Source: Guillardia theta CCMP2712 (lineage: Eukaryota; Protista; Cryptophyta). From it: a stretch of 64,000 bases of DNA. The DNA is taken from contig NW_005434667.1 in NCBI RefSeq assembly GCF_000315625.1, forward strand, positions 797,061 through 861,060, written 5' to 3'. How positions within the stretch are numbered: position 1 is the first letter of the stretch; each line of letters opens with the position of its first letter. Both the position numbers and the translations under genes were made by a program. The notes under the pieces were generated by a model. The model was not told the origin of the DNA, ran no database searches, and saw only the letters and a program-made list of their open reading frames with translations. This document shows, one piece after another, positions 1 through 64,000 of the stretch.

Positions 1-3000
1 GCGCGCGGTCGGGGTGAAGTATGCTTCCGTCATCTTGTAGATGAAGATGATGGGGAGGAAGGGAGGCAGAACCAGGGTAGGAGGATGCAGATCAGGATAC
101 AGGCCCCGAGCATCCAGATGCTGATCGTGAGGTAGTTCTCGAACATGCTCGTCAGCTGAGTGTCGATCCTGTCTGTGTCCGCGGAGAAGCGGTTGATGAT
201 GCGACCAGACGGCGTCGTGTCGAAGAACGACATGCTCCCGCCAGCACCGACTGCACGAACCTGTGGAGGAGGAGGCGACTAGCGTACACTCCCCTCACCT
301 GGAAGAAGACTCCGCGTACCAGCGTGAGAAGGACACTTCCAACCGCCATGCCGGCGTAGATGCCATTCCAGAAGGAGTCGTGCCGGTTTTTGAGGGAGGA
401 GAGCGGAGGGTCTTGAGTCGGGTCCACGGCCATCGACCATAGGGTCAGCCAGAAGTCGGTCCCGTCGGTGAGGAACTGGACGGCGATGAAGAGGAGGACG
501 AGAATGGCGAGGTGAAGCTTCGATCCCCACGCGCGGAAGTAGAGCATGTAGATTTCGGTGCTAACAGCACCCTTGTCTCTCTCCTCTGACCCTGTCAACT
601 GCCCCTTCTTGGCGTCTCCTTCCGCCTTCTCCTTCGTCCCTACCTTCTCCTCCTCGCCCTCCCCAGCCTCCTCCTCCTCCTTGTGCGCCTGATGGAGGGA
701 CGAGAGGTCGATGTGGCTCTCCACCTCCTCCAGCTTCCCCTGCGCAACGATCTTTCCTCCATCCATGACCACGATCCTGTCAGCGAGCGAGAGGTACTGG
801 ATCTGATGCGTCACGAGCAGACGCGTCTTCTCCTTCAGCTCCCCGAGGATACACTCGTCCATGAGCTTCCGTGCCACGTGCGTGTCGACAGCAGAGAGAG
901 GGTCGTCGAGGAGGTAGATGTCAGCGTTGCTGTAGACCGCGCGAGCAAGCTGGATCCTCGCCTTCTGCCCGCCCGACAGGTTGATCCCTCTCTCTCCGAT
1001 CTCAGTCTCCTCCCCGGCAGGCAGGACGTCCATGTCAGAGTCAAGGGCAGAGACGCGGAGGGAGAGGCGGAAGCGCTCGGGGTCCAGCCGAGACTTGAAC
1101 GTCACGTTCTCTCTCACGGTGGCGCTCTGGATCCAGCAGGACTGGGAGGCGTAGGCGATGGAGCCGGAGGAAGAGACTTGCCCGCTGACTGTCGAGATCT
1201 CCTGCAGGATGGCGGAGAGGAGGGAGGATTTGCCACAGCCGACCTTGCCTGTTACGATGACAAGCTCTCCCTTGCGCACCGTCAGGTTGATGTCCTCCAG
1301 CGTCGGCTTGTCCTGCTCTTCCTGCGCTGCAACGTTTGCGAGCTCCTCGTCAGCCTTCTCCGAGGGTCTGCGAGGAACGTGAGGAGGGAGGGAGGGAGTG
1401 AGGGGGAAGCAGGAGGGTAGAAGAGCAGGACGAGGATCAGAAAAGTCAGGAGGAGTAGACGAGGGGAGCGAGAATATGGGAGGAAGGTATTGAGAGGAGC
1501 AGGGATGTGGTCGCTTACTTGCTCTCCTCCTCCTTCTCCTTGTCCTCTTTCTTTGCCTTTCCGTCATTTTTCTTCTTCTCCTTCCCCTTCTCCTCTTCCT
1601 CCTCCTGCAAGCATCGTCCATTCAGGCACCGTACCTCCCTCCCCTCGACACAATCTCCAACCTTTGCTTTCTTGCATCCCCACGAGAAGTACCCGTTCTT
1701 GATCGAGATCACAACTCCTTCCTCCATCGAAGTCCCCCCCTCCTTCCTCTTCTCCTGCTCCTCCCCCATGATGAAGCTCTGGACGCGCCCCACGGAGATC
1801 TTGGTCCGCGCGTACGCGCTGATCGCCTCGGGGATCTGCATAAGAGGCCAGCGGAGCATGTTGACGAGGNNNNNNNNNNNNNNNNNNNNNNNNNNNNNNN
1901 NNNNNNNNNNNNNNNNNNNNNNNNNNNNNNNNNNNNNNNNNNNNNNNNNNNNNNNNNNNNNNNNNNNNNGCAGTTTGGGAGAGGGGAAGGAGGAGAGGGG
2001 GGAGGAGGAATCACCGTTGCGATCATCATGGCTTTGGTGATAGCGAGTTCTCGAACATGCTTCAGCTCCACTTCCCTTCGCTTGTCACACTCGAGCAGCA
2101 TGGGGTCCTCCCATGCCATGAGCTTGATCACTTTCATCCCCTGGATCATCTCGTTGAGCAGCTTCACCCTTGCGTCCGCCGCCTTCATCCTCAGCCCTTC
2201 CAGCTTCATGATCTTCATGAAGATCACGGCCAGCGCAAAGAAGACGAAGAAGAGCCCGCCGAGCGCGATCCACGTTGCGTCCTTCACCTGCAACCGAAGG
2301 AGGAGGAGGTGAGATGAACATGTGGGTGAGCATGTCGGGAGGGGAGGGTAAGGAGGCAAGAAAATCTGGAGGAAGGAAGGGAGGCGGTGTGGATGAGCAG
2401 GATAACCTCGACGTAAATGAGGTAGAGCGCTAGCACAAGCTGCACCGGGGCAGACCAGGCGGCATTGAAGGAGAGGAAAGACTGAGGAGCAAGTTAAAGA
2501 GAAGAAATCAAGAAATCCAAACTGAAATCTCCTCTACAGCCTCATCTTCACTCCCGTTGTCATCACAAGATCACTGGCAACATTGCAAGCACACGCAACA
2601 ACAACTCACTTGAAACATTCTCTCAGCATCTGTCGACATTAGGTTCACAATCTCTCCCGTTGACCGTTCTTGACGTGCCGCGTTGCTCAGCCGCAGGCAC
2701 TTGGAATAAACCAGACTGTTGCATGAAGCCTTGACCTGCAGCTCCTCTCAACCCTCATCTTTCATCTCATCCCCCTCAATCCTTCCTGTCAAGGCAAGTA
2801 CCCCTTCCCCTCCTCTCTCCCCCACAGTCCATCGCATCCATCCTTTTTTTTCACCCCTTTCTCCCACTCCCCCTCAACGGAGCCCTTCCCTCTCCCCCAC
2901 TCCCTTCCTCCCTCCCTCCCCTCCCCAGTCTCCCTCCCTCCCTCCCTCCCTCTCTCCCCTTCCCTTTCTCCTCCTGGAACATCGGCCTCTCCTCAGCCGT

Positions 3001-3655
3001 CACTTCAAGACTCACCACCAGACCGGCCGCAAGAGCTTTGTGAAACGCGTGGGACTTGCCCAGGGCTACCAGCGATGTTCCAACCACCATCAAGATAGTC
3101 AGCCCGAACCCAGTCTTGAGGTCTTTCTCATCTTTCTGAGGATTCTTCCAGTCAGCAATGAAGGAAATTTCTCTTGCAAAAGAGAACCTGGATGTAGATG
3201 ATGATCTGCTTCACAAGCAAGGGGCTCGAGAAAGATCCGATCAATCTGAACAACTCAAAGAACGCGGACAGAAGGAGCAACCCCCTTGTCTTCCTCCACA
3301 ACACGTGAGCAAGAGAAGGTTTAGGCCTCTGCCTCTCCTCCTCCCACAGCATCTCCACTTCCTGCATGATGTGCTCTGCTTGAAACTGCTTCTGCAAGGT
3401 CAGCAGGTCGGAGGCTTCCAAGTTCTCGGCCTTCTTGTTTCTCTGGTGACCGAGCCGAATGATATCATCCATCCATGTGAAGAACAGCTTTCCGAAGATC
3501 CCCGGTTTAGGAGGATCCTTAGCTGGAGGAGAGGAGTCGTCTTGGCCCAATGCACTCACAAGGTTCGGAACATCGTTCCCGGTTAAGATCTCGCTGTTGC
3601 GGATCTCTACGTCCTCCATCTGATGAGCCTTCATTGCCGCCTCCTTGGTCGACAT
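1..3655 (-). CDS. ABC transporter, ABCC/MRP subfamily (multi-exon; 3' half runs off the window's left edge; gap at 1870-1969)
   Basis: N-terminal '[17 protein letters not shown]' and TMD1 '[23 protein letters not shown]'. NBD1 has Walker [10 protein letters not shown], signature '[24 protein letters not shown]' and Walker B '[12 protein letters not shown]'. TMD2 '[17 protein letters not shown]' follows. The pieces lie in several minus-strand ORFs separated by GT-AG introns. Confidence 0.93.
1870..1969. other. Assembly gap (100 N)
   Basis: Run of N. Confidence 1.
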
Positions 3656-4662
3656 GTCGATTAAGAGGAGGGAGAAGCTACTTTGAGATGAAGAAGATCA
3701 GCCAGTCCACATGTAAGTCCTTCCTTCCCACCTGCAGAAGCAGTCAGATTTATCATTTGTAGAGTGGGATATTAGTCAGCGATCGATCAGGCGCTGGAAC
3801 AGGAACGCTGCCATGTCACGGGAGAGGAGGAGAAGCACACGTGGCAAGGTGATGCTGGGGGGGAGGAGGAGCTAGTGGACGAGAGGTTGAAGGGCGCAGC
3901 ATTCCCAAGAAGCTTCTGCGTTCATGATTGCGCGAGGGTCCCTGTATCTTTAAAACACGGTTTATTTACCCGGTTCTAAAGGGAATGGTTTTTTATCATG
4001 GGGTGGGGTACTTTGCAGGTGAGAGGGACGGGGGTGGTACTCTGTCTGTTCTAGGGGTGGGTCCTCTTTTTGAAGAAGGGGTAGTTTGGCTGATTGACCA
4101 GCTTTTTATGTGCCACTGGAGCTGAGCTGAAAGCACCTGAGACTCCCGGACGCCGGGAGAGTCGCCCCGGGCCCGGCCGGGCCCGGTCCGTGCCCGCTGC
4201 ACTGCACCCGAAGTTGGCACCGCCGGCCCTCGGGAACCCAGGCTGGTCACTGAAACGGTTATATTCACAAAGCCTTTGAGTTGAGTTGATAGTATCACAC
4301 AAGGAGCCTCCGACAGCCCGGCCGCATCCCGGAGTCCGCCTGACGGGCCCGGTAGTCACGGTACTGAACTACAACTTGAACTTGAAGTCAGGCTTTGTTG
4401 CCCTGGCCTGAGGCGGACCGGCACGTTACAGGGCACGTTACGTGAGTATGGTGGGTTGTATGAGGCCATCTCGCCATGGCAGCTTCGTGAAACTTGCGGG
4501 GAGAGGAGAGGCGAGGAAGGTGGGAGGCATGCGGTGTACTCTAGTACGTCATGCCTCACCTTGTCTTCATCGCGTTCAGATGTCTTGCACCTGAAAGCGG
4601 AGAGGTTATGCTGTGATCGATCTCTGTGGGCTCCTACTGTGCTTTCGGAGAATATCCGCGCG

Positions 4663-6375
4663 ATGTCTGCCGTTCGCTCTTGCTTCGCCTGGGTTCTCAT
4701 GGTCACAAGCATAGCGCTGGCGAAAGAAAGGAAATCAGAGTATGTAAGCCCAGAGAAAGCTCTCAGACAGTTTGACCTCTTGATAGAGAGAGAATCGCCA
4801 AGACAAGCTATTGCAATGCTGCAGAAATCAATAGAGCAGAATCCAAAGAATTTCCTCCTCCACAGTTCGCTATCTCTTGCTTATTCCCTGGTAGACGATC
4901 ACGTTAAATCTATCCATTGGGGAGAAAGAGCGCTGACCCTGTCTCCCAACGATGCTGTCGTCCTGTCTCGCCTGATCTTCACGCGTGGGGGTATTTGTGA
5001 TTGGCGAGGGTTGAGCAGGAGCATGAGGAGGCTTAGCAACATGATCGAGCAAGGCTTCTACTGCAACACAGGCTTGAAGGGAGACTGTATCGAGCCGCTG
5101 ACAATGCTCTACCTGCCGCTGTCCTTCGAAGCAAGCGTGAACGTGTCTAAGAAAGGCTGTGGTTGCATTCACAAGATAGCACTGGATCTGCCAGTAGCGA
5201 TGAAGGAGCCTCCGAGCCAAGTAAAGGTCAGAATCGGCTACATCACCTCAGACATCCGAGCGCATGCTACCGCCTACTTGTCGAGAAGCTTGTTCTCCTT
5301 TCATAACCGAGCTGACTTCGAAGTCTCTCTGATCATGACCATCCAACCTCCAGACAGGAGTGGGTACTTTGAGAACATCTCGCAGGCCTTCGACAAAGTC
5401 CAGGTTGTGGGCGGCTGGTCATTCGGTGAGATAGCGACTCACATCAACAGAGAAGGAGTGGAGATCCTGATCGACTTGAACGGGTGGGTCAAGGGAGAGA
5501 AATCTGAAGTTCTGGCACTACGGCCTTGCAGGACGCAGGTTCACTACATGGCGTTTCTCAACAGCATGTCATGCCCTTACGTTGACTACATCGTCGCTGA
5601 TCCTATCGTGGCTCCCGTTTCCTATGCCGACTGGTATGAGGAGAAGCTGATTCTGTTGCCGTCGTCTTTCCTGGTAACGGACCACGCGCAAATGGAGGAG
5701 CCCGACATGTCAGCTCAACGGTGGAGAGCGGAAGTGAACTTCTCATGTGACATGCGGGCAGACAGTCTTGTCATCGGCAACTTGAATGCCTTCTACAAGA
5801 TTGATCCAGAATCCTTCAGAGCATGGCTGGACATCTTGGCCAGAGTGAATCAAAGTTTGCTTTGGATTCAGTCTTGGAATGATCTGGGCGAGCAAAACCT
5901 TGTCATGAATGCGGACATCATGGGAGGCGACCCCTCACGGATGTGTTTCTCCAAACCCCCTCCAGCGCTCTACAATCGGTTGTGGAATCAGCACTCGGTG
6001 ATTGCTGATGTTCACTTGGACACGTTCCTCTACAACACCGTCACCACCGCAACCGATCTCTTCTGGCTTGGCGTGCCATCCGTATCTCTCCCTAGCGAGA
6101 GACTGTGCTCGCGCATCGGGGCCTCGTTCGCGCATGCTGCTGGATCTGAGTGCTTGACGGCAAGGAACTTGGAGGATTACAAGCAAGTTGCAGTTCAAAT
6201 TCTAAGGAATGGCAGGTGGAGGGAGCGGTGGAAGCGAGCGATGATTTCCAAGAGGAAGAAACTGAATTTATTCAACACATCGAAGTGGGTCCTGCAGTGG
6301 GAAAGGGCTCTCAAGATTCTCCGGAGACACGGTCATGAAAACCAGCACAGGAGTCACATCGTCATTCACGAGTAA
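4663..6375 (+). CDS. GT41 family O-GlcNAc/O-fucose transferase-like protein (short TPR region plus SEC/SPY catalytic domain) with N-terminal signal peptide; intronless
   Basis: 'RIGYITSDIRAHAT', 'ILIDLNGWVKG..EVLALRP..QVHY', 'VDYIVADP', 'YEEKLILLP', 'YKIDP', 'DVHLDTFLYN..TTATDLFWLGVP' and 'SRIGAS' match the OGT/SPY catalytic motifs. ATG at 4663 gives 'MSAVRSCFAWVLMVTSIALA'. Confidence 0.9.
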   Translation: MSAVRSCFAWVLMVTSIALAKERKSEYVSPEKALRQFDLLIERESPRQAIAMLQKSIEQNPKNFLLHSSLSLAYSLVDDHVKSIHWGERALTLSPNDAVVLSRLIFTRGGICDWRGLSRSMRRLSNMIEQGFYCNTGLKGDCIEPLTMLYLPLSFEASVNVSKKGCGCIHKIALDLPVAMKEPPSQVKVRIGYITSDIRAHATAYLSRSLFSFHNRADFEVSLIMTIQPPDRSGYFENISQAFDKVQVVGGWSFGEIATHINREGVEILIDLNGWVKGEKSEVLALRPCRTQVHYMAFLNSMSCPYVDYIVADPIVAPVSYADWYEEKLILLPSSFLVTDHAQMEEPDMSAQRWRAEVNFSCDMRADSLVIGNLNAFYKIDPESFRAWLDILARVNQSLLWIQSWNDLGEQNLVMNADIMGGDPSRMCFSKPPPALYNRLWNQHSVIADVHLDTFLYNTVTTATDLFWLGVPSVSLPSERLCSRIGASFAHAAGSECLTARNLEDYKQVAVQILRNGRWRERWKRAMISKRKKLNLFNTSKWVLQWERALKILRRHGHENQHRSHIVIHE

Positions 6376-6377
6376 AT

Positions 6378-7280
6378 CTAATGCTCCATGCCAAAAACGG
6401 AGTGAGGGACGGCACTGTAATGGTTGCTGAGGGCCTCGTCCATCATCTTGTCAGCGAAGGGGTGGGTGGTCTTGTAAGGAGGATCCTGGAGCGCTTTCCT
6501 CATCTCATCGGACGACCTCTCGTGGTGCACCCTGCGAGGGTGCTGCATCCTCGCAGCAGCCGGGTGACCCTCAGGCAGCTGGATAGCGACCTCTTGACCG
6601 CCCGACACTCCTGGTGGGACAGTGACGAGCATTGATCCCCTGTTCGGGATCTTGGCGATGAATCGCTGCCCGCTCTTCAACCCTGCTGGGACGGTGACTG
6701 CATATGAGCGCAGCTGGGCCGATGCCTTGGCATGATGAATCTGATTCCTCTGCTTCATCATCATTCCTCCCTCCATCTGTGGCTGAGCAAGCTGAGACAA
6801 ACCGCTGTCCTCCGATGGCTTCAAGGTCACAGACCCTCCAACTTGTTTGCCGTAGATCTTGTGGACAACCTTGCCGTGGTGCACATCGTAAACATCGTAG
6901 TTCTCGTTCATAGCATCCGTCTTTGCCTTCACTCTTGCCTCGTAGTTCTCCTCCAAAGCATGGCTCCTAGCGTCCGAGATGATGGCATTGAGGTTGTGGA
7001 GGATCCTCTCTGGCTTGACATCATCTCCGATCTTACCCTCTGCCGCCATGTTCAGCCAGTTCTCCTCAGCTTGTGGAAAGTGCATCTGAGTACGCTGATA
7101 CACGAAGTTGGGGATGTCGTACAGCTGAGTTGTGCGAGCATGCGGAGCGACCGCCATCTGCTGCGAGGACGACTTCATGTACATGTCCAACGTCCCTCCA
7201 ACCAGCAGAGTAAGAGCGGCAAGGGAGATGCTTCCCACCAGCACTTTATTCCTCATCGTGTTGGTTGACAAGGATAACAT
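6378..7280 (-). CDS. Unknown protein with N-terminal hydrophobic anchor and a duplicated VTVPxGxxxGQ motif
   Basis: Open frame of about 300 aa; 'KVLVGSISLAALTLLVGG' TM or signal; 'YAVTVPAGLKSGQRF...MLVTVPPGVSGGQEV'. Confidence 0.7.
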   Translation of the reverse strand: MLSLSTNTMRNKVLVGSISLAALTLLVGGTLDMYMKSSSQQMAVAPHARTTQLYDIPNFVYQRTQMHFPQAEENWLNMAAEGKIGDDVKPERILHNLNAIISDARSHALEENYEARVKAKTDAMNENYDVYDVHHGKVVHKIYGKQVGGSVTLKPSEDSGLSQLAQPQMEGGMMMKQRNQIHHAKASAQLRSYAVTVPAGLKSGQRFIAKIPNRGSMLVTVPPGVSGGQEVAIQLPEGHPAAARMQHPRRVHHERSSDEMRKALQDPPYKTTHPFADKMMDEALSNHYSAVPHSVFGMEH

Positions 7281-8514
7281 GGTCGAATCTGTATGACTGC
7301 AACATGTGTCAGAGAACAGAAGCGAATTGGAAGTAGATGAAAGCAGAAACACAATTGCTGCAAATTTTTCTGATGTTGTTCACAGGCTAGAACTTTGAAG
7401 TCCAAAAAGGTCAACAATATCTCTCTTCCTCTACCTAAGCAATTTCTCTTTTAAACTTGTGGAACAATCACTTGATCCACTTAGTCCTCTTAGTCTTCAT
7501 ACCTTGCCACCATTTTGCACACTTGGGTATGTTCGTACGCGATTAGCTGTCATGTATCTCTCACCCGTCTTTCGCCTATATTTGCACCGCAGCTCCACAT
7601 TTTTTTCAATCCAAGTAAACCCCCTCCTCACCCCCTCCTACCTCGTCTTTCTCCATCTTCACTATCCCCTGATCTGTCCCGTACAATTTCCTCACTCCTT
7701 TGCAGCATTCTTTCTCTATCATCAACATCCCCCGCCCTCCTACCCCCCTCTTCCCTTCATCATGTTCGGCCATCACGAAGAGACAATTGAGGCCCCCATC
7801 CCCCCCATCTCCCATCCGCGCCTCAATGCTTCATCCCCCTCATACCCGTCAGTTGCACCCTCATCCAGCCCTCATCCCCCATCATCCCCCATCAACTAAA
7901 TTATAAAACCCTTTGTAGATCACCCTGCATCAGTGTACCCTAGTCATTGTACACCCTACCTCACTCTTTCTCACTTCAATGCTTGATATGGAAGGGTATC
8001 TACTGACCCCCACCCTCTTTCCCCATTTTACATTTGAAAAAGTATTTTAAGTGACCCCTGGGGAGCTCATCAGACCGTATCGTTTGTTTATATATATATT
8101 AATTACCTGTAGTAAAGAGCGGATGCGGCCCTTGCTAACTTGAGCCCTGAACCCTGAGGGGGTGGGCGGCGCGAGGCGATGCAAGGAGGGAGGCGGAGGC
8201 GGAGGCGGAGGCGGTGAATGGGAGGGAGGATGAAGATTGTTCGACGGCAGTGATAGTCAGGCAACCAGACACGGATAGAGACTGAAACCAGAGAGATGGT
8301 TGTGAGTGTTGTGGCAGCCACATAAGAAAGTTTCTTCCTGGTCGGTTGAGGTAATACAAACAGTCAAAGGTGTTCAAATCAGTTGCAGAGGAAGGGGAGA
8401 GGGAGCAGGTTGTAAAACAGTGCAAGTCCAACAGATGAGAAGTGGAGAAGTGTCATATTATTTTCTGTAAGAAGGGGGTTGATTGTCTATCTCGCAGGAG
8501 CCTTTTAGTTCGGG

Positions 8515-9781
8515 ATGGGGCGTGGGAGTCAACATTTGAGAGAAAAGCTTTCTGAAGACCAGGGAAGCTGTTCAGGTCGAGAGGTTCAGCATGATGCAGA
8601 TATACACGAACTGCATGACTTTCGCGTCTCGAGCACGGTGGAAAATTTTCTGACGGGCAAAATCAAGGATGGCCAGTGGATTTTCGAAGTTCCGCAATGT
8701 TCTCGCGCTAAGGAGACGTTATCGGTCATCCTAGTTTCTGCTGTACTGGTTCCCTCGTTCACCGTCTTTCCTGCGCTCCTACTGATTGCGTCCTTGTACC
8801 TCTATCGCTCGTACGGCATTGCAGGGGGCATTCTTTTCATCACCCCGTTGGTGATCTTGTGTACCCTGCCGAAAATGTACTCCCCATGGTTCAAGAAGAA
8901 TTGTTTCCGGCAAGCGCTGATGCACCTTGTGCGATATGTGAAGCCTTTCAAGCTGCTGAAGAAGTCGACGATGGCAAGTGACAAAAACTACATCTTCTGT
9001 TGGCATCCACATGGCAGGCTGTTCTACGGGTTCGCCTTGTTTTGCGGTGATGGAAGCGACCTCCATTGAAGGTTGTGACCCTCCTCCAGGTCTTTTCGAC
9101 ATCTGGTTCCCGGAGCTCAGAAACAAGGAATTCTTCGGAGGGATCAACGACGCCATGTTCAACATTCCAGTCCTGTCGACGCTGATGTCTCTGAACGGAA
9201 TGATCCCGTGCAACAGAAAGAGCGTTGAGAAGAAGTTGGCAAGAGGAGATAGCCTCGGCCTCATCGTCGGAGGGATCGAGGAAGTCTTGGAAGGGACGCA
9301 CGAAGAGAAAGATGTGTTGTACTTGAAGAACAGGAAGGGTTTCGTGAAGGTCCGTGAATGGGCTGTATATTTGGAGTTCTGACTTCCAACGGCTACAGGT
9401 GGCCATGCAAAACAATGTGGGACTGGTTCCTGTTTATGCCTTCGGCGAGAATCAACTGTTTCAGCATGAGCCGAACTGGAGACTCTCCTTCTGGAAGTTT
9501 GTGAACAACTTCATCAAAGTGGGAGCTCCTTTCCCGATCGTCGGACGTGGAGGGTTGCCCATCCCCTTCAGGAAGGAGCTTTTCATCGTGGTCGGAGAGG
9601 TACGTCCTATCTTATCCCAAGGATCTGCAGACGCTGATTGCAGTTCTTTCAGCCTCTGTTCGCGCAGGCTGACGAAACTTTGGATGAGTTCCATGCGAGG
9701 TACATCAGGGCAGTTGAGGATCTATTCCAGGAGCACGTGCGGCTTACAGCAAACCCTCAGAAGAAGCTTGAGATTGTGTGA
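8515..9781 (+). CDS. DGAT2/MGAT-family acyltransferase, 4 exons (introns about 9047-9089, 9350-9398, 9600-9652)
   Basis: 'NYIFCWHPHG', 'GLIVGGIEE', 'LYLKNRKGFVKVA...LVPVYAFGEN', 'GGLPIPFR..IVVGEP'; splicing three GT-AG introns gives a continuous frame to TGA at 9779-9781. Confidence 0.92.
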
Positions 9782-9897
9782 TAGTAGTAGAGAAGAGTGT
9801 GTAACCAAGTAAAGAGATAGTTGAATGAAAATCGTACTGTGACTCGCCCTGTCCGGTCTCCTGAGTATTTTGCCCGAGGCGGGCTCTACATCCCAAC

Positions 9898-12100
9898 ATG
9901 GCAGGGAAGCGCTGTCAATGTGGGGGTGGTGGAGGGAGGGGGAGGGGAGAAGGAGAGGGAGGTAGGGGAGCAGGAGACAGAGGAGGAGATCGCATCATCT
10001 TCTCATGCCTGCACTCGGCATGCAGCATGTGCGCGCCAGAGGCGCTCAAGTGGGGCTCTCGATATGGAAAGTGCCCATGGTGCAGTGCGGCATGTAGAAG
10101 TTTCGCTGGAGGAGAGGTGGAGGCTTTGCTGGACTTGCACGAGAGGACAGGTGGAGAGGCGCTGCCATTGTGCATAGAATGTAGCCTTGAGGCAGCAGAG
10201 CGATTCTGCGAGAGCTGCGATGTCAATCTATGCGGAAAGTGCTTCGAGCTTACGCACGGTGAGAGGGGAGGGGATGTACGCTTGTGACCTTGTTTGATTC
10301 ATCTTCCTTGATGAGCAGATTCAAAGTTGTTCAGGCAGCACAAGACCTCCTCTCCCCGCATCTCTCATCGCGGGTCTTTGCCCAAATGCTCAGCACACCC
10401 CTCACAGACTGTATGTTTCATCGCCAAGGAAGGGGGGACTCTTCATTGCAGAGACTGCGTCCTGCTAGACCCTAAGTTCAGGTCCTTCTGCATGCTCGCT
10501 GGCAGAGGCCGCTGCTGACATCTCGGCGCCAGCATCTCCTCCAACAAGTGCGTTGCCCTGCGTGACGCTGCAGCGAATCCGCGGGGAATGCTGGAGTCCA
10601 AGGTGTCGGAAGCGGAGGCACAACTTGAGCAGGTTGCTTGTCTGCTGGATATCTTTCAGGTCACTGACGCGAAGATGTTGTATGCTGTCTATGTCCTTGC
10701 AACCTTTCCTCTCTCGTTTGCCTCGCTGTTGCCTAGCAGCTGAGGAGGCTTCAGTCAGAGTATTCACTCCGAATCATTTCGCTGAACAAGGACTGTGATC
10801 AAGACCTAGTCTCCATCAAAGAAGAAGTGTTCTTTGTATGACTCTCAGTGCACTAGTGACCCCAACTACAGGCGATGGATCTTGTCAGGTCCGTGAATGA
10901 TCGTTCGAGGATGCTCACTGCGAAGGTCTGTCCGATAAACCCGTTGAGGAGCGAGTGATGTGCTCGTAGATGCGGCGGGAAGGTGCAGCTGCATGCAGGG
11001 AGGAGCATGAGAGACTGAGAGAGATCAGAAGCACCAAGAAGATTTTCGAGAGGGCGCTCCTGATAGGAAGGAAGATCCTTGACAACAGCAATGAGATGGA
11101 CATACTTCTCAGGATGACTGACCTACATCGCCACCTGACCGCCGTCTCCGAGTTTGACATCGCTGGCTATTGTTTTCCTCCTCGTTCTCCAGCGCTCGAC
11201 CCGGCAGCAATGGGGCACGATGCCATGCTCTACCTGGTGGGAGGAAACGACGGGAAGAGCGACCGGGCGGACGTGATGAGCATTGCAGTCAGCGAAGATG
11301 AACGAAGTTCCAGTGCCGGGTGGGGTGAGCAAGCAAGAATGCCGGAAGCGCGGAGAGGTATGGGATGCGTCAGCCTAGGGAGTAGTCTGTTCGTGTTCGG
11401 GGGATGGGACGGGAAGGAGGCGTTGAGGACGTGCCTCAAGTTGGACGTGCAGAGGAACGAGTGGGCCAGCATCGCCCCGATGGTGTCGGCGAGGCAGGCG
11501 ATGGGATGCTGTGTGGCTAGAGGAAAGTTCATTTACGTTATGGGAGGGTATGACGGGTCGAAGAATCTTAACAGCATGGAGAGGTACAACACGTTGACAG
11601 GAGCGTGGAATGAAGTTGCCAGCATGCACAACAGCCGGAGGGGATGCGCAGCTGTGTCGTACGACGAGATGGCGTTCGCCATCGGGGGCAGCGACTCCAC
11701 GGGCGTGTTGAATAGCATCGAATGCTATCACATCTACACCAACGTCTGGCGCTGCCTCCCTCCCATGCAGGTGCCGAGGAGGCTAGCAGGAGCTGCGGCG
11801 CTCAACGACGCCATCTACGTGCTTGGAGGATGGGATGGGGTGAGGGCTCTTGCCTCCTGCGAACGGTTCAGCATCTCGTTGGAGGCCTGGGAGAGGTGCG
11901 AGCCCATGGCAGAGAGTCGGCATGGCGCTGCTGTGGTGGAGGTGAGGGACAAGGTGTGGGTGATAGGGGGGTGGGATGGTGTTTCAACTGCCAGGTCCAA
12001 CTCGGTCGAGATCTTCAGTGAAGGAGGAGGATGGAGCAAGGGGCCTGCTCTTGACAGGCCGACATTCATGGCTGCCGCCGCCACCGTCGTTCCGCGATGA
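9898..12100 (+). CDS. RING/B-box/B-box/coiled-coil (TRIM-like) protein with C-terminal Kelch beta-propeller (multi-exon)
   Basis: RING-like 'CLHSACSMC...CPWC'; B-box 'CIECSLEAAERFCESCDVNLCGKCFELTH'; second B-box 'CSAHP...HCRDC'; six GG/W Kelch repeats in ORF 10970-12100. Confidence 0.82.
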
Positions 12101-12221
12101 CGACAAGTAGAGAAGATCATAGCGAACAAGTCTACAAGTCTGTTGGAACTCGCGGAGGGAGATGGGGAGGATGAAGTAAACTACATTCATGAGGTTCAGT
12201 CGACACATGCTCAGAGCTTCC

Positions 12222-13063
12222 TCACGTGCCCCCCGTCTTATCCTCCTCCAGCATCTTCTTCACTCTCTCCCTCTCTGCCCTCCCGAACTCTCGCACCTTC
12301 CTGAGGAACCTCTTCTCGGATCGCTGTGACGCAAAGAACTTCTTGTTCTTGTGCATATTCCTCCAGAAGTAGCCCGAGGTCCGCAGCACGTGATCTCCAA
12401 TCATGCTTCCTCGGCCGCCATAGTCCTCCTCATCAACCTGGTCGATCGGCCTCATGCCGTCGATGTTGATCTCGTCCCCGTAGATCTGCTGCAGGAGCTC
12501 CTCCTGCTCTAGCACCTCCGCCACCTCTGTGTGGTTGTTCAGCCTCGCGACTGTGCGCGGGTAATGCATCGCCATGTTGCAAAGATTCCACGAGCATCCC
12601 ATGAGCAGCAGCAGCTTCGTCATCTCTGAGCAGGCACGCCATGTCAGTTCAACCATGCTCGGCTGCACGCAGAGGCACGATCACCTAAGTTCCCCATCGC
12701 TGCTGCCATGTGCAATGCAGTGCAGCCGAAGTTGTCCACCTGCTGTAGGTCGGCTCCATGCTGGCAGAGGACCCGCACAGTCTCGACACTTCCTGCGATG
12801 ACGGCGAGATGCAGAGCGGTCTTGACGAGCCCATCCTTGTTCATGTACTCAGCGTTCACTTCAGCTCCTTCCGTCAGGAGCCTCTGCACTGCCATGGCTT
12901 CTCCTCGCTGACACGCTTCCCACAGCTGCAGGTCGATTTCGATCTTGCCCTCGTCCGGGAGTGGACCGGAGTTTCCTCTTCCCGGACCGATCTTGCATAT
13001 CAGCTTCGCTTCGCCCATGCTGACAAGCAGCAGAGGCAAAGCCCAGCGCTGGAGCCGTCGCAT
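12222..13063 (-). CDS. Ankyrin-repeat protein with predicted signal peptide (multi-exon)
   Basis: 'MRRLQRWALPLLLVSMGEA'; 'TALHLAVIAGSVETVRVLCQHGAD', 'GCTALHMAAAMGNL'. Confidence 0.85.
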
Positions 13064-13275
13064 CGAGAAGAAGCCGTCAGGGGAGAGAAGAGAGAGGAGG
13101 AGGCAGAGAGAGCGCAGGAGAGCAAAGCAGCAGCAGGATGGAGCCTGGGAGCAGGGGGCGTGTGGCGGAGGGCAAAGGTGTGGTGGGGGGCGATAATCTG
13201 GGCGATAATGGGAAAAATAGGGGAAGGGTCGGAAATCGGGCCTTGAAGCAGGACAGGGTGCGGCGGCGGCGGCGG

Positions 13276-13361
13276 AGGAGGAGGAGGAGGAGGAGGAGGA
13301 GGGGAGGAGAAGGAGGAGGAAGAGAGGGAGGAGGAGGAGGAGAGGGAGGAGGAGGAGGAGG
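13276..13361. repeat. (GAG/GGA)n purine microsatellite
   Basis: Seen directly. Confidence 0.9.
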
Positions 13362-13372
13362 AGAGCTTGAGA

Positions 13373-16300
13373 TCATCGTGAGGATTTATTCGAAGACATC
13401 TTGTCCCTCAATCGACGTACAACTTCGTTTGGCTGCACCCCCTGAGCAAGCATGCCTCGTCAGGACGTGCACAACCCCTCCCCCTCCCCACCCTACTCAC
13501 ATCCCCTAGCCATCTCCCCCTCCCCACCCTACTCACATCCCCTAGCCATCTCCCCCTCCCCACCCTACTCACATCCCCTAGCCATCTCCTAACCCCACAC
13601 TACTCACATCCCCTAGCCATCTCCCCCTCCCCACCCTACTCACATCCATGACCATGTCACTGTAGATCATGTCGAAAGTGTCCTTCTGATCCTGTCAGGT
13701 ATCTCAGAGGCCTTCAACTCTGATGGCTCAGCTTCACCGCCCGAGCGGCCGCTTGCAGAGCAGCACTGTACATGTACAGGTCAGGCGGCAGGCCATGCTC
13801 GCGGGAAGACGAGAGCAGCTCCACAGCCTCGTCGACGAATCTTGCCTGCAGACGCGTTCGTGTCGTTGGCAGTCAGCATACAACCAAAAGTACACCTTAC
13901 TATCACCATCACCATCGCCATCGCCATCATCATCACCATCGCCATCGCCACCATCACCATCAGCACTAGCACCATCATATCGATAAGATCGCCGCCATCT
14001 ACAACCTGGCCAAGCGCTCCGATCATTGTGGCATACATGCGGTGGTTTCTGTCCGAGTATGGGATCGTTCGAAAGAGGTTGTAGACCTGCATGCACGCAT
14101 GAGAGGCGATGGAAGGAATCTCCTCCCTCACCCTCGAGATGTGCTCGGGGTTGCCATTCTGCTTCGCCGTGTTGATCAAGCTGGTGAAGGTGAAGGCGTC
14201 GGGCTTGACGTTCTGGTCCAGCATGTCGAGGAACAGCTGCATCCCGAGCTCGAACGAGTCGTCTCCTGCGCTCATCTTCTTCTCATCCCCCGTCTCTGCG
14301 CTCGTCCGTGCAAGCTCGGCCAGGGCGCGGACTTGGTTGGCAGTCGCTGACGCGTCGACGATTCTGCTGACGATGTTCCTTGCGTAGAAGGGATTGTTAG
14401 ACGCGCTGACGAGCGACTCTGACATGGAGCTCATGCTAGATGCGATTCTTGCCGTCTCATGGGCATCGATGAGGCCCTGAGGCGAGACCGCGTTGTCCCA
14501 TCTCAGACGGGAGTGCATCCACGTTGCCCCAGCGTCGAGGAGCGTCTCGTTGGAGTAGACGTTACCGTTCTTCTCCGGAAAGGAGGATGCGAGGGACGTC
14601 GAGTAGAACTGAGATTGCGGGTTGCTGATAAACTCTTTCACGCGCATGCCGACCTCCATGCTGTCTTTCGCTCCTGCCAACTCAGCAACCTTGCAGGCTT
14701 CCATGAGCAAGGAGAACGAATCAGCGCTGGGGACCACATCGGCTTCCTTCATGAGCTGCAGGGCTTTTAACCCTCGTTTCGGAGTCTGACGGCCCTCAGC
14801 CGACGCTGCTGCACATGCTGCGAGGAGAGTGTTGAAGGATATCACGTCCGGCTTGAGCCCCCTGCTCTTCATCTCCTCGACAAGCTGAAAGGACTCTTCG
14901 AGCATGCGCTTTGCGAACGCCTTCTTGCTCATGCGAACCTCGCGATCCCCTGCCTCCCTCTGCAAGTCGACTGCGTTCAATCTCCCCCTTGCTGCTGTTC
15001 TGCTGCTCCCTGTGCTCCCTATCCTTCCTCGATTTTGCGAGCTTTGAGACTTCCGCCCTTCGATGGTCTTTCGTGCTGCGCTGGCAAAGGCTTTCAGCAG
15101 GGTGTTGTATGAAGTTGTGTCAGGCTCCAGCCCCTGTGTCATTGTTAGCCAAGGTGAGCATGAATGGACCGTCTCACTTCTTTCTGCATGGTGCCAATCA
15201 GATCCGAGCACTGCTCAATGGCCACCAGATCTCCACACCTGAAAGGACAGAAGGGCAGGGTGTCAGTGACATGCAAGATACTAGAGCGTTACACAACCTT
15301 GCGCAGCAATCCATCAGGGTATTGTAGGTCCTCTGGTTGGGCTTGAGGCCCTTGAGCTTCATCTCCTTGAGGAGCTTCCAGCACTCCTTTGCTGCCATCG
15401 GTTCATCAGCAGCGCATTTCGCACAGCCACTCATCAGCGCATTGTACGCGGCCTGTTCGACGACTCGTCAGATATTGCCTTGAAAACTCTTTCAGGTTAT
15501 GACCTCTGTGATGTTCACACCACTCCTATCCATCGAAGACAACAAGTTTCTTGCGATCCGAAGACAGTCGTCAAGCCCGAGCTTGTTTGCAGCTGCGGCA
15601 CAGGTGGAGATGGCGCTGGTGAGAACGAACTCATTGATCGGCAACTGCCTTCGCTTCATCTCATCAAGAAGGTTCAAGACCTGCCAACCTAACGGTGAGA
15701 ACGAAGGGAAGGCTGTCACAGGGACCGCCAGCCATCACCTTCTGAGGGGCTCTCCTGTCTCCTGCGAGAGCTTTGCTCTTGTACAGTGAGATGTAAGACG
15801 AGTAGAAAAACTCATTCGCGCTGCACCCGCTGTCCTCCAGCATGCCTGCGACCAACACCGCCTCCTCCTCTGCCCCTGCCTTAGCGCACGTGTCCATCAA
15901 GAAGACGAATGTGTAGCTGTTCGGCTCCACTCCCACCTCGCGCATCAGGTCGAAGACACGGAGTGCCGTGCTCACGGCGGACTTACCAGATCCCCTCCTA
16001 GCAGTGGTTGAGCACGACTTGATCGCGTTGTTGAATTCCCTGACATGGAACGAGGCCGCAGCGTCGGCCCCTCCCTCGGCCATCTTGATCCTGACCAGAG
16101 AGATGAAGTTCAACGCGTCTTCCAACGAGTTTGAAGCTTCACTCTGTAAAACCCTCAGAAACCTTTTGTTCCTTCGCCCGCCTTCGTTGTCAGAGTCTCT
16201 CGCTCCCCCCATGCCATCCATGCCCTTCAATGGCATCGCACGTCTCTTGCAGTTGCTTCCAAGACTTCGAGCAGGTCGCCATGGCGCGCGAACCGGTAAG

Positions 16301-16512
16301 GCGAAGCCATGACGAGGAGCGCTGTCGACAAACTGCCCGAGCATGCGGCTTATGCGCGCTGATCTCCAGGAGCAGCCAGGGGATGCAACGAACCCAACCT
16401 CGACCATCGCGAGCTTCACGGCATGTCGCTGAGATGAGAGCTCATGCTGCAGGTTCTGCCGGCTCTGACTGATGCATGTGAAGGCGAGGAGGACGGGAAG
16501 TAGCGACCGCAT
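13373..16512 (-). CDS. Pentatricopeptide-repeat (PPR) protein with probable bipartite (signal plus transit) leader (multi-exon)
   Basis: Repeats 'GVEPNSYTFVFLMDTCAK', 'GLKPNQRTYNTLMDCCA', 'GLEPDTTSYNTLLKAFA', 'GLKPDVISFNTLLAACA', 'VKPDAFTFTSLI'; N-terminus 'MRSLLPVLLAF...GFVASPG' then an R/S-rich stretch; last exon ends GVQPNEVV...SR*. Confidence 0.88.
13478..13647. repeat. 36-bp minisatellite, about 4.7 copies, inside the last PPR intron
   Basis: Unit CTCCCCCTCCCCACCCTACTCACATCCCCTAGCCAT at about 13478, 13514, 13550, 13586 (variant) and 13621 (partial). Confidence 0.93.
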
Positions 16513-16716
16513 TAGCAGCCCCGACTTCTCTTTGTTCCACTTCGAGCAGACCCATAGTGGGTGGGGTACGATTGGGAATATGCCCGGGTGGGGGTGGGGC
16601 TGGGCTGGGGCGGGTCAGCGAGCGAAGTAAACAGGCAGACGGGAGGACCATGCAGCGGAACGAGGCGAGAGGAGAGGAGGGTGCAGGAGCGAGGAGACGA
16701 GCATGAGGAGGGCAAC

Positions 16717-17967
16717 ATGATATGCGTGGAATGCGGTCAGCCCGTGAACGACTTGCATCATCAGTTTCGAGGAGCGGGGATCCGGTTGACCAGATGCGAG
16801 TACTGCGGTTGTGTAGCCGACAAGTATGTTGAGCACGAGCTTGTTATCATCTTCCTGGACCTCGTCCTTCATAAACCACAAGCATACAGACATGTCCTGT
16901 TCAACAGGTATGGGTTTCAGCTGCGAGCTCCCGCGTTCATGCTGAGATTGCAACAGGTCAGAGTACTGCGATGCAGGAATTTCCAGCCGAGACGCGCAGC
17001 TCGCCTTCTTCGCTGTCATTCTAGAGGCCTACAGTCACACTCAGAGTCGTGACAATCACAACAGGTCCCTCCTTAATTCTGCTTCTCATCTGACGTTCTG
17101 GAGAAAGCTGGGCAGAGCTAGCACAGTCAAGCGCCTGGAGGGGATACACCCCACCGCCAGAGGCTTGGAAGGTGGTCCTCCTCAGTATGTGCATTTGCTG
17201 AGGCCTGCTAGGAATATGCTCTCTTGCTTCTGTTTTGTCTCGCGAAGGTAAGAGCGGAGTGTCTTGCGTTCGTTCGTGACGTGTGCTCCAGCTTTGCATC
17301 TTCTGCATTCTTAGTGTAACAGCGGCTTTTGTGTTGTTCCAAAGGTGGGGGATCCCCGTTGGAGGAAGTCGAACAATCTAAACCAGAGTACACAGGAAGT
17401 ATCCCATCATCAAATACAACTATTTGGTGCTTTGAGTCGCTCATTTATCCACCATGTTTGACGTGCGTGGATTGCAGGTTAAGTCAATCATCCTGAGTAA
17501 CTTCGGGAGATGCTTCTGCGTCTTGATGATGATATGGGATTATGACTCACCACGGTGATGGATCAGAATTTCATTTCATGATGCAATCTCAATGATGCCC
17601 TGTAGGTTTCTCTTAACGATGATCAATTTGTTTGTGTTCTCGTCAAACTTCGTTGCCATTCAAGGTTGCACAGGGTTGGACTTTATTCACACTCACTGAT
17701 CATTCAAACCCCAAGTGTGGACAGGCTCTACGCGCATGGCTCCTTTCTTCATCCTGCTGGTACCAGCAGCCGTGCTGTTCTATTCTTTGTTCTGAGTTGA
17801 CTAGGCTGGATGGTCGGCGAGGCTCCTTCTTGAAACCTATGTCTTCACAGGATTGGGTGAAACGGAATCAATCTGTGTACACAATTCTTCTCATGCATTC
17901 TTCAGGCTACAAACCAACTGCTGGGCTGCTATCGCTTCGGAACGACACGGATATCATGTTTTCCTGA
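16717..17967 (+). CDS. ARV1: ARV1 family ER protein (multi-exon; 3' end approximate)
   Basis: 'MICVECG...IRLTRCEYCGCVADKYVEHELVIIFLDLVLHKPQAYRHVLFN' is the Arv1 homology domain; later 'IILSNFG..F.VLMMIWDY'. Confidence 0.9.
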
Positions 17968-18012
17968 TTCTGCTTCTTCAAACGTGGCCATGCAAGTGCA
18001 GAAAGACTTAAA

Positions 18013-19035
18013 TCAGCTCTTGGTCAAGTTCAAGGATTCAAGGAACAGCTTGCTGTCTTCAAGGAAGGCCTCAATCGCCTCCCTCGCCTTCTCCTTACTA
18101 TCTCCTTCTTTCCACTTCAGCGCTGCGGGATTCCATTCAGCTTCAACGTGGGCAGCATCACGAATACCTGGCATGAGCCGTATCTTGCCCTTGTAATCAT
18201 GGACTAGGCCAGCCTTCTCCCAGTGTGACGCCGCTCTCAACAGCTCGTCGTGCGCTTCTTTGCCGTAGCACTGGAAAATACGATGAGAAGGTTGCCGTCG
18301 CACAAGGGACGAGGAGAGTCAAGCAAGAGTAAACAAGACAACATCGCAAACAACACGATGCGCTCGAGCACGCACGAGGATCTGGTCGGAATCCTGGATG
18401 CACTCAGGGTTTATCGGTCTCGCGTTCCCGCTGGGGTCCAAGTGACTCGTCAGCGCAGCCCATCACAACATGTCACCTCAGCCACAAACGAAACTCCGCT
18501 GCAACCTCCGTCAAGGCCGGCTCAGGTTCCTTGCCGTGGAACGAACTCCTACGGCCATCACTCAGCGCACGCCCGCGGCAGACACCAGCCCCCACCATCC
18601 GTTGGGGAGGAACCAGTCCTTCCTGCCTCCCCCTGCTCCACGAGACTCCACCGTCAAACGATGATGCAGGCCGTTGGATGCGATGAACGACTTCACGTGG
18701 GTCTCAGCTATCTTGGAGCTGCCCATGGTCTTGTCAGGAGGGCTTCGAGCACCTTTGGCCTCACCTCTCAGTATTTGTCAAGCATACACAACATATCCTG
18801 ATCAACGAGGGAGCGAAGCCAATATCCACAACTTGTCGCCGGGCCCAGGATCTCCATCGGTTGTACTTCATCAGCTCCATGCATGTCGGGTTGTTGTACG
18901 TCTGCGCATGAGCTTCTGGTGACAGGGGTCCATCGATGCTACCAGGCATTTCAATAGCTTCGCTTTGAAGCAAGTAAAGGCAGATCAGCGCGATCGTGAG
19001 GCACCTTCCACTCTTTCCATTCTGCCTCTGCATCA
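18013..19035 (-). CDS. Unknown protein with signal peptide (multi-exon, model approximate)
   Basis: 'MQRQNGKSGRCLTIALICLYLLQSEA' leader, coding-like internal exons, and a terminal exon after the 'tattttccag' acceptor ('CYGKEAHDELL...NLTKS*'). Confidence 0.55.
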
Positions 19036-19656
19036 TCTCTGTACGATGGCGAGGAATGACACCCATGTCGTACGAGTCATATCTTAACCATATCACACCG
19101 TTCATTCTCTTTCCGACATGTCTTAGAGGCAATCAGCGTCGCTCTGCTTCTCCGTCTCTTCTCCTTATCCCCATGCCGACGCATCGGCCATCCCTGCCTC
19201 GCATCGGCCGCAATGCACCGAACAAAACAATGCTAATTTTTCAGAAATAAATCTATTCGAAGAAATTTAAAGTTAATTATTGATAAATAAAGTTGATCTC
19301 ATTAATTTAAGGGTTTTCTGTTTAATTTAATCTTAATTTATTTCCTAAGGCCAAAGATACCCCACCCACACTCCACATGTTCACATTATCCACCCCTGCC
19401 TTGAAATTTGGTACCCCTCTAGTTTTCTGATGACCCCCTATTTGGGATCAATATTCCCTCTACCTGCACCTCCCCATCTCCATCTTCAATATTCCATATG
19501 GTCTCTAGTCTTTTAAAGGACCATGTTGATAGAAACAACTATTTTCTTAGTACCCCTTCGTCTATACCCCTGTATCTCAATATATCACGCACCCCCCGAG
19601 TGGCAGTACCCCCAAAGTTTAGTATACCACCCCACACGACCCGTCTGCACGCAGCC

Positions 19657-22600
19657 ATGCCGCTGAGGCGCGGGTGGGCCTTCGCGCTCATGGCGGCGTT
19701 GATGCTGAGCCATGCTCCTCCTCTGTGTATCTCCTCATCGAACATGATCAAGTCAGATGGATCCATCACCTCCAGCCTTCCTTACCTAGAGGAGCTCGAG
19801 GCCCTGATCCAAACGGTGAGGCCTTGTACATGCTGGACCTGCTTGAAAGGGGATGGACCCGGGCAGGGATCTGACGTCCTTTGGTCCACAGAGAAAGACA
19901 ATCAACGTTTCCATCACTCCTCTATTGTTAGTTATCAAGGCCAGGTTGTTTGCATGCTTGCCCAGTTGTCTTCAAAGCGATCCGACAGGCTACGAATATC
20001 TACTGAACCATGTCTTATCCAGCGAAATCTGCTCGCCTATGGTGGGGCAATTCGTCGTGAAGAACTTAGCGGAATCCGGATCCATCGTCATCGAATCTTG
20101 CAAGAGCGATAGAAATCAGTTCCGACCGTCCAAGTTCCCGAAGAAGGTCAAGTCAAGTCGGGGAAGTGAGACCGGTCGCTGACTGCATATTTTGTGTAGA
20201 CTCTTCAACCTGGCGAGAGTCTTACAATCTCAGTCACGTTCTTGGCGCATCAGGTGGGCTCCGTAATCGGGACCCTGACAATCCAGACGTCCAAGGGGAA
20301 ACTTACGCTAGAGGTCATTGAGTGGTAGAGTGCAGGATCTCGTGATCCAACTTGGTGATTCCACAGGTTACGGGCCATGCATGGTACAGCACGTTCTCCA
20401 TGGAGCCTCGGGTTGGGATCAAAGTGAGGGTGGGAGAGAACTACAAGACTTCATTCGAAATCCGCAACCCGTACGGCTCCCTCCCTTGGTGTCCCTTGGT
20501 TGTGGCTGTGACGATGGAAACAGGTTTGAACATCCCCTTCGAGTCCATGAGATATACACGAACGAGGGGTTCCTTCATCTGATGTTGCCAAAGAAGTGTA
20601 GTTCCACTTCCAAGGATAATGAGTCTCTTTGGGAGGTGAACTGCTTCCCTCCTCCCTCCCTCCTGCTTTCCTCCCCCTTCCCTCTTCTTTGAGAACCTGT
20701 TCCATGACACGATTGCCCGGTAGATTCGACCCATGTCAAAGAAGAAAGTGATTAATCTCATATTCGACAGCACTTCCGTCGGCACCCACGTCGGAATGGT
20801 GAATGACTGAAATGATGTGAGTGACAACTGAGGTCGCGAAGGTTCATATGAGGACATCAGCTGGGAATTTCATAGTTCCTGTGGAGATCCACGTCGTGCC
20901 GTTGTCATTAGCCGTCTGGCCTGAGATGCTTGACTTTGGGATATTGACGTCTCCGACATCAACAAAAATTTTAGACATCATGTTTTTGCAAGGATACTTC
21001 AACCTAGTCTCCCTAATCGACGTTGTGCTTTGCTGTCTTCTACGTGATTGTGTACTAATGTATTCTCGTGGGACCAGGCCCGCCCGCAGCAGAGCGAGCC
21101 TTCGCTCAAGATTGTAATCAAGAAGCATAGTCTAGCGGGGCTAAAGACCAACGCAGAATACCTGCTTGCGCAGGTATGCACTTTCCTTTGATCGCTCGTG
21201 TCTTGAACGCCTGTTCCCCTACAGGTCACATTTTCTGGGAAGACAGAAGGGGACTTTCAGGGGAAGATCATTCTGGAAGCTAATAAGACAGATTCAACCT
21301 TGTATGTGATGCAGGTGAATTACAGAGCACGAGTTGTACACGGATACCTGGACCACGACAAGCAGAATACATCTTTCATAATGCGACAGGATTTACAGTA
21401 CCCGCTGGTTCACCATCTCACCCTTACGAACATGTTCAAAGTCCCGATTTACATTATCTCTGTTCTCATCCGTGGAAGTTTCTTGGAGGTACGTTGAAAC
21501 CTGAAGGGTATCGGCTGACGATTGTACAAGTGTGACTTCCATGGAGGAGAAACTCTCCTAAAGCCGAAACAATCGAGCTCAACCATCCGTATCAGCCTGA
21601 CGAACACTTCAGATCCTTTCATCGGGGAACTTGTCGTATTCACCAGCCTCATGGTAAGGAGGACGCAACTCATGTTGTTGTGTCGACTCACTAGACATTC
21701 TCAGACCTTCCGGATACCCTTGCCAGTATACCATGGGAAGCTAGATTTGAGCGAATCTGACCGCAACGATGGTTTTGGAGTCATTGCGATCAACCAGACC
21801 TCGCGCAAGGTGATCAAGATTTACAATCGGAACCCTGCCCCGATCACGGTCTTAGAAGTTCAAGTCGATCAGCACCCTTCCTACGAGCTCTCTATCGAGA
21901 CTTCGGATTACATCGAATCCCCAACTTGTCTCTACTTTGCAAACATGTCAGAGTACGGCAAGAAGGGTTCAAAATCTAACAACGGGAACTTGATGTTTTC
22001 TGTTGAAAGAGCTGATTACATTCAAATCCACGTCTCAGTCTACTCGAAGGCAGTGGAATCCGTCCACGGCTCGCTCATCTTGCGGTAAGGAGAGCCTGTT
22101 CACCGCGGAGGGGCTGAAGACTTTTCCAGGACCAAGTACGAAGTGCTGAACATCTCCCTAGATTACAGGAGTATAGAGGGGAACATCTACATCTACCCGA
22201 ACCCCCTGTACTTCGAGACGTGAGTGAAGGGGATGATGTTGATGAATGCTAACCCTCCACTCCCAGTTGCTCGTCCAGCCAGATCAGAACGCAGACTTTG
22301 GTTGCTGTCAACACCTTTCCCTCAACTGTCAGAATTCTCTCAGCCGAGGCGTCGGACCCAAGGCTGGAGCTGACGGTGAGGGAGTCGAACCTGGAGCCTT
22401 CATTACCCATGATCTCCGGCTTCGTCATCCTGGATGTTGACAACTCGCTGTGGGGGGACACTTACTTGATGTGGGCCAACCGGAAGATTCTGTTTGCTAG
22501 CCGAGGATCCTTTGTTGACGACATCGACATCGCAGAGCACAACTGGATGCATGAAAGGTGGGATGAAGTGGTGAAGACGAGTGGGACAGAGTTGAAAATG

Positions 22601-24867
22601 CACATCACTTTCAACTTCAACGTGAGCATGAAGGTCAAGATTCCTGTCATTGGCAGCATCTCGCTCCCAGACTTCTTGGATCGAAACATCTTCTTCGGGA
22701 CAGTTTACGTGGGGAGTTGGTCTACTGTGAATCATTCGCTGGAAAACCCTTCCTCTCTCACGACGTTCTTCAAGGTTGTGCTCCCTAACGCGAGCATTGA
22801 GCCTACTGCCCAGGGGTTTGACATCTGCCAAACTGAACGGGCCTGCTTCATGGAATCTGACTTCCTCATTCCTGCAACTTTCATGTCGGGCATCGTGATC
22901 GGCCGACGGTCTGGTGTCAACATCACCAACATGATCTTTGCACCGAAGAGAGCAGGGAAGTTCAAATCAAAGTTGTACCTCAGAAACAACCTCACCGCCC
23001 TCGTGGAGTTCACTCTGTATGGAGTCGCAGAAGAGCCATCCCTGGTAGTCACTGGCGAAGGCTCCAAGGCGTGTACGTTGTCTCGCAACGTACCAGCATC
23101 GAATTGCCGCTTCCACCTGCCTTGTCATGACAACCAGACGTCAGGCACGACGGAGTCCGACGGAACCTCCTCGTTCTTGCGGACCTTCAAGATCTCGAAC
23201 CCTTCGAGGCTTCCGATAGTGATCTCGAGTGTATCCTTCGACGGTGTCACTTGCAGCAGCCGAGGCCTGTCGTTGCAAGACTGTCAAGGTTCCAAGGAGG
23301 TCAATCAAACTCACCCGCTCGACATGCGGATCAAGGGCAAGCTTTCCTACTGCGAGCAGCCAGTCCTCCACACCCTCGTCATCCACACCCACGTCGGAAA
23401 GTTCCAGTTTGAGCTGCTCAACAGGGAGCATGCAACAGACTTGGTGATGGAGGATGCTCTGAAGTACCTGACGAGCTCTCCTGCTCATTACTCTCACTGC
23501 CTCATCGCCGGAGTTTCCATGTCCATCCTGATCCTGGCCTTCACCTTCCAGGTCAAGCACAAGTCAAGGCTAAGAGGCAACCCGAACCTCCGGCAGATCA
23601 AGGTCCCCAGCATCCCCGCAGACAGCAGGAGCTACTTCTACGAGACTGAGCTCCACATCAAGTTCCTCCAGAACAGGAAGAGGTCGGTCGAGAGCCCGGA
23701 GGTGACGATCAAAGCGGAGGAGGAGAAGCTTCCTGTGCCTGTTGGGAAGATGGTGGGCAAGGGCAAGGCTGCCAAGTCAGGAGGCCCTGCAGGAGAAGGA
23801 GTGTACATAAACGGGACGCCGAAAGGGAAGCTGGAGGAGGAGGAGAAGGGGCCACTCAGTGCGAAGTCCATGGATGAGGACAGGGGGCAAGAGCAAGCAG
23901 ATCGTTTGGGGCCACAACAGGCTGAAGGCAGGCGCGAGAAGACGGAGGAGGGAGAGGGAGAGGGTCTTCAGCGGGGGGAGCAGGAGGAGATTAAGGTACC
24001 AGGGAAGGAGGAGGAGTTGGCTGTACCTTCCGAAGGCTACCAGATCTTCATCCCGAAGGCGGTGGGGCTGATACCCGGGGCCTTCGGGAGCCTGGAGGAG
24101 GGGAAGGAGAAGACAGAGAGCTTCGGGGTGTTGGCGCCGCAGGAGCCGCTAGGGGGCAATGGGAGGGAGATGCTCAACCCTGACTTTCCGCTAGACGAGC
24201 TGCAGCAGGAGATGTTCGCCTCGCAAGACTTCGAGGATGGGGACATGGGACCGCAGGGTGTCATGTGGGAGCCCATGGCTCCACCCACTACCTCCCTACT
24301 CCCCGACGCGAATGCTTCGTAAGTCCACCCCTGTCGGCTCTCCCTTTCTCTGCTCCTCCTGCTCCTGCTCCTTCTTTCTTCCTGCACCTTGTTCCTTCTC
24401 TTCGTCATTCCCGATTTCCTCTTCCTTCTTGCCCCCCTTCCTTTCCTTCGTCCTCCTCTTCCACGACCTCCTCCTGCGGTTTCCTTCCCATACCTCCTCA
24501 TCTTCCCATCTCTTCGCCCAATTCTCTCACTATCCTCCTCCTCCCCATTCTCTTCTCCTCACTAACAACCTGTGCTCGCAGCGGAGGTTTCTCGCTATTC
24601 CCAGGCTTGGGCTCGCCATTCGCCCAGCCCCCGCTGCAGACCAGTTCCTCTGCCACGTGGACGGCTTCTGGTATCGCTCTCTTCAATCAACCTGCTATCT
24701 TCCAGGACGTGGGCTACCTCGGAGGGGTAGCAGGGCCTCTCCCCCGGCAGGCGGAGGAGGAGGGGAAGGAGGAGAGCTCGGAGGCGGGGAGGGAGGAGAA
24801 GGACTTTGACTTCATATTCCCCTTCCCCTCGCTCGAGCCAGACCCCCACAAAGACTTCCGCTTCTAG
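19657..24867 (+). CDS. TMEM131-like protein (multi-exon)
   Basis: Signal peptide 'MPLRRGWAFALMAALML'; TMEM131-like segments 'SFEIRNPY..LRVHEIYT..GFLHLMLP', 'PEMLDFGILT', 'SKLYLRNNLT', 'RTFKISNPSRLPIVI...C'; TM 'CLIAGVSMSILILAF'; low-complexity cytosolic tail. Confidence 0.85.
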
Positions 24868-24881
24868 CGCAGAAAGCGGCG

Positions 24882-25046
24882 TTACCCTCTAGGAGGGACC
24901 TTGTATATTGATAAATGTTGTTGTCGTTGAAGCGTTGCCGAGTTGATCAGCTGCTGGAAAGGATGGGGACGAAGAGGGGGACGAGGACGAGGACGAGGAC
25001 TCAAAGTTAAAGAGGAGGACGAGGACGAGGACTCAAAGTTGGAGTG

Positions 25047-25133
<87 letters not shown>

Positions 25134-25311
25134 AGCGGTCAAGAGTATTGTCCCGCTGACATGTTTCATATACTTTACAAATTTTCTACACAACAATCGA
25201 CAAACCCCCATCATCATCTCTTGCGGCTTGAGAGTCGTCATGATGATGAACATGATGATCTCCCTGTTGAAAGTCAGAGCCTCCTCCTGCCCCTGCCCTG
25301 CCTCCCTTCCT

Positions 25312-25371
<60 letters not shown>

Positions 25372-26380
25372 CCGTCTACTCTCTCCTCCACACGACTTTC
25401 TGCTCCACCTACCCTCCCTCATAGCAAATTTTCTCCCTCCATTTCCTTCCCCTCCCCTCCCCCTCCGCTTCCTCCAGGGCTCACGTGATCCCGCTCTCTT
25501 TTCATGGCCCTGTGGTAGTTGGGATACAGCATGGGAGACAGCTGGAGGGAGACGAGGTGAGAAAACCCTGCGGTAGGGTCGCATGCGGCACCTGCTCGCT
25601 GCCGTAGTCGGGCGCTGAAACCCTCAGCTGCATCATCAGCTCCGCCGACCTGCCAGGGGTTATCAGCTGACGGCGAGCTGGNNNNNNNNNNNNNNNNNNN
25701 NNNNNNNNNNNNNNNNNNNNNNNNNNNNNNNNNNNNNNNNNNNNNNNNNNNNNNNNNNNNNNNNNNNNNNNNNNNNNNNNNNNNNNNNNNNNNNNNNNNN
25801 NNNNNNNNNNNNNNNNNNNNNNNNNNNNNNNNNNNNNNNNNNNNNNNNNNNNNNNNNNNNNNNNNNNNNNNNNNNNNNNNNNNNNNNNNNNNNNNNNNNN
25901 NNNNNNNNNNNNNNNNNNNNNNNNNNNNNNNNNNNNNNNNNNNNNNNNNNNNNNNNNNNNNNNNNNNNNNNNNNNNNNNNNNNNNNNNNNNNNNNNNNNN
26001 NNNNNNNNNNNNNNNNNNNNNNNNNNNNNNNNNNNNNNNNNNNNNNNNNNNNNNNNNNNNNNNNNNNNNNNNNNNNNNNNNNNNNNNNNNNNNNNNNNNN
26101 NNNNNNNNNNNNNNNNNNNNNNNNNNNNNNNNNNNNNNNNNNNNNNNNNNNNNNNNNNNNNNNNNNNNNNNNNNNNNNNNNNNNNNNNNNNNNNNNNNNN
26201 NNNNNNNNNNNNNNNNNNNNNNNNNNNNNNNNNNNNNNNNNNNNNNNNNNNNNNNNNNNNNNNNNNNNNNNNNNNNNNNNNNNNNNNNNNNNNNNNNNNN
26301 NNNNNNNNNNNNNNNNNNNNNNNNNNNNNNNNNNNNNNNNNNNNNNNNNNNNNNNNNNNNNNNNNNNNNNNNNNNNNNNN

Positions 26381-26430
<50 letters not shown>

Positions 26431-27351
26431 AGAGAAGAGAAGAGAAGAGATGAGATGAGATGAGATGAGATGAGAAGGAGGGAAGGAGAGAGGAGGGAAG
26501 GAGGGGAGGAGGAGGGGAAGAGGGGAAGAGGGGAAGAGAGGGAGAGACGAGCAGGAGTCAAGATAAAGAGAAGTGAGGAGATTAGGGTAGAAGATGGTTC
26601 ACCATGGAGATAACAGTGAGGCCGTACACAGAGAAGAATACGATGAGGAAGATTGCTACTCCGTCACTGATCGCCTTCCTGCACTTGACCCGTCAGATTT
26701 CTCAATCGCCCTCAAATAAATTCTCCTCACCCATTGCACTGAACTACCACATCCGCCGCAGCCCCCCATGCCCCGCGCTCGACTGTGACTCGCCTGCCAG
26801 GAATGATAAGCAGGGAGGAGGAGAACGGAGAACGGAGACGGGAAGAAGCAGAGGTTGGAAGAGAGAGGGTATCGGAGGATCAAGAGCTTGTGGAGATCTT
26901 AAGAGGATGTGAAGGATGAGGATGAAGATGAGAATGAGGATGAGGAGATAGCAGCGGTGACATCGAAGGAGCAGGATGTACGAGGAGGAGGAAGAGAGCG
27001 ACGAAGCAGGAGGAGATTTGAGAGTCACCTGATGCCTGTCTTGCATATCGAGCTGTCCGAGTGCTCGGAAGCCTCAGCAAGGCTGATGAGAAGCTTCACT
27101 TTAGCCACGTAGTCGTTCCCCAGCTGATCCTGGAACGCATCTCGGCAAAAGTCCAGAGCAGGACAATGAGTAGGAAGAGGAGTACGACGAAGAGGAGTAC
27201 GAGGAGTGGGAGAAGGACGAGAAATAGCGGGGACGGGGATATGAACACAAGGAGGAGGAGGAAGAAGAGAAGGAAGAGGAGGAGGAGGAAGAGAAGGAAG
27301 AGGAGGAGGAGGAGGAGTACGAGGAGTGGGAGGAGGAGGAGGAGGAAGCGA

Positions 27352-27382
<31 letters not shown>

Positions 27383-30300
27383 GGAGGAGCAGGAGGAGGA
27401 GGAGGAGGAGGAGGAGGAGGAGGAGGAGGAGAAGGAGGAAGAGGAGGAGGAGGAGGAGGAGGAGGAGGAGGAGGAGAAGGAAGAGGAGGAGGAGGAAGAG
27501 AAGGAAGAGGAGGAGGAAGAGGAGGAAGAGGAGGAGGAGGAGGAGGAAGAGAAGGAAGAGGAGGAGGAGGAGGGAACAAATGAGAAGAATCTACAGTGAT
27601 GAAGACTTTGACGTCGATCGTCGTGCTCGTTTGCCTGCAAATGTAGGTGATGACGTCATCGGTCCATGCCATTTCAATGCACCTGAGAACAACAACCGAC
27701 GGCCTGTACGTCATGTTGAGAAGAGTTTCCACTTGCCGGCCAAACACGTCCGCCTGACATACTTTTCATCAATTCCTCCGCCGCATTCTTCTCCTATTCT
27801 CTCTTTCTCCTCCCTGATCTACCCGTCTTTCCCCCTACACCGCCTCGTCTCCTCCCTCCTCTCCTCTCCTCTCCTCGCCTCGCCTCTCCTCTCCTCTCCT
27901 CGCCTCTTCTCTCCTTCCCCCTTCTCCTCCTCCCTCGTCTCCTAGTCGCACTTCTCTCCTACCCCATGGACTCTCACCTCAAAAGGGTACTTGTCATTCT
28001 TCTCCACCGTGACCATCACGTTGACACCGTTGATCTTGACCTGACCTCTCCCCATCACATGTCATCGTTCGCTTCCCTCCCACCCACCTGTGCTTCAGCC
28101 GCTATCACAGGGTTCTTCAGCCCTGAGCTGCGGTGGACTGTCAGGGGCCCGCACTCATTCCTATTTCATCTTCACCTCGCCATGGTGCTGAAGGCGATCG
28201 AGTTGAGCTGCACGCAGTCGTTGAGGGTCCTGCCCTTCTGTCATGGACAAAACGACGCCAGTGGTCCCACTGACCGACACCCGACGGGTAGGATGGAAGT
28301 GCCAGCTGAATTCCATGTGAGTCGAAGTGAGTTGGAAGGAGCGGAGGAGGAGGAGAGTGGAGGGGAGGGAGGGCGAGGGCTAGCAGGAAGGGAGAGGAGG
28401 AGGAGGATCAGGCAGCAGCGGAGACGAATCTTACACTCGACCACAACTGTCTGAAATCCCGACGAGCTTGAAATCTGCCACTGCAGAGGACCGCAGCACC
28501 TGTGTAGAGCCTGAGCCAGGAGAACGAGGAGGACAAGAATGGCGAGACGTTTGCGAGGGCAAAGAAGGGCTGCACGAGTATCCCTGGGAGCCTTTCACGC
28601 AGGCCTGAAACTCCTTTAGCTCACTTAGTGAAAATCGTCGCTCGACCTGGTTGGAGGCAGTCGGAGCGTTTCCTCCAAGGAAGATGACCTGAGCGATCAA
28701 GTTCATGGGCACACAGCGGGGAAGAGGGCTGTACCTCGCAGCCAACACAGTCCTGCAGCAGCCCAGGCAGAGCCGCCGACTTGGCGCTGGCGGGAGGGTG
28801 AGGGGAGGCGAGTGGAGGGAGTTCGAAGAGGAAAGAAACACCTGAATGAAGTCGAGGGAAACTGTTTCACTGCGACGCCAACCTGGCGGCGGGTCAAGAT
28901 CGCCGAGCGTCAAGAGCAAGTCTACCGATGCAGACGAAAGTAGCTGCTGGTCGAACCCACTCAAGAGCAGCTCAACCTGCCTCAATGTCAGCGTCCTCGG
29001 GAGGGGCTGACCAGCCTTCACTGAAGTTGTCGGCCCAATGAAAGCTGCAGCGTAAGGGGAGGACTCTGCAAGGGGGGGATAAGCTGCCGTTGATTGCAGT
29101 AGCCATTGGAGGGCCTTCACCGGCATAGGAAGTGTAGCTTGAGGAGACCGGGAGAGTGATGTTTGGCCTCATGAGCCGCCAGGAGGTTCCCTATGGAAAC
29201 CTCTGGTCACCATCTCAACAATCGCGATCCTCTCCGCCCTCCCCCCTACAGAGTCTGATGTGAAGTAGGCTGGCATGGCAAGGACTTTTTGTCAGTAACT
29301 GCATCTCCAGCAAGGGTTCACTCACCGTTGGTCTGCCCCAGCGCGATCGCAGTCACGTTGTTCCTCATGACGAGCGAGGAGATGGTACCAACACTCGTGG
29401 GTCTTCAAAGGCTTCAGATCCAACAACAGGATTCGAACACTCACATTGTGACGGTCGGCAAGCTCCATCGTACTCCACCATCAGTCGATCTCAAGACCTT
29501 CAACAACAAAGTTGAGCATCTCATCGCTAGTTTCTGAAAGCGCTGCCTCCCTTACCTTTGCATTCTTCCCGCTCGCAATGACGGTGCTCCCATGACATTG
29601 AACATCCAGGATGTCTGTTTGCTCCACTTCAACGCAATGTTGCAACACAGGTGACGATGTTGACCTTCTGCAGTCTCTGATTGAGCGACGACCCAGCTGA
29701 AAGTCAAGTTCAGATGCATCTTGCTCTGTCTACACGTAGACCAACAGACCTCAGTCCGTTGTTCTCAGTCCTCAGGATCAGCCCCCCGTTCCCCACGATC
29801 ATCCCGTGGGTATCTGCCATCGGGAGCGACTCATCGAATGAAACGATTAAGTAGGTCAAGACTCACAGTTGCAGAACGAGATCGCATTGAAAGTGTGCAA
29901 AACGCCTGTTGAATGACTTACGAACGCGCCCGTCTCAGCACCTCTCCCTCACTTTCTGGGATGTTCGTATTGATCGCAATCCGATTCCATTGTGTCCCTG
30001 TCTGAAGAAAACCCTTCAGGGCAGGTGAGGACAAAATTGAGACATGTACTGGTGCTCCTGCTGCCCTCCTGTAGATACCGCAGTTTGCGGAGGAATACGA
30101 CTCTGCGATCTCATTAGCACGTTCCCAAGAGCCCAAGGATACAGTACGTTGACAGCTCCCGCCGAAGGCTATGGCGCTTTCCTCTTCGAAGGCAACGGCC
30201 TTGGTCCTGCACAGCGGTCAGAGGAGGAGACTGCGCGTCCGTTGCATCACAGGTCAAGGACACTGTCCATCTCGAGCTTCTCCTGAAACCATGAAAACCC

Positions 30301-30666
30301 TCCGTTCTGAGTCACGTAGACCGATCCCCTCTGCCCGACGACCACCCTGCCTTGGGGTCAGCTGCGAGCGGCGACGAGGAGACGAGTGCACCCGAACTGA
30401 TTGCTAGGCGTCGCTACTGTCTGCACCTGTGCGAGGGCTAGCAAGTCCAAGTTCATGTCAGCACGCTGTCACTACCTCGTTGCTAGTTTCCACATGTTCA
30501 AACATCAGCTACTATCCATCAACGTTCCCCCCCTCCCCACCCCTGACGTCCATCTCTCACATCTCTTCCCATCCTCCTGCACCACAGCTTGCACCTCACC
30601 TGACGGAAGGATTCCCAGCAGCAGCGCCAGCATGATCGGCGAGGGCAACCGCTGCGCCGATGCCAT
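24882..30666 (-). CDS. Large single-pass (type I) membrane protein of unknown family (many exons; spans a gap; 3' end uncertain)
   Basis: Signal peptide 'MASAQRLPSPIMLALLLGILPSGEVQA'; coding-like exons at 28431-29126, 27590-27745 and 27030-27150; TM exon 'DGVAIFLIVFFSVYGLTVISM' near 26605-26680; probable last exon 'QLINSATL...PPRG*'. Confidence 0.55.
25047..25370. repeat. (GAGGAC)n and (CTCCTG)n hexamer microsatellites, probably intronic
   Basis: Seen directly at about 25047-25132 and 25314-25370. Confidence 0.9.
25682..26380. other. Assembly gap (699 N) abutting an (AG)n tract
   Basis: Run of N. Confidence 1.
27170..27575. repeat. Long GAG/GAA compound microsatellite (intronic)
   Basis: Seen directly; produces the spurious poly-R/P/S/G ORFs. 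Confidence 0.9.
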
Positions 30667-30761
30667 GGAGGGGTCACCTTGCTGAAAGAAAAACATCACA
30701 AACTTGACAACTTTTTTCGTTGGCGGAATTAGGAAGAGTCTGCAAAGGGAGGAGGGAGGGG

Positions 30762-33700
30762 ATGGCGGAGGGGGAGAGCAGGGCGGAATGGCTTCGCATC
30801 GGCGACAAGCTGGCGCTGTTCTCGGAGAAAGTCCATGGCTTCCTCGTAGCCGACGGCTTCATCGACGACTCCGTCCATGCCTCCTTCCTTGACGCGCAGC
30901 ATCCGGTTCCTAGAGACTTCGAGTGCTGTTTGTTCCAGGTACAGGGACTTGTTGCCAAGAGCGGTAGGGATGGGGGTGTGCTGAGACGCGTGCTGCAGGT
31001 GGAGGTGAAGATGGCCTACTTCGAGCAAGAGAAGCTGAACAAGTTCATGACTAGCATTGGAATTCAATCCCTTGATGAGCTGGAGCAGCTGCAGGGTCCG
31101 CCGCTGAAAACGGCGACGTCCATGTTGATCGCCGCGTCCAAGGAGGTCCAGAGGAACAGAGAAGACTCGGAGTTCTATGCTGGTAGAACAGTCCGGTATG
31201 GGCAGACGTTCCAGCTGAAGCATGTGCGGTCCTGCAAGTACCTCACAGTAATGTACTCGAGCGCTGGGGACGTTGGGAGTGAAAACCACGTAGAGATCCG
31301 GCTGACGGATGGAGGGATGGGCTCCTACTTCAAGCTGCAGTCTCATCACGCGATGAAAGAGAGCTCCGAGCCCGTGTCCAACAAGGACTACGTCGAGATC
31401 GTCCCTGAGATGCTCCCGCACCTCTCGCTGGGGTTCCGGTCAATGCGGGGGGTGATGCCGGATTCCGACAAGCACTCGCTCTTCGAGCAGACAGTCAGTT
31501 GCAACGTCGAGGGACAGACCTGGTTCGTCTCTCGGTATCACTCGTACCAGTCGTATGAGGAGAAGCCAGCTCAGGCTGATGTCAACTTAACATCCAAGGT
31601 TGAGGCTTCACCTGAGGATTTGCTGGAGAGAGAGCAGAGGATTCCTTTGAACAGCGGGCAGGTCATTCGGTTGCTTCATCAAGATTCAGAATCTTTTCTT
31701 GCGGTGGAGCCTGTTGAGACCGGCAGCCACGCCGCAAGGAACATTCAGCATGTGACCTTGGAAGCGTCCAGGGGGTTTGGAATGCCAGGGTTTTCCCTGA
31801 ACCCCCGTGAAAACCCTGGTGGGACCTCTAGAGTCGTTCTCCTTCCCTGATCTGATGCTCGTGCCCCAGGGACTGCATACAGCCTGTGGATGGTGGAAAA
31901 TGTTGACCCCACGCTATCGAAGCAGTTGAAGATTGGTTCCCAACTGAGGTTGAGGAACATCGCCACGGGAGGGTACTTGGTAGCCTGCTGTCCGCGGAAA
32001 CGAGCTGGGAGAAATTCGACGACGAGCATCGAACAAGTCTGCGAGCGTGCATGCTTGTGCATGACAGACTGATATCCCTTGTTTCTCCAGTTCTTGGCGA
32101 GCAACAATGTCAACGCTGGTTGGGGCACGGCAAGGAAAGGGAGCACGTTGAGCGCCACCATGTTTGACCCGACCGCGTTGTCGAGCTTCATCGTGCTGTG
32201 TTCAGAAGAGAAGCGATTGTTTGAGTCCTCCAGGTCTCTCCTCTCCATCTGTGCTCACTTGCAGAAGAAATCTGACGACCAAGATTTGAACCTGTACAAG
32301 AACTCTTCCGCCCACTTTCGTTTCGACCATCTTGAGACCCACTATCAACAATACCAGGCCCCGAATCTCGATGACTCGGCAAACGGCCAGAATGCGCAGA
32401 GGATGTCAGGGAAAATCGACGGAGGAAAAGGGAATCATCTGGACTTCCTGAACAAGATCCAGAACCAGATCGGAGCAGGTCTGGACTTGTTGGGTGTTGG
32501 GGCTGCCAGCAAGGATGTGAAGGAGAGCAAAGAGGAGACGAAGCGGATGTCAGGGAACCAGGGGGTCTCGGAGTCCGTGGAGGGCTGGCTGCATGTGGGG
32601 AAGAGGAGCAACTCGCAGGAGTACATGGTGAGCGTGTGGCCGGAGCTGGAGGAGCTGGACGGATGGGTCGTGCTGCCGGCTGACCAGGAGGAGATCAACG
32701 ACGTGAATCATGTGGTCTCAGTGAACAAGAGGGTAATTGACTATGTCAACCTGATCAGGTCGAGGAGGAGCATCCCGACCAAGGAGACTAACGAGATGTA
32801 CGGGGTCTTCAAGAGGCTCCAGAGGTTCCTCACAGTGCCCAGCAGCAAGCTGTCCTGGTACTCCGACGACGCGCAGTCTGCGGACCAAGTGATCCGGCGG
32901 CAAGGGATGCTGCTGGACTTGGGGACTGTCGAGTCGCTCGTTGACCTCGTTGGGATGCATCGGATCCTCCCGGACGTCAGTCACGCGCATCTCATGGTAG
33001 CGCCAGACCTCCAGCAGCTCCGCGAACTCTTCGTCAATGTCTTCCAAGTCCTCCTGCACCTCGTCAGGGGCAACCAGCTCATCGGCCTCTACCTCTCCTC
33101 CCGCGTGACCGAGCTCCTGCAGCCTCTGCTCTGCTCGGTACCCCCGGGTGTGGACGAGTCAAAGTTGACCTACCTCAACGTGCTTCTGGAGCTGATCCTT
33201 GAGATCTACAAGGACTCGCCAACGGCCATCTCTCACCTCGACAAGTCCTGTATCGACACCTTCCCCCAGCTCTTTGCCAGCTCGTCGAGCCTTTGGCGGC
33301 ACTCCCGGCTGTTTCAAATCCTGTCCTCCTTCTGCACCTACCGCTCAAGGTCCTCCCTGGCGACCACCTCCCGCGCCAACGACCCGAGGATCAGCGGAGA
33401 CGTGGTGGCAGTGCCAGACAACCAGCTAGCGGTTAAGGACGTGATCTTGACCCACAGCCGTCTCCTGCCCTCCCTCGAGCTGAGAGGGGAGGAGGTGATG
33501 GTGAAGCACGCCTTTTCAGGGACTGACGACCACGTGCCGTTGGAAGGTTGGCTGGCAGATGTGGAGGGGAGGGTCGAGTTCTTCAACTCCTACCTCGACC
33601 TTCTCTCCTCGATGGTGTGCGGGAGGATCGAAGTGACCAAGTCTACCATCGCCCAGCTGGAGGAGAAGAACTTTCTTAGCTTCTCCGTGGTCTCTGCTGC

Positions 33701-36700
33701 GATGATGTCTGGGCGACTGCCGACCAGCATGCGGTCCTGCTTCGTGTCGCTCATGGTGAACGCATACCTGGACCTTCCGATGTTGGAGGATCGCTGCAGG
33801 ATCAAGAAGGTGTACTTCTGGTCCTCCCTAGACGCACCCGCCAGCCAGTTCTCGCTGCCGAGAGGCGTCAACCTTGCGGCCATGACTGTCCTCCAGGGTT
33901 TCTGCCTGCACTTCATCGAGTCGATGGACTTTGTGATGGGGGAGGACCAGGAGGACGACGGGCTGCTGATACAGGTGCTCAAGCTTCTGTACTTCCTCGT
34001 CAAGTATGGCTTCTTCTCCCGTTGCATGTCCGACTGGATGGACGTGGAGGTACCGCCTCCCGTCGACATCCTCTGTGAGTACCTCCGGTCGAGGGTACGA
34101 GCCATGTGCTCGAAGCAGTCCCACCTCCACCACCTCCAGGAGTTCTGCAGGAAGACTCTGCAGGTCCACATTCTCGCCCAGCCCCTGACCCTCCTCCTGG
34201 ACAACCATGTGAGGGAGAGGAGGGCGAGGAAGGAGGATGGAGCAGAGGTGATCTTCGATCAAGCCTCCGAGCTCAGCAACGCAAGGGTCGACGAGTGTTA
34301 CAAGTGGAGCTGCCAGATCCTGGACCTGATCCTCAACTCCTTGGTTAATATCAGAGTCCAGCTGAGCCTCAAGGTGTTCGAGAAGGACCTGCTGCAGGGC
34401 AAGAGATTCGGGGATGCCCCGGTCGCCGGCAGCTCGGCGAGGAGAAGCAACAAGGTCGTGGTACACAGGGCGGATTTCGAGGAGATCTTCATGACGATCG
34501 CTCTGGATACCTCCTTCCTCGCCTCTAACCTCCTGCATTTCGTTTCCGAGAGGGAGACGGAGGACGACGGCCTAGCCAACATCATCCTCATCCTCATCCT
34601 CCGCCTCTTCGGGCAGAGGTCTGAGGTGATCAACGCGCTGAAGGACGTCCAGATTCTCAACGAGCCTTACATGCTACAGTACTTCAAAGACACCTCCAAC
34701 CTCGCCGACCAGTTCGCCTCCTCCATCTCCATCCTATCCTCCATCGAGAAGAGGCTGATGGACGTGGTCGACAGCCACAACGAGCTCAAGAGGAAGGAGT
34801 TCCAGGCCATGATCGCCAACGAGCTGGAGGAGGAGGAGGAGGTCTCACAGTCGCCGCTCAGCGTCAGAAAGTCGCTGCCGTTTGCGCTGCGGAGGGAAGC
34901 GGAGGAGAAAGTCGTGGTGAAGAACTTCTTCGACGCGCTGGAAGCCACGGGCAACGTGATCGACACGCTGCTGAGCTTTCGGCAGCATCTCTGGCATGGC
35001 CCCCGAGGGGAGGAGACGGGGGAGGGGGCGAAGAACCTCGAGAGCTCCGTCTCCAGCAAGCCAGCGAGCATGCAGGACATGCGAAGGATCATGGCGATGC
35101 GAGCCAAGGCGGTGGCAGCAGGCCGGATGCCAACGAGCCGGAGCATGACAGAGCCGAGAGCTGTAGACCTGCTGGAGGCGGTTGAGAGGACTGCTGAGGA
35201 GCAGCTGGAGATGTCGTACGAGACGGGGAGGAACCTAGTGATCGACTCGTTCCTCGTCAGGGGCATCGACCTGAAGGTCGCTGACATCACCAAGACAGTC
35301 AGGGGGATGGTCAGCATCGTGCAGACTTGCCGGGTCGACCGGCTGCTCAAGATCCAGAACATGCTGAGGAACCTGGCGCTGCACGAAATGGTCCTCCAAG
35401 TCCTGCGCATCCTGACCTCCCGAGACGTCTCGCACGTCCTGCAGGACGGGTCGCTCAACGATCTCTTCCTGGAGTGCTACCTCTTCCTCTCCCTCTTCGT
35501 CGTCAACAACCCGGTCAACCAGGAGATCATCTACGAGTACCTGGAGGTCTTCGTCATTCCCCAGCTCTTCAGCAACGGCCGCGTCTTCCTCGCCGCCTGC
35601 GACCTCTTCCTCTGCACCTTCTACAACAACCGAGTGCTCTGCTCGCGAGTCGACGACCGGGTTCTCATGTCCATCATGTCCGCCATGTCCCAGTGCGGGA
35701 ACCGCTCCTCCTACCTCCAGTGCTTCGAGATCCTCTGCTGTCCGAAGAATATCCCCCTAAAGCGCAATCAGGTCAGGATCATGCAGTTTGTCATCACGCA
35801 GCAGGAGATGTTGCCGCTGTACCTCGGGGAGGACGGGCTCAGCATTCTCCGGGCTGACCTGCTGTCGGTCGGGCACAAGATGAAGATGAGCAGCTTCATC
35901 GACACTGGGGACGCGGAGGCTGCGCAGCATGACATGATCGAGAGCTTCTTTCGCTGCAGGGAGGTGTCTCCTGCTGACTTCAACTCCTCCCCCATGTTCT
36001 ACGTCTCCTTCCTCCAGCTCCTCTCCGCCTGCTCCTACGGGAAGAACTCCGACACCGAGCGAGAGTGCCAGCGGCTCCTCCCGCTGCCGCGCATGGAGGA
36101 GCTCATCGTCAACGAGTGGGCACCTGCTCCCCTCAAGGCCGCCGCCATCAACTTCCTCAGCATGGCGCACTACGAAACCTCCTCCGTGCTCATCAACCGT
36201 GCCATCGTGCAGTCCAGGGCGAGCTGGGGGATTCTTCGGTACCTGACGACCTGCCTGCAGAACTTCATCAACAGGGAGAAGAAGGTGTGGATGTGCAGCC
36301 CTGCTGAGACTCAGGCTGAGGGCACGACGCTGCTGTTGGAGGCGATCAAGTGCTTGTCCTGCTTCTTCACTCACGTCTACCGGCCCAACCTCATCTCCAT
36401 CGAGCAGGGAAGGATTGCCGACACTGCCTGCGAGCTGGTCATGAAGATCTTCTCGGAAGGCCCGCACGACAAGAGGATGAGTTCTCATCTCACCGCCGCC
36501 CTCTCCATCTTCCAGAAGCGAGACCTGCCGCACTCGCAAGTCTCCAAGGAGCTGCTGAAGACGCTGCTCAAGAGCTCTTTCATGCAGAAGCTCGGCCACG
36601 AGAGCGTCGATAGCTCTGCCGACGAGGCGAGCGATCGGATCCGCCATGGTCTGCCGCTCTTCATCGAGGATCTCCGAAATCGCGTCTCAGTGCAGGAGGA

Positions 36701-39700
36701 GAACAATTCGCTCTGCCGCTCCTTCGAGCTGAACCCCAAGGCTGTCTTCATGCTCACCAACCAGCTCCACAAGCGATCGCCGGCCCATCGCTTCCACTAC
36801 ATCAACGTCCTCGAGTACATCTGGTCTGCCATGATCTCCTCTCGCCCTCTCCTCGAGGCCATGAGGATCCTGCACATCGACGAGCTCTGCTCTTCCCTCG
36901 TCCACGTCATCTCGCTGGGAGCCGACGACAGCATGCGGCCCGCGCTGAAGCTCTGCTCCTCTCTCCTCGAGAAGGGGATGGAGCCCGTGCAGGAACGCTT
37001 CAGCCGCGTGCTCTGCAAGCCGAGCTCGGGGAGCTGCTTCCAGCAGCTCGCGAGGAGGCTGAAGACGGCAAGGGAGGAGGTGAGGGAGTTCAGGCTGATA
37101 AGCAACCAGCTCATAGCAGACAGCGAGTCGACCCTGTCGGGACGTCTCAAGACCCTCAAGGAGCTGCTGGAGGAGGCGAAGCTGAAGGAGGGCCTCGAGA
37201 CTGTTGAGCGCTCGTTCCTCCCCGAGGTCCTGCGGTTCATCCAGGCCCTCTGCCTCCGGCATCCCCTCAACCTGCAGAGGATCCTGGGAGGGGCCGTGCA
37301 TGGCGTCGATCTGTGCATGGAGGTTGCGAACCTGGTGATCGACATGCAGAAGAGTATCGACTCGATCAACATCGACAAGCTCATCATGTCGGTCAAGACG
37401 CTATGCCGGCTCACCCAGGGCCCTTGCAAGAAGAACCAGATCACCCTCACCAAGCGCTCCTCCGTGGGGTCGACCCTCAGCAGCCTCCTCCTCCGCATCG
37501 ACGACAACCCGAAGCTCGGCTACCCCGCGGACTGGAGCCTGCACAAGTACCGCCTGAGAATAGAGATCGCCAACTTCTTCACCTCCATGCTGGAGGGGCA
37601 CACGCAGGACATGTACATCGCCAAGAGGATGGGGCAGGAGCTGGACCTCCACGCCATCATCAGACTCATCGGCCACTTGTTCGACATCCACATGAGACGG
37701 TCCAGGGCTGAGCTCCCTGCCCTCCAGCTCGCGCACAAGTGCTACATCGTCCTCAAGATCCTGCATGACTGTGTTGATGACTCGTTGAAGGAGGACATCG
37801 CTCGGTACCTTGACGGCTCCTCACCCTCCGCCAACTTCTTCGCGGACACCACGGGGAGCATCGAGGTCTTCCGCCACTCCGTGCAGCGAGTTTACTTCTG
37901 CATCCCCGCCCTCTGCAAGCAAGTCCCTCCTGCGGCGAAGCAGCGCGTCCTCTGGTCCGTCGATCGCAACTCGGACATCAGCAGGCTCGCGGACTTCTGC
38001 TCCCTCGTGGATGAGGTCTACCTGGAGGTCAAGCACGGCATCTTGCTGACCTCCATCAGTCTCTTCCGCGTCTTTCACTTCCTCGCCATGATCTCTCACC
38101 GCTGCTACATCGTCAACGTCGTCCTCCTCAACCTCCTCATCTTTTTCTCCTACGGCTACGTCAAGCCTCCTGTCGCTGACCCTGAAGAGCCGTTCTTCGT
38201 CCAGGCGTCGCCCTCCAGCAGCTCCGTCGCCCTCCTCCAGCTCAACGAGACGGCCTTCGTCTTCCTCCGCGACGTTTTTGCGAGCATCCAGCTCATGTTT
38301 GAGATCCTCCTCTTCCTCTCCTACGTCCTCGAGGTCACCCCCAACTGGGTCAGGAGGCACCTCAACGAGCAAGCTCCCGCAAAGTTGCAGGTCAGCTCCA
38401 TGATGGAGCAGCGGGGTCGGAAACTCCTCTTCCTCTCCCGCTACCTCCTCGTCGCCCTCTCCGACAAGATGCTCCTGTGGAGGACCATCACTCTTGCTCT
38501 CACCCTGGGCCTCGTGGCCTTCACGGATCGCCGGAACAAAGCTGCTCTGCTCCTCTTTTCCGCCCTGCTCCTCGAGTTCTTCTCCCGCTCCCAGGCCATC
38601 GGCTTCGTCGCGCGGGCAGTGCAGGAGGGCGGGAAGGCGCTACTGCACACGCTGGGGATGGGGCTGGTGTTCATTTTCTGGTTCGGGGTCGTTGGCTTCA
38701 TTTTCTTCCCCAACCTCTTCCAGTTCCGCAAGGCAGAGATCGTCGACGGCTCCACCCAGCAGCCATGGCAGAACAACCGCAGGGTCCCCTGCGGCAACGT
38801 GTGGACCTGCATGCTGATGGTCTTAGATCAGGGGCTGAGGAAGAACGACGTCGGGGAGGCGCTGGACAAGATTCCATGGCCGACCATGACGGACGACAAG
38901 GGCCAGTGCGAGCTGTGCCTGCCGGAGGAGGTCGGTGTGTCCTGCCCTATGGTGAACCTCTGCCTTGGGGACAGGAACCTGGTCGCCTGGCCGCAGAGCA
39001 AGCTGTGGCTGCGCATCCTCTACACGTTCTGCTTCTTTGTGCTGATCTCTGCCATCTGCCTGGAGGTGATCTTCGGCATCATCATCGACTCGTTCAAAAG
39101 GCTGAGGGAGGAGAGGGAAGAAGTTCAGAAGGACATCGAGAGGAAGTGCTTCATCTGCGGCCTTCCAAGGAACTTCTTCGACTCAGAGGCTGCCGGGGGG
39201 TTTGCCGTGCATTGCAAGAGAGATCACAACATCTGGTGAAGGAGGAGGAGGAGGAGGAGGAGAGGAGGAGGAGGAGGAGAGGAGGAGGAGGAGGAGGAGA
39301 GGAGGAGGAGGAGGAGGAGGAGGAGGAGGAGGAGGAGAGGAGGAGAGGAGGAGAGGAGGAGTAAGACAGAAAAGGAAGAACAGAGGAGGAGGAGGAAGAG
39401 AAGGAGGATCCGTCATTGAGAAGCGATAGAGGGGCTCCTGGTCAGGGAGGGGGTGAAGGGGATGAGAAACCAGGGGGAAGGAGGAAGGGCAGGAGGAGAG
39501 GATGGAGAGGAGGAGTCTGAGCAGGAACTAAGTTTCCTCCCTTCCCACAGGATGTACATGTACTTCCTGGTGCATCTCAAACAGAAGGACGTGCTTGATA
39601 TGGACGGCATCGAGTTCTACGTATGGAAGAGATGGGAGCGCAGGGATTTCTCCTTCTTCCCCATCGGCTGCTCGCTCAACATCCAGGGGCCTCACAAGCA

Positions 39701-40256
39701 CAGTGCAGGAAACCTTTCGGTATGTCCTCGCACCCCTGCCTGCCTCCCCCTCTCCTGCCTCCCTCCTCCCTTTCTTTCCTCCTCCCTCCTGCACTCCTTC
39801 CTACTTCCTCTTCCTCCTCCAACTTGTCCCGTATATAGCCCTGTCCTCTCCCTCTCCTCCCACGTCTCGCTCCTCTCTTCTCTTTCCTGAGCCTCTCCAC
39901 AGCGTCAGGTCCACGAGCTTGAAAGGAACGTCAGAGGAGAACTGTAAGAAAACTGGAATCTGTCAGAGCAAAGAGGCTTGACCGTTAAACTTGCAGGTCA
40001 AAGTTCAACGTCAAATTGAGCCATATGGTCAAGGCTTTCACTACTGGAGGTCTATTTAAGGTAAAAATTCTCCTCCTTGTCCTCCTCCTCGATCTTGCTG
40101 CTCCTGCTGCCGCTGCCGCTGCTTCTCATCCCCTTTCACTACTCTCACTTCCTCCTCCAGCATTCCCGAGACATCAGGCAGGCATACGACAGCATCATCA
40201 CGGAGATCGCGGAGAGGAGGAGAGTTCTTGATACCTACTCTCCACTCCGCCTCTGA
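30762..40256 (+). CDS. Inositol 1,4,5-trisphosphate receptor-like Ca2+ release channel (multi-exon)
   Basis: Suppressor domain 'LRIGDKLALF...GFL..DG...RDFECCLFQV'; MIR 'GRTVRYGQTFQLKHVRSCKYLTV'; RIH domain; 'L..LTQGPCKKNQ'; 'GSIEV....QRVYF'; TM helices; 'IFGIIIDSFKRLR', 'CFICGL', 'HCKRDHNIWMYMYFLVHL..K..DG.E.YV...FFP'. Confidence 0.93.
39240..39410. repeat. (GAG)n tract in the IP3R-like gene's intron
   Basis: Between donor GT at about 39236 and acceptor AG at about 39550. Confidence 0.9.
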
Positions 40257-40308
40257 TATCATCGACATTCGTTTATTCTCATCACTTCATACATACTCTA
40301 CATGCCCC

Positions 40309-43272
40309 TCAGCTCAACGACTTGGGCAGGGCTGCCAGCTGTTTCTTTCCTCCGGGCGAGCTGGGCACAGCTGGTTGAGATTGAAAAGTTTCCCCTAGCT
40401 CGGCCTGTGCACAAACCCCGTCACAAGCACGCTCCTCCTTGTCAGACGCTCGTCACCTGTAACGCTGTCTGGTCCTGGTAGAGGAGGAGAAGCCTCTCCT
40501 TCTCCTTCTGGACTTCAAAGAGCTTCCGAGTTATCTCGATCTGACGCACTTGTCACATCTCTGCCTCCTCCTCCTCCTCCTCCCGCCCCTCAGCACACCT
40601 CCCTCCTCCATTCCTCTCTCACCACTTCTTTCTGCCCCTTGTCCTCCGTCTCCTGTGCCTCCTGCCTGAGCCGCGAGATCATAGCTTCCTGAGCCTGCAG
40701 CTGCTGCACAGCGACGGCGAACTTGCTGCGGAACTTCTCCTTAAATTTGCTCGCCAACCCTCTGAACTTCTTAGCCTTCTTCTTCAAGTCTGCAAGAGGA
40801 GAGTCAAGCTCTGCAGGAGGAGACGGACGAGGGACGGTAGAGGAGAAGGAGACTAGGAGGAGAGAGTGGAATCGGCCTGGGCAGTGAGGAGGAGGAGGAG
40901 GAGGTTCTTGACCTGTCAGCTGCTCTCGCATCTTCCGCTCGCTGTCCTCGTAGGTCGCAATGATGGACTTCGTCTCCTCCTCCATCTGAGACGGAACAGG
41001 ACAAAGTGAGACAGAAGAAGAAGGAGAGGCGAGGAGATTGAGGAAGGGAAGGGGCAGGGGCAGGTAAGGGAAAGGGGAGACACCAACAACCTTCTTCAGC
41101 TTCTTCTCAGTCTCTGCTTGCTCCTTCTCGAAACTTTGCTGGGACTTCTCAATCTCTCTCTTCAGTCTATTGTTCGCGTCTTCGAAGATCCTGATTGGGA
41201 GTGTGAAGGGCAGAGCAGACCACTGAGAGAGCAAAGACCTGTTCTCATCCTTGATAATCTCATAGTCTCGGGTCACCTACGTCAAGACATCAGTTCTTCA
41301 AACCATCCCTCGCCATCCAGACATGTCAAAGGAAACAGAAAAGGAAGACGGAAGGAAGAGATGGAGCGAAGAGATACAGGGAAGGGAAGTCAGCGAGGGA
41401 TGGAAGGAACGGATCGTGTCGCAGTCGACATGGCGGGGATGTGAACACCTTCGTCAGAGATTCTTCCGCGCTCTGCTTCTGTTTGACGACTTCATCGAGC
41501 TTGCAGGTAAGCTCCTCCTTCTCCTTCTCGAGAACTCTCTTCATCTGCGATCACATCACCTCGAGCATGCATGTCCTCACCGCAGCAAGCACCTGCAGCA
41601 TCTCGTTCAAGTCGCTCTCCACCTGTTTGGCCCTGACCCAGCTCGTCAGTCATTCTGGCCCCGAAGGACAAGGAGAAGAAACTGACTGCTTGCTGTTGTT
41701 CTCGATCTCGAATATGAGTTTGTTCCTGCTGCTTTCTGCTTCGTTCAGTCGATTTTGCAGGTCTTCCTCGCGATTCTGCTTGAACATTCAGAGACGAACC
41801 TCTCAAATGACAGACTGCAAACCTTCCAGTTCTCGACCTCTGCTTCTCTCTTCTCACTCTCTCTCCGCATCTGTTCCTCCATCTTCGCCACGTCCAAGTC
41901 AAGGCCAGCCGTTCACCTCCTCTGCCACAGTTCAAACCTTGGCGATCTTCTTCATGTTTTCTTCTCTCAGAGCAGAAATTTTCTTTTGCACATTCTCATC
42001 CGCGTAGTCTTGCGAAGCTCTCATGTTGACCTGCTGGAAAAGTCAAACACAAAGAACAAATGTCATTTGTGCTTCACGTCACTGAAAGTACTTGACAACA
42101 CACACGATATAGGAACAAGCACAGGAACTTGACAGACAGTGAGGCATTTCACCTGGAGCTCTGCCTGCATCGATTCGGCCTTGCTGATGGTCATCTTCAG
42201 CTGCTGTCTCTCCTTGCTCCACGAGCTTCGCTCCTCCTCTATCTCTCTCAACAAACTCCTCTGCATCGACTTCATGCTGAAGTCCATCTCATCCAACTTC
42301 CTCTGCAAGACGGAGTTCTCCCGCTCCCACTCCTGCACCAAACAACAAGATCCACGTCACCCAACAGAAACCGGCAGGTCTACAGCCCACCAGCAGCTTA
42401 GCTTCAGTCCGCTTGTGCCCCTCTGTCTCCTGTTCCAACTCTCGTTCCAGGTGCGATATCTTCCTCCTGAGGTCGTCCATCATGAAGTCTTTCTTGGAGC
42501 TCTCCGTAGCCATCTGATCCATCTTGTCCTTGACCTCCTGCCCCGCTACCTCCTTGGCCACCCTCAGCGCCTCCTTCTCTGACCTCAGGTCGGCTATCTC
42601 CCCCAGCAGCTTCTTCTCCTTCACCTTGAGGGATTGGACCTCTCTTTGCAGCACGTTGATCTCCTGCACTTCTGTCGTGTCGTCCAGAGCTGCCTGCAGC
42701 CCTGAGATCCTGATGTTCAGCTCTGCCTCGATCGCCCGATGCTTCTCCGTCGCCTCCAGCATGTCCTGCTCGTGCTCAGCCTGCATCTGGTCCTTCTCGA
42801 ACTTAAGCTTCTCCAGCTGCCTCCTCAGCTGGAAGTAAGACTCGCGCTGCTTCTCGAGCTCTTCCTCTAGCATGTCTGCCCTCTGCCGTATCGGCGTCTC
42901 CAGCTCCTCCGCCATCCTCATCCTGATCTCATCGAGCTCCCTAGGGGGAATGATCTGACTGCGCAGCTCTTCGAACTGCTTCGCCTTGATGTCGAGCTCT
43001 GCTTTCCACTGCGCATGCTGCATGTCTCTCTCCTTGACCATCTTGGAGAGTTCGATCCTTGTGCTCTCGTGCTCGTACTTCTCTTCATTCAACTTATCCT
43101 GCAGGGCCTGATATGCAATCTTGAGAGTTTCAAAGTTTGACCTCAGCTCGTCGTTTTCTTCCTGGGCCTCTTTGAAGAGAGACATGGCCTTCTGCGCATT
43201 TCTCTGCGCTTCTGAGTACCTAGCACTCAGGTCTGAGAGCTGGTTGTTTCTACGTTCAAGGTCAGCCTCCAT
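40309..43272 (-). CDS. CEP83: CEP83/CCDC41-like centriolar coiled-coil protein (multi-exon; start may be further upstream)
   Basis: 'NFETLK...KAKQFEELRSQIIPPRELDEIRMRMAEELETPIRQR...EELEKQRESYFQLR' resembles the CEP83 'QVLTPQKLELLR..IQQELETPMRER' segment; long heptad pattern throughout. Confidence 0.72.
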
Positions 43273-43867
43273 GGTGTTTCAAGTAGTTTGTTGTCCTCCA
43301 CGCCAGAGGTTCCGTTCAAAGTTCTCGACGAGGCTGCATGCAGAGGAGAGGGTAAAGAGCGCAGGACACCTGTCGGATCAGAGTCATCGGCGCCATTTCA
43401 TCCTCTTCTCGCTCACCTTGCCATCTTCATCTACACACTGCCCAGCCATTGCGCTCCCCTTCCGTTGGCCTGCCATGTCTCGCCACCTTTTTAAAAATTG
43501 AGCTCCCCAAATGAAAAACTTCCCAAACTTCCAAAACTCCCGAGCACCCAAACTTTCATTCAGGTTTGAACTTGTTCCCTTGTTTTTGTAATCGAGATTT
43601 CAAGTTTGAAAAGTCTTATTTATTTTTTCAAAACTATCACTACTGCTTGCCTCGGCATGCTCATCGCCCAAACACCATGGTCAGGTTGCAGTCGGCCATG
43701 GCTTGAGCTTGTGTTGCCGCTTTGCTAGCTTCGTCCTCTCTTCATACCGATCATTGTCTTCCCTCTTGCCTTCTCTCCTTCCATATCCTCCTCTATTCTC
43801 TCTTCCAACATCGCTCATTCACCTGCCTTTCTTCCGTCATCCTAGCCTGTCCTTTGCTCCTAGTGTC

Positions 43868-44329
43868 ATGTCCGAGCCTCTTGCGTTGAGGCTGATCTAC
43901 TCAGTGGTACCGCGGTCCCTTGCAGAAACCATTTGGCCAAAGAATGCTTCGCTCGGAAGGAAGGTACGCCTTCTACATGATACTCGAGGCGAGGAACCTT
44001 GACGAGCATCTCAGGTGGCGGTCATGTTTCAAGTAGGGTTTGCTGTCGGTGCAAGCATGGAGTTATTCATGGTCAAAACGGGTTTCTATGAAGTTGCGAC
44101 ACGCAAAGAGGCGGAGAGGAGGGCCATGTACAGGCAGCAGCTTGAAGAAGCGAAGCAGGAGAAGCTCAGGAGAAAGCAAGAGAGAATGGTGCAACAGCGA
44201 CTGCAAGCACGAGCAGAGCTTGAACAAGAGCTGTCTACTTTGAGATTACGTGAGAAGGAGACGGGAGAAAAGTTTGCCGAGCGCAAGCGTGAGATCAAGA
44301 AAGCCTTGAAGGAATGGCAGCCGCTTTAG
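43868..44329 (+). CDS. SMIM4/UQCC5 (UPF0640)-like small mitochondrial membrane protein, 2 exons
   Basis: 'GFAVGASMELFMVKTGFYEVATRKEAERR' motif; GT-AG intron at about 43964-44014. Confidence 0.7.
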
Positions 44330-44937
44330 ATCAGCACCAAGGCGGTTCAGACAAGCCGTAGTGCGATGTTTCTTACTTCCTTCGCCTTCTCTTCTCCACA
44401 TCCTGCTCTCCGTCTGGTCCTCCCTGTGCATCTATTTTTCCGGCTCCAAGGGATCTCCAGTGTGAAGGTAAAAGAAGCCTTGTGATTATGTTGTACAATG
44501 GCGGAGGGAAGCAGTGGAGAGATGATGTTGAGGAGGAGACTGAGAGTGTTGCTGCCGACTTCCGGCTTGTCGAATGCGATCTAGGAAGGCAAGAGGGCCG
44601 AAGACAAGAAGGAGAAATGATTTCAATACAGAGAAGTTCAACTACACTCCTCCTTCCGTACAGGCTCTGCCGCCACTCATTCAATGCTGCCATCTGATCA
44701 CTGTCTGACGGTCCTGCATATCCGAGTCCGAATCCCCAACAGTCCGCTTCCCTGAGCTCCGGGCTACACCATGACTGACATCGTGGGCATGAGACCTTTG
44801 AACTACAGTGACTGCGGCTGACTCGCCGTGACAAGCTTGCCCCAGAAGCTTCGACGAAGGCAGCAACAATGTATAGGCAGTTCGAAGACGTAGGATCGAA
44901 TTCAAAAAGTCGACAAGAGCTGAATTTGACTAGGGCG

Positions 44938-46475
44938 ATGGCGGGTGGCACGGAGGAGGGGAGGGGAGCCTGGGGTGTGGGGAGGAAGACGCTGATTGTG
45001 ACGGGGAAGGCATCTTCAGGCAAGAGCTCAGTCATATCCTCATGGTTTCCTGGTGAGAACCCTACCTATCATGCCGCCGTCAAACTTTGAATGGCCCATC
45101 TCGTTCCCTTACACTCGCTGCAGGGAAAAGGGTGGCAGAGAGGGGAGTTTCGGAAGTTCTGCAAATCGCATGCGTAGAAGGTGGGCAGGAATTTAAAGCA
45201 GAGATTATTGATCTTGCAGGAGCTGATATGCACCTGACTGAAGCTCGGGACTGCCTGGACGATGCGTCGGCAATCGTATACGTGCTCAAACCAAACCACG
45301 AAGAACCCAATCCGTCCAGAGGTTGGCAAGAGGATGATTTCATCTGGAATACCTTCATCACCCGGGAAAACAAGGATCGAGTTGTCCTCCTCCTGTTCCA
45401 AGATGCATCCTGGGATGGCAAATTCTGCTCGCAGATCGGCTCCATTTTCAACCTGGTGGAGCACTACACTGCTATGGATCGGTTCTCTGCTGTCATACAT
45501 GTCAACGTTGCATCTGGCGAAGGCATCCGAGAAAGTTTTCAGCGCGCTGTCGAGGCTGTACAAAGTGGCCCTCGCTCTGTGAGGCAAGCTATTGTAAAGC
45601 TGGGTACCTGGAAGATCATTCAGACCATGCCCCTCCTTTCTTCCAAGAGCTCCATCTCAGAGCTCGAGGTTCCAACAGAATCACAAAGAAAGCGGACGAC
45701 TGAAAGCTCTCGTTCTCTTGAACCACAAAAAGAAGTGAAGCCCGTTGTCGATCAAGGCTCTGCCTCGCGAACCGGTTGGCAGAAAGTAAGAAAGTTTGTA
45801 CAGCAAAAGAAATATGACATCGTTGAGCTCAAACCTGTGGTGGTAGAGCAAGCGTCACTACAAAAACTGCCAGTGCGATCAACAGGATCAAGTGAAAGTC
45901 GCCCAGGTTCCGTTAAGAGCACAACATCTGAGCAACAGGATTCTGTATTTGCGCGATCACCGTCCCCAGCCCTGTCGTTCAGCTCTGATGTGTCGGTAGA
46001 GCCTCCTCATGCACTTTCAGAAAGCGTGTTGCAAGACATCCGAGAGGAAGCCAACAAAGTCATTCTTGCTCAGGCAGCAAGTCAAGAAGATGCTGCTGAC
46101 GGAAAGCCAGTTAAGGTCCCAAAGTTAGAGGAGCCAAGGCTGTTTCAAGGTCAGAGAACACCCAAGGAAATCTTTCCTCCTGCCAAACTCAATCATGTCA
46201 AAGAGGAGCTCATGCCAGAGGTTGTCAGCGAGAGGGATAAGTATTTTTCTCTGTCCGAAAGCGAAACGAGCGACCGTTCTCGTGAAGCGAATGACCGTAA
46301 TTTTCCAATTCGGACGCTCTCCGCAAGTACAAATTTTCAAAGAGCGGGATCAGGGGTTTCTGATGCGTTTCGCATTCTGCTACAAATCTTCCCGCATAGG
46401 AGCGCCGATGTCTTCGAGTTGGAGAATTTGGAACGACGAATGCAAGCAATCGTGACAAGATACACGGCATTGTAA
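44938..46475 (+). CDS. Atypical Ras-superfamily-like GTPase domain with long S/E-rich C-terminal tail, 2 exons
   Basis: P-loop 'LIVTGKASSGKSS', G3 'IIDLAG', G5-like 'NVASGEGIRESF'; no clear NKxD; intron about 45053-45123. Confidence 0.65.
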
Positions 46476-46661
46476 TGTGATATCAGCGAGCATGAGAATT
46501 CAAACAGATGTAAGTGAATTTGTTCTTTTTCGAAAAAAATTTCTTTATTTGCTGTGGAATCAAGATTTACACTAGTACTAGAGAGGGTGTACTGAGACGG
46601 GAAAAATAATATCACAAAAGCACCAGAAAAACATTGCTTTTGTTAAAATCCACTGGTTTTT

Positions 46662-47087
46662 TCAGAACTTCCTCCGTTTCATCGCCTTCATAATTTCTTT
46701 TCCAATGATTCTGTTGTACTTTTGTCTTATCCTGCAGTCGACGTTGAAGAATTCTCTTTCAATCCAATCTCCTTCATTTGTAGGGCAAGATTCGATAAAC
46801 CGTCTCTTGCCCAAACACCGTTTTGGCGTATTCAAGCTGTCCAACAGTTCGCTGAGGTCAAGGGGCGCATTGTATGCAGCAACTTCGTCAATGAACTGAT
46901 CCTCGCTCTCTTCCAACTGAAACATCTCATCCAGAAGCTCGACAGACCCCTCAGAACCCGATAGCGATCTAGGCTTTTTGCACAGATCGCCTTCGGACGA
47001 GGATCGTTTCATGGATGAAAACTGTTTGAGAGGGGAATGCTCAGCAGAAGAGCATCGCAAGAGTTCGTCAAAGTCGGTAATGGCCAT
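46662..47087 (-). CDS. Hypothetical 141-aa protein with basic C-terminus (possible NLS)
   Basis: Clean ATG-to-stop ORF flanked by AT-rich non-coding DNA; ends 'KAMKRRKF'. Confidence 0.6.
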   Translation of the reverse strand: MAITDFDELLRCSSAEHSPLKQFSSMKRSSSEGDLCKKPRSLSGSEGSVELLDEMFQLEESEDQFIDEVAAYNAPLDLSELLDSLNTPKRCLGKRRFIESCPTNEGDWIEREFFNVDCRIRQKYNRIIGKEIMKAMKRRKF

Positions 47088-47645
47088 GTTGAGTATGGGA
47101 AGAAGGAGTGTACGGAAGTGAAATTGGAGTGTTTATGTAGTTGTTGGGCGAGTGGAGCACTACTTGAAGGGTTGCTCCACCGCCCCTTCCCTCCCTTTTT
47201 GTGCTGTTTCTTGGAGCGACCCCTGGTGTAAATTTCGAAAGAGACTTTTTTCGATGATCTCTGCGTCCCCTTTGTTAAAAGCAGTTATGAATAAAACTAT
47301 TTTTGCAACTTTTCAAATAAAGAAACTTTGTTATGATATGAAATCGCTTTATTTGATATTCTTCGCTGTCTGTCATCGCGTCTCATGCACTTGGCACGGA
47401 TGAATGTGGCCGGCCACCCCCCAGCCCCCTTCTGGTGCATTTTGACATGACCCCTAAGTTTTTCAATATACCCCTTATTTAGCACATATTTTTAGGGAAA
47501 ATCAGGGTACTTTTGATACATGTTGGTACCCCCACCCATGAAGTTCCACCCTACCCTAATTTTCCCCCTCACAATTAGCGAAGAAGTTGGACATGATCCA
47601 TCCGTGACCTGCGACTCCTACAATACAAATAAAACCGACATTCCC

Positions 47646-47836
47646 CCGGATACTTCCACCGAAGTTCAAAAGATAGATCCGGATACTGCTTACGGATACT
47701 TCTCACGGATACTTTTCGTGGGATAAGTTTCGGATACTTTTTGTCCGGATACTTTTTGTCCGGATACTTTTTGTCCGGATACTTTTGTTTTGTCCGGATA
47801 CTCATTATCCGGAATCTCGGATACTTTAGCGGATAC
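47646..47836. repeat. Array of about 13 CGGATAC(T) motifs with short variable spacers (central 15-bp tandem CCGGATACTTTTTGT)
   Basis: Cores at about 47647, 47680, 47693, 47706, (47720), 47731, 47746, 47761, 47776, 47795, (47810), 47818, 47830. Confidence 0.92.
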
Positions 47837-48188
47837 GCTTTGCGCGATTGAGTAAAACATCTTTACACGGAGAAAAATGAGAATGTGGAAGCGATGGAGG
47901 GGTTTGGAGCCAGAAGAGCAATGAGGAGGAGGAGGAGGAGGAGGAGGAGGAGGAGGAGGAGGAGGAGGCAGGACAAGAATTTGAGGAGTCGAGTCGAGTC
48001 GTGTAATACACGCAGAGGGGGGAGAGGAAGAAGGAGCGAAGGGTAAAGGGATTGAGGTTGAGTATGGTTTCGTGGAGGTTTTTTGGGACGCTCTGCCCAG
48101 CGCTGCGATTGTGAGGAGAAAGAGATACGAACGAAAAAGACATGATGTGCAGACTTTGTTTGATGCGATCTTCTTGCCAGGCATAGCT

Positions 48189-50965
48189 ATGGCTCCGGTG
48201 GACGCGAGTAGTGCAGGGAAAGGCAGGCAGGGGTGCGTCTCCGACAAGATTCGGTACTATAACGAACGATTCAGCGTGTCCGTGCGGCCTGACCTCATCG
48301 CAGCCATCACATCGAGAATGGTTGCAAGTTCTACTCTCTTGAGTTCTTTCCCCCAAACACCTTGGAAGGAGCCCGCAGTCTCATAGCCCGAGTGGACAGG
48401 TTGGCAAAGCTGCAGGTGTTGTGAGGAGGTGGATGGGGGCCGGGATGACGTCTGGTGGCAGCCGAAGCCTCTGTTTGTAGATGTCACCTGGAACATGGAG
48501 TCAGGGAAGCGGGCGATCGAGACCTTGGTGGCTGCGAAAGCAGTTTGCTCGCTGGATGTCCAGATGCACATGTCCTGCACGGGGATAACGAAGAAGATGG
48601 CAGACGACCTGCTGGTGGAGGCGATGGACGCGGATATCAGAAGCATCCTGGTGCTCAGAGGGGATCCAGCACCTGGAAAATCAGACTGGGAGCCTGTGGC
48701 GGACGGTTTCAAGAATGCATCCGAGCTAGTGTCGTACATCCGGCACAAGTACGGTGATTTCTTCTCGCTCTCAGTCGCTGGCCACCCGGGTAAGCACCCG
48801 GCGAGCTCTTCCAAGGAGGAGGATCTCGAGCATCTGAAGCAGAAAGTCGGCTGTGGAGCGGATTTCATCATCACTCAGATGACATTCAAGGTGCCTCCCC
48901 CGCCTCCCGCTGGCTCGTTCTGAGGTTTCGCAGGCGTCGGAGTACCAGGAGTTCGTGGGCTCCTGCCGAAGGGTTGGGATCGACTGCCCCATCATTCCCG
49001 GAGTGTTGATGATTCCTCCCTCCCTTGAGAAGCTCCGAGCCGTCTGCAACCATTGCTCCGTTGAAGTCCCCGAAGACCTTGTCGAGCTGCTCGAGGTGAG
49101 CAAGTCCGATGGTGCAGAGCTTTCCCATTGCAGCTCCTGCTGCTGTCGTTCGCTCGTGTGTCCTGCGTTGACGTGCTTGTCACTTCACGCTCCTGCAGAC
49201 TTGCGGGAGCGACAAGGAGAAAGTGAGAGAGGCAGGGAGGGTCTACATGCAGAGGGTCTGCTCAGAGATGCTCTCCTCCGGTGACGCTGCCAGCTCAGCT
49301 CCCCTTGCCCGCGTGTCCTCACGTGCGATCTCAGGCGCTCCTGGTCTGTACATGTACACCCTGAATCTCGAGAAGTCAGCTCAGGAGATTGTGCGTGCAG
49401 CTGGCAGGCAACGAGACTCGCGGACTGATCCGATGCTCCCAGGTCACAAACCTCAACCTCAAGGTCCTCGACGCCGGCATGTCAGACTCTGCCGTTCGGT
49501 CGATCTTGAAGCTCTTGCTGGTCAATGAGTGACCTCTGTTGGTTCTCAGGCCCCTGCCGTTCCCAAGGCCAAGGGAGAAGGAGACTGTAAGGGCTCCGTG
49601 TCCTTCTGCGGAGGAGCATGACTTGCCTCTCGCAGGTTCGACCCATCTTCTGGGCCTCCAACGCCATCAGCTATCTCACTCGCACTCGCAACTGGTCTGC
49701 TGACTTCCCGAGGTGAAGCGATAGGGTTGAGGAGGAGGAGGAGGAGGAGGAGGAGGAGGAGGAGGAGGAGGAGGAGGATGACTTTGCCACAGCCAGTGGG
49801 GACAGGTGAACAACGAGAAGAGCAAGGCGGGCGATCACTCGTTCGTGTATGACCCCCTCCCCTCTGGCGACGAAGGTTGGAAGCTGCTACCTTCCTCTCC
49901 CTCATCTGATCGCATACCCAGACAACATCTTGTACAGCCACCACTCCATCGTTGGTCGTCGACTGGGCTCCATGGCCGAAAGGAGGAACATGTGCGCTGG
50001 CCTGACTTCCTTGTCCCGCTCTCAGCTGACCCGGAGAAGGTGGGGGGAAAGCCCGTCCACAGAGGAGGATGTGTTCGACGTGTTCGAGAGATTTGTGCGG
50101 GGATTCGTGCCGAGACTGCCATGGTCGCTCCTTTCTCTCCCCTTTGCTGCCAAACCCTGACGGCTGGCCAGGTGTGATCGACTCGAGAAGGAAACGCTGG
50201 CGTCGGGGATTCTGAAACCGCTCGCCACACTCAATCACTACGGTAATACACTGAAGCGTGCATCGACCCTTCTCCTCCTCCTCCTCATCATCATCATCAT
50301 CATCCTCCTCCTCCTCATCATCATCATCTTCATCTTCATCATTGATCTCATTCAATTGAACAGGTTACTTGACCATCAACAGTCAGCCGCGGGTCAATGG
50401 AGCTCCTTCGGAGGACGAACAGTTCGGCTGGGGTCCGAGGGGAGGGCACGTCTATCAGAAGGCTTACCTAGAGTTCTTCTGCTCTCCTGGCAACCTCGGT
50501 ACCTTCCGCTCCTCCGCCTCGCAGAAGCACCTGACCTCTCCTCTCCTTCCCCAGATAGGCTGCTGGAGGCGCTGGGATCTCATCCTAGCATCTCCCTGGA
50601 GGCGTTCAATGTCAATGGGGGGAGGAGGTAAGGAGGAGGAGGAGGGAGTAAGCATGGATGCTTTTGGGAATGATGATGATGATGGTGATGATGATGATGA
50701 TGATGAGGAGGAGGAGGAGGAGGAGGAGGAAAGGCAATGAGCGTTGGAGAGGGAGGGAGGATCGACGGAAGGTCACGCTCATGACGACCAGATGCGTGTG
50801 GACCGACTCGTTGGGGCAGAGAAACAAGACGGATGAAGCGAATGTGGTAAGATGTTCACCTTCCGCTACTTTGCTGTCCCCTTCCCCTCTGCTGATCCGT
50901 CAAAACCTTCTCCTTCGCCTTCCCCCCTCCTCCTTTTCTCCCTCTGAACTCTCTCTCTCTCTCTC

Positions 50966-51031
<66 letters not shown>

Positions 51032-52007
51032 ACTCCCTCCCTCCCTCCCTCTCCCTCTCCCTCCCCCTCCCCCTCCCCCTCCCCCTCCCCCTCCCCCTCC
51101 CTCCCTCCTCCTCTCTCTCTCTCTCTCTCTCTCTTTCCGCAGAATGACGATCGGCATATCTCGGCGGTCACTTGGGGAGTGTTTGATGGTAGCGAGGTCA
51201 CGGTCCCTTCTCCTCTGCCCACCCTACACCTGATCTTCAGCTTCTACAGGTCCTCCAACCCACCATCGTGGACTCCCTCAGCTTTCAGGCAAGTAGCCCC
51301 CACCTACACCCACCTCCCCCAACTGTCGCCATGTGGCCGAAGAGGCCTCTGCTTCTCCGCAGCTGTTTCCTCCCACCCTCTCTCTTCATCTACCCCCTAC
51401 CTACTTCCTCATCTACCCCCTACCCCCTCATCTCCCCCCTATCTTCTCGTCTACTCGCTTCCTCTCTGTACGCTGGTTGACTCGTCACGAGTAGATTTGG
51501 AGCGAGGAAGCGATGGACATGTGGAAGAGTGTGTGGGCCTCCATCTACCCCGAGCGATCAGAATCCCGAAGCCTGATCAAGAAGATCCACGCTAGGTTTC
51601 CCTCCACCTCCTTATTTCTCGCTCCCACATCTTTCCCGTGTATCCCTCTGCTCCCTCCTGCCCCTTCCTCCCTCTTCCTCCCTCTTCCTCCTTCCTCCTC
51701 TTCAACACCTGTGTTCGCGCTGGCTTCCCTCTCCTTGTTGCATTCTCTCAAAGCCTTCATCTACCTCCCGTCAATACTTTCCCCCCTCCTTTATGTCTCC
51801 CGCCTCCTCACCAGCTTGTTCGTAGCTACTGGCATGTCTACATGGTCGACAATGATTTCGTGAAGGGAGATATCTTCAAAGTGTTCTCAGAGGTAAGAAT
51901 CTTGTTCCTCCCCCTCTCTCTTCTCCTGCTCAGTGCCGTTGCAGATCCTCAGTTTGGACCCTTACGCGGGTTCTCCGGTAATCACGAGCATCAAGGTCAG
52001 AGATTGA
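48189..52007 (+). CDS. MTHFR: Methylenetetrahydrofolate reductase with C-terminal regulatory domain (many exons)
   Basis: 'FYSLEFFPP', 'PLFVDVTW', 'MHMSCT', 'ILVLRGDP', '[24 protein letters not shown]', '[13 protein letters not shown]', 'YTLNLE', 'VRPIFW', '[11 protein letters not shown]...[18 protein letters not shown]', 'AVTWGVF', 'QPTIVD', 'VDNDF'. Confidence 0.96.
50950..51135. repeat. (CT)n / (CTCCCC)n pyrimidine tract in an MTHFR intron
   Basis: Seen directly. Confidence 0.9.
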
Positions 52008-52210
52008 GAGAGAAGAGAAGTCAGGAAACGACAGGTTCTCTTCGAAAACTGTTATTCATTCAAGACAAAACATCACCATGTTTCAAAAATACCAAATGGT
52101 ACATCACAAGTCACAGCCAACCGAACCAAAAATGTCCCACTCCAACACCAACAGCTCCTCCTCCTCCTCGTCCTCCTCCTCCTCGTCCTCCTCCTGTGAA
52201 GCTGTTCTCA

Positions 52211-53672
52211 TCATCCTCTCGCCGTGTGCTGCTGCTGGACCTCCACCTTGCTCCTCTTCCCCAAGATCTGCATGAAAGAGGAGGACTGCACCGGAAAGAA
52301 TCTCATCACCTTGCGGCAGTAGTCTGTCGTGGGGGACACGGCAGGCCTTGCGGTGTTCGGCATGTAGAACTTAATCTTAGGGTAGAACTTGTCCGCCTGC
52401 TCCATCTTCCTCTGCGTCCAAGACCTCTCCTCCGTCTTCTCCAGTGGGGGCGGGAGCTGCAGAGGAGGGACGATGGAGAAATGATTGACAGGTCGCCGGG
52501 GAGCTTGATCCGAGTGCACGAGACGCTTCGGGCTTGCGATCAGGAGTTTCTTGTCGTCATCCCATGGGCTGACCTGGCAGATGGACGGCAGCTTCGTCTT
52601 GCGGGGAGGGGCAGTGGTCTCGAGCTCCAGGATTGAAGTCTTGAGGACCCTGTTGCTCTTCTCCTGCTGCGAGCTCTTGTCTAGGCTCCGATCCGAGAGC
52701 TTGAGGGTCGGCATGCTCCCCTTGGGCTTCCAGAGAGGTTCGCTCCTCCTGGGGCCGTGCAAATTCTGAGTCGCCTCTTCCTCGATGACTCCCTGCCTGC
52801 CTGCCTCCGTCTGGTGGTTCTGCAGATGATCAGCCTCATAAAGAGACTTGAAGTCGTTCCTATGACTTCTTGCCCCCTCAGCCACTGGTGCGAGGGCCTC
52901 CCAGTCCAGGCTAGGCTCGACCACAGTCAGACGAGGGCTGCTCTTCATGCCGGGCTGAATCCTCTTAATCCCGCGAAGCGTGTGTATGTGTTTCTGAATG
53001 TCCTCGTAGCCCGGGGCCGGCCGGGAGCCCTCGAGCAGGAGGTCATCGTCGCTGGGAGTGACTCCTCGGATCGAGTTGCAGGGGGAAGGAGAGTGCAGCA
53101 GCAGCATCGCCTCGTCCCCTTCCCTGTAAGGAGCAATCAACTCCCCTGGGGACGTCGCGTCCTCTTGCTCCTCCTCGTGCTCCCGTCCGTGCTTGACGGC
53201 CGTACCACTCTGCGGGGCTGTTAGACAACAAGGCAGGACGGCAGGAGAGCTTCACCTCGTTGTTTATCTGTGAGATCGTCGACGCAGAGGACCCGTTGGA
53301 CGATCTTCGCCATGCCCCAAAGTCAGGGCTGACCGACTCCTCTTGTGCTGGCCGGCGCTTTGCGTTGAGCGACCTTGAGGTTTTCGAGGAAGGGATTGCT
53401 GGAGCATAACGCTTCCCATCATGCGAGGAGACTTCCATCCATCCAATCTCCTGCCGCAGCTTTGACAGTCTAGCTTCCTTTGCCAGGTGCCATGCTTCCC
53501 TCGACATGTCCTTGTCATATGCCGCCACAGTCTCACTCTCGAAGTTGGAGATTCGATTGAGGACCTCAGGTGATCGCATGCTATGCTCAAGCTCCTTGTC
53601 CGCCTGTCGTGTTCTGGGTGATCTGACGATGCCCGGGCTCAAAACGCCATAGCCATGGCCTTCGGTAATCAT
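52211..53672 (-). CDS. Hypothetical S/P/R-rich protein, at least 2 exons
   Basis: Overlapping long ORFs 53043-53672 and 52211-53140 joined by a probable short intron at about 53215-53256; no recognisable domain. Confidence 0.6.
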
Positions 53673-54688
53673 GTTTCACGGAAAAGAATGCTGTGGGATG
53701 AATTCAATCGGCCGATCCCTCCAAATTGCAAGATTCAACAAGCACAGAAACGCTGATGACTCTGATACATGAGATTGCTGACAAATTGCAATCAACCGAG
53801 GAAAGTTTGCTTTCAATGCCTGCAAGTCAAATTTTAGAATGCTGAAAAATGTCAAGATTCCAAAATTGATCTCAAAACAGAAGCCTCGCCCCTCTCATCA
53901 ATACCAGGGGGTATCAACGATGTCGTTACACTAGCAACGTGCCTTCTCAATATCTCTCCTCACTCGGTCCCCCCATCAAGTCGAGTTCATTCAAGTTTGA
54001 GCAAACTACGTCCTCTCACCTGTCCTCCCCCGCCTCCTGCTTCCTCTGTCAGCTTCCTACCTTCTAGTCAGCCCTGCCACATCTTGTGACCAAGTTCTCC
54101 ATCTCCATCCCTCCTCCTTCTCTGCTCTCCCATCGCGCCCTCCCACCAACCCCTGTTCCCTCGCATTCCCCCAGCAGCTCCCTGCCGCCAACATTTTGAC
54201 TGACTGCAATAAGATTTTTTTGGCAGGGACGAGTGTAGGAGCGGGGACGAGGGCCAAAGTCTCGTGGCGCAATGGAAGACGTTCCTCGCATAACGCAGAA
54301 GTTCAAGTTCCCAGGTGGTGGTGGAGGAGGAGGAGGCAAGAGAAGTTCATGACGAGGAGAAGAGGGAGGGAGCAGAGCAGGGGCTGGGGGGGCGCAAGGA
54401 GAGAGGAGGGGAACGAGCACAACAGAAGCATTACCAAATCCGCCTGCCATCTCATTTAAATGCTTACATGTGAAATTTCAGTTGCGACTAAGCTCGCTTT
54501 GATTGGATTCGTCTCCTTGGCTGCATATTTGCCTGAAGAACTCAAGCGGTACATAGAGAAGAACGACACGACGTTTGTCAGTTGTAACGTCTGCGCTTGC
54601 TGCGTCTGAATTGTTTGTAGGGTGTATTTAAGAGGATGATCGACAGGAGGACAGCGTGATCTGTTTGAAAACCTGAGATTTCGCCAAG

Positions 54689-56113
54689 ATGAGATCTCGA
54701 AGTATGCTTCTCTACAAGAGGAGGTTTCTTCACACATTCGAGAGCATGGTGGAAAAGGACATAGTGGAATCTTTCGCTCACATTCAGCAGACAAACAAGA
54801 TTCTGAATGCAGTGGTCCATGTTCCAAAGAAGGAGGAGATCGAGAATCAGATTGAATCAAGGAGGAGTGGCAATGCCAACAAATCATCCCTCTTCCTTCT
54901 GAATGTGCCCTTCCTGGTAAAAGACAGCATTGATGTCAAAGGAATGCCTACTGTCTGCGGATATCAGAGCAGGGTAGGAAGCATGGCCAGTCAAGATGCC
55001 AACGTTGTCGCACGGCTGAAGCAAGCCGGAGCAGTGTGCTTGGGGAAAACCAACGTTCCGACTGGCTGCCTCGACATGCAGACATTCAACGAAGTGTTTG
55101 GAGTCACTTTCAATCCGTACGACACGAATCTCACTCCAGGAGGAAGCTCGGGCGGCTCAGCTGCTGCTGTTGCGGCTGGTCTCGTACCTCTTGCTGTCGG
55201 CTCGGACCTCACAGGATCGCTACGAGTGCCCTCCTCCTTCTGTGGAGTCGCCTCCATCAAGCCGACTGCTCGGCGGTTATCTCCCCATGGGCACGTGCCC
55301 GAGGTCGCTTGCATGCAGAACTTCCTGACAGTCGGAGCCATCGCCAAGGATACAGCGATGCTACAGCGATTCATGCAGGCAGCCTGCTGTGATGCAGGAG
55401 GGCTTTGGGAAGACGCCTTGCCTTCCTCTCCCTTTTGCCCTCTACCTGCTCCTCCTCCATCTGAGATCAGCGTGTTGCTTACGACTTCTCTTCCTTCTGT
55501 TCCCACACAAGAGGCTGTGACGGCAGGTTTGGAAATGCTGGGGAAGAAGCTTGCGTCTCATGGAGTCTCAGTCCACTATGGAGCCCCGGAGTTGGACGAG
55601 AAGCCTCTCTTTCAAGCTCACAGGCTCTTCTCGGAACTCTGCGTCAGCATATCTGAAACAGACCATCCGCTCAAGCGGCCAGACAAGGACAGGTCGCCAT
55701 CGGCCTCTCAGCTGCACAAGGCAGAGCAGCTCAGACATGCTGCGCGAGCGACGTTCAGGGAGACCATGGACGCGCTCAAGAGGAAGGATGGCAGAAAGCA
55801 CGCGGTGTGGATCCTGCCTGTCTCCGGTGTGAACGCTTTCAAGCACAACCCCAACCACGCGCCTTTCCTCATCCATGGCAAGGAAGTTCCCTACTGGAAG
55901 CCCTTGCTCGGTTACGCTTTCCAAGCTGCCATCATGGGCAACCCGGTGGTCACCCTTCCGATCGGCCTGGTGGAGGATGTCCCGATGGGCGTGCAGGTGA
56001 TGGGGAACTTGTGGCAGGACGAGGAGACGCTGAGCGTGAGCTCCACCCTCGAGAGCATCGTAGGGCATCACGCCCAGCCGGCTCTGCATGCTAGCTCCTT
56101 CCGTGCGGACTGA
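54689..56113 (+). CDS. Amidase signature (AS) family enzyme; core is intronless
   Basis: 'VPFLVKDSIDV.G', 'GKTNVP', 'NPYD...PGGSSGGSAAAVAAG', 'GSDLTGSLRVPSSFCG' (Lys-cisSer-Ser triad), 'PMGVQVMG'. Confidence 0.93.
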   Translation: MRSRSMLLYKRRFLHTFESMVEKDIVESFAHIQQTNKILNAVVHVPKKEEIENQIESRRSGNANKSSLFLLNVPFLVKDSIDVKGMPTVCGYQSRVGSMASQDANVVARLKQAGAVCLGKTNVPTGCLDMQTFNEVFGVTFNPYDTNLTPGGSSGGSAAAVAAGLVPLAVGSDLTGSLRVPSSFCGVASIKPTARRLSPHGHVPEVACMQNFLTVGAIAKDTAMLQRFMQAACCDAGGLWEDALPSSPFCPLPAPPPSEISVLLTTSLPSVPTQEAVTAGLEMLGKKLASHGVSVHYGAPELDEKPLFQAHRLFSELCVSISETDHPLKRPDKDRSPSASQLHKAEQLRHAARATFRETMDALKRKDGRKHAVWILPVSGVNAFKHNPNHAPFLIHGKEVPYWKPLLGYAFQAAIMGNPVVTLPIGLVEDVPMGVQVMGNLWQDEETLSVSSTLESIVGHHAQPALHASSFRAD

Positions 56114-56251
56114 CGAGGTCTTCCTTCTGTCCTCGAATCTCTCCTATGAATAAGTTGAGGGGGGCTTGATTTGCATAAAGATATATTTTAGTCAAGTATG
56201 TGATATTTTCAGTTACATTAGTCGTATCCAGAGGGCAGATCATATAAGAGC

Positions 56252-57614
56252 ATGGTGCGCAGCTTCGCATGCGCCGCATCGCCGTCGCCTCATCCCGGCG
56301 CCACGTCCATGCTCTTCCTGCATCCCTGCCCCTCGTCTCTCTCCTCCTCCTCTCTACCTCGATGCTCCTCCTCTCCTCTCCTGTCTTCTAGCCCGGCCTG
56401 TCACTCGCTGCTCCAGTCTCCTTCGTCACCCTGTGCCTTGGGTGGAGTGAGTTTGGCGCCATTGCCACGACGCGCCTGCCTCTCATGCTCTGCTACCGTT
56501 CAACCATCGGCATCGTCACTTTCTTCTTCTCTTCTCGCGAATCCCTTCCTCAAGAAGCAACATGAAGCTGCCGCAAGGCCCGCGTACTTGGCAAGAGAGG
56601 CCGTTGGGAGGCGCTTGGGAGCGGGGAACTCAGCCTCCTCTTGTTACAGTAGGAGGAGAACGATAGTTCGAGGAGGGGAAGCGGAAAGAGACGGAAGTCA
56701 GACTGTCCTGAAGGAAGTCAAGCATGACGAACTGGAACAGGCAAGGAAGCAGACGGAGCAGGAGGACGCGAGGTACCTGGGCATCGAGCGAGAGAGCGTC
56801 TTCGACAACTCCTTCCTGTCTGCCTGGGGCCCCTGGATGCTCCTCAACTTCATCACGATCCTGTGGGGCAGTCAGCATGCGATCATCAAGCTCACGCTGG
56901 AGGGCGACACGGGCTCTCCTGCTCTGCTCAACATGATGCGGTTCGCCCTTGCGACCATGGTCTTCCTCCCCTTCGCCCCGGGGATCTTTGACTTCGGGAG
57001 GGCATCACCTAAGGTTCCTGCTGCAGACGAGGAGGAGGAGGAGGAGAAGCAGGAAGGAGCTCTCGTTGCGGCGTCCGTCGAGTCAGCGGGAACGCTGGAA
57101 GCGTCTGATGTTACAGGAGGGGGAAGCGCGGAGGAGGTGGGAGGGAAGAGATCTCTGTGGAATTCGGGGATCGAGCTCGGACTGTGGACGTTTGCGGGAT
57201 ATGCGACTCAGAGTATTGGACTGCAGTACACGACAGCTTCAAGAAGCGCCTTCCTGGTCGGCGATGCAGACTTCGCCTCCTCACCTTGCTGATGTTGGTT
57301 GCATGCAGTTGTACCTCAATGTCAAACTTGTGCCCATCTTGGGGCTCCTTCTCTATAGCAGAAAAGGTGCTTTCCTCCACTTCTGAACCTCCTTGTTCTC
57401 GTTCCCATCCCTTTCCTCCCTCATCATCTTCACGTGAATCCTCTCCGTCTTTCTGATGGTTCACGGCAGTATCCTCTTCCACTTGGAGCAACGTGGGCCT
57501 GGCTCTGCTAGGAACCTTTCTCGTCGGCTACGACGGAGGAGCTCCGAACATTGGGGATGCATGGTCGATTGCAGCTGCCGCGTCCTCAGCTATGTTTATC
57601 TTAAGGTGAGCGAG

Positions 57615-57649
<35 letters not shown>

Positions 57650-57820
57650 TGGGAGGGGAAGAGGAAAGCGGGGAGGAGACGAGGCTGAGGTGAGTTGGAT
57701 GAACGTGATGCTGGTTTGCATTCAGATTGGAGGGAGCGGCAAGAAGGCACGAGGCTGCAGAACTGAACGCGATCTCAATGGTTGAGAGATGAATCCTTGA
57801 TCAACAGATGATTGCTGTTG

Positions 57821-57874
<54 letters not shown>

Positions 57875-58586
57875 ATGATGATCGTAGTGATGTAACGCGG
57901 GTTGCACCAGATGACAGTCACTGTCCTGTGTCTGATCTGGGTACTGCTGTTCGAGAGGACAGGTGAATCACTCACGGCCGGGCCACGAGAATTTTACTGA
58001 CCTTGCCTCCCTTTCAGAGGACATGCACTTGGGACCCCAGCAGCTGCTCGCTGCTTCCTACCTCGGGCTGGTCACAACAGCCTTGACAAGCTTCCTGCAG
58101 GTGTGGGATCCTGCTGTCCTCCTCCTGACATCCATCCTTCTTTCCTCCTCCTCACATTCAGTACGATCTTGCGCTCACTTGCTGTGATCGCAGACCGTCG
58201 GGCAGAAGAGCATCAGGGCAGAGAGCGCCGCCATCATCTACGCCATGGACCCTGTGAGGCCCTCCTCTGCCCAGCAAGTCTCTGACGTTGTAGCACCTTG
58301 CGCCCATCAGGTCTATGCCGCCTGCTTCAGCTTCTTCCTGCTGGGGGAGTCCATGGGAGCGCAAGGGATCGCAGGAGGCATGCTGCTGTTTGCTGGTGCG
58401 CTACGTAGCCTCCCCTCACCTGTTGCTCCATGCTGTTCTGTTCATGTGGACCTTGCCCTCTCCTTACTGTGCGATCTTGACGGGGTCGAGATGTTATCTC
58501 CCGTGATGCTCTTGTCTTACAGCTGCAGTCCTCAACATCTTCATGGAGGACAAGGACAAGGGAACGAGCAAGCAGTCGACGAGTGA
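56252..58586 (+). CDS. EamA/DMT superfamily transporter with long Ser-rich N-terminal extension (multi-exon)
   Basis: 'ITILWGSQH', 'MMRFALA', 'GIELGLWTFAGYATQSIGLQYTTASRSAFL', 'YLGLVTTALTSFLQTVGQ..I.AE.AAIIYAMDPVYAA.FSF.LLGE'. Confidence 0.88.
57821..57871. repeat. (GAT)n microsatellite in a DMT-gene intron
   Basis: Seen directly. Confidence 0.9.
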
Positions 58587-59398
58587 TGAATAAACATCGT
58601 TTGCTCAAAGTGAAGTTAATAGGTCCCTTGATTGACTGAAAAAGAAGGGCAAACCGGAGCAAACAGAGGGGGAGGATAGAGCCTACAAGTAGGTCATTCT
58701 AACAACGGGTCGGGAGCCAACAGCGCGAGCCAACTGCGGAGTTTACTACCCTATGATACCCACCATGATGGTGTGTTTTTTGTGGCTTTTTTTAGTCCCC
58801 CTAAACTTGTTAGGTTCTACCCCCTCCTCTCCCCTAGGCTACATGATATGTAGGAGGGTGGGTGGCAACACCCAAACTTGTTACGTTCGGCCGTGATCCT
58901 GTGCTACCAACTTCAATGGATCTATCAGGGTCGTGGAGGAGAATGTAGAGGAGTGGATCTAGCAGAGGCGTGGGGGAGAAGCTCGAGGAATGTTGTTAGG
59001 AGAGAAGCGAGATCGAAAGATGATAGAAGAGGTGGGAATCGCAAACAAGTGCGCCCGAAGAATACATTCATGTCATGCTCATGTCCGTTTGAGGTAGAAA
59101 ATGTGATCAGGGTTTCACCATGTGGCAGGCGACTATTTCTTGGACCAAACATTTCGATGCCTAAAAGAGGTGCATTGCAAGAAATGATGTACGGTATGAT
59201 TGCTCATTGGATGCAGACAGATTCGACAACATCGACAGTGAGCTTGGTAGAACTCTCAAGCAAGTAGAGCAGGTAGGGTCTCTTCACGTATGGTGGTGGG
59301 ATCAGTCATCCAAGAGTATCTGGCTTTCTGCTGGCGAACATGGAATCCAGCAAGACGAAGAGTGTCTCGATCTATCTCTGACACAAGCAGCAAAGCTT

Positions 59399-59562
59399 CA
59401 TCAATGTCATGTAAGCGAAGTCGCTTGCCTTGAGAAGAAACAGAAGACGGCCAGCGCTCCAGGTTCTTCCATACACTTGCCATATCCTACGACCATTTGC
59501 TTGCCATTGAAGCCTCACGGGTCAGGAGGAGCAGCCGCAGGCGAGCAGTTACGAGGTGCTAC
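59399..59562. repeat. 164-bp inverted repeat, left copy
   Basis: Reverse complement of 61823-61986; 2 mismatches found by eye. Confidence 0.95.
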
Positions 59563-59859
59563 TGATGTTGGCCGGCATCATGATGTACTGCTGTCGTGTC
59601 CCGCACCCTGAGCAATGGCGGACAATGACGGACAAAGCCAACCACTGGAGGCTGGTCTCCACCAGGATGGCAACCAAGCCTGCGCGAGTCCGGCAGGCGA
59701 TAGTCATGACCAGGAAGTTGATCAGCTCTCTCCATCCAGTTCTACGAACCCCCGGCTGTGGCACAGCCCAACACGTGTGTCTTCGGTGCTGTTTGCTTGA
59801 TGCAAAAGCCTGAGGCAAACGCTGTTCTGAAGGTATGCAAAATATGCAGGTTGTGCTTT

Positions 59860-62800
59860 CACCTTGTTTGTGCATGGGAGTTAGCTGGCTCGGATCGCAA
59901 TGATGAATGTGGAAAGCATGCACCTCGTTCATGCAGAAAGAGGGTGAAAGACAAGAATGCGCTTCTGAGAATATTTGACGACCCTGAGGCTTGTAGCATT
60001 TCGGCTTCAGATGACCCCAACATCCAAGCATTTCTTGATCTGGAATTTAACACGGTGAGCCGAAGCACTCAAGAGACGTATGCTTATCGAATTATGGGTA
60101 TGATCGAGTTCTTCCACAAGGATCCAAGATATCACGCAGCACTCAACACAGATCGCACGAACCTGAAGCTCCCATTGCCATTGGACTTGCTCCAGGCTTT
60201 CTTTGGTTGGCTGTGTGAGCACGACGGAATGAGGACAGCAGGGTCCAAGAGGAAGGCAGCATCGGCAGTAAGTGTGGACGGCTAAGAAGAAGAAGAAAAT
60301 GCAGATACCCCAGACGTGGCAGGTCACGAGCGTCAGGCAGAGGTAGCCAACATTTTGCAAGTGTCAAGCAGAGACAAAGCAACCGTAGCTGTGTCCACCG
60401 TGCAGGGTTACAAAAGTGCGTTGAAATATCTGTACAGACGCAGGAATGTTATGTTATGGCAATCGGGTTGAAAACAGGCGGAAGATCATTGGATGACATT
60501 CTGGATGGTTATATCAATTCCTATACCAAAGAAGTTACCCGGAAGAAGGGCGAAGGTGTGATGCAGGCCCACGAGGGCAAGACAACTCTATCCATGCCAG
60601 AGTATAAAGCACTGAACAACATCTTGAAGGAGCTGAGACCTCGCAGAGGAAGTTCAGAGTCCGGCAGTTCATGGATTTTCTCTTGGGCATGCTGTTCTGT
60701 CATGTGGAACCTGGTATGCAGAAGTGAGAGTCTAGACATTTTGCATCTTGAGCACTTTGACTGAAAAAATGATTGCATGAAGGTGGTCTTACTCAAGACA
60801 AAAAAAGATCAGTGCGGCATTGGTACTGACATGACTGCAGCTGTAAGGCAAGAGCATCACGGGAGATACATCTCGACCCCGATCGACCCAGAGTAAGCAA
60901 CAGCATACTGCAGATCTTCACCATTGCCAAGATCTGTCTAGGATATCTGAATGATCTCTGAACTTTCTTCATTCCAAGGAGGCTGGAAGTACAAAGTGAG
61001 CCTCTGCAGTAGCAAACGGTCCATCTGTTGCTTCGTTGGGTATTTCTGAGCAAGTTCCTGCGCAGCCCTCGAGCTCTCGCCTACATCTTCACTCCCGGAC
61101 TCGGGCAAGTCTGCATTCCCCGCTGAAGAACTCCTTCCAGCCGTCAGCAATCTCTGGGCTGAGGCGAAGGTGGGTGAAAAAGGTGCAGATCGCTTGTTTT
61201 TGTTCGTCGCGGAGCCTTTCCCAACAAGAAAAGGCATCGCCCTCCTCGGCCCTTACAGCATGATCGTCGTTGCCGATCTCCCAGAGGTGTCCATCCTTGA
61301 GTCCAATGAGCCGGTGGAGAAATCGTGGCCGATCAGGCTCAACGCGGACGGAGATGATAAAGGTCTGAGACTGTTCACCCCAAGTAAGCATCTCGACGTG
61401 ATCCAAATTGAATCACCTTGCCAATGTCATGAGAGAGGTCGAGATGGATGTCACCTTGAACTTGTGAAATTTGCAGGAAGAGGGTCATTCCGAGTTGTTG
61501 GTAGCCTGCTGACTTCGTGACGCTCTCGGCATGCTTCTGGAGCTTTCTCTGCCAGGAGCTATGTTACAAGTAAATCGACGGGTTTGGGCAGGAAGGAGGA
61601 GGAGAGCACTTCAAGACGAGGCACGAGCCTCTTGAAGGAACAGCCATGTTTCAAAGTACAACTCTTGCCATGGGAGAGGCGAACGAGGGGAACAGTGCGG
61701 ATCCCCTTCCCTCACAGTCAATCACAAACCTTGAGCTCCTGGTCTACGTGGTCAGAACTCAGTGCCAACTGCAGATGCTGATGTCAGCAGCCAGCGACTC
61801 TATACAAGGAGATAAACACCTCGTAGCACTTCGTAACTGCTCGCCTGCGGCTGCTCCTCCTGACCCGTGAGGCTTCAATGGCAAGCAAATGGTCGTAGGA
61901 TATGGCAAGTGTATGGAAGAACCTGGAGCGCTGGCCGTCTTCTGTTTCTTCTCAAGGCAAGCGACTACGCTTACATGACATTGATGGCTTGAATCAGCTA
62001 CGTGACAAAGTAGTTTTGAAGGTTCACAGTTGCCAAGAGTGTGGCATGCTCGCACATGGGATTCCAACAAAGACCGATATCATTCATACGATTAAGGAGC
62101 TTGTGACGAAAGTATCAAAGGTTGAAGGCATGTTCACAATTGACGTGATGAGAAAAGCTGCAGAGTCTGGAGAGACAATGGCGGCATCGACCAATTCAAT
62201 GGAGTCAGAGATGATAAAGGCGTTAGACATGGTGACACAACAATTGAATGCCCACAACAAAGCACTGAAGAAAACACTGAAGGAGAACTCAAAACAAACA
62301 CAGCAAGGTATGAAAAGAGTTTGGATGAAGCTGCATAACATAGAGGAGAACATGAAAGTTATGTTCGAAATCATGACATCAGTGTTGGATGCAAATAATT
62401 CTGTGCGAGACGGGAGTTCGGTGGAACAGAGGTTTGTATGGCGGGAAGGGACACAAGACAATGAATTGCTTGCGGAAAACAGCTCGGAAGCAAGCTCAGG
62501 ATCAGACATGGAAGAAGATGGGTCATTGAACAGTGGAGCAGACAACGATGATGCCACGCCAGGCGAAGAACAATCATTGAATGATGACGAAGTAGAGGGC
62601 CATTGGTTCGAATGGGGGGGGGGCGCCACATGGTTCCTGCAGATTTCGAATGGCCACAGAAAATATCAGTCAGAAACATGATGACGTATTTGTATCAAGG
62701 ACGGATTAGAAACATTGATGGAAGGGTACAAAGAATCAGACCATTTTGTAACTTTTACAAACTGAATTTGAGGCATGACTTGAAAACGAAACCCAGCAGG

Positions 62801-63145
62801 AGGAATCTTTACAAAGCAAGGTGCGTGATGAATGAGATAGAGAAGATTTGCCGGGAGAACGGAGCGATTGGTGAAGAAGGCGAGATACGGGCAGACAACA
62901 TCCAGGAATGTTACGACAAAGCGTTTCATGTGCTGGTTGAGAGAGCATACGGGAAGTCGGCATGGCAGAGGCGTGAACTCAAGCACAGATATGAACAGCT
63001 GAGTTACATCACGTTTTGCAACAAGTTACACTTGGAGAAGGATAGGACGACAGCTCGACCGGACCACACACAAGACTCGATGGAGTCTTCAGATGAGAGT
63101 AGGGAAAGAACGACATATGCTGCAGCATTGTTGAAAGACTTATGA
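59860..63145 (+). pseudogene. Crypton-type tyrosine recombinase pseudogene with internal replacement of the catalytic core
   Basis: 'TVSRSTQETY...LPLPLDLLQAFFGWL', 'STVQGYKSALKYLY', 'GYINSY.K...K.EG.M...EGK..LS..EY', 'MWNLVCRSES...LHLEHFD*KND.M.V...KTKKDQCG', then 'GMLAHGIP' and 'FEWGG/RHMVPADFEWP...IRPF'. Lesions: TAA 60283, frameshift about 60447, TGA 60762, frameshift in G10 about 62614. Confidence 0.8.
61823..61986. repeat. 164-bp inverted repeat, right copy
   Basis: Reverse complement of 59399-59562. Confidence 0.95.
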
Positions 63146-63204
63146 CAGTGGGATGGGAATGAAGATGAACATATGTTTCACCTACATTATTCTACCTCAT
63201 CCCA

Positions 63205-63380
63205 TCTACCATCACTCCTCTACCATCACTCCTCTGCCATCACTCCTCTACCGTAGTACAGGCCTCTCCTCTGCCATGTCTCCTCTGCCATGTCTCCTCT
63301 GGCAACTCTCCTCTACCGACTCTCCTCTGGCAACTCTCCTCTACCGACTCTCCTCTGGCATGTCTCCTCTGCCATCTCTC
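63205..63380. repeat. Degenerate 14-bp-period tandem array, CTCCTCT core plus variable 7-mers (about 11 units)
   Basis: CTCCTCT followed by accatca, gccatca, gccatgt, ggcaact, accgact, ggcatgt, etc. Confidence 0.88.
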
Positions 63381-64000
63381 CCCCTTGTTGGCATCTTTTC
63401 TCGGACATTTCTCTTCTACGTGTCGTCTTCTTCGTTTCCCCAACACATCTTGTCCGAACTCCCCGCTGTAGTTGCCTTGCCAGCGTATTTACCACGCCGG
63501 AACAAATTTTCGAAACGGAACTGTGACTCAGATGCTACCCGGTTTACAGAGCTTAAAAGGACCGGTGATCAGTTTCCGATACACCTGTCATGCCATGATG
63601 ACTGACCTTGCAAAAGGCGGGCCTGGGATCCCGCCGGGGAGACTCCGGGGATCCGGAGTCCCGTGACTGATTGCTGCCGGGGCACCGGAATTATCTGAGC
63701 CGGGTTCGGCACTGTCCCGGCACTCTGCCACTGATGGTACTGTGACGGAGGCAGTAGTGAAGGCGGCTCAGTTGAAGGTGGCACCCGCCGGCCCGGCCCG
63801 TGTCGGGTGACGGTCCGATCGCTCGCCGCCGGTGCGCGGCCATGCGGGGTGGCACCCGGTGGGGGGGGATCGGACCTGGACGGACGGTGACTGGGCGAAC
63901 GGCGTAACCGTGAACTGAACTTCTCAAGTTGAACTGAGGGGCTCGGTGCCACTACTGCAGCGGCCTGGCGCGAGCCGGCACAGTGCCGTTGGGAGCTGAA

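What the first reader, a model, noticed from the sequence alone, without database searches (positions are those of the whole stretch)
59395..61990. Near-perfect 164-bp inverted repeats bracket the 5' part of a tyrosine recombinase, with a 4-bp GCTT duplication outside
Seen: 59399-59562 and 61823-61986 are reverse complements (about 162/164 identical) enclosing 2.26 kb, and GCTT sits immediately outside both ends (59395-59398, 61987-61990). The repeats are far better preserved than the multiply disabled recombinase, so they look younger. Known: Cryptons lack long terminal inverted repeats, whereas long inverted repeats around a tyrosine recombinase typify invertible systems (FLP/2-micron, shufflons) and DIRS-type ends. 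Inference: three readings are possible: an unusual TIR/TSD element carrying a Crypton half, an invertible cassette acted on in trans, or a chance inverted duplication. Caveats: the recombinase C-terminus continues outside the right repeat, and a 4-bp match can arise by chance.
Basis: partly seen in the sequence, partly recalled or inferred. Interest (0 to 1): 0.82.

Follow-up and report, generated by a model that had tools for sequence, protein, structure and literature searches.

The report
Repair patch inside a dead Crypton
The 164-bp inverted repeat is real, but it is not the end of a jumping gene or a DNA switch: it is a scar left when a broken, dead Crypton-type element in the alga Guillardia theta was patched with an upside-down copy of neighbouring host DNA.

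Summary
Observation confirmed. Arms 59399-59562 and 61823-61986 are 162/164 complementary.

The window is Guillardia theta nuclear DNA. The 164-mer has only three copies in the 87-Mb assembly, all at this locus. The third lies 1.5 kb past the window end.

- **Left arm:** it sits inside 815 bp of continuous host sequence (X, 58776-59590), which is a direct duplicate of 64903-65728. So the left GCTT is not a junction and not a target-site duplication.
- **Right arm:** it is the end of a 1153-bp patch (60834-61986). The patch is an inverted copy of host DNA found 3.5-5 kb downstream (164 bp plus 989 bp, skipping 193 bp).
- **What the patch replaced:** the 757 bp that encode the recombinase catalytic core in three other genomic copies and in a transcript-like contig.
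- **The Crypton fragment:** it also lacks both native ends (about 239 bp at 5', about 76 bp at 3').
- **Ancestral state:** a metagenome contig from a relative shows one copy of the 164-mer, no Crypton and no duplication.

Best reading: a by-product of break repair or local duplication. It is neither mobile nor a switch. Eight private substitutions in the patch argue against misassembly. Interest is low.

Other notes of this scan on the same stretch also saw the replaced core.

The parts
58481..58594 (+). Z: host segment next to the 3' end of the EamA-like gene. It is a roughly 110-bp direct repeat of the tail of V' (ext 66820-66929). Its first 48 bp are the reverse complement of 60834-60881.
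   Evidence: Adjacency to the upstream gene is ancestral, because it is the same in the relative's contig L053.
58595..58775 (+). u: ancestral host spacer. It holds one copy (58627-58688) of a 65-130-bp repeat dispersed over more than 100 sites in the genome.
58776..59590 (+). X: the decaying direct duplicate of host segment X' (ext 64903-65728). Substitutions are 2.5% and patchy. A 5-bp insertion at 59189-93 frameshifts an ORF that is intact (261 aa) in X'. There is a 21-bp deletion and 6-bp insertion scar at 59568-59582.
59399..59562 (+). Left arm (x164), internal to X. It is 100% identical to the parental copy at ext 65522-65685.
59591..60833 (+). Crypton-like element, part a. It begins about 239 bp inside the element as defined by copies C103, C105 and C48. 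It encodes the N-terminal part of the recombinase up to the K motif (KTKKDQ) and carries at least 4 disabling lesions.
60834..61822 (-). Y: inverted copy of host V' (ext 65879-66867). It has 6 differences in 989 bp, all within 60848-61044. It shares an indel state with copy 2, not with Z.
61823..61986 (-). Right arm: inverted copy of x164, joined bluntly to Y. In the source the two pieces are 193 bp apart. It has two private substitutions (61830, 61967).
61987..61988 (.). 2-nt filler (GC) at the junction back into the element. Together with the next TT it makes the right-hand 'GCTT'.
61989..64000 (+). Crypton-like element, part c. It covers the C-terminal region of the recombinase protein, 14-bp tandem repeats at 63177-63400, and a GC-rich tail. 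It runs on to about ext 64866, roughly 76 bp short of the native 3' end.

Best explanation
The inverted repeat is a by-product of local DNA repair or duplication. It is not a functional structure.

Shown:
- The ancestral host order was gene-Z-u-X-s-V.
- In G. theta a terminally truncated fragment of a Crypton-type tyrosine-recombinase element now lies between two direct copies of X (815 bp).
- The fragment's 757-bp catalytic middle has been replaced by a 1153-bp inverted copy of host DNA. That copy comes from just downstream: the last 164 bp of X' plus the first 989 bp of V', without the 193 bp between them.
- The right arm is therefore an inverted copy of the parental 164-mer at ext 65522-65685. 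The left arm is a direct duplicate of the same parent.
- The arms face each other only because both copies landed on either side of the element's 5' piece.

Inferred:
- The patch arose when a break or gap in the dead element was repaired.
- The repair either copied the nearby template by template switching, or captured fragments of it by end joining. The junctions are blunt or carry 2 nt of filler.
- This happened later than the event that placed the element and duplicated X.
- Nothing suggests that the structure moves, inverts or is used.
For: - The 164-mer occurs 3 times in 87 Mb, all within 6.3 kb.
- X and V are unique at DNA and protein level.
- Y is the reverse complement of ext 65879-66867 at 99.4%. 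X matches X' at 96.7%.
- Copies C103 and C48 carry 757 bp between the points that match 60833 and 61989. C105 and the transcript-like contig L054 carry that stretch too. It encodes HSLRKGG...RANW...DRY.
- The window copy lacks 239 bp at the 5' end and 76 bp at the 3' end.
- The relative's contig L053 has gene-Z-u-X-x164-s-V contiguous, with a single x164 and no element.
- At X/X' diagnostic sites L053 agrees with copy 2 at 10 and with copy 1 at 3. It also lacks copy 1's 5-bp insertion.
- The patch has 8 private differences in 1153 bp, so it is a separate, evolving copy.
- There are no N runs between 26381 and ext 84000.
Against: - No reads were available, so the assembly and a single orientation are not verified directly.
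- Divergence is patchy. X/X' shows no differences in 58900-59188 and 59385-59567, and all Y differences fall in the first 211 bp. Gene conversion may therefore have blurred the relative ages and the number of events.
- Blunt junctions do not distinguish fragment capture from template switching.
- The source of the right arm (copy 1 or copy 2) cannot be told from the arm itself, because those two copies are identical.
Confidence: 0.8

Rival explanations
1. One complex replicative event (serial template switching, MMBIR or chromoanasynthesis-like) produced everything at once: the X duplication, the truncated element copied from an ectopic donor, and the inverted patch.
For: All extra host pieces come from one 2-kb template next to the element. 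The product can be read as 5 switches along one path. Both element ends are non-native. Substitutions cluster near junctions (60848, 61830, 61967), as reported for error-prone break-induced synthesis (concept: PMC8421209).
Against: The patch is significantly less diverged from its source than X is from X' (p = 0.0014). Junctions show little or no microhomology.
Confidence: 0.12
2. Assembly artefact: a chimeric join of reads from the parental host copy into the element.
For: The structure is unique, and local repeats invite mis-joins.
Against: There are eight private substitutions in 1153 bp relative to the source, and two between the arms. There are no gaps. Three distinct clean junctions exist, and the element reading frame resumes colinearly after the patch.
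Confidence: 0.04
3. Invertible cassette: the 2.26-kb interval flips by recombination between the arms. This could be homologous recombination, or a Crypton recombinase supplied in trans by an intact copy.
For: A 164-bp near-perfect inverted repeat is a possible substrate for homologous recombination. Other copies of the element are expressed (the L054 contig lacks two short stretches of the C103 copy, as if spliced).
Against: The arms are host sequence with no similarity to the element or its ends. The interval holds only dead element DNA and a host fragment, so flipping would switch nothing. Only one orientation is in the assembly.
Confidence: 0.03
4. A mobile TIR/TSD element or 'Pack-Crypton' that captured host DNA and can transpose.
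For: Host fragments sit inside a transposon-derived sequence. GCTT is on both sides.
Against: There are no further copies. The left arm and left GCTT are inside continuous host DNA. Both native element ends are missing. Cryptons use short direct repeats, not TIRs (PMC3212892).
Confidence: 0.01

Closest known systems
Templated or captured insertions at repaired DNA breaks (filler DNA; MMBIR/FoSTeS-type template switching; PMC8421209 for the concept)
   Same: A deletion at the recipient (757 bp) is replaced by a copy of a nearby template that itself stays intact. The copy is inverted and skips part of the template. Junctions are blunt or carry 2 nt of filler. Substitutions lie near the junctions.
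   Different: The patch is long (1153 bp) and little microhomology is visible. The pathway cannot be assigned from sequence alone.
Crypton DNA transposons (tyrosine-recombinase elements; Goodwin 2003; Kojima and Jurka 2011, PMC3212892)
   Same: The element family here has at least 4 larger copies. It encodes one long protein with the R / K / HxxR / W / Y pattern. It has no reverse transcriptase and no long terminal repeats. Nearest Atlas clusters carry NDC10_II/GCR1_C, DUF3504 and Phage_integrase domains.
   Different: The window copy is a fragment without either native end and without the catalytic core. Family membership rests on motifs and weak or feature-based matches. No Pfam integrase hit passes threshold and no usable fold was obtained.
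Site-specific inversion systems (FLP/2-micron, Hin/Gin, shufflons)
   Same: Inverted repeats flank a segment near a tyrosine-recombinase gene.
   Different: The repeats are copies of an unrelated host sequence. The recombinase is dead. There is no switchable gene or promoter, and no second orientation is seen.
Staggered-break duplications at rearrangement breakpoints (Drosophila inversion model of Ranz et al. 2007; cited from memory)
   Same: Duplicated host segments sit at the borders of inserted or rearranged DNA: the 815-bp direct X/X' pair around the element, and inverted 164-bp and 48-bp pairs.
   Different: The inverted piece matches the downstream copy rather than its neighbour. No simple two-break inversion reproduces the order.

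Membership tests
TIR/TSD cut-and-paste transposon | Inverted repeats lie at the physical ends of the inserted unit | tested here: not met
   The left arm is internal to 815 bp of host homology that continues on both sides of it, both in the paralogue X' and in a relative's contig. Only the outer edge of the right arm is a junction.
TIR/TSD cut-and-paste transposon | Target-site duplication created on insertion | tested here: not met
   The left GCTT is part of the host palindrome AAGCTT within continuous host DNA. The right GCTT is GC filler plus TT of the element.
TIR/TSD cut-and-paste transposon | Several copies with the same ends at different sites | tested here: not met
   There are 3 copies of the 164-mer in 87 Mb, all within 6.3 kb, and no other pair.
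Crypton | Tyrosine recombinase with the catalytic R...K...HxxR...W/H...Y pattern | tested here: inconclusive
   The motifs WNLxxRS, KxKxDQxG, HSxRKG and RAxWxxGxxxDRY are conserved in alignment A3. Pfam gives only sub-threshold Phage_int_SAM_4 hits. PDB searches found nothing. The AlphaFold model was unusable, with pLDDT 37. Atlas feature search points to NDC10_II/GCR1_C, DUF3504 and Phage_integrase clusters. In the window copy the HxxR, W and Y part is deleted.
Crypton | No reverse transcriptase, no TIRs or long direct repeats | tested here: met
   No RT domain was found in the ORFs of copy C103. No long repeats flank that copy.
Crypton | Short (4-6 bp) direct repeats at native termini | tested here: inconclusive
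   The C103 and C105 ends were located but no clear short repeat was seen with two copies. The window copy lacks both termini.
Site-specific invertible switch | Repeats carry the recombinase's recognition sites or relate to its element | tested here: not met
   x164 shares only words of 10 bp or less with the element, which is chance level. It is host sequence conserved in a relative that lacks the element.
Site-specific invertible switch | Both orientations occur | not testable with these tools
   No reads were available. The assembly holds one orientation.
DIRS-like retroelement | RT/RNase H together with the recombinase | tested here: not met
   Pfam scans of the element ORFs found no RT or RNase H domain.
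Pack-type gene capture by a transposon | Captured host DNA inside an element that keeps its ends and has transposed | tested here: not met
   Both native ends are missing. The chimera is unique in the genome.
Templated or captured insertion at a repaired break | Intact nearby source, loss of recipient DNA, junctions with little or no homology | tested here: met
   The source is at ext 65522-65685 and 65879-66867. The element lost 757 bp. The junctions are described.

The most novel reading that the evidence does not exclude
Read-through transcription of the locus would give an RNA with a 164-bp perfect-stem hairpin made of host-gene sequence. The arm lies in a 261-aa ORF that is conserved in a relative. 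The scar could therefore act as a small-RNA source against that host gene. Alternatively, the repeat could drive a recurrent inversion polymorphism. Either would make it a functional accident rather than a neutral scar.
Probability: 0.04. Interest if true: 0.45.

Novelty: already known. Interest (0 to 1): 0.15.

Why it matters
It matters mainly as a correction. A structure that looks like a transposon with long terminal inverted repeats and a 4-bp duplication is an ordinary rearrangement scar. It should not be counted as a new element type or a DNA switch.

There is minor value in three points:
- The locus is a cleanly resolved complex rearrangement in a cryptophyte nuclear genome.
- A contig from a relative preserves the ancestral, element-free state.
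- It documents a Crypton-like family in Guillardia theta. That family has at least four larger copies and an expressed, possibly spliced transcript. The papers I could search do not describe it.

Tried and rejected
- **Spliced host transcript as source of the patch:** I asked whether the skipped 193 bp are an intron. The boundaries are TG..AT on one strand and AT..CA on the other, and the stretch starts inside a conserved ORF. Rejected.
- **Simple two-break inversion with staggered cuts:** rejected. Y carries the indel state of the downstream copy, and 941 bp of Y have no counterpart upstream.
- **Long flanking direct repeats as a family trait:** the C103 copy has none.
- **Independent assemblies of the junctions:** two exact-pattern scans of metagenome contigs found nothing. 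A look-up of the junction-spanning ORF also found nothing.
- **Fold evidence for the recombinase:** the AlphaFold model had pLDDT 37, so no fold search was run. PDB sequence and profile searches were empty. PHROGs gave nothing.
- **Rfam:** scans of the region and of the dispersed short repeat gave nothing meaningful.
- **Retrocopy idea for the truncated element:** contig L054 starts exactly at the truncation point. The idea could not be tested, because the two short gaps of L054 against the C103 copy both fall inside the replaced 757 bp. There is also no poly(A) tract at the 3' junction.

Full report
**Coordinates.** 'ext' numbers continue the window numbering past 64000. The window is G000:C7:797061-861060, and ext 64001-74000 is locus L006.

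**1. The observation**

The repeat finder and a self-BLAST confirm arms 59399-59562 and 61823-61986, 162/164 complementary, 2260 nt apart. The mismatches are at 61830 and 61967. GCTT is present at 59395-98 and 61987-90. No N runs lie between 26381 and ext 84000.

**2. Organism and element**

A 529-aa ORF of a sister copy is 96% identical to GUITHDRAFT_117157 of Guillardia theta CCMP2712 and 39% identical to a Hanusia phi protein. The assembly has 87 Mb in 669 contigs.

The element occurs as larger copies on C103, C105, C48 and here, plus fragments.

- Copy C103 spans about C103:176730-182322.
- Its protein shows the motifs WNLxCRSE, KTKKDQ, HSLRKGG, RANW and DRY. These are conserved in distant homologues.
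- Pfam gives only sub-threshold SAM-like integrase hits.
- PDB searches and the AlphaFold model failed.
- An Atlas feature search lands on NDC10_II/GCR1_C, DUF3504 and Phage_integrase clusters, the domains associated with Cryptons.

I call it Crypton-like. Cryptons have neither TIRs nor long direct repeats, only 4-6-bp direct repeats (PMC3212892).

**3. What lies between and around the arms**

The 164-mer has three copies in the genome. The third is at ext 65522-65685, in direct orientation and 100% identical to the left arm. A self-comparison of the extended locus gives these relations:

| Segment | Coordinates | Matches | Orientation and identity |
|---|---|---|---|
| X | 58776-59567 | X', ext 64903-65690 | direct, 96.7% |
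| Y | 60834-61822 | V', ext 65879-66867 | reverse complement, 99.4% |
| Z | 58481-58586 | ext 66820-66924 | direct, 96% |

With gaps allowed, X/X' homology runs on to 59590 and ext 65728.

The element matches its sister copies over 59593-60833 and again from 61989 onward. C103 and C48 both have 757 bp between those two points. C105 and the transcript-like contig L054 carry that stretch too. It encodes the HxxR, W and Y residues.

So 60834-61986 (1153 bp) replaces the catalytic core. It is an inverted copy of x164' plus the first 989 bp of V', without the 193 bp that separate them in the source.

**4. Junctions**

- 60833|60834 is blunt.
- 61822|61823 is blunt.
- At 61986 the host-derived ...CATTGATG is followed by GC and then by element sequence TTGAATCAGC.
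- The right 'GCTT' is therefore filler plus element bases.
- The left GCTT belongs to the host palindrome AAGCTT, which is continuous in X, in X' and, with a 3-bp gap, in a relative. There is no target-site duplication.
- The skipped 193 bp have no splice-site boundaries, and they begin inside a conserved ORF. A cDNA origin is therefore unlikely.

**5. The element fragment has no native ends**

- Copies C103, C105 and C48 share a further 180-239 bp upstream of the point where the window copy starts.
- C103 and C105 share about 76 bp beyond the point where the window copy stops, near ext 64866.
- The arm sequence has no similarity to the element.

**6. The ancestral state**

The 261-aa ORF across X' and s has a 77%-identical homologue on a 1591-bp metagenome contig, L053. 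That contig aligns to four stretches in order:

1. 57992-58563, the upstream gene end plus Z.
2. u, weakly.
3. X, with a single x164.
4. s and the start of V.

These stretches are contiguous, with no element and no second X.

At the sites where X and X' differ, the relative agrees with X' at 10 substitutions and with X at 3. It also lacks the 5-bp insertion of X. So X' keeps the ancestral sequence and ORF, and X is the decaying duplicate.

**7. History and mechanism**

Shown:
- An extra 6.1 kb is present: the element fragment plus a second X.
- A 757-bp loss has been replaced by an inverted local copy.
- The patch carries private substitutions.

Inferred:
- First, a terminally truncated piece of the element was captured at a break, and 815 bp of host DNA was duplicated around it.
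- Later, a break or gap in the element was repaired using the downstream host region as template or as a source of fragments.
- The two-step order rests on divergence: 8 differences in 1153 bp against 20 in 792 bp (p = 0.0014).
- Patchy divergence weakens this. X/X' has no differences in 58900-59188 and 59385-59567, and all six Y differences lie in its first 211 bp. That points to gene conversion or error-prone synthesis. A single complex template-switching event therefore remains a rival explanation.

**8. Other rivals**

- **Misassembly** is unlikely, because the patch differs from its source at 8 sites.
- **A DNA switch** is unsupported, and I could not test it for lack of reads.
- **A mobile TIR or 'Pack-Crypton' element** is refuted by the copy count and the junction anatomy.

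**9. Verdict**

The repeat is real, but it is an ordinary rearrangement scar. Other notes of this scan on this stretch had also seen the replaced core. A follow-up on another piece of this genome likewise found that inverted repeats around a Crypton copy were not the family's ends; I did not test that one.

Noticed in passing
window 58627-58688 (also L045-L052): A 65-130-bp sequence is dispersed over more than 100 sites of the genome at 91-100% identity. It has no Rfam match. It is absent from the corresponding spot in the relative's contig, so it looks like a small mobile insertion.
   Followed up: partly
window 59440-59562; L006:1560-1900; L053:1260-1591: The core of the 164-mer, the following 193 bp and the start of V are about 98-100% identical to the relative's contig. 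Neighbouring DNA is only 53-92% identical. The conserved block runs past the stop of the 261-aa ORF, so something beyond that ORF may be constrained.
   Followed up: partly
L054 (JGI 3300017164 contig) against window 59593: A transcript-like contig of another element copy begins exactly where the window copy is truncated at its 5' end. It lacks two short stretches (28 and 50 bp) of the C103 copy, as if spliced. The start could be a transcription start or an assembly-graph branch point caused by this locus being transcribed.
   Followed up: no
window 63177-63400; C103:180123-180928: A 14-bp tandem repeat sits inside the element and reads as PLPSLLYHHSSTIT-like peptide repeats in all three frames. 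It is much expanded in the C103 copy.
   Followed up: no
window 58481-58594 and L006:2820-2929: Direct repeats of about 110 bp (96% identical) flank the whole ancestral host unit u-X-s-V. The origin is unknown, and the unit is single-copy.
   Followed up: no
L006:526-2612 (gene model GUITHDRAFT_133411, P0008): The deposited 308-aa gene model stitches together an ORF from the element's GC-rich tail, bits of X' and an ORF in V'. It is probably a chimeric ab initio prediction.
   Followed up: no
L006:5864-7693 and onward (ext 69864+): An AT-rich 609-aa ORF with no Pfam hit marks the start of a virus-like island. Several further inverted repeats occur at ext 71888-83180. Other notes of the scan describe an inversion there.
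   Followed up: no
C105:242947-249022: The C105 element copy carries an insertion of about 5.3 kb inside the recombinase gene, and several kb more before its 3' tail.
   Followed up: no
window 59568-59582: Next to the host/element junction, copy X has a 21-bp deletion and a 6-bp insertion. The insertion creates the 8-bp palindrome ATCATGAT, a small scar of the kind left by snap-back synthesis during end joining.
   Followed up: no
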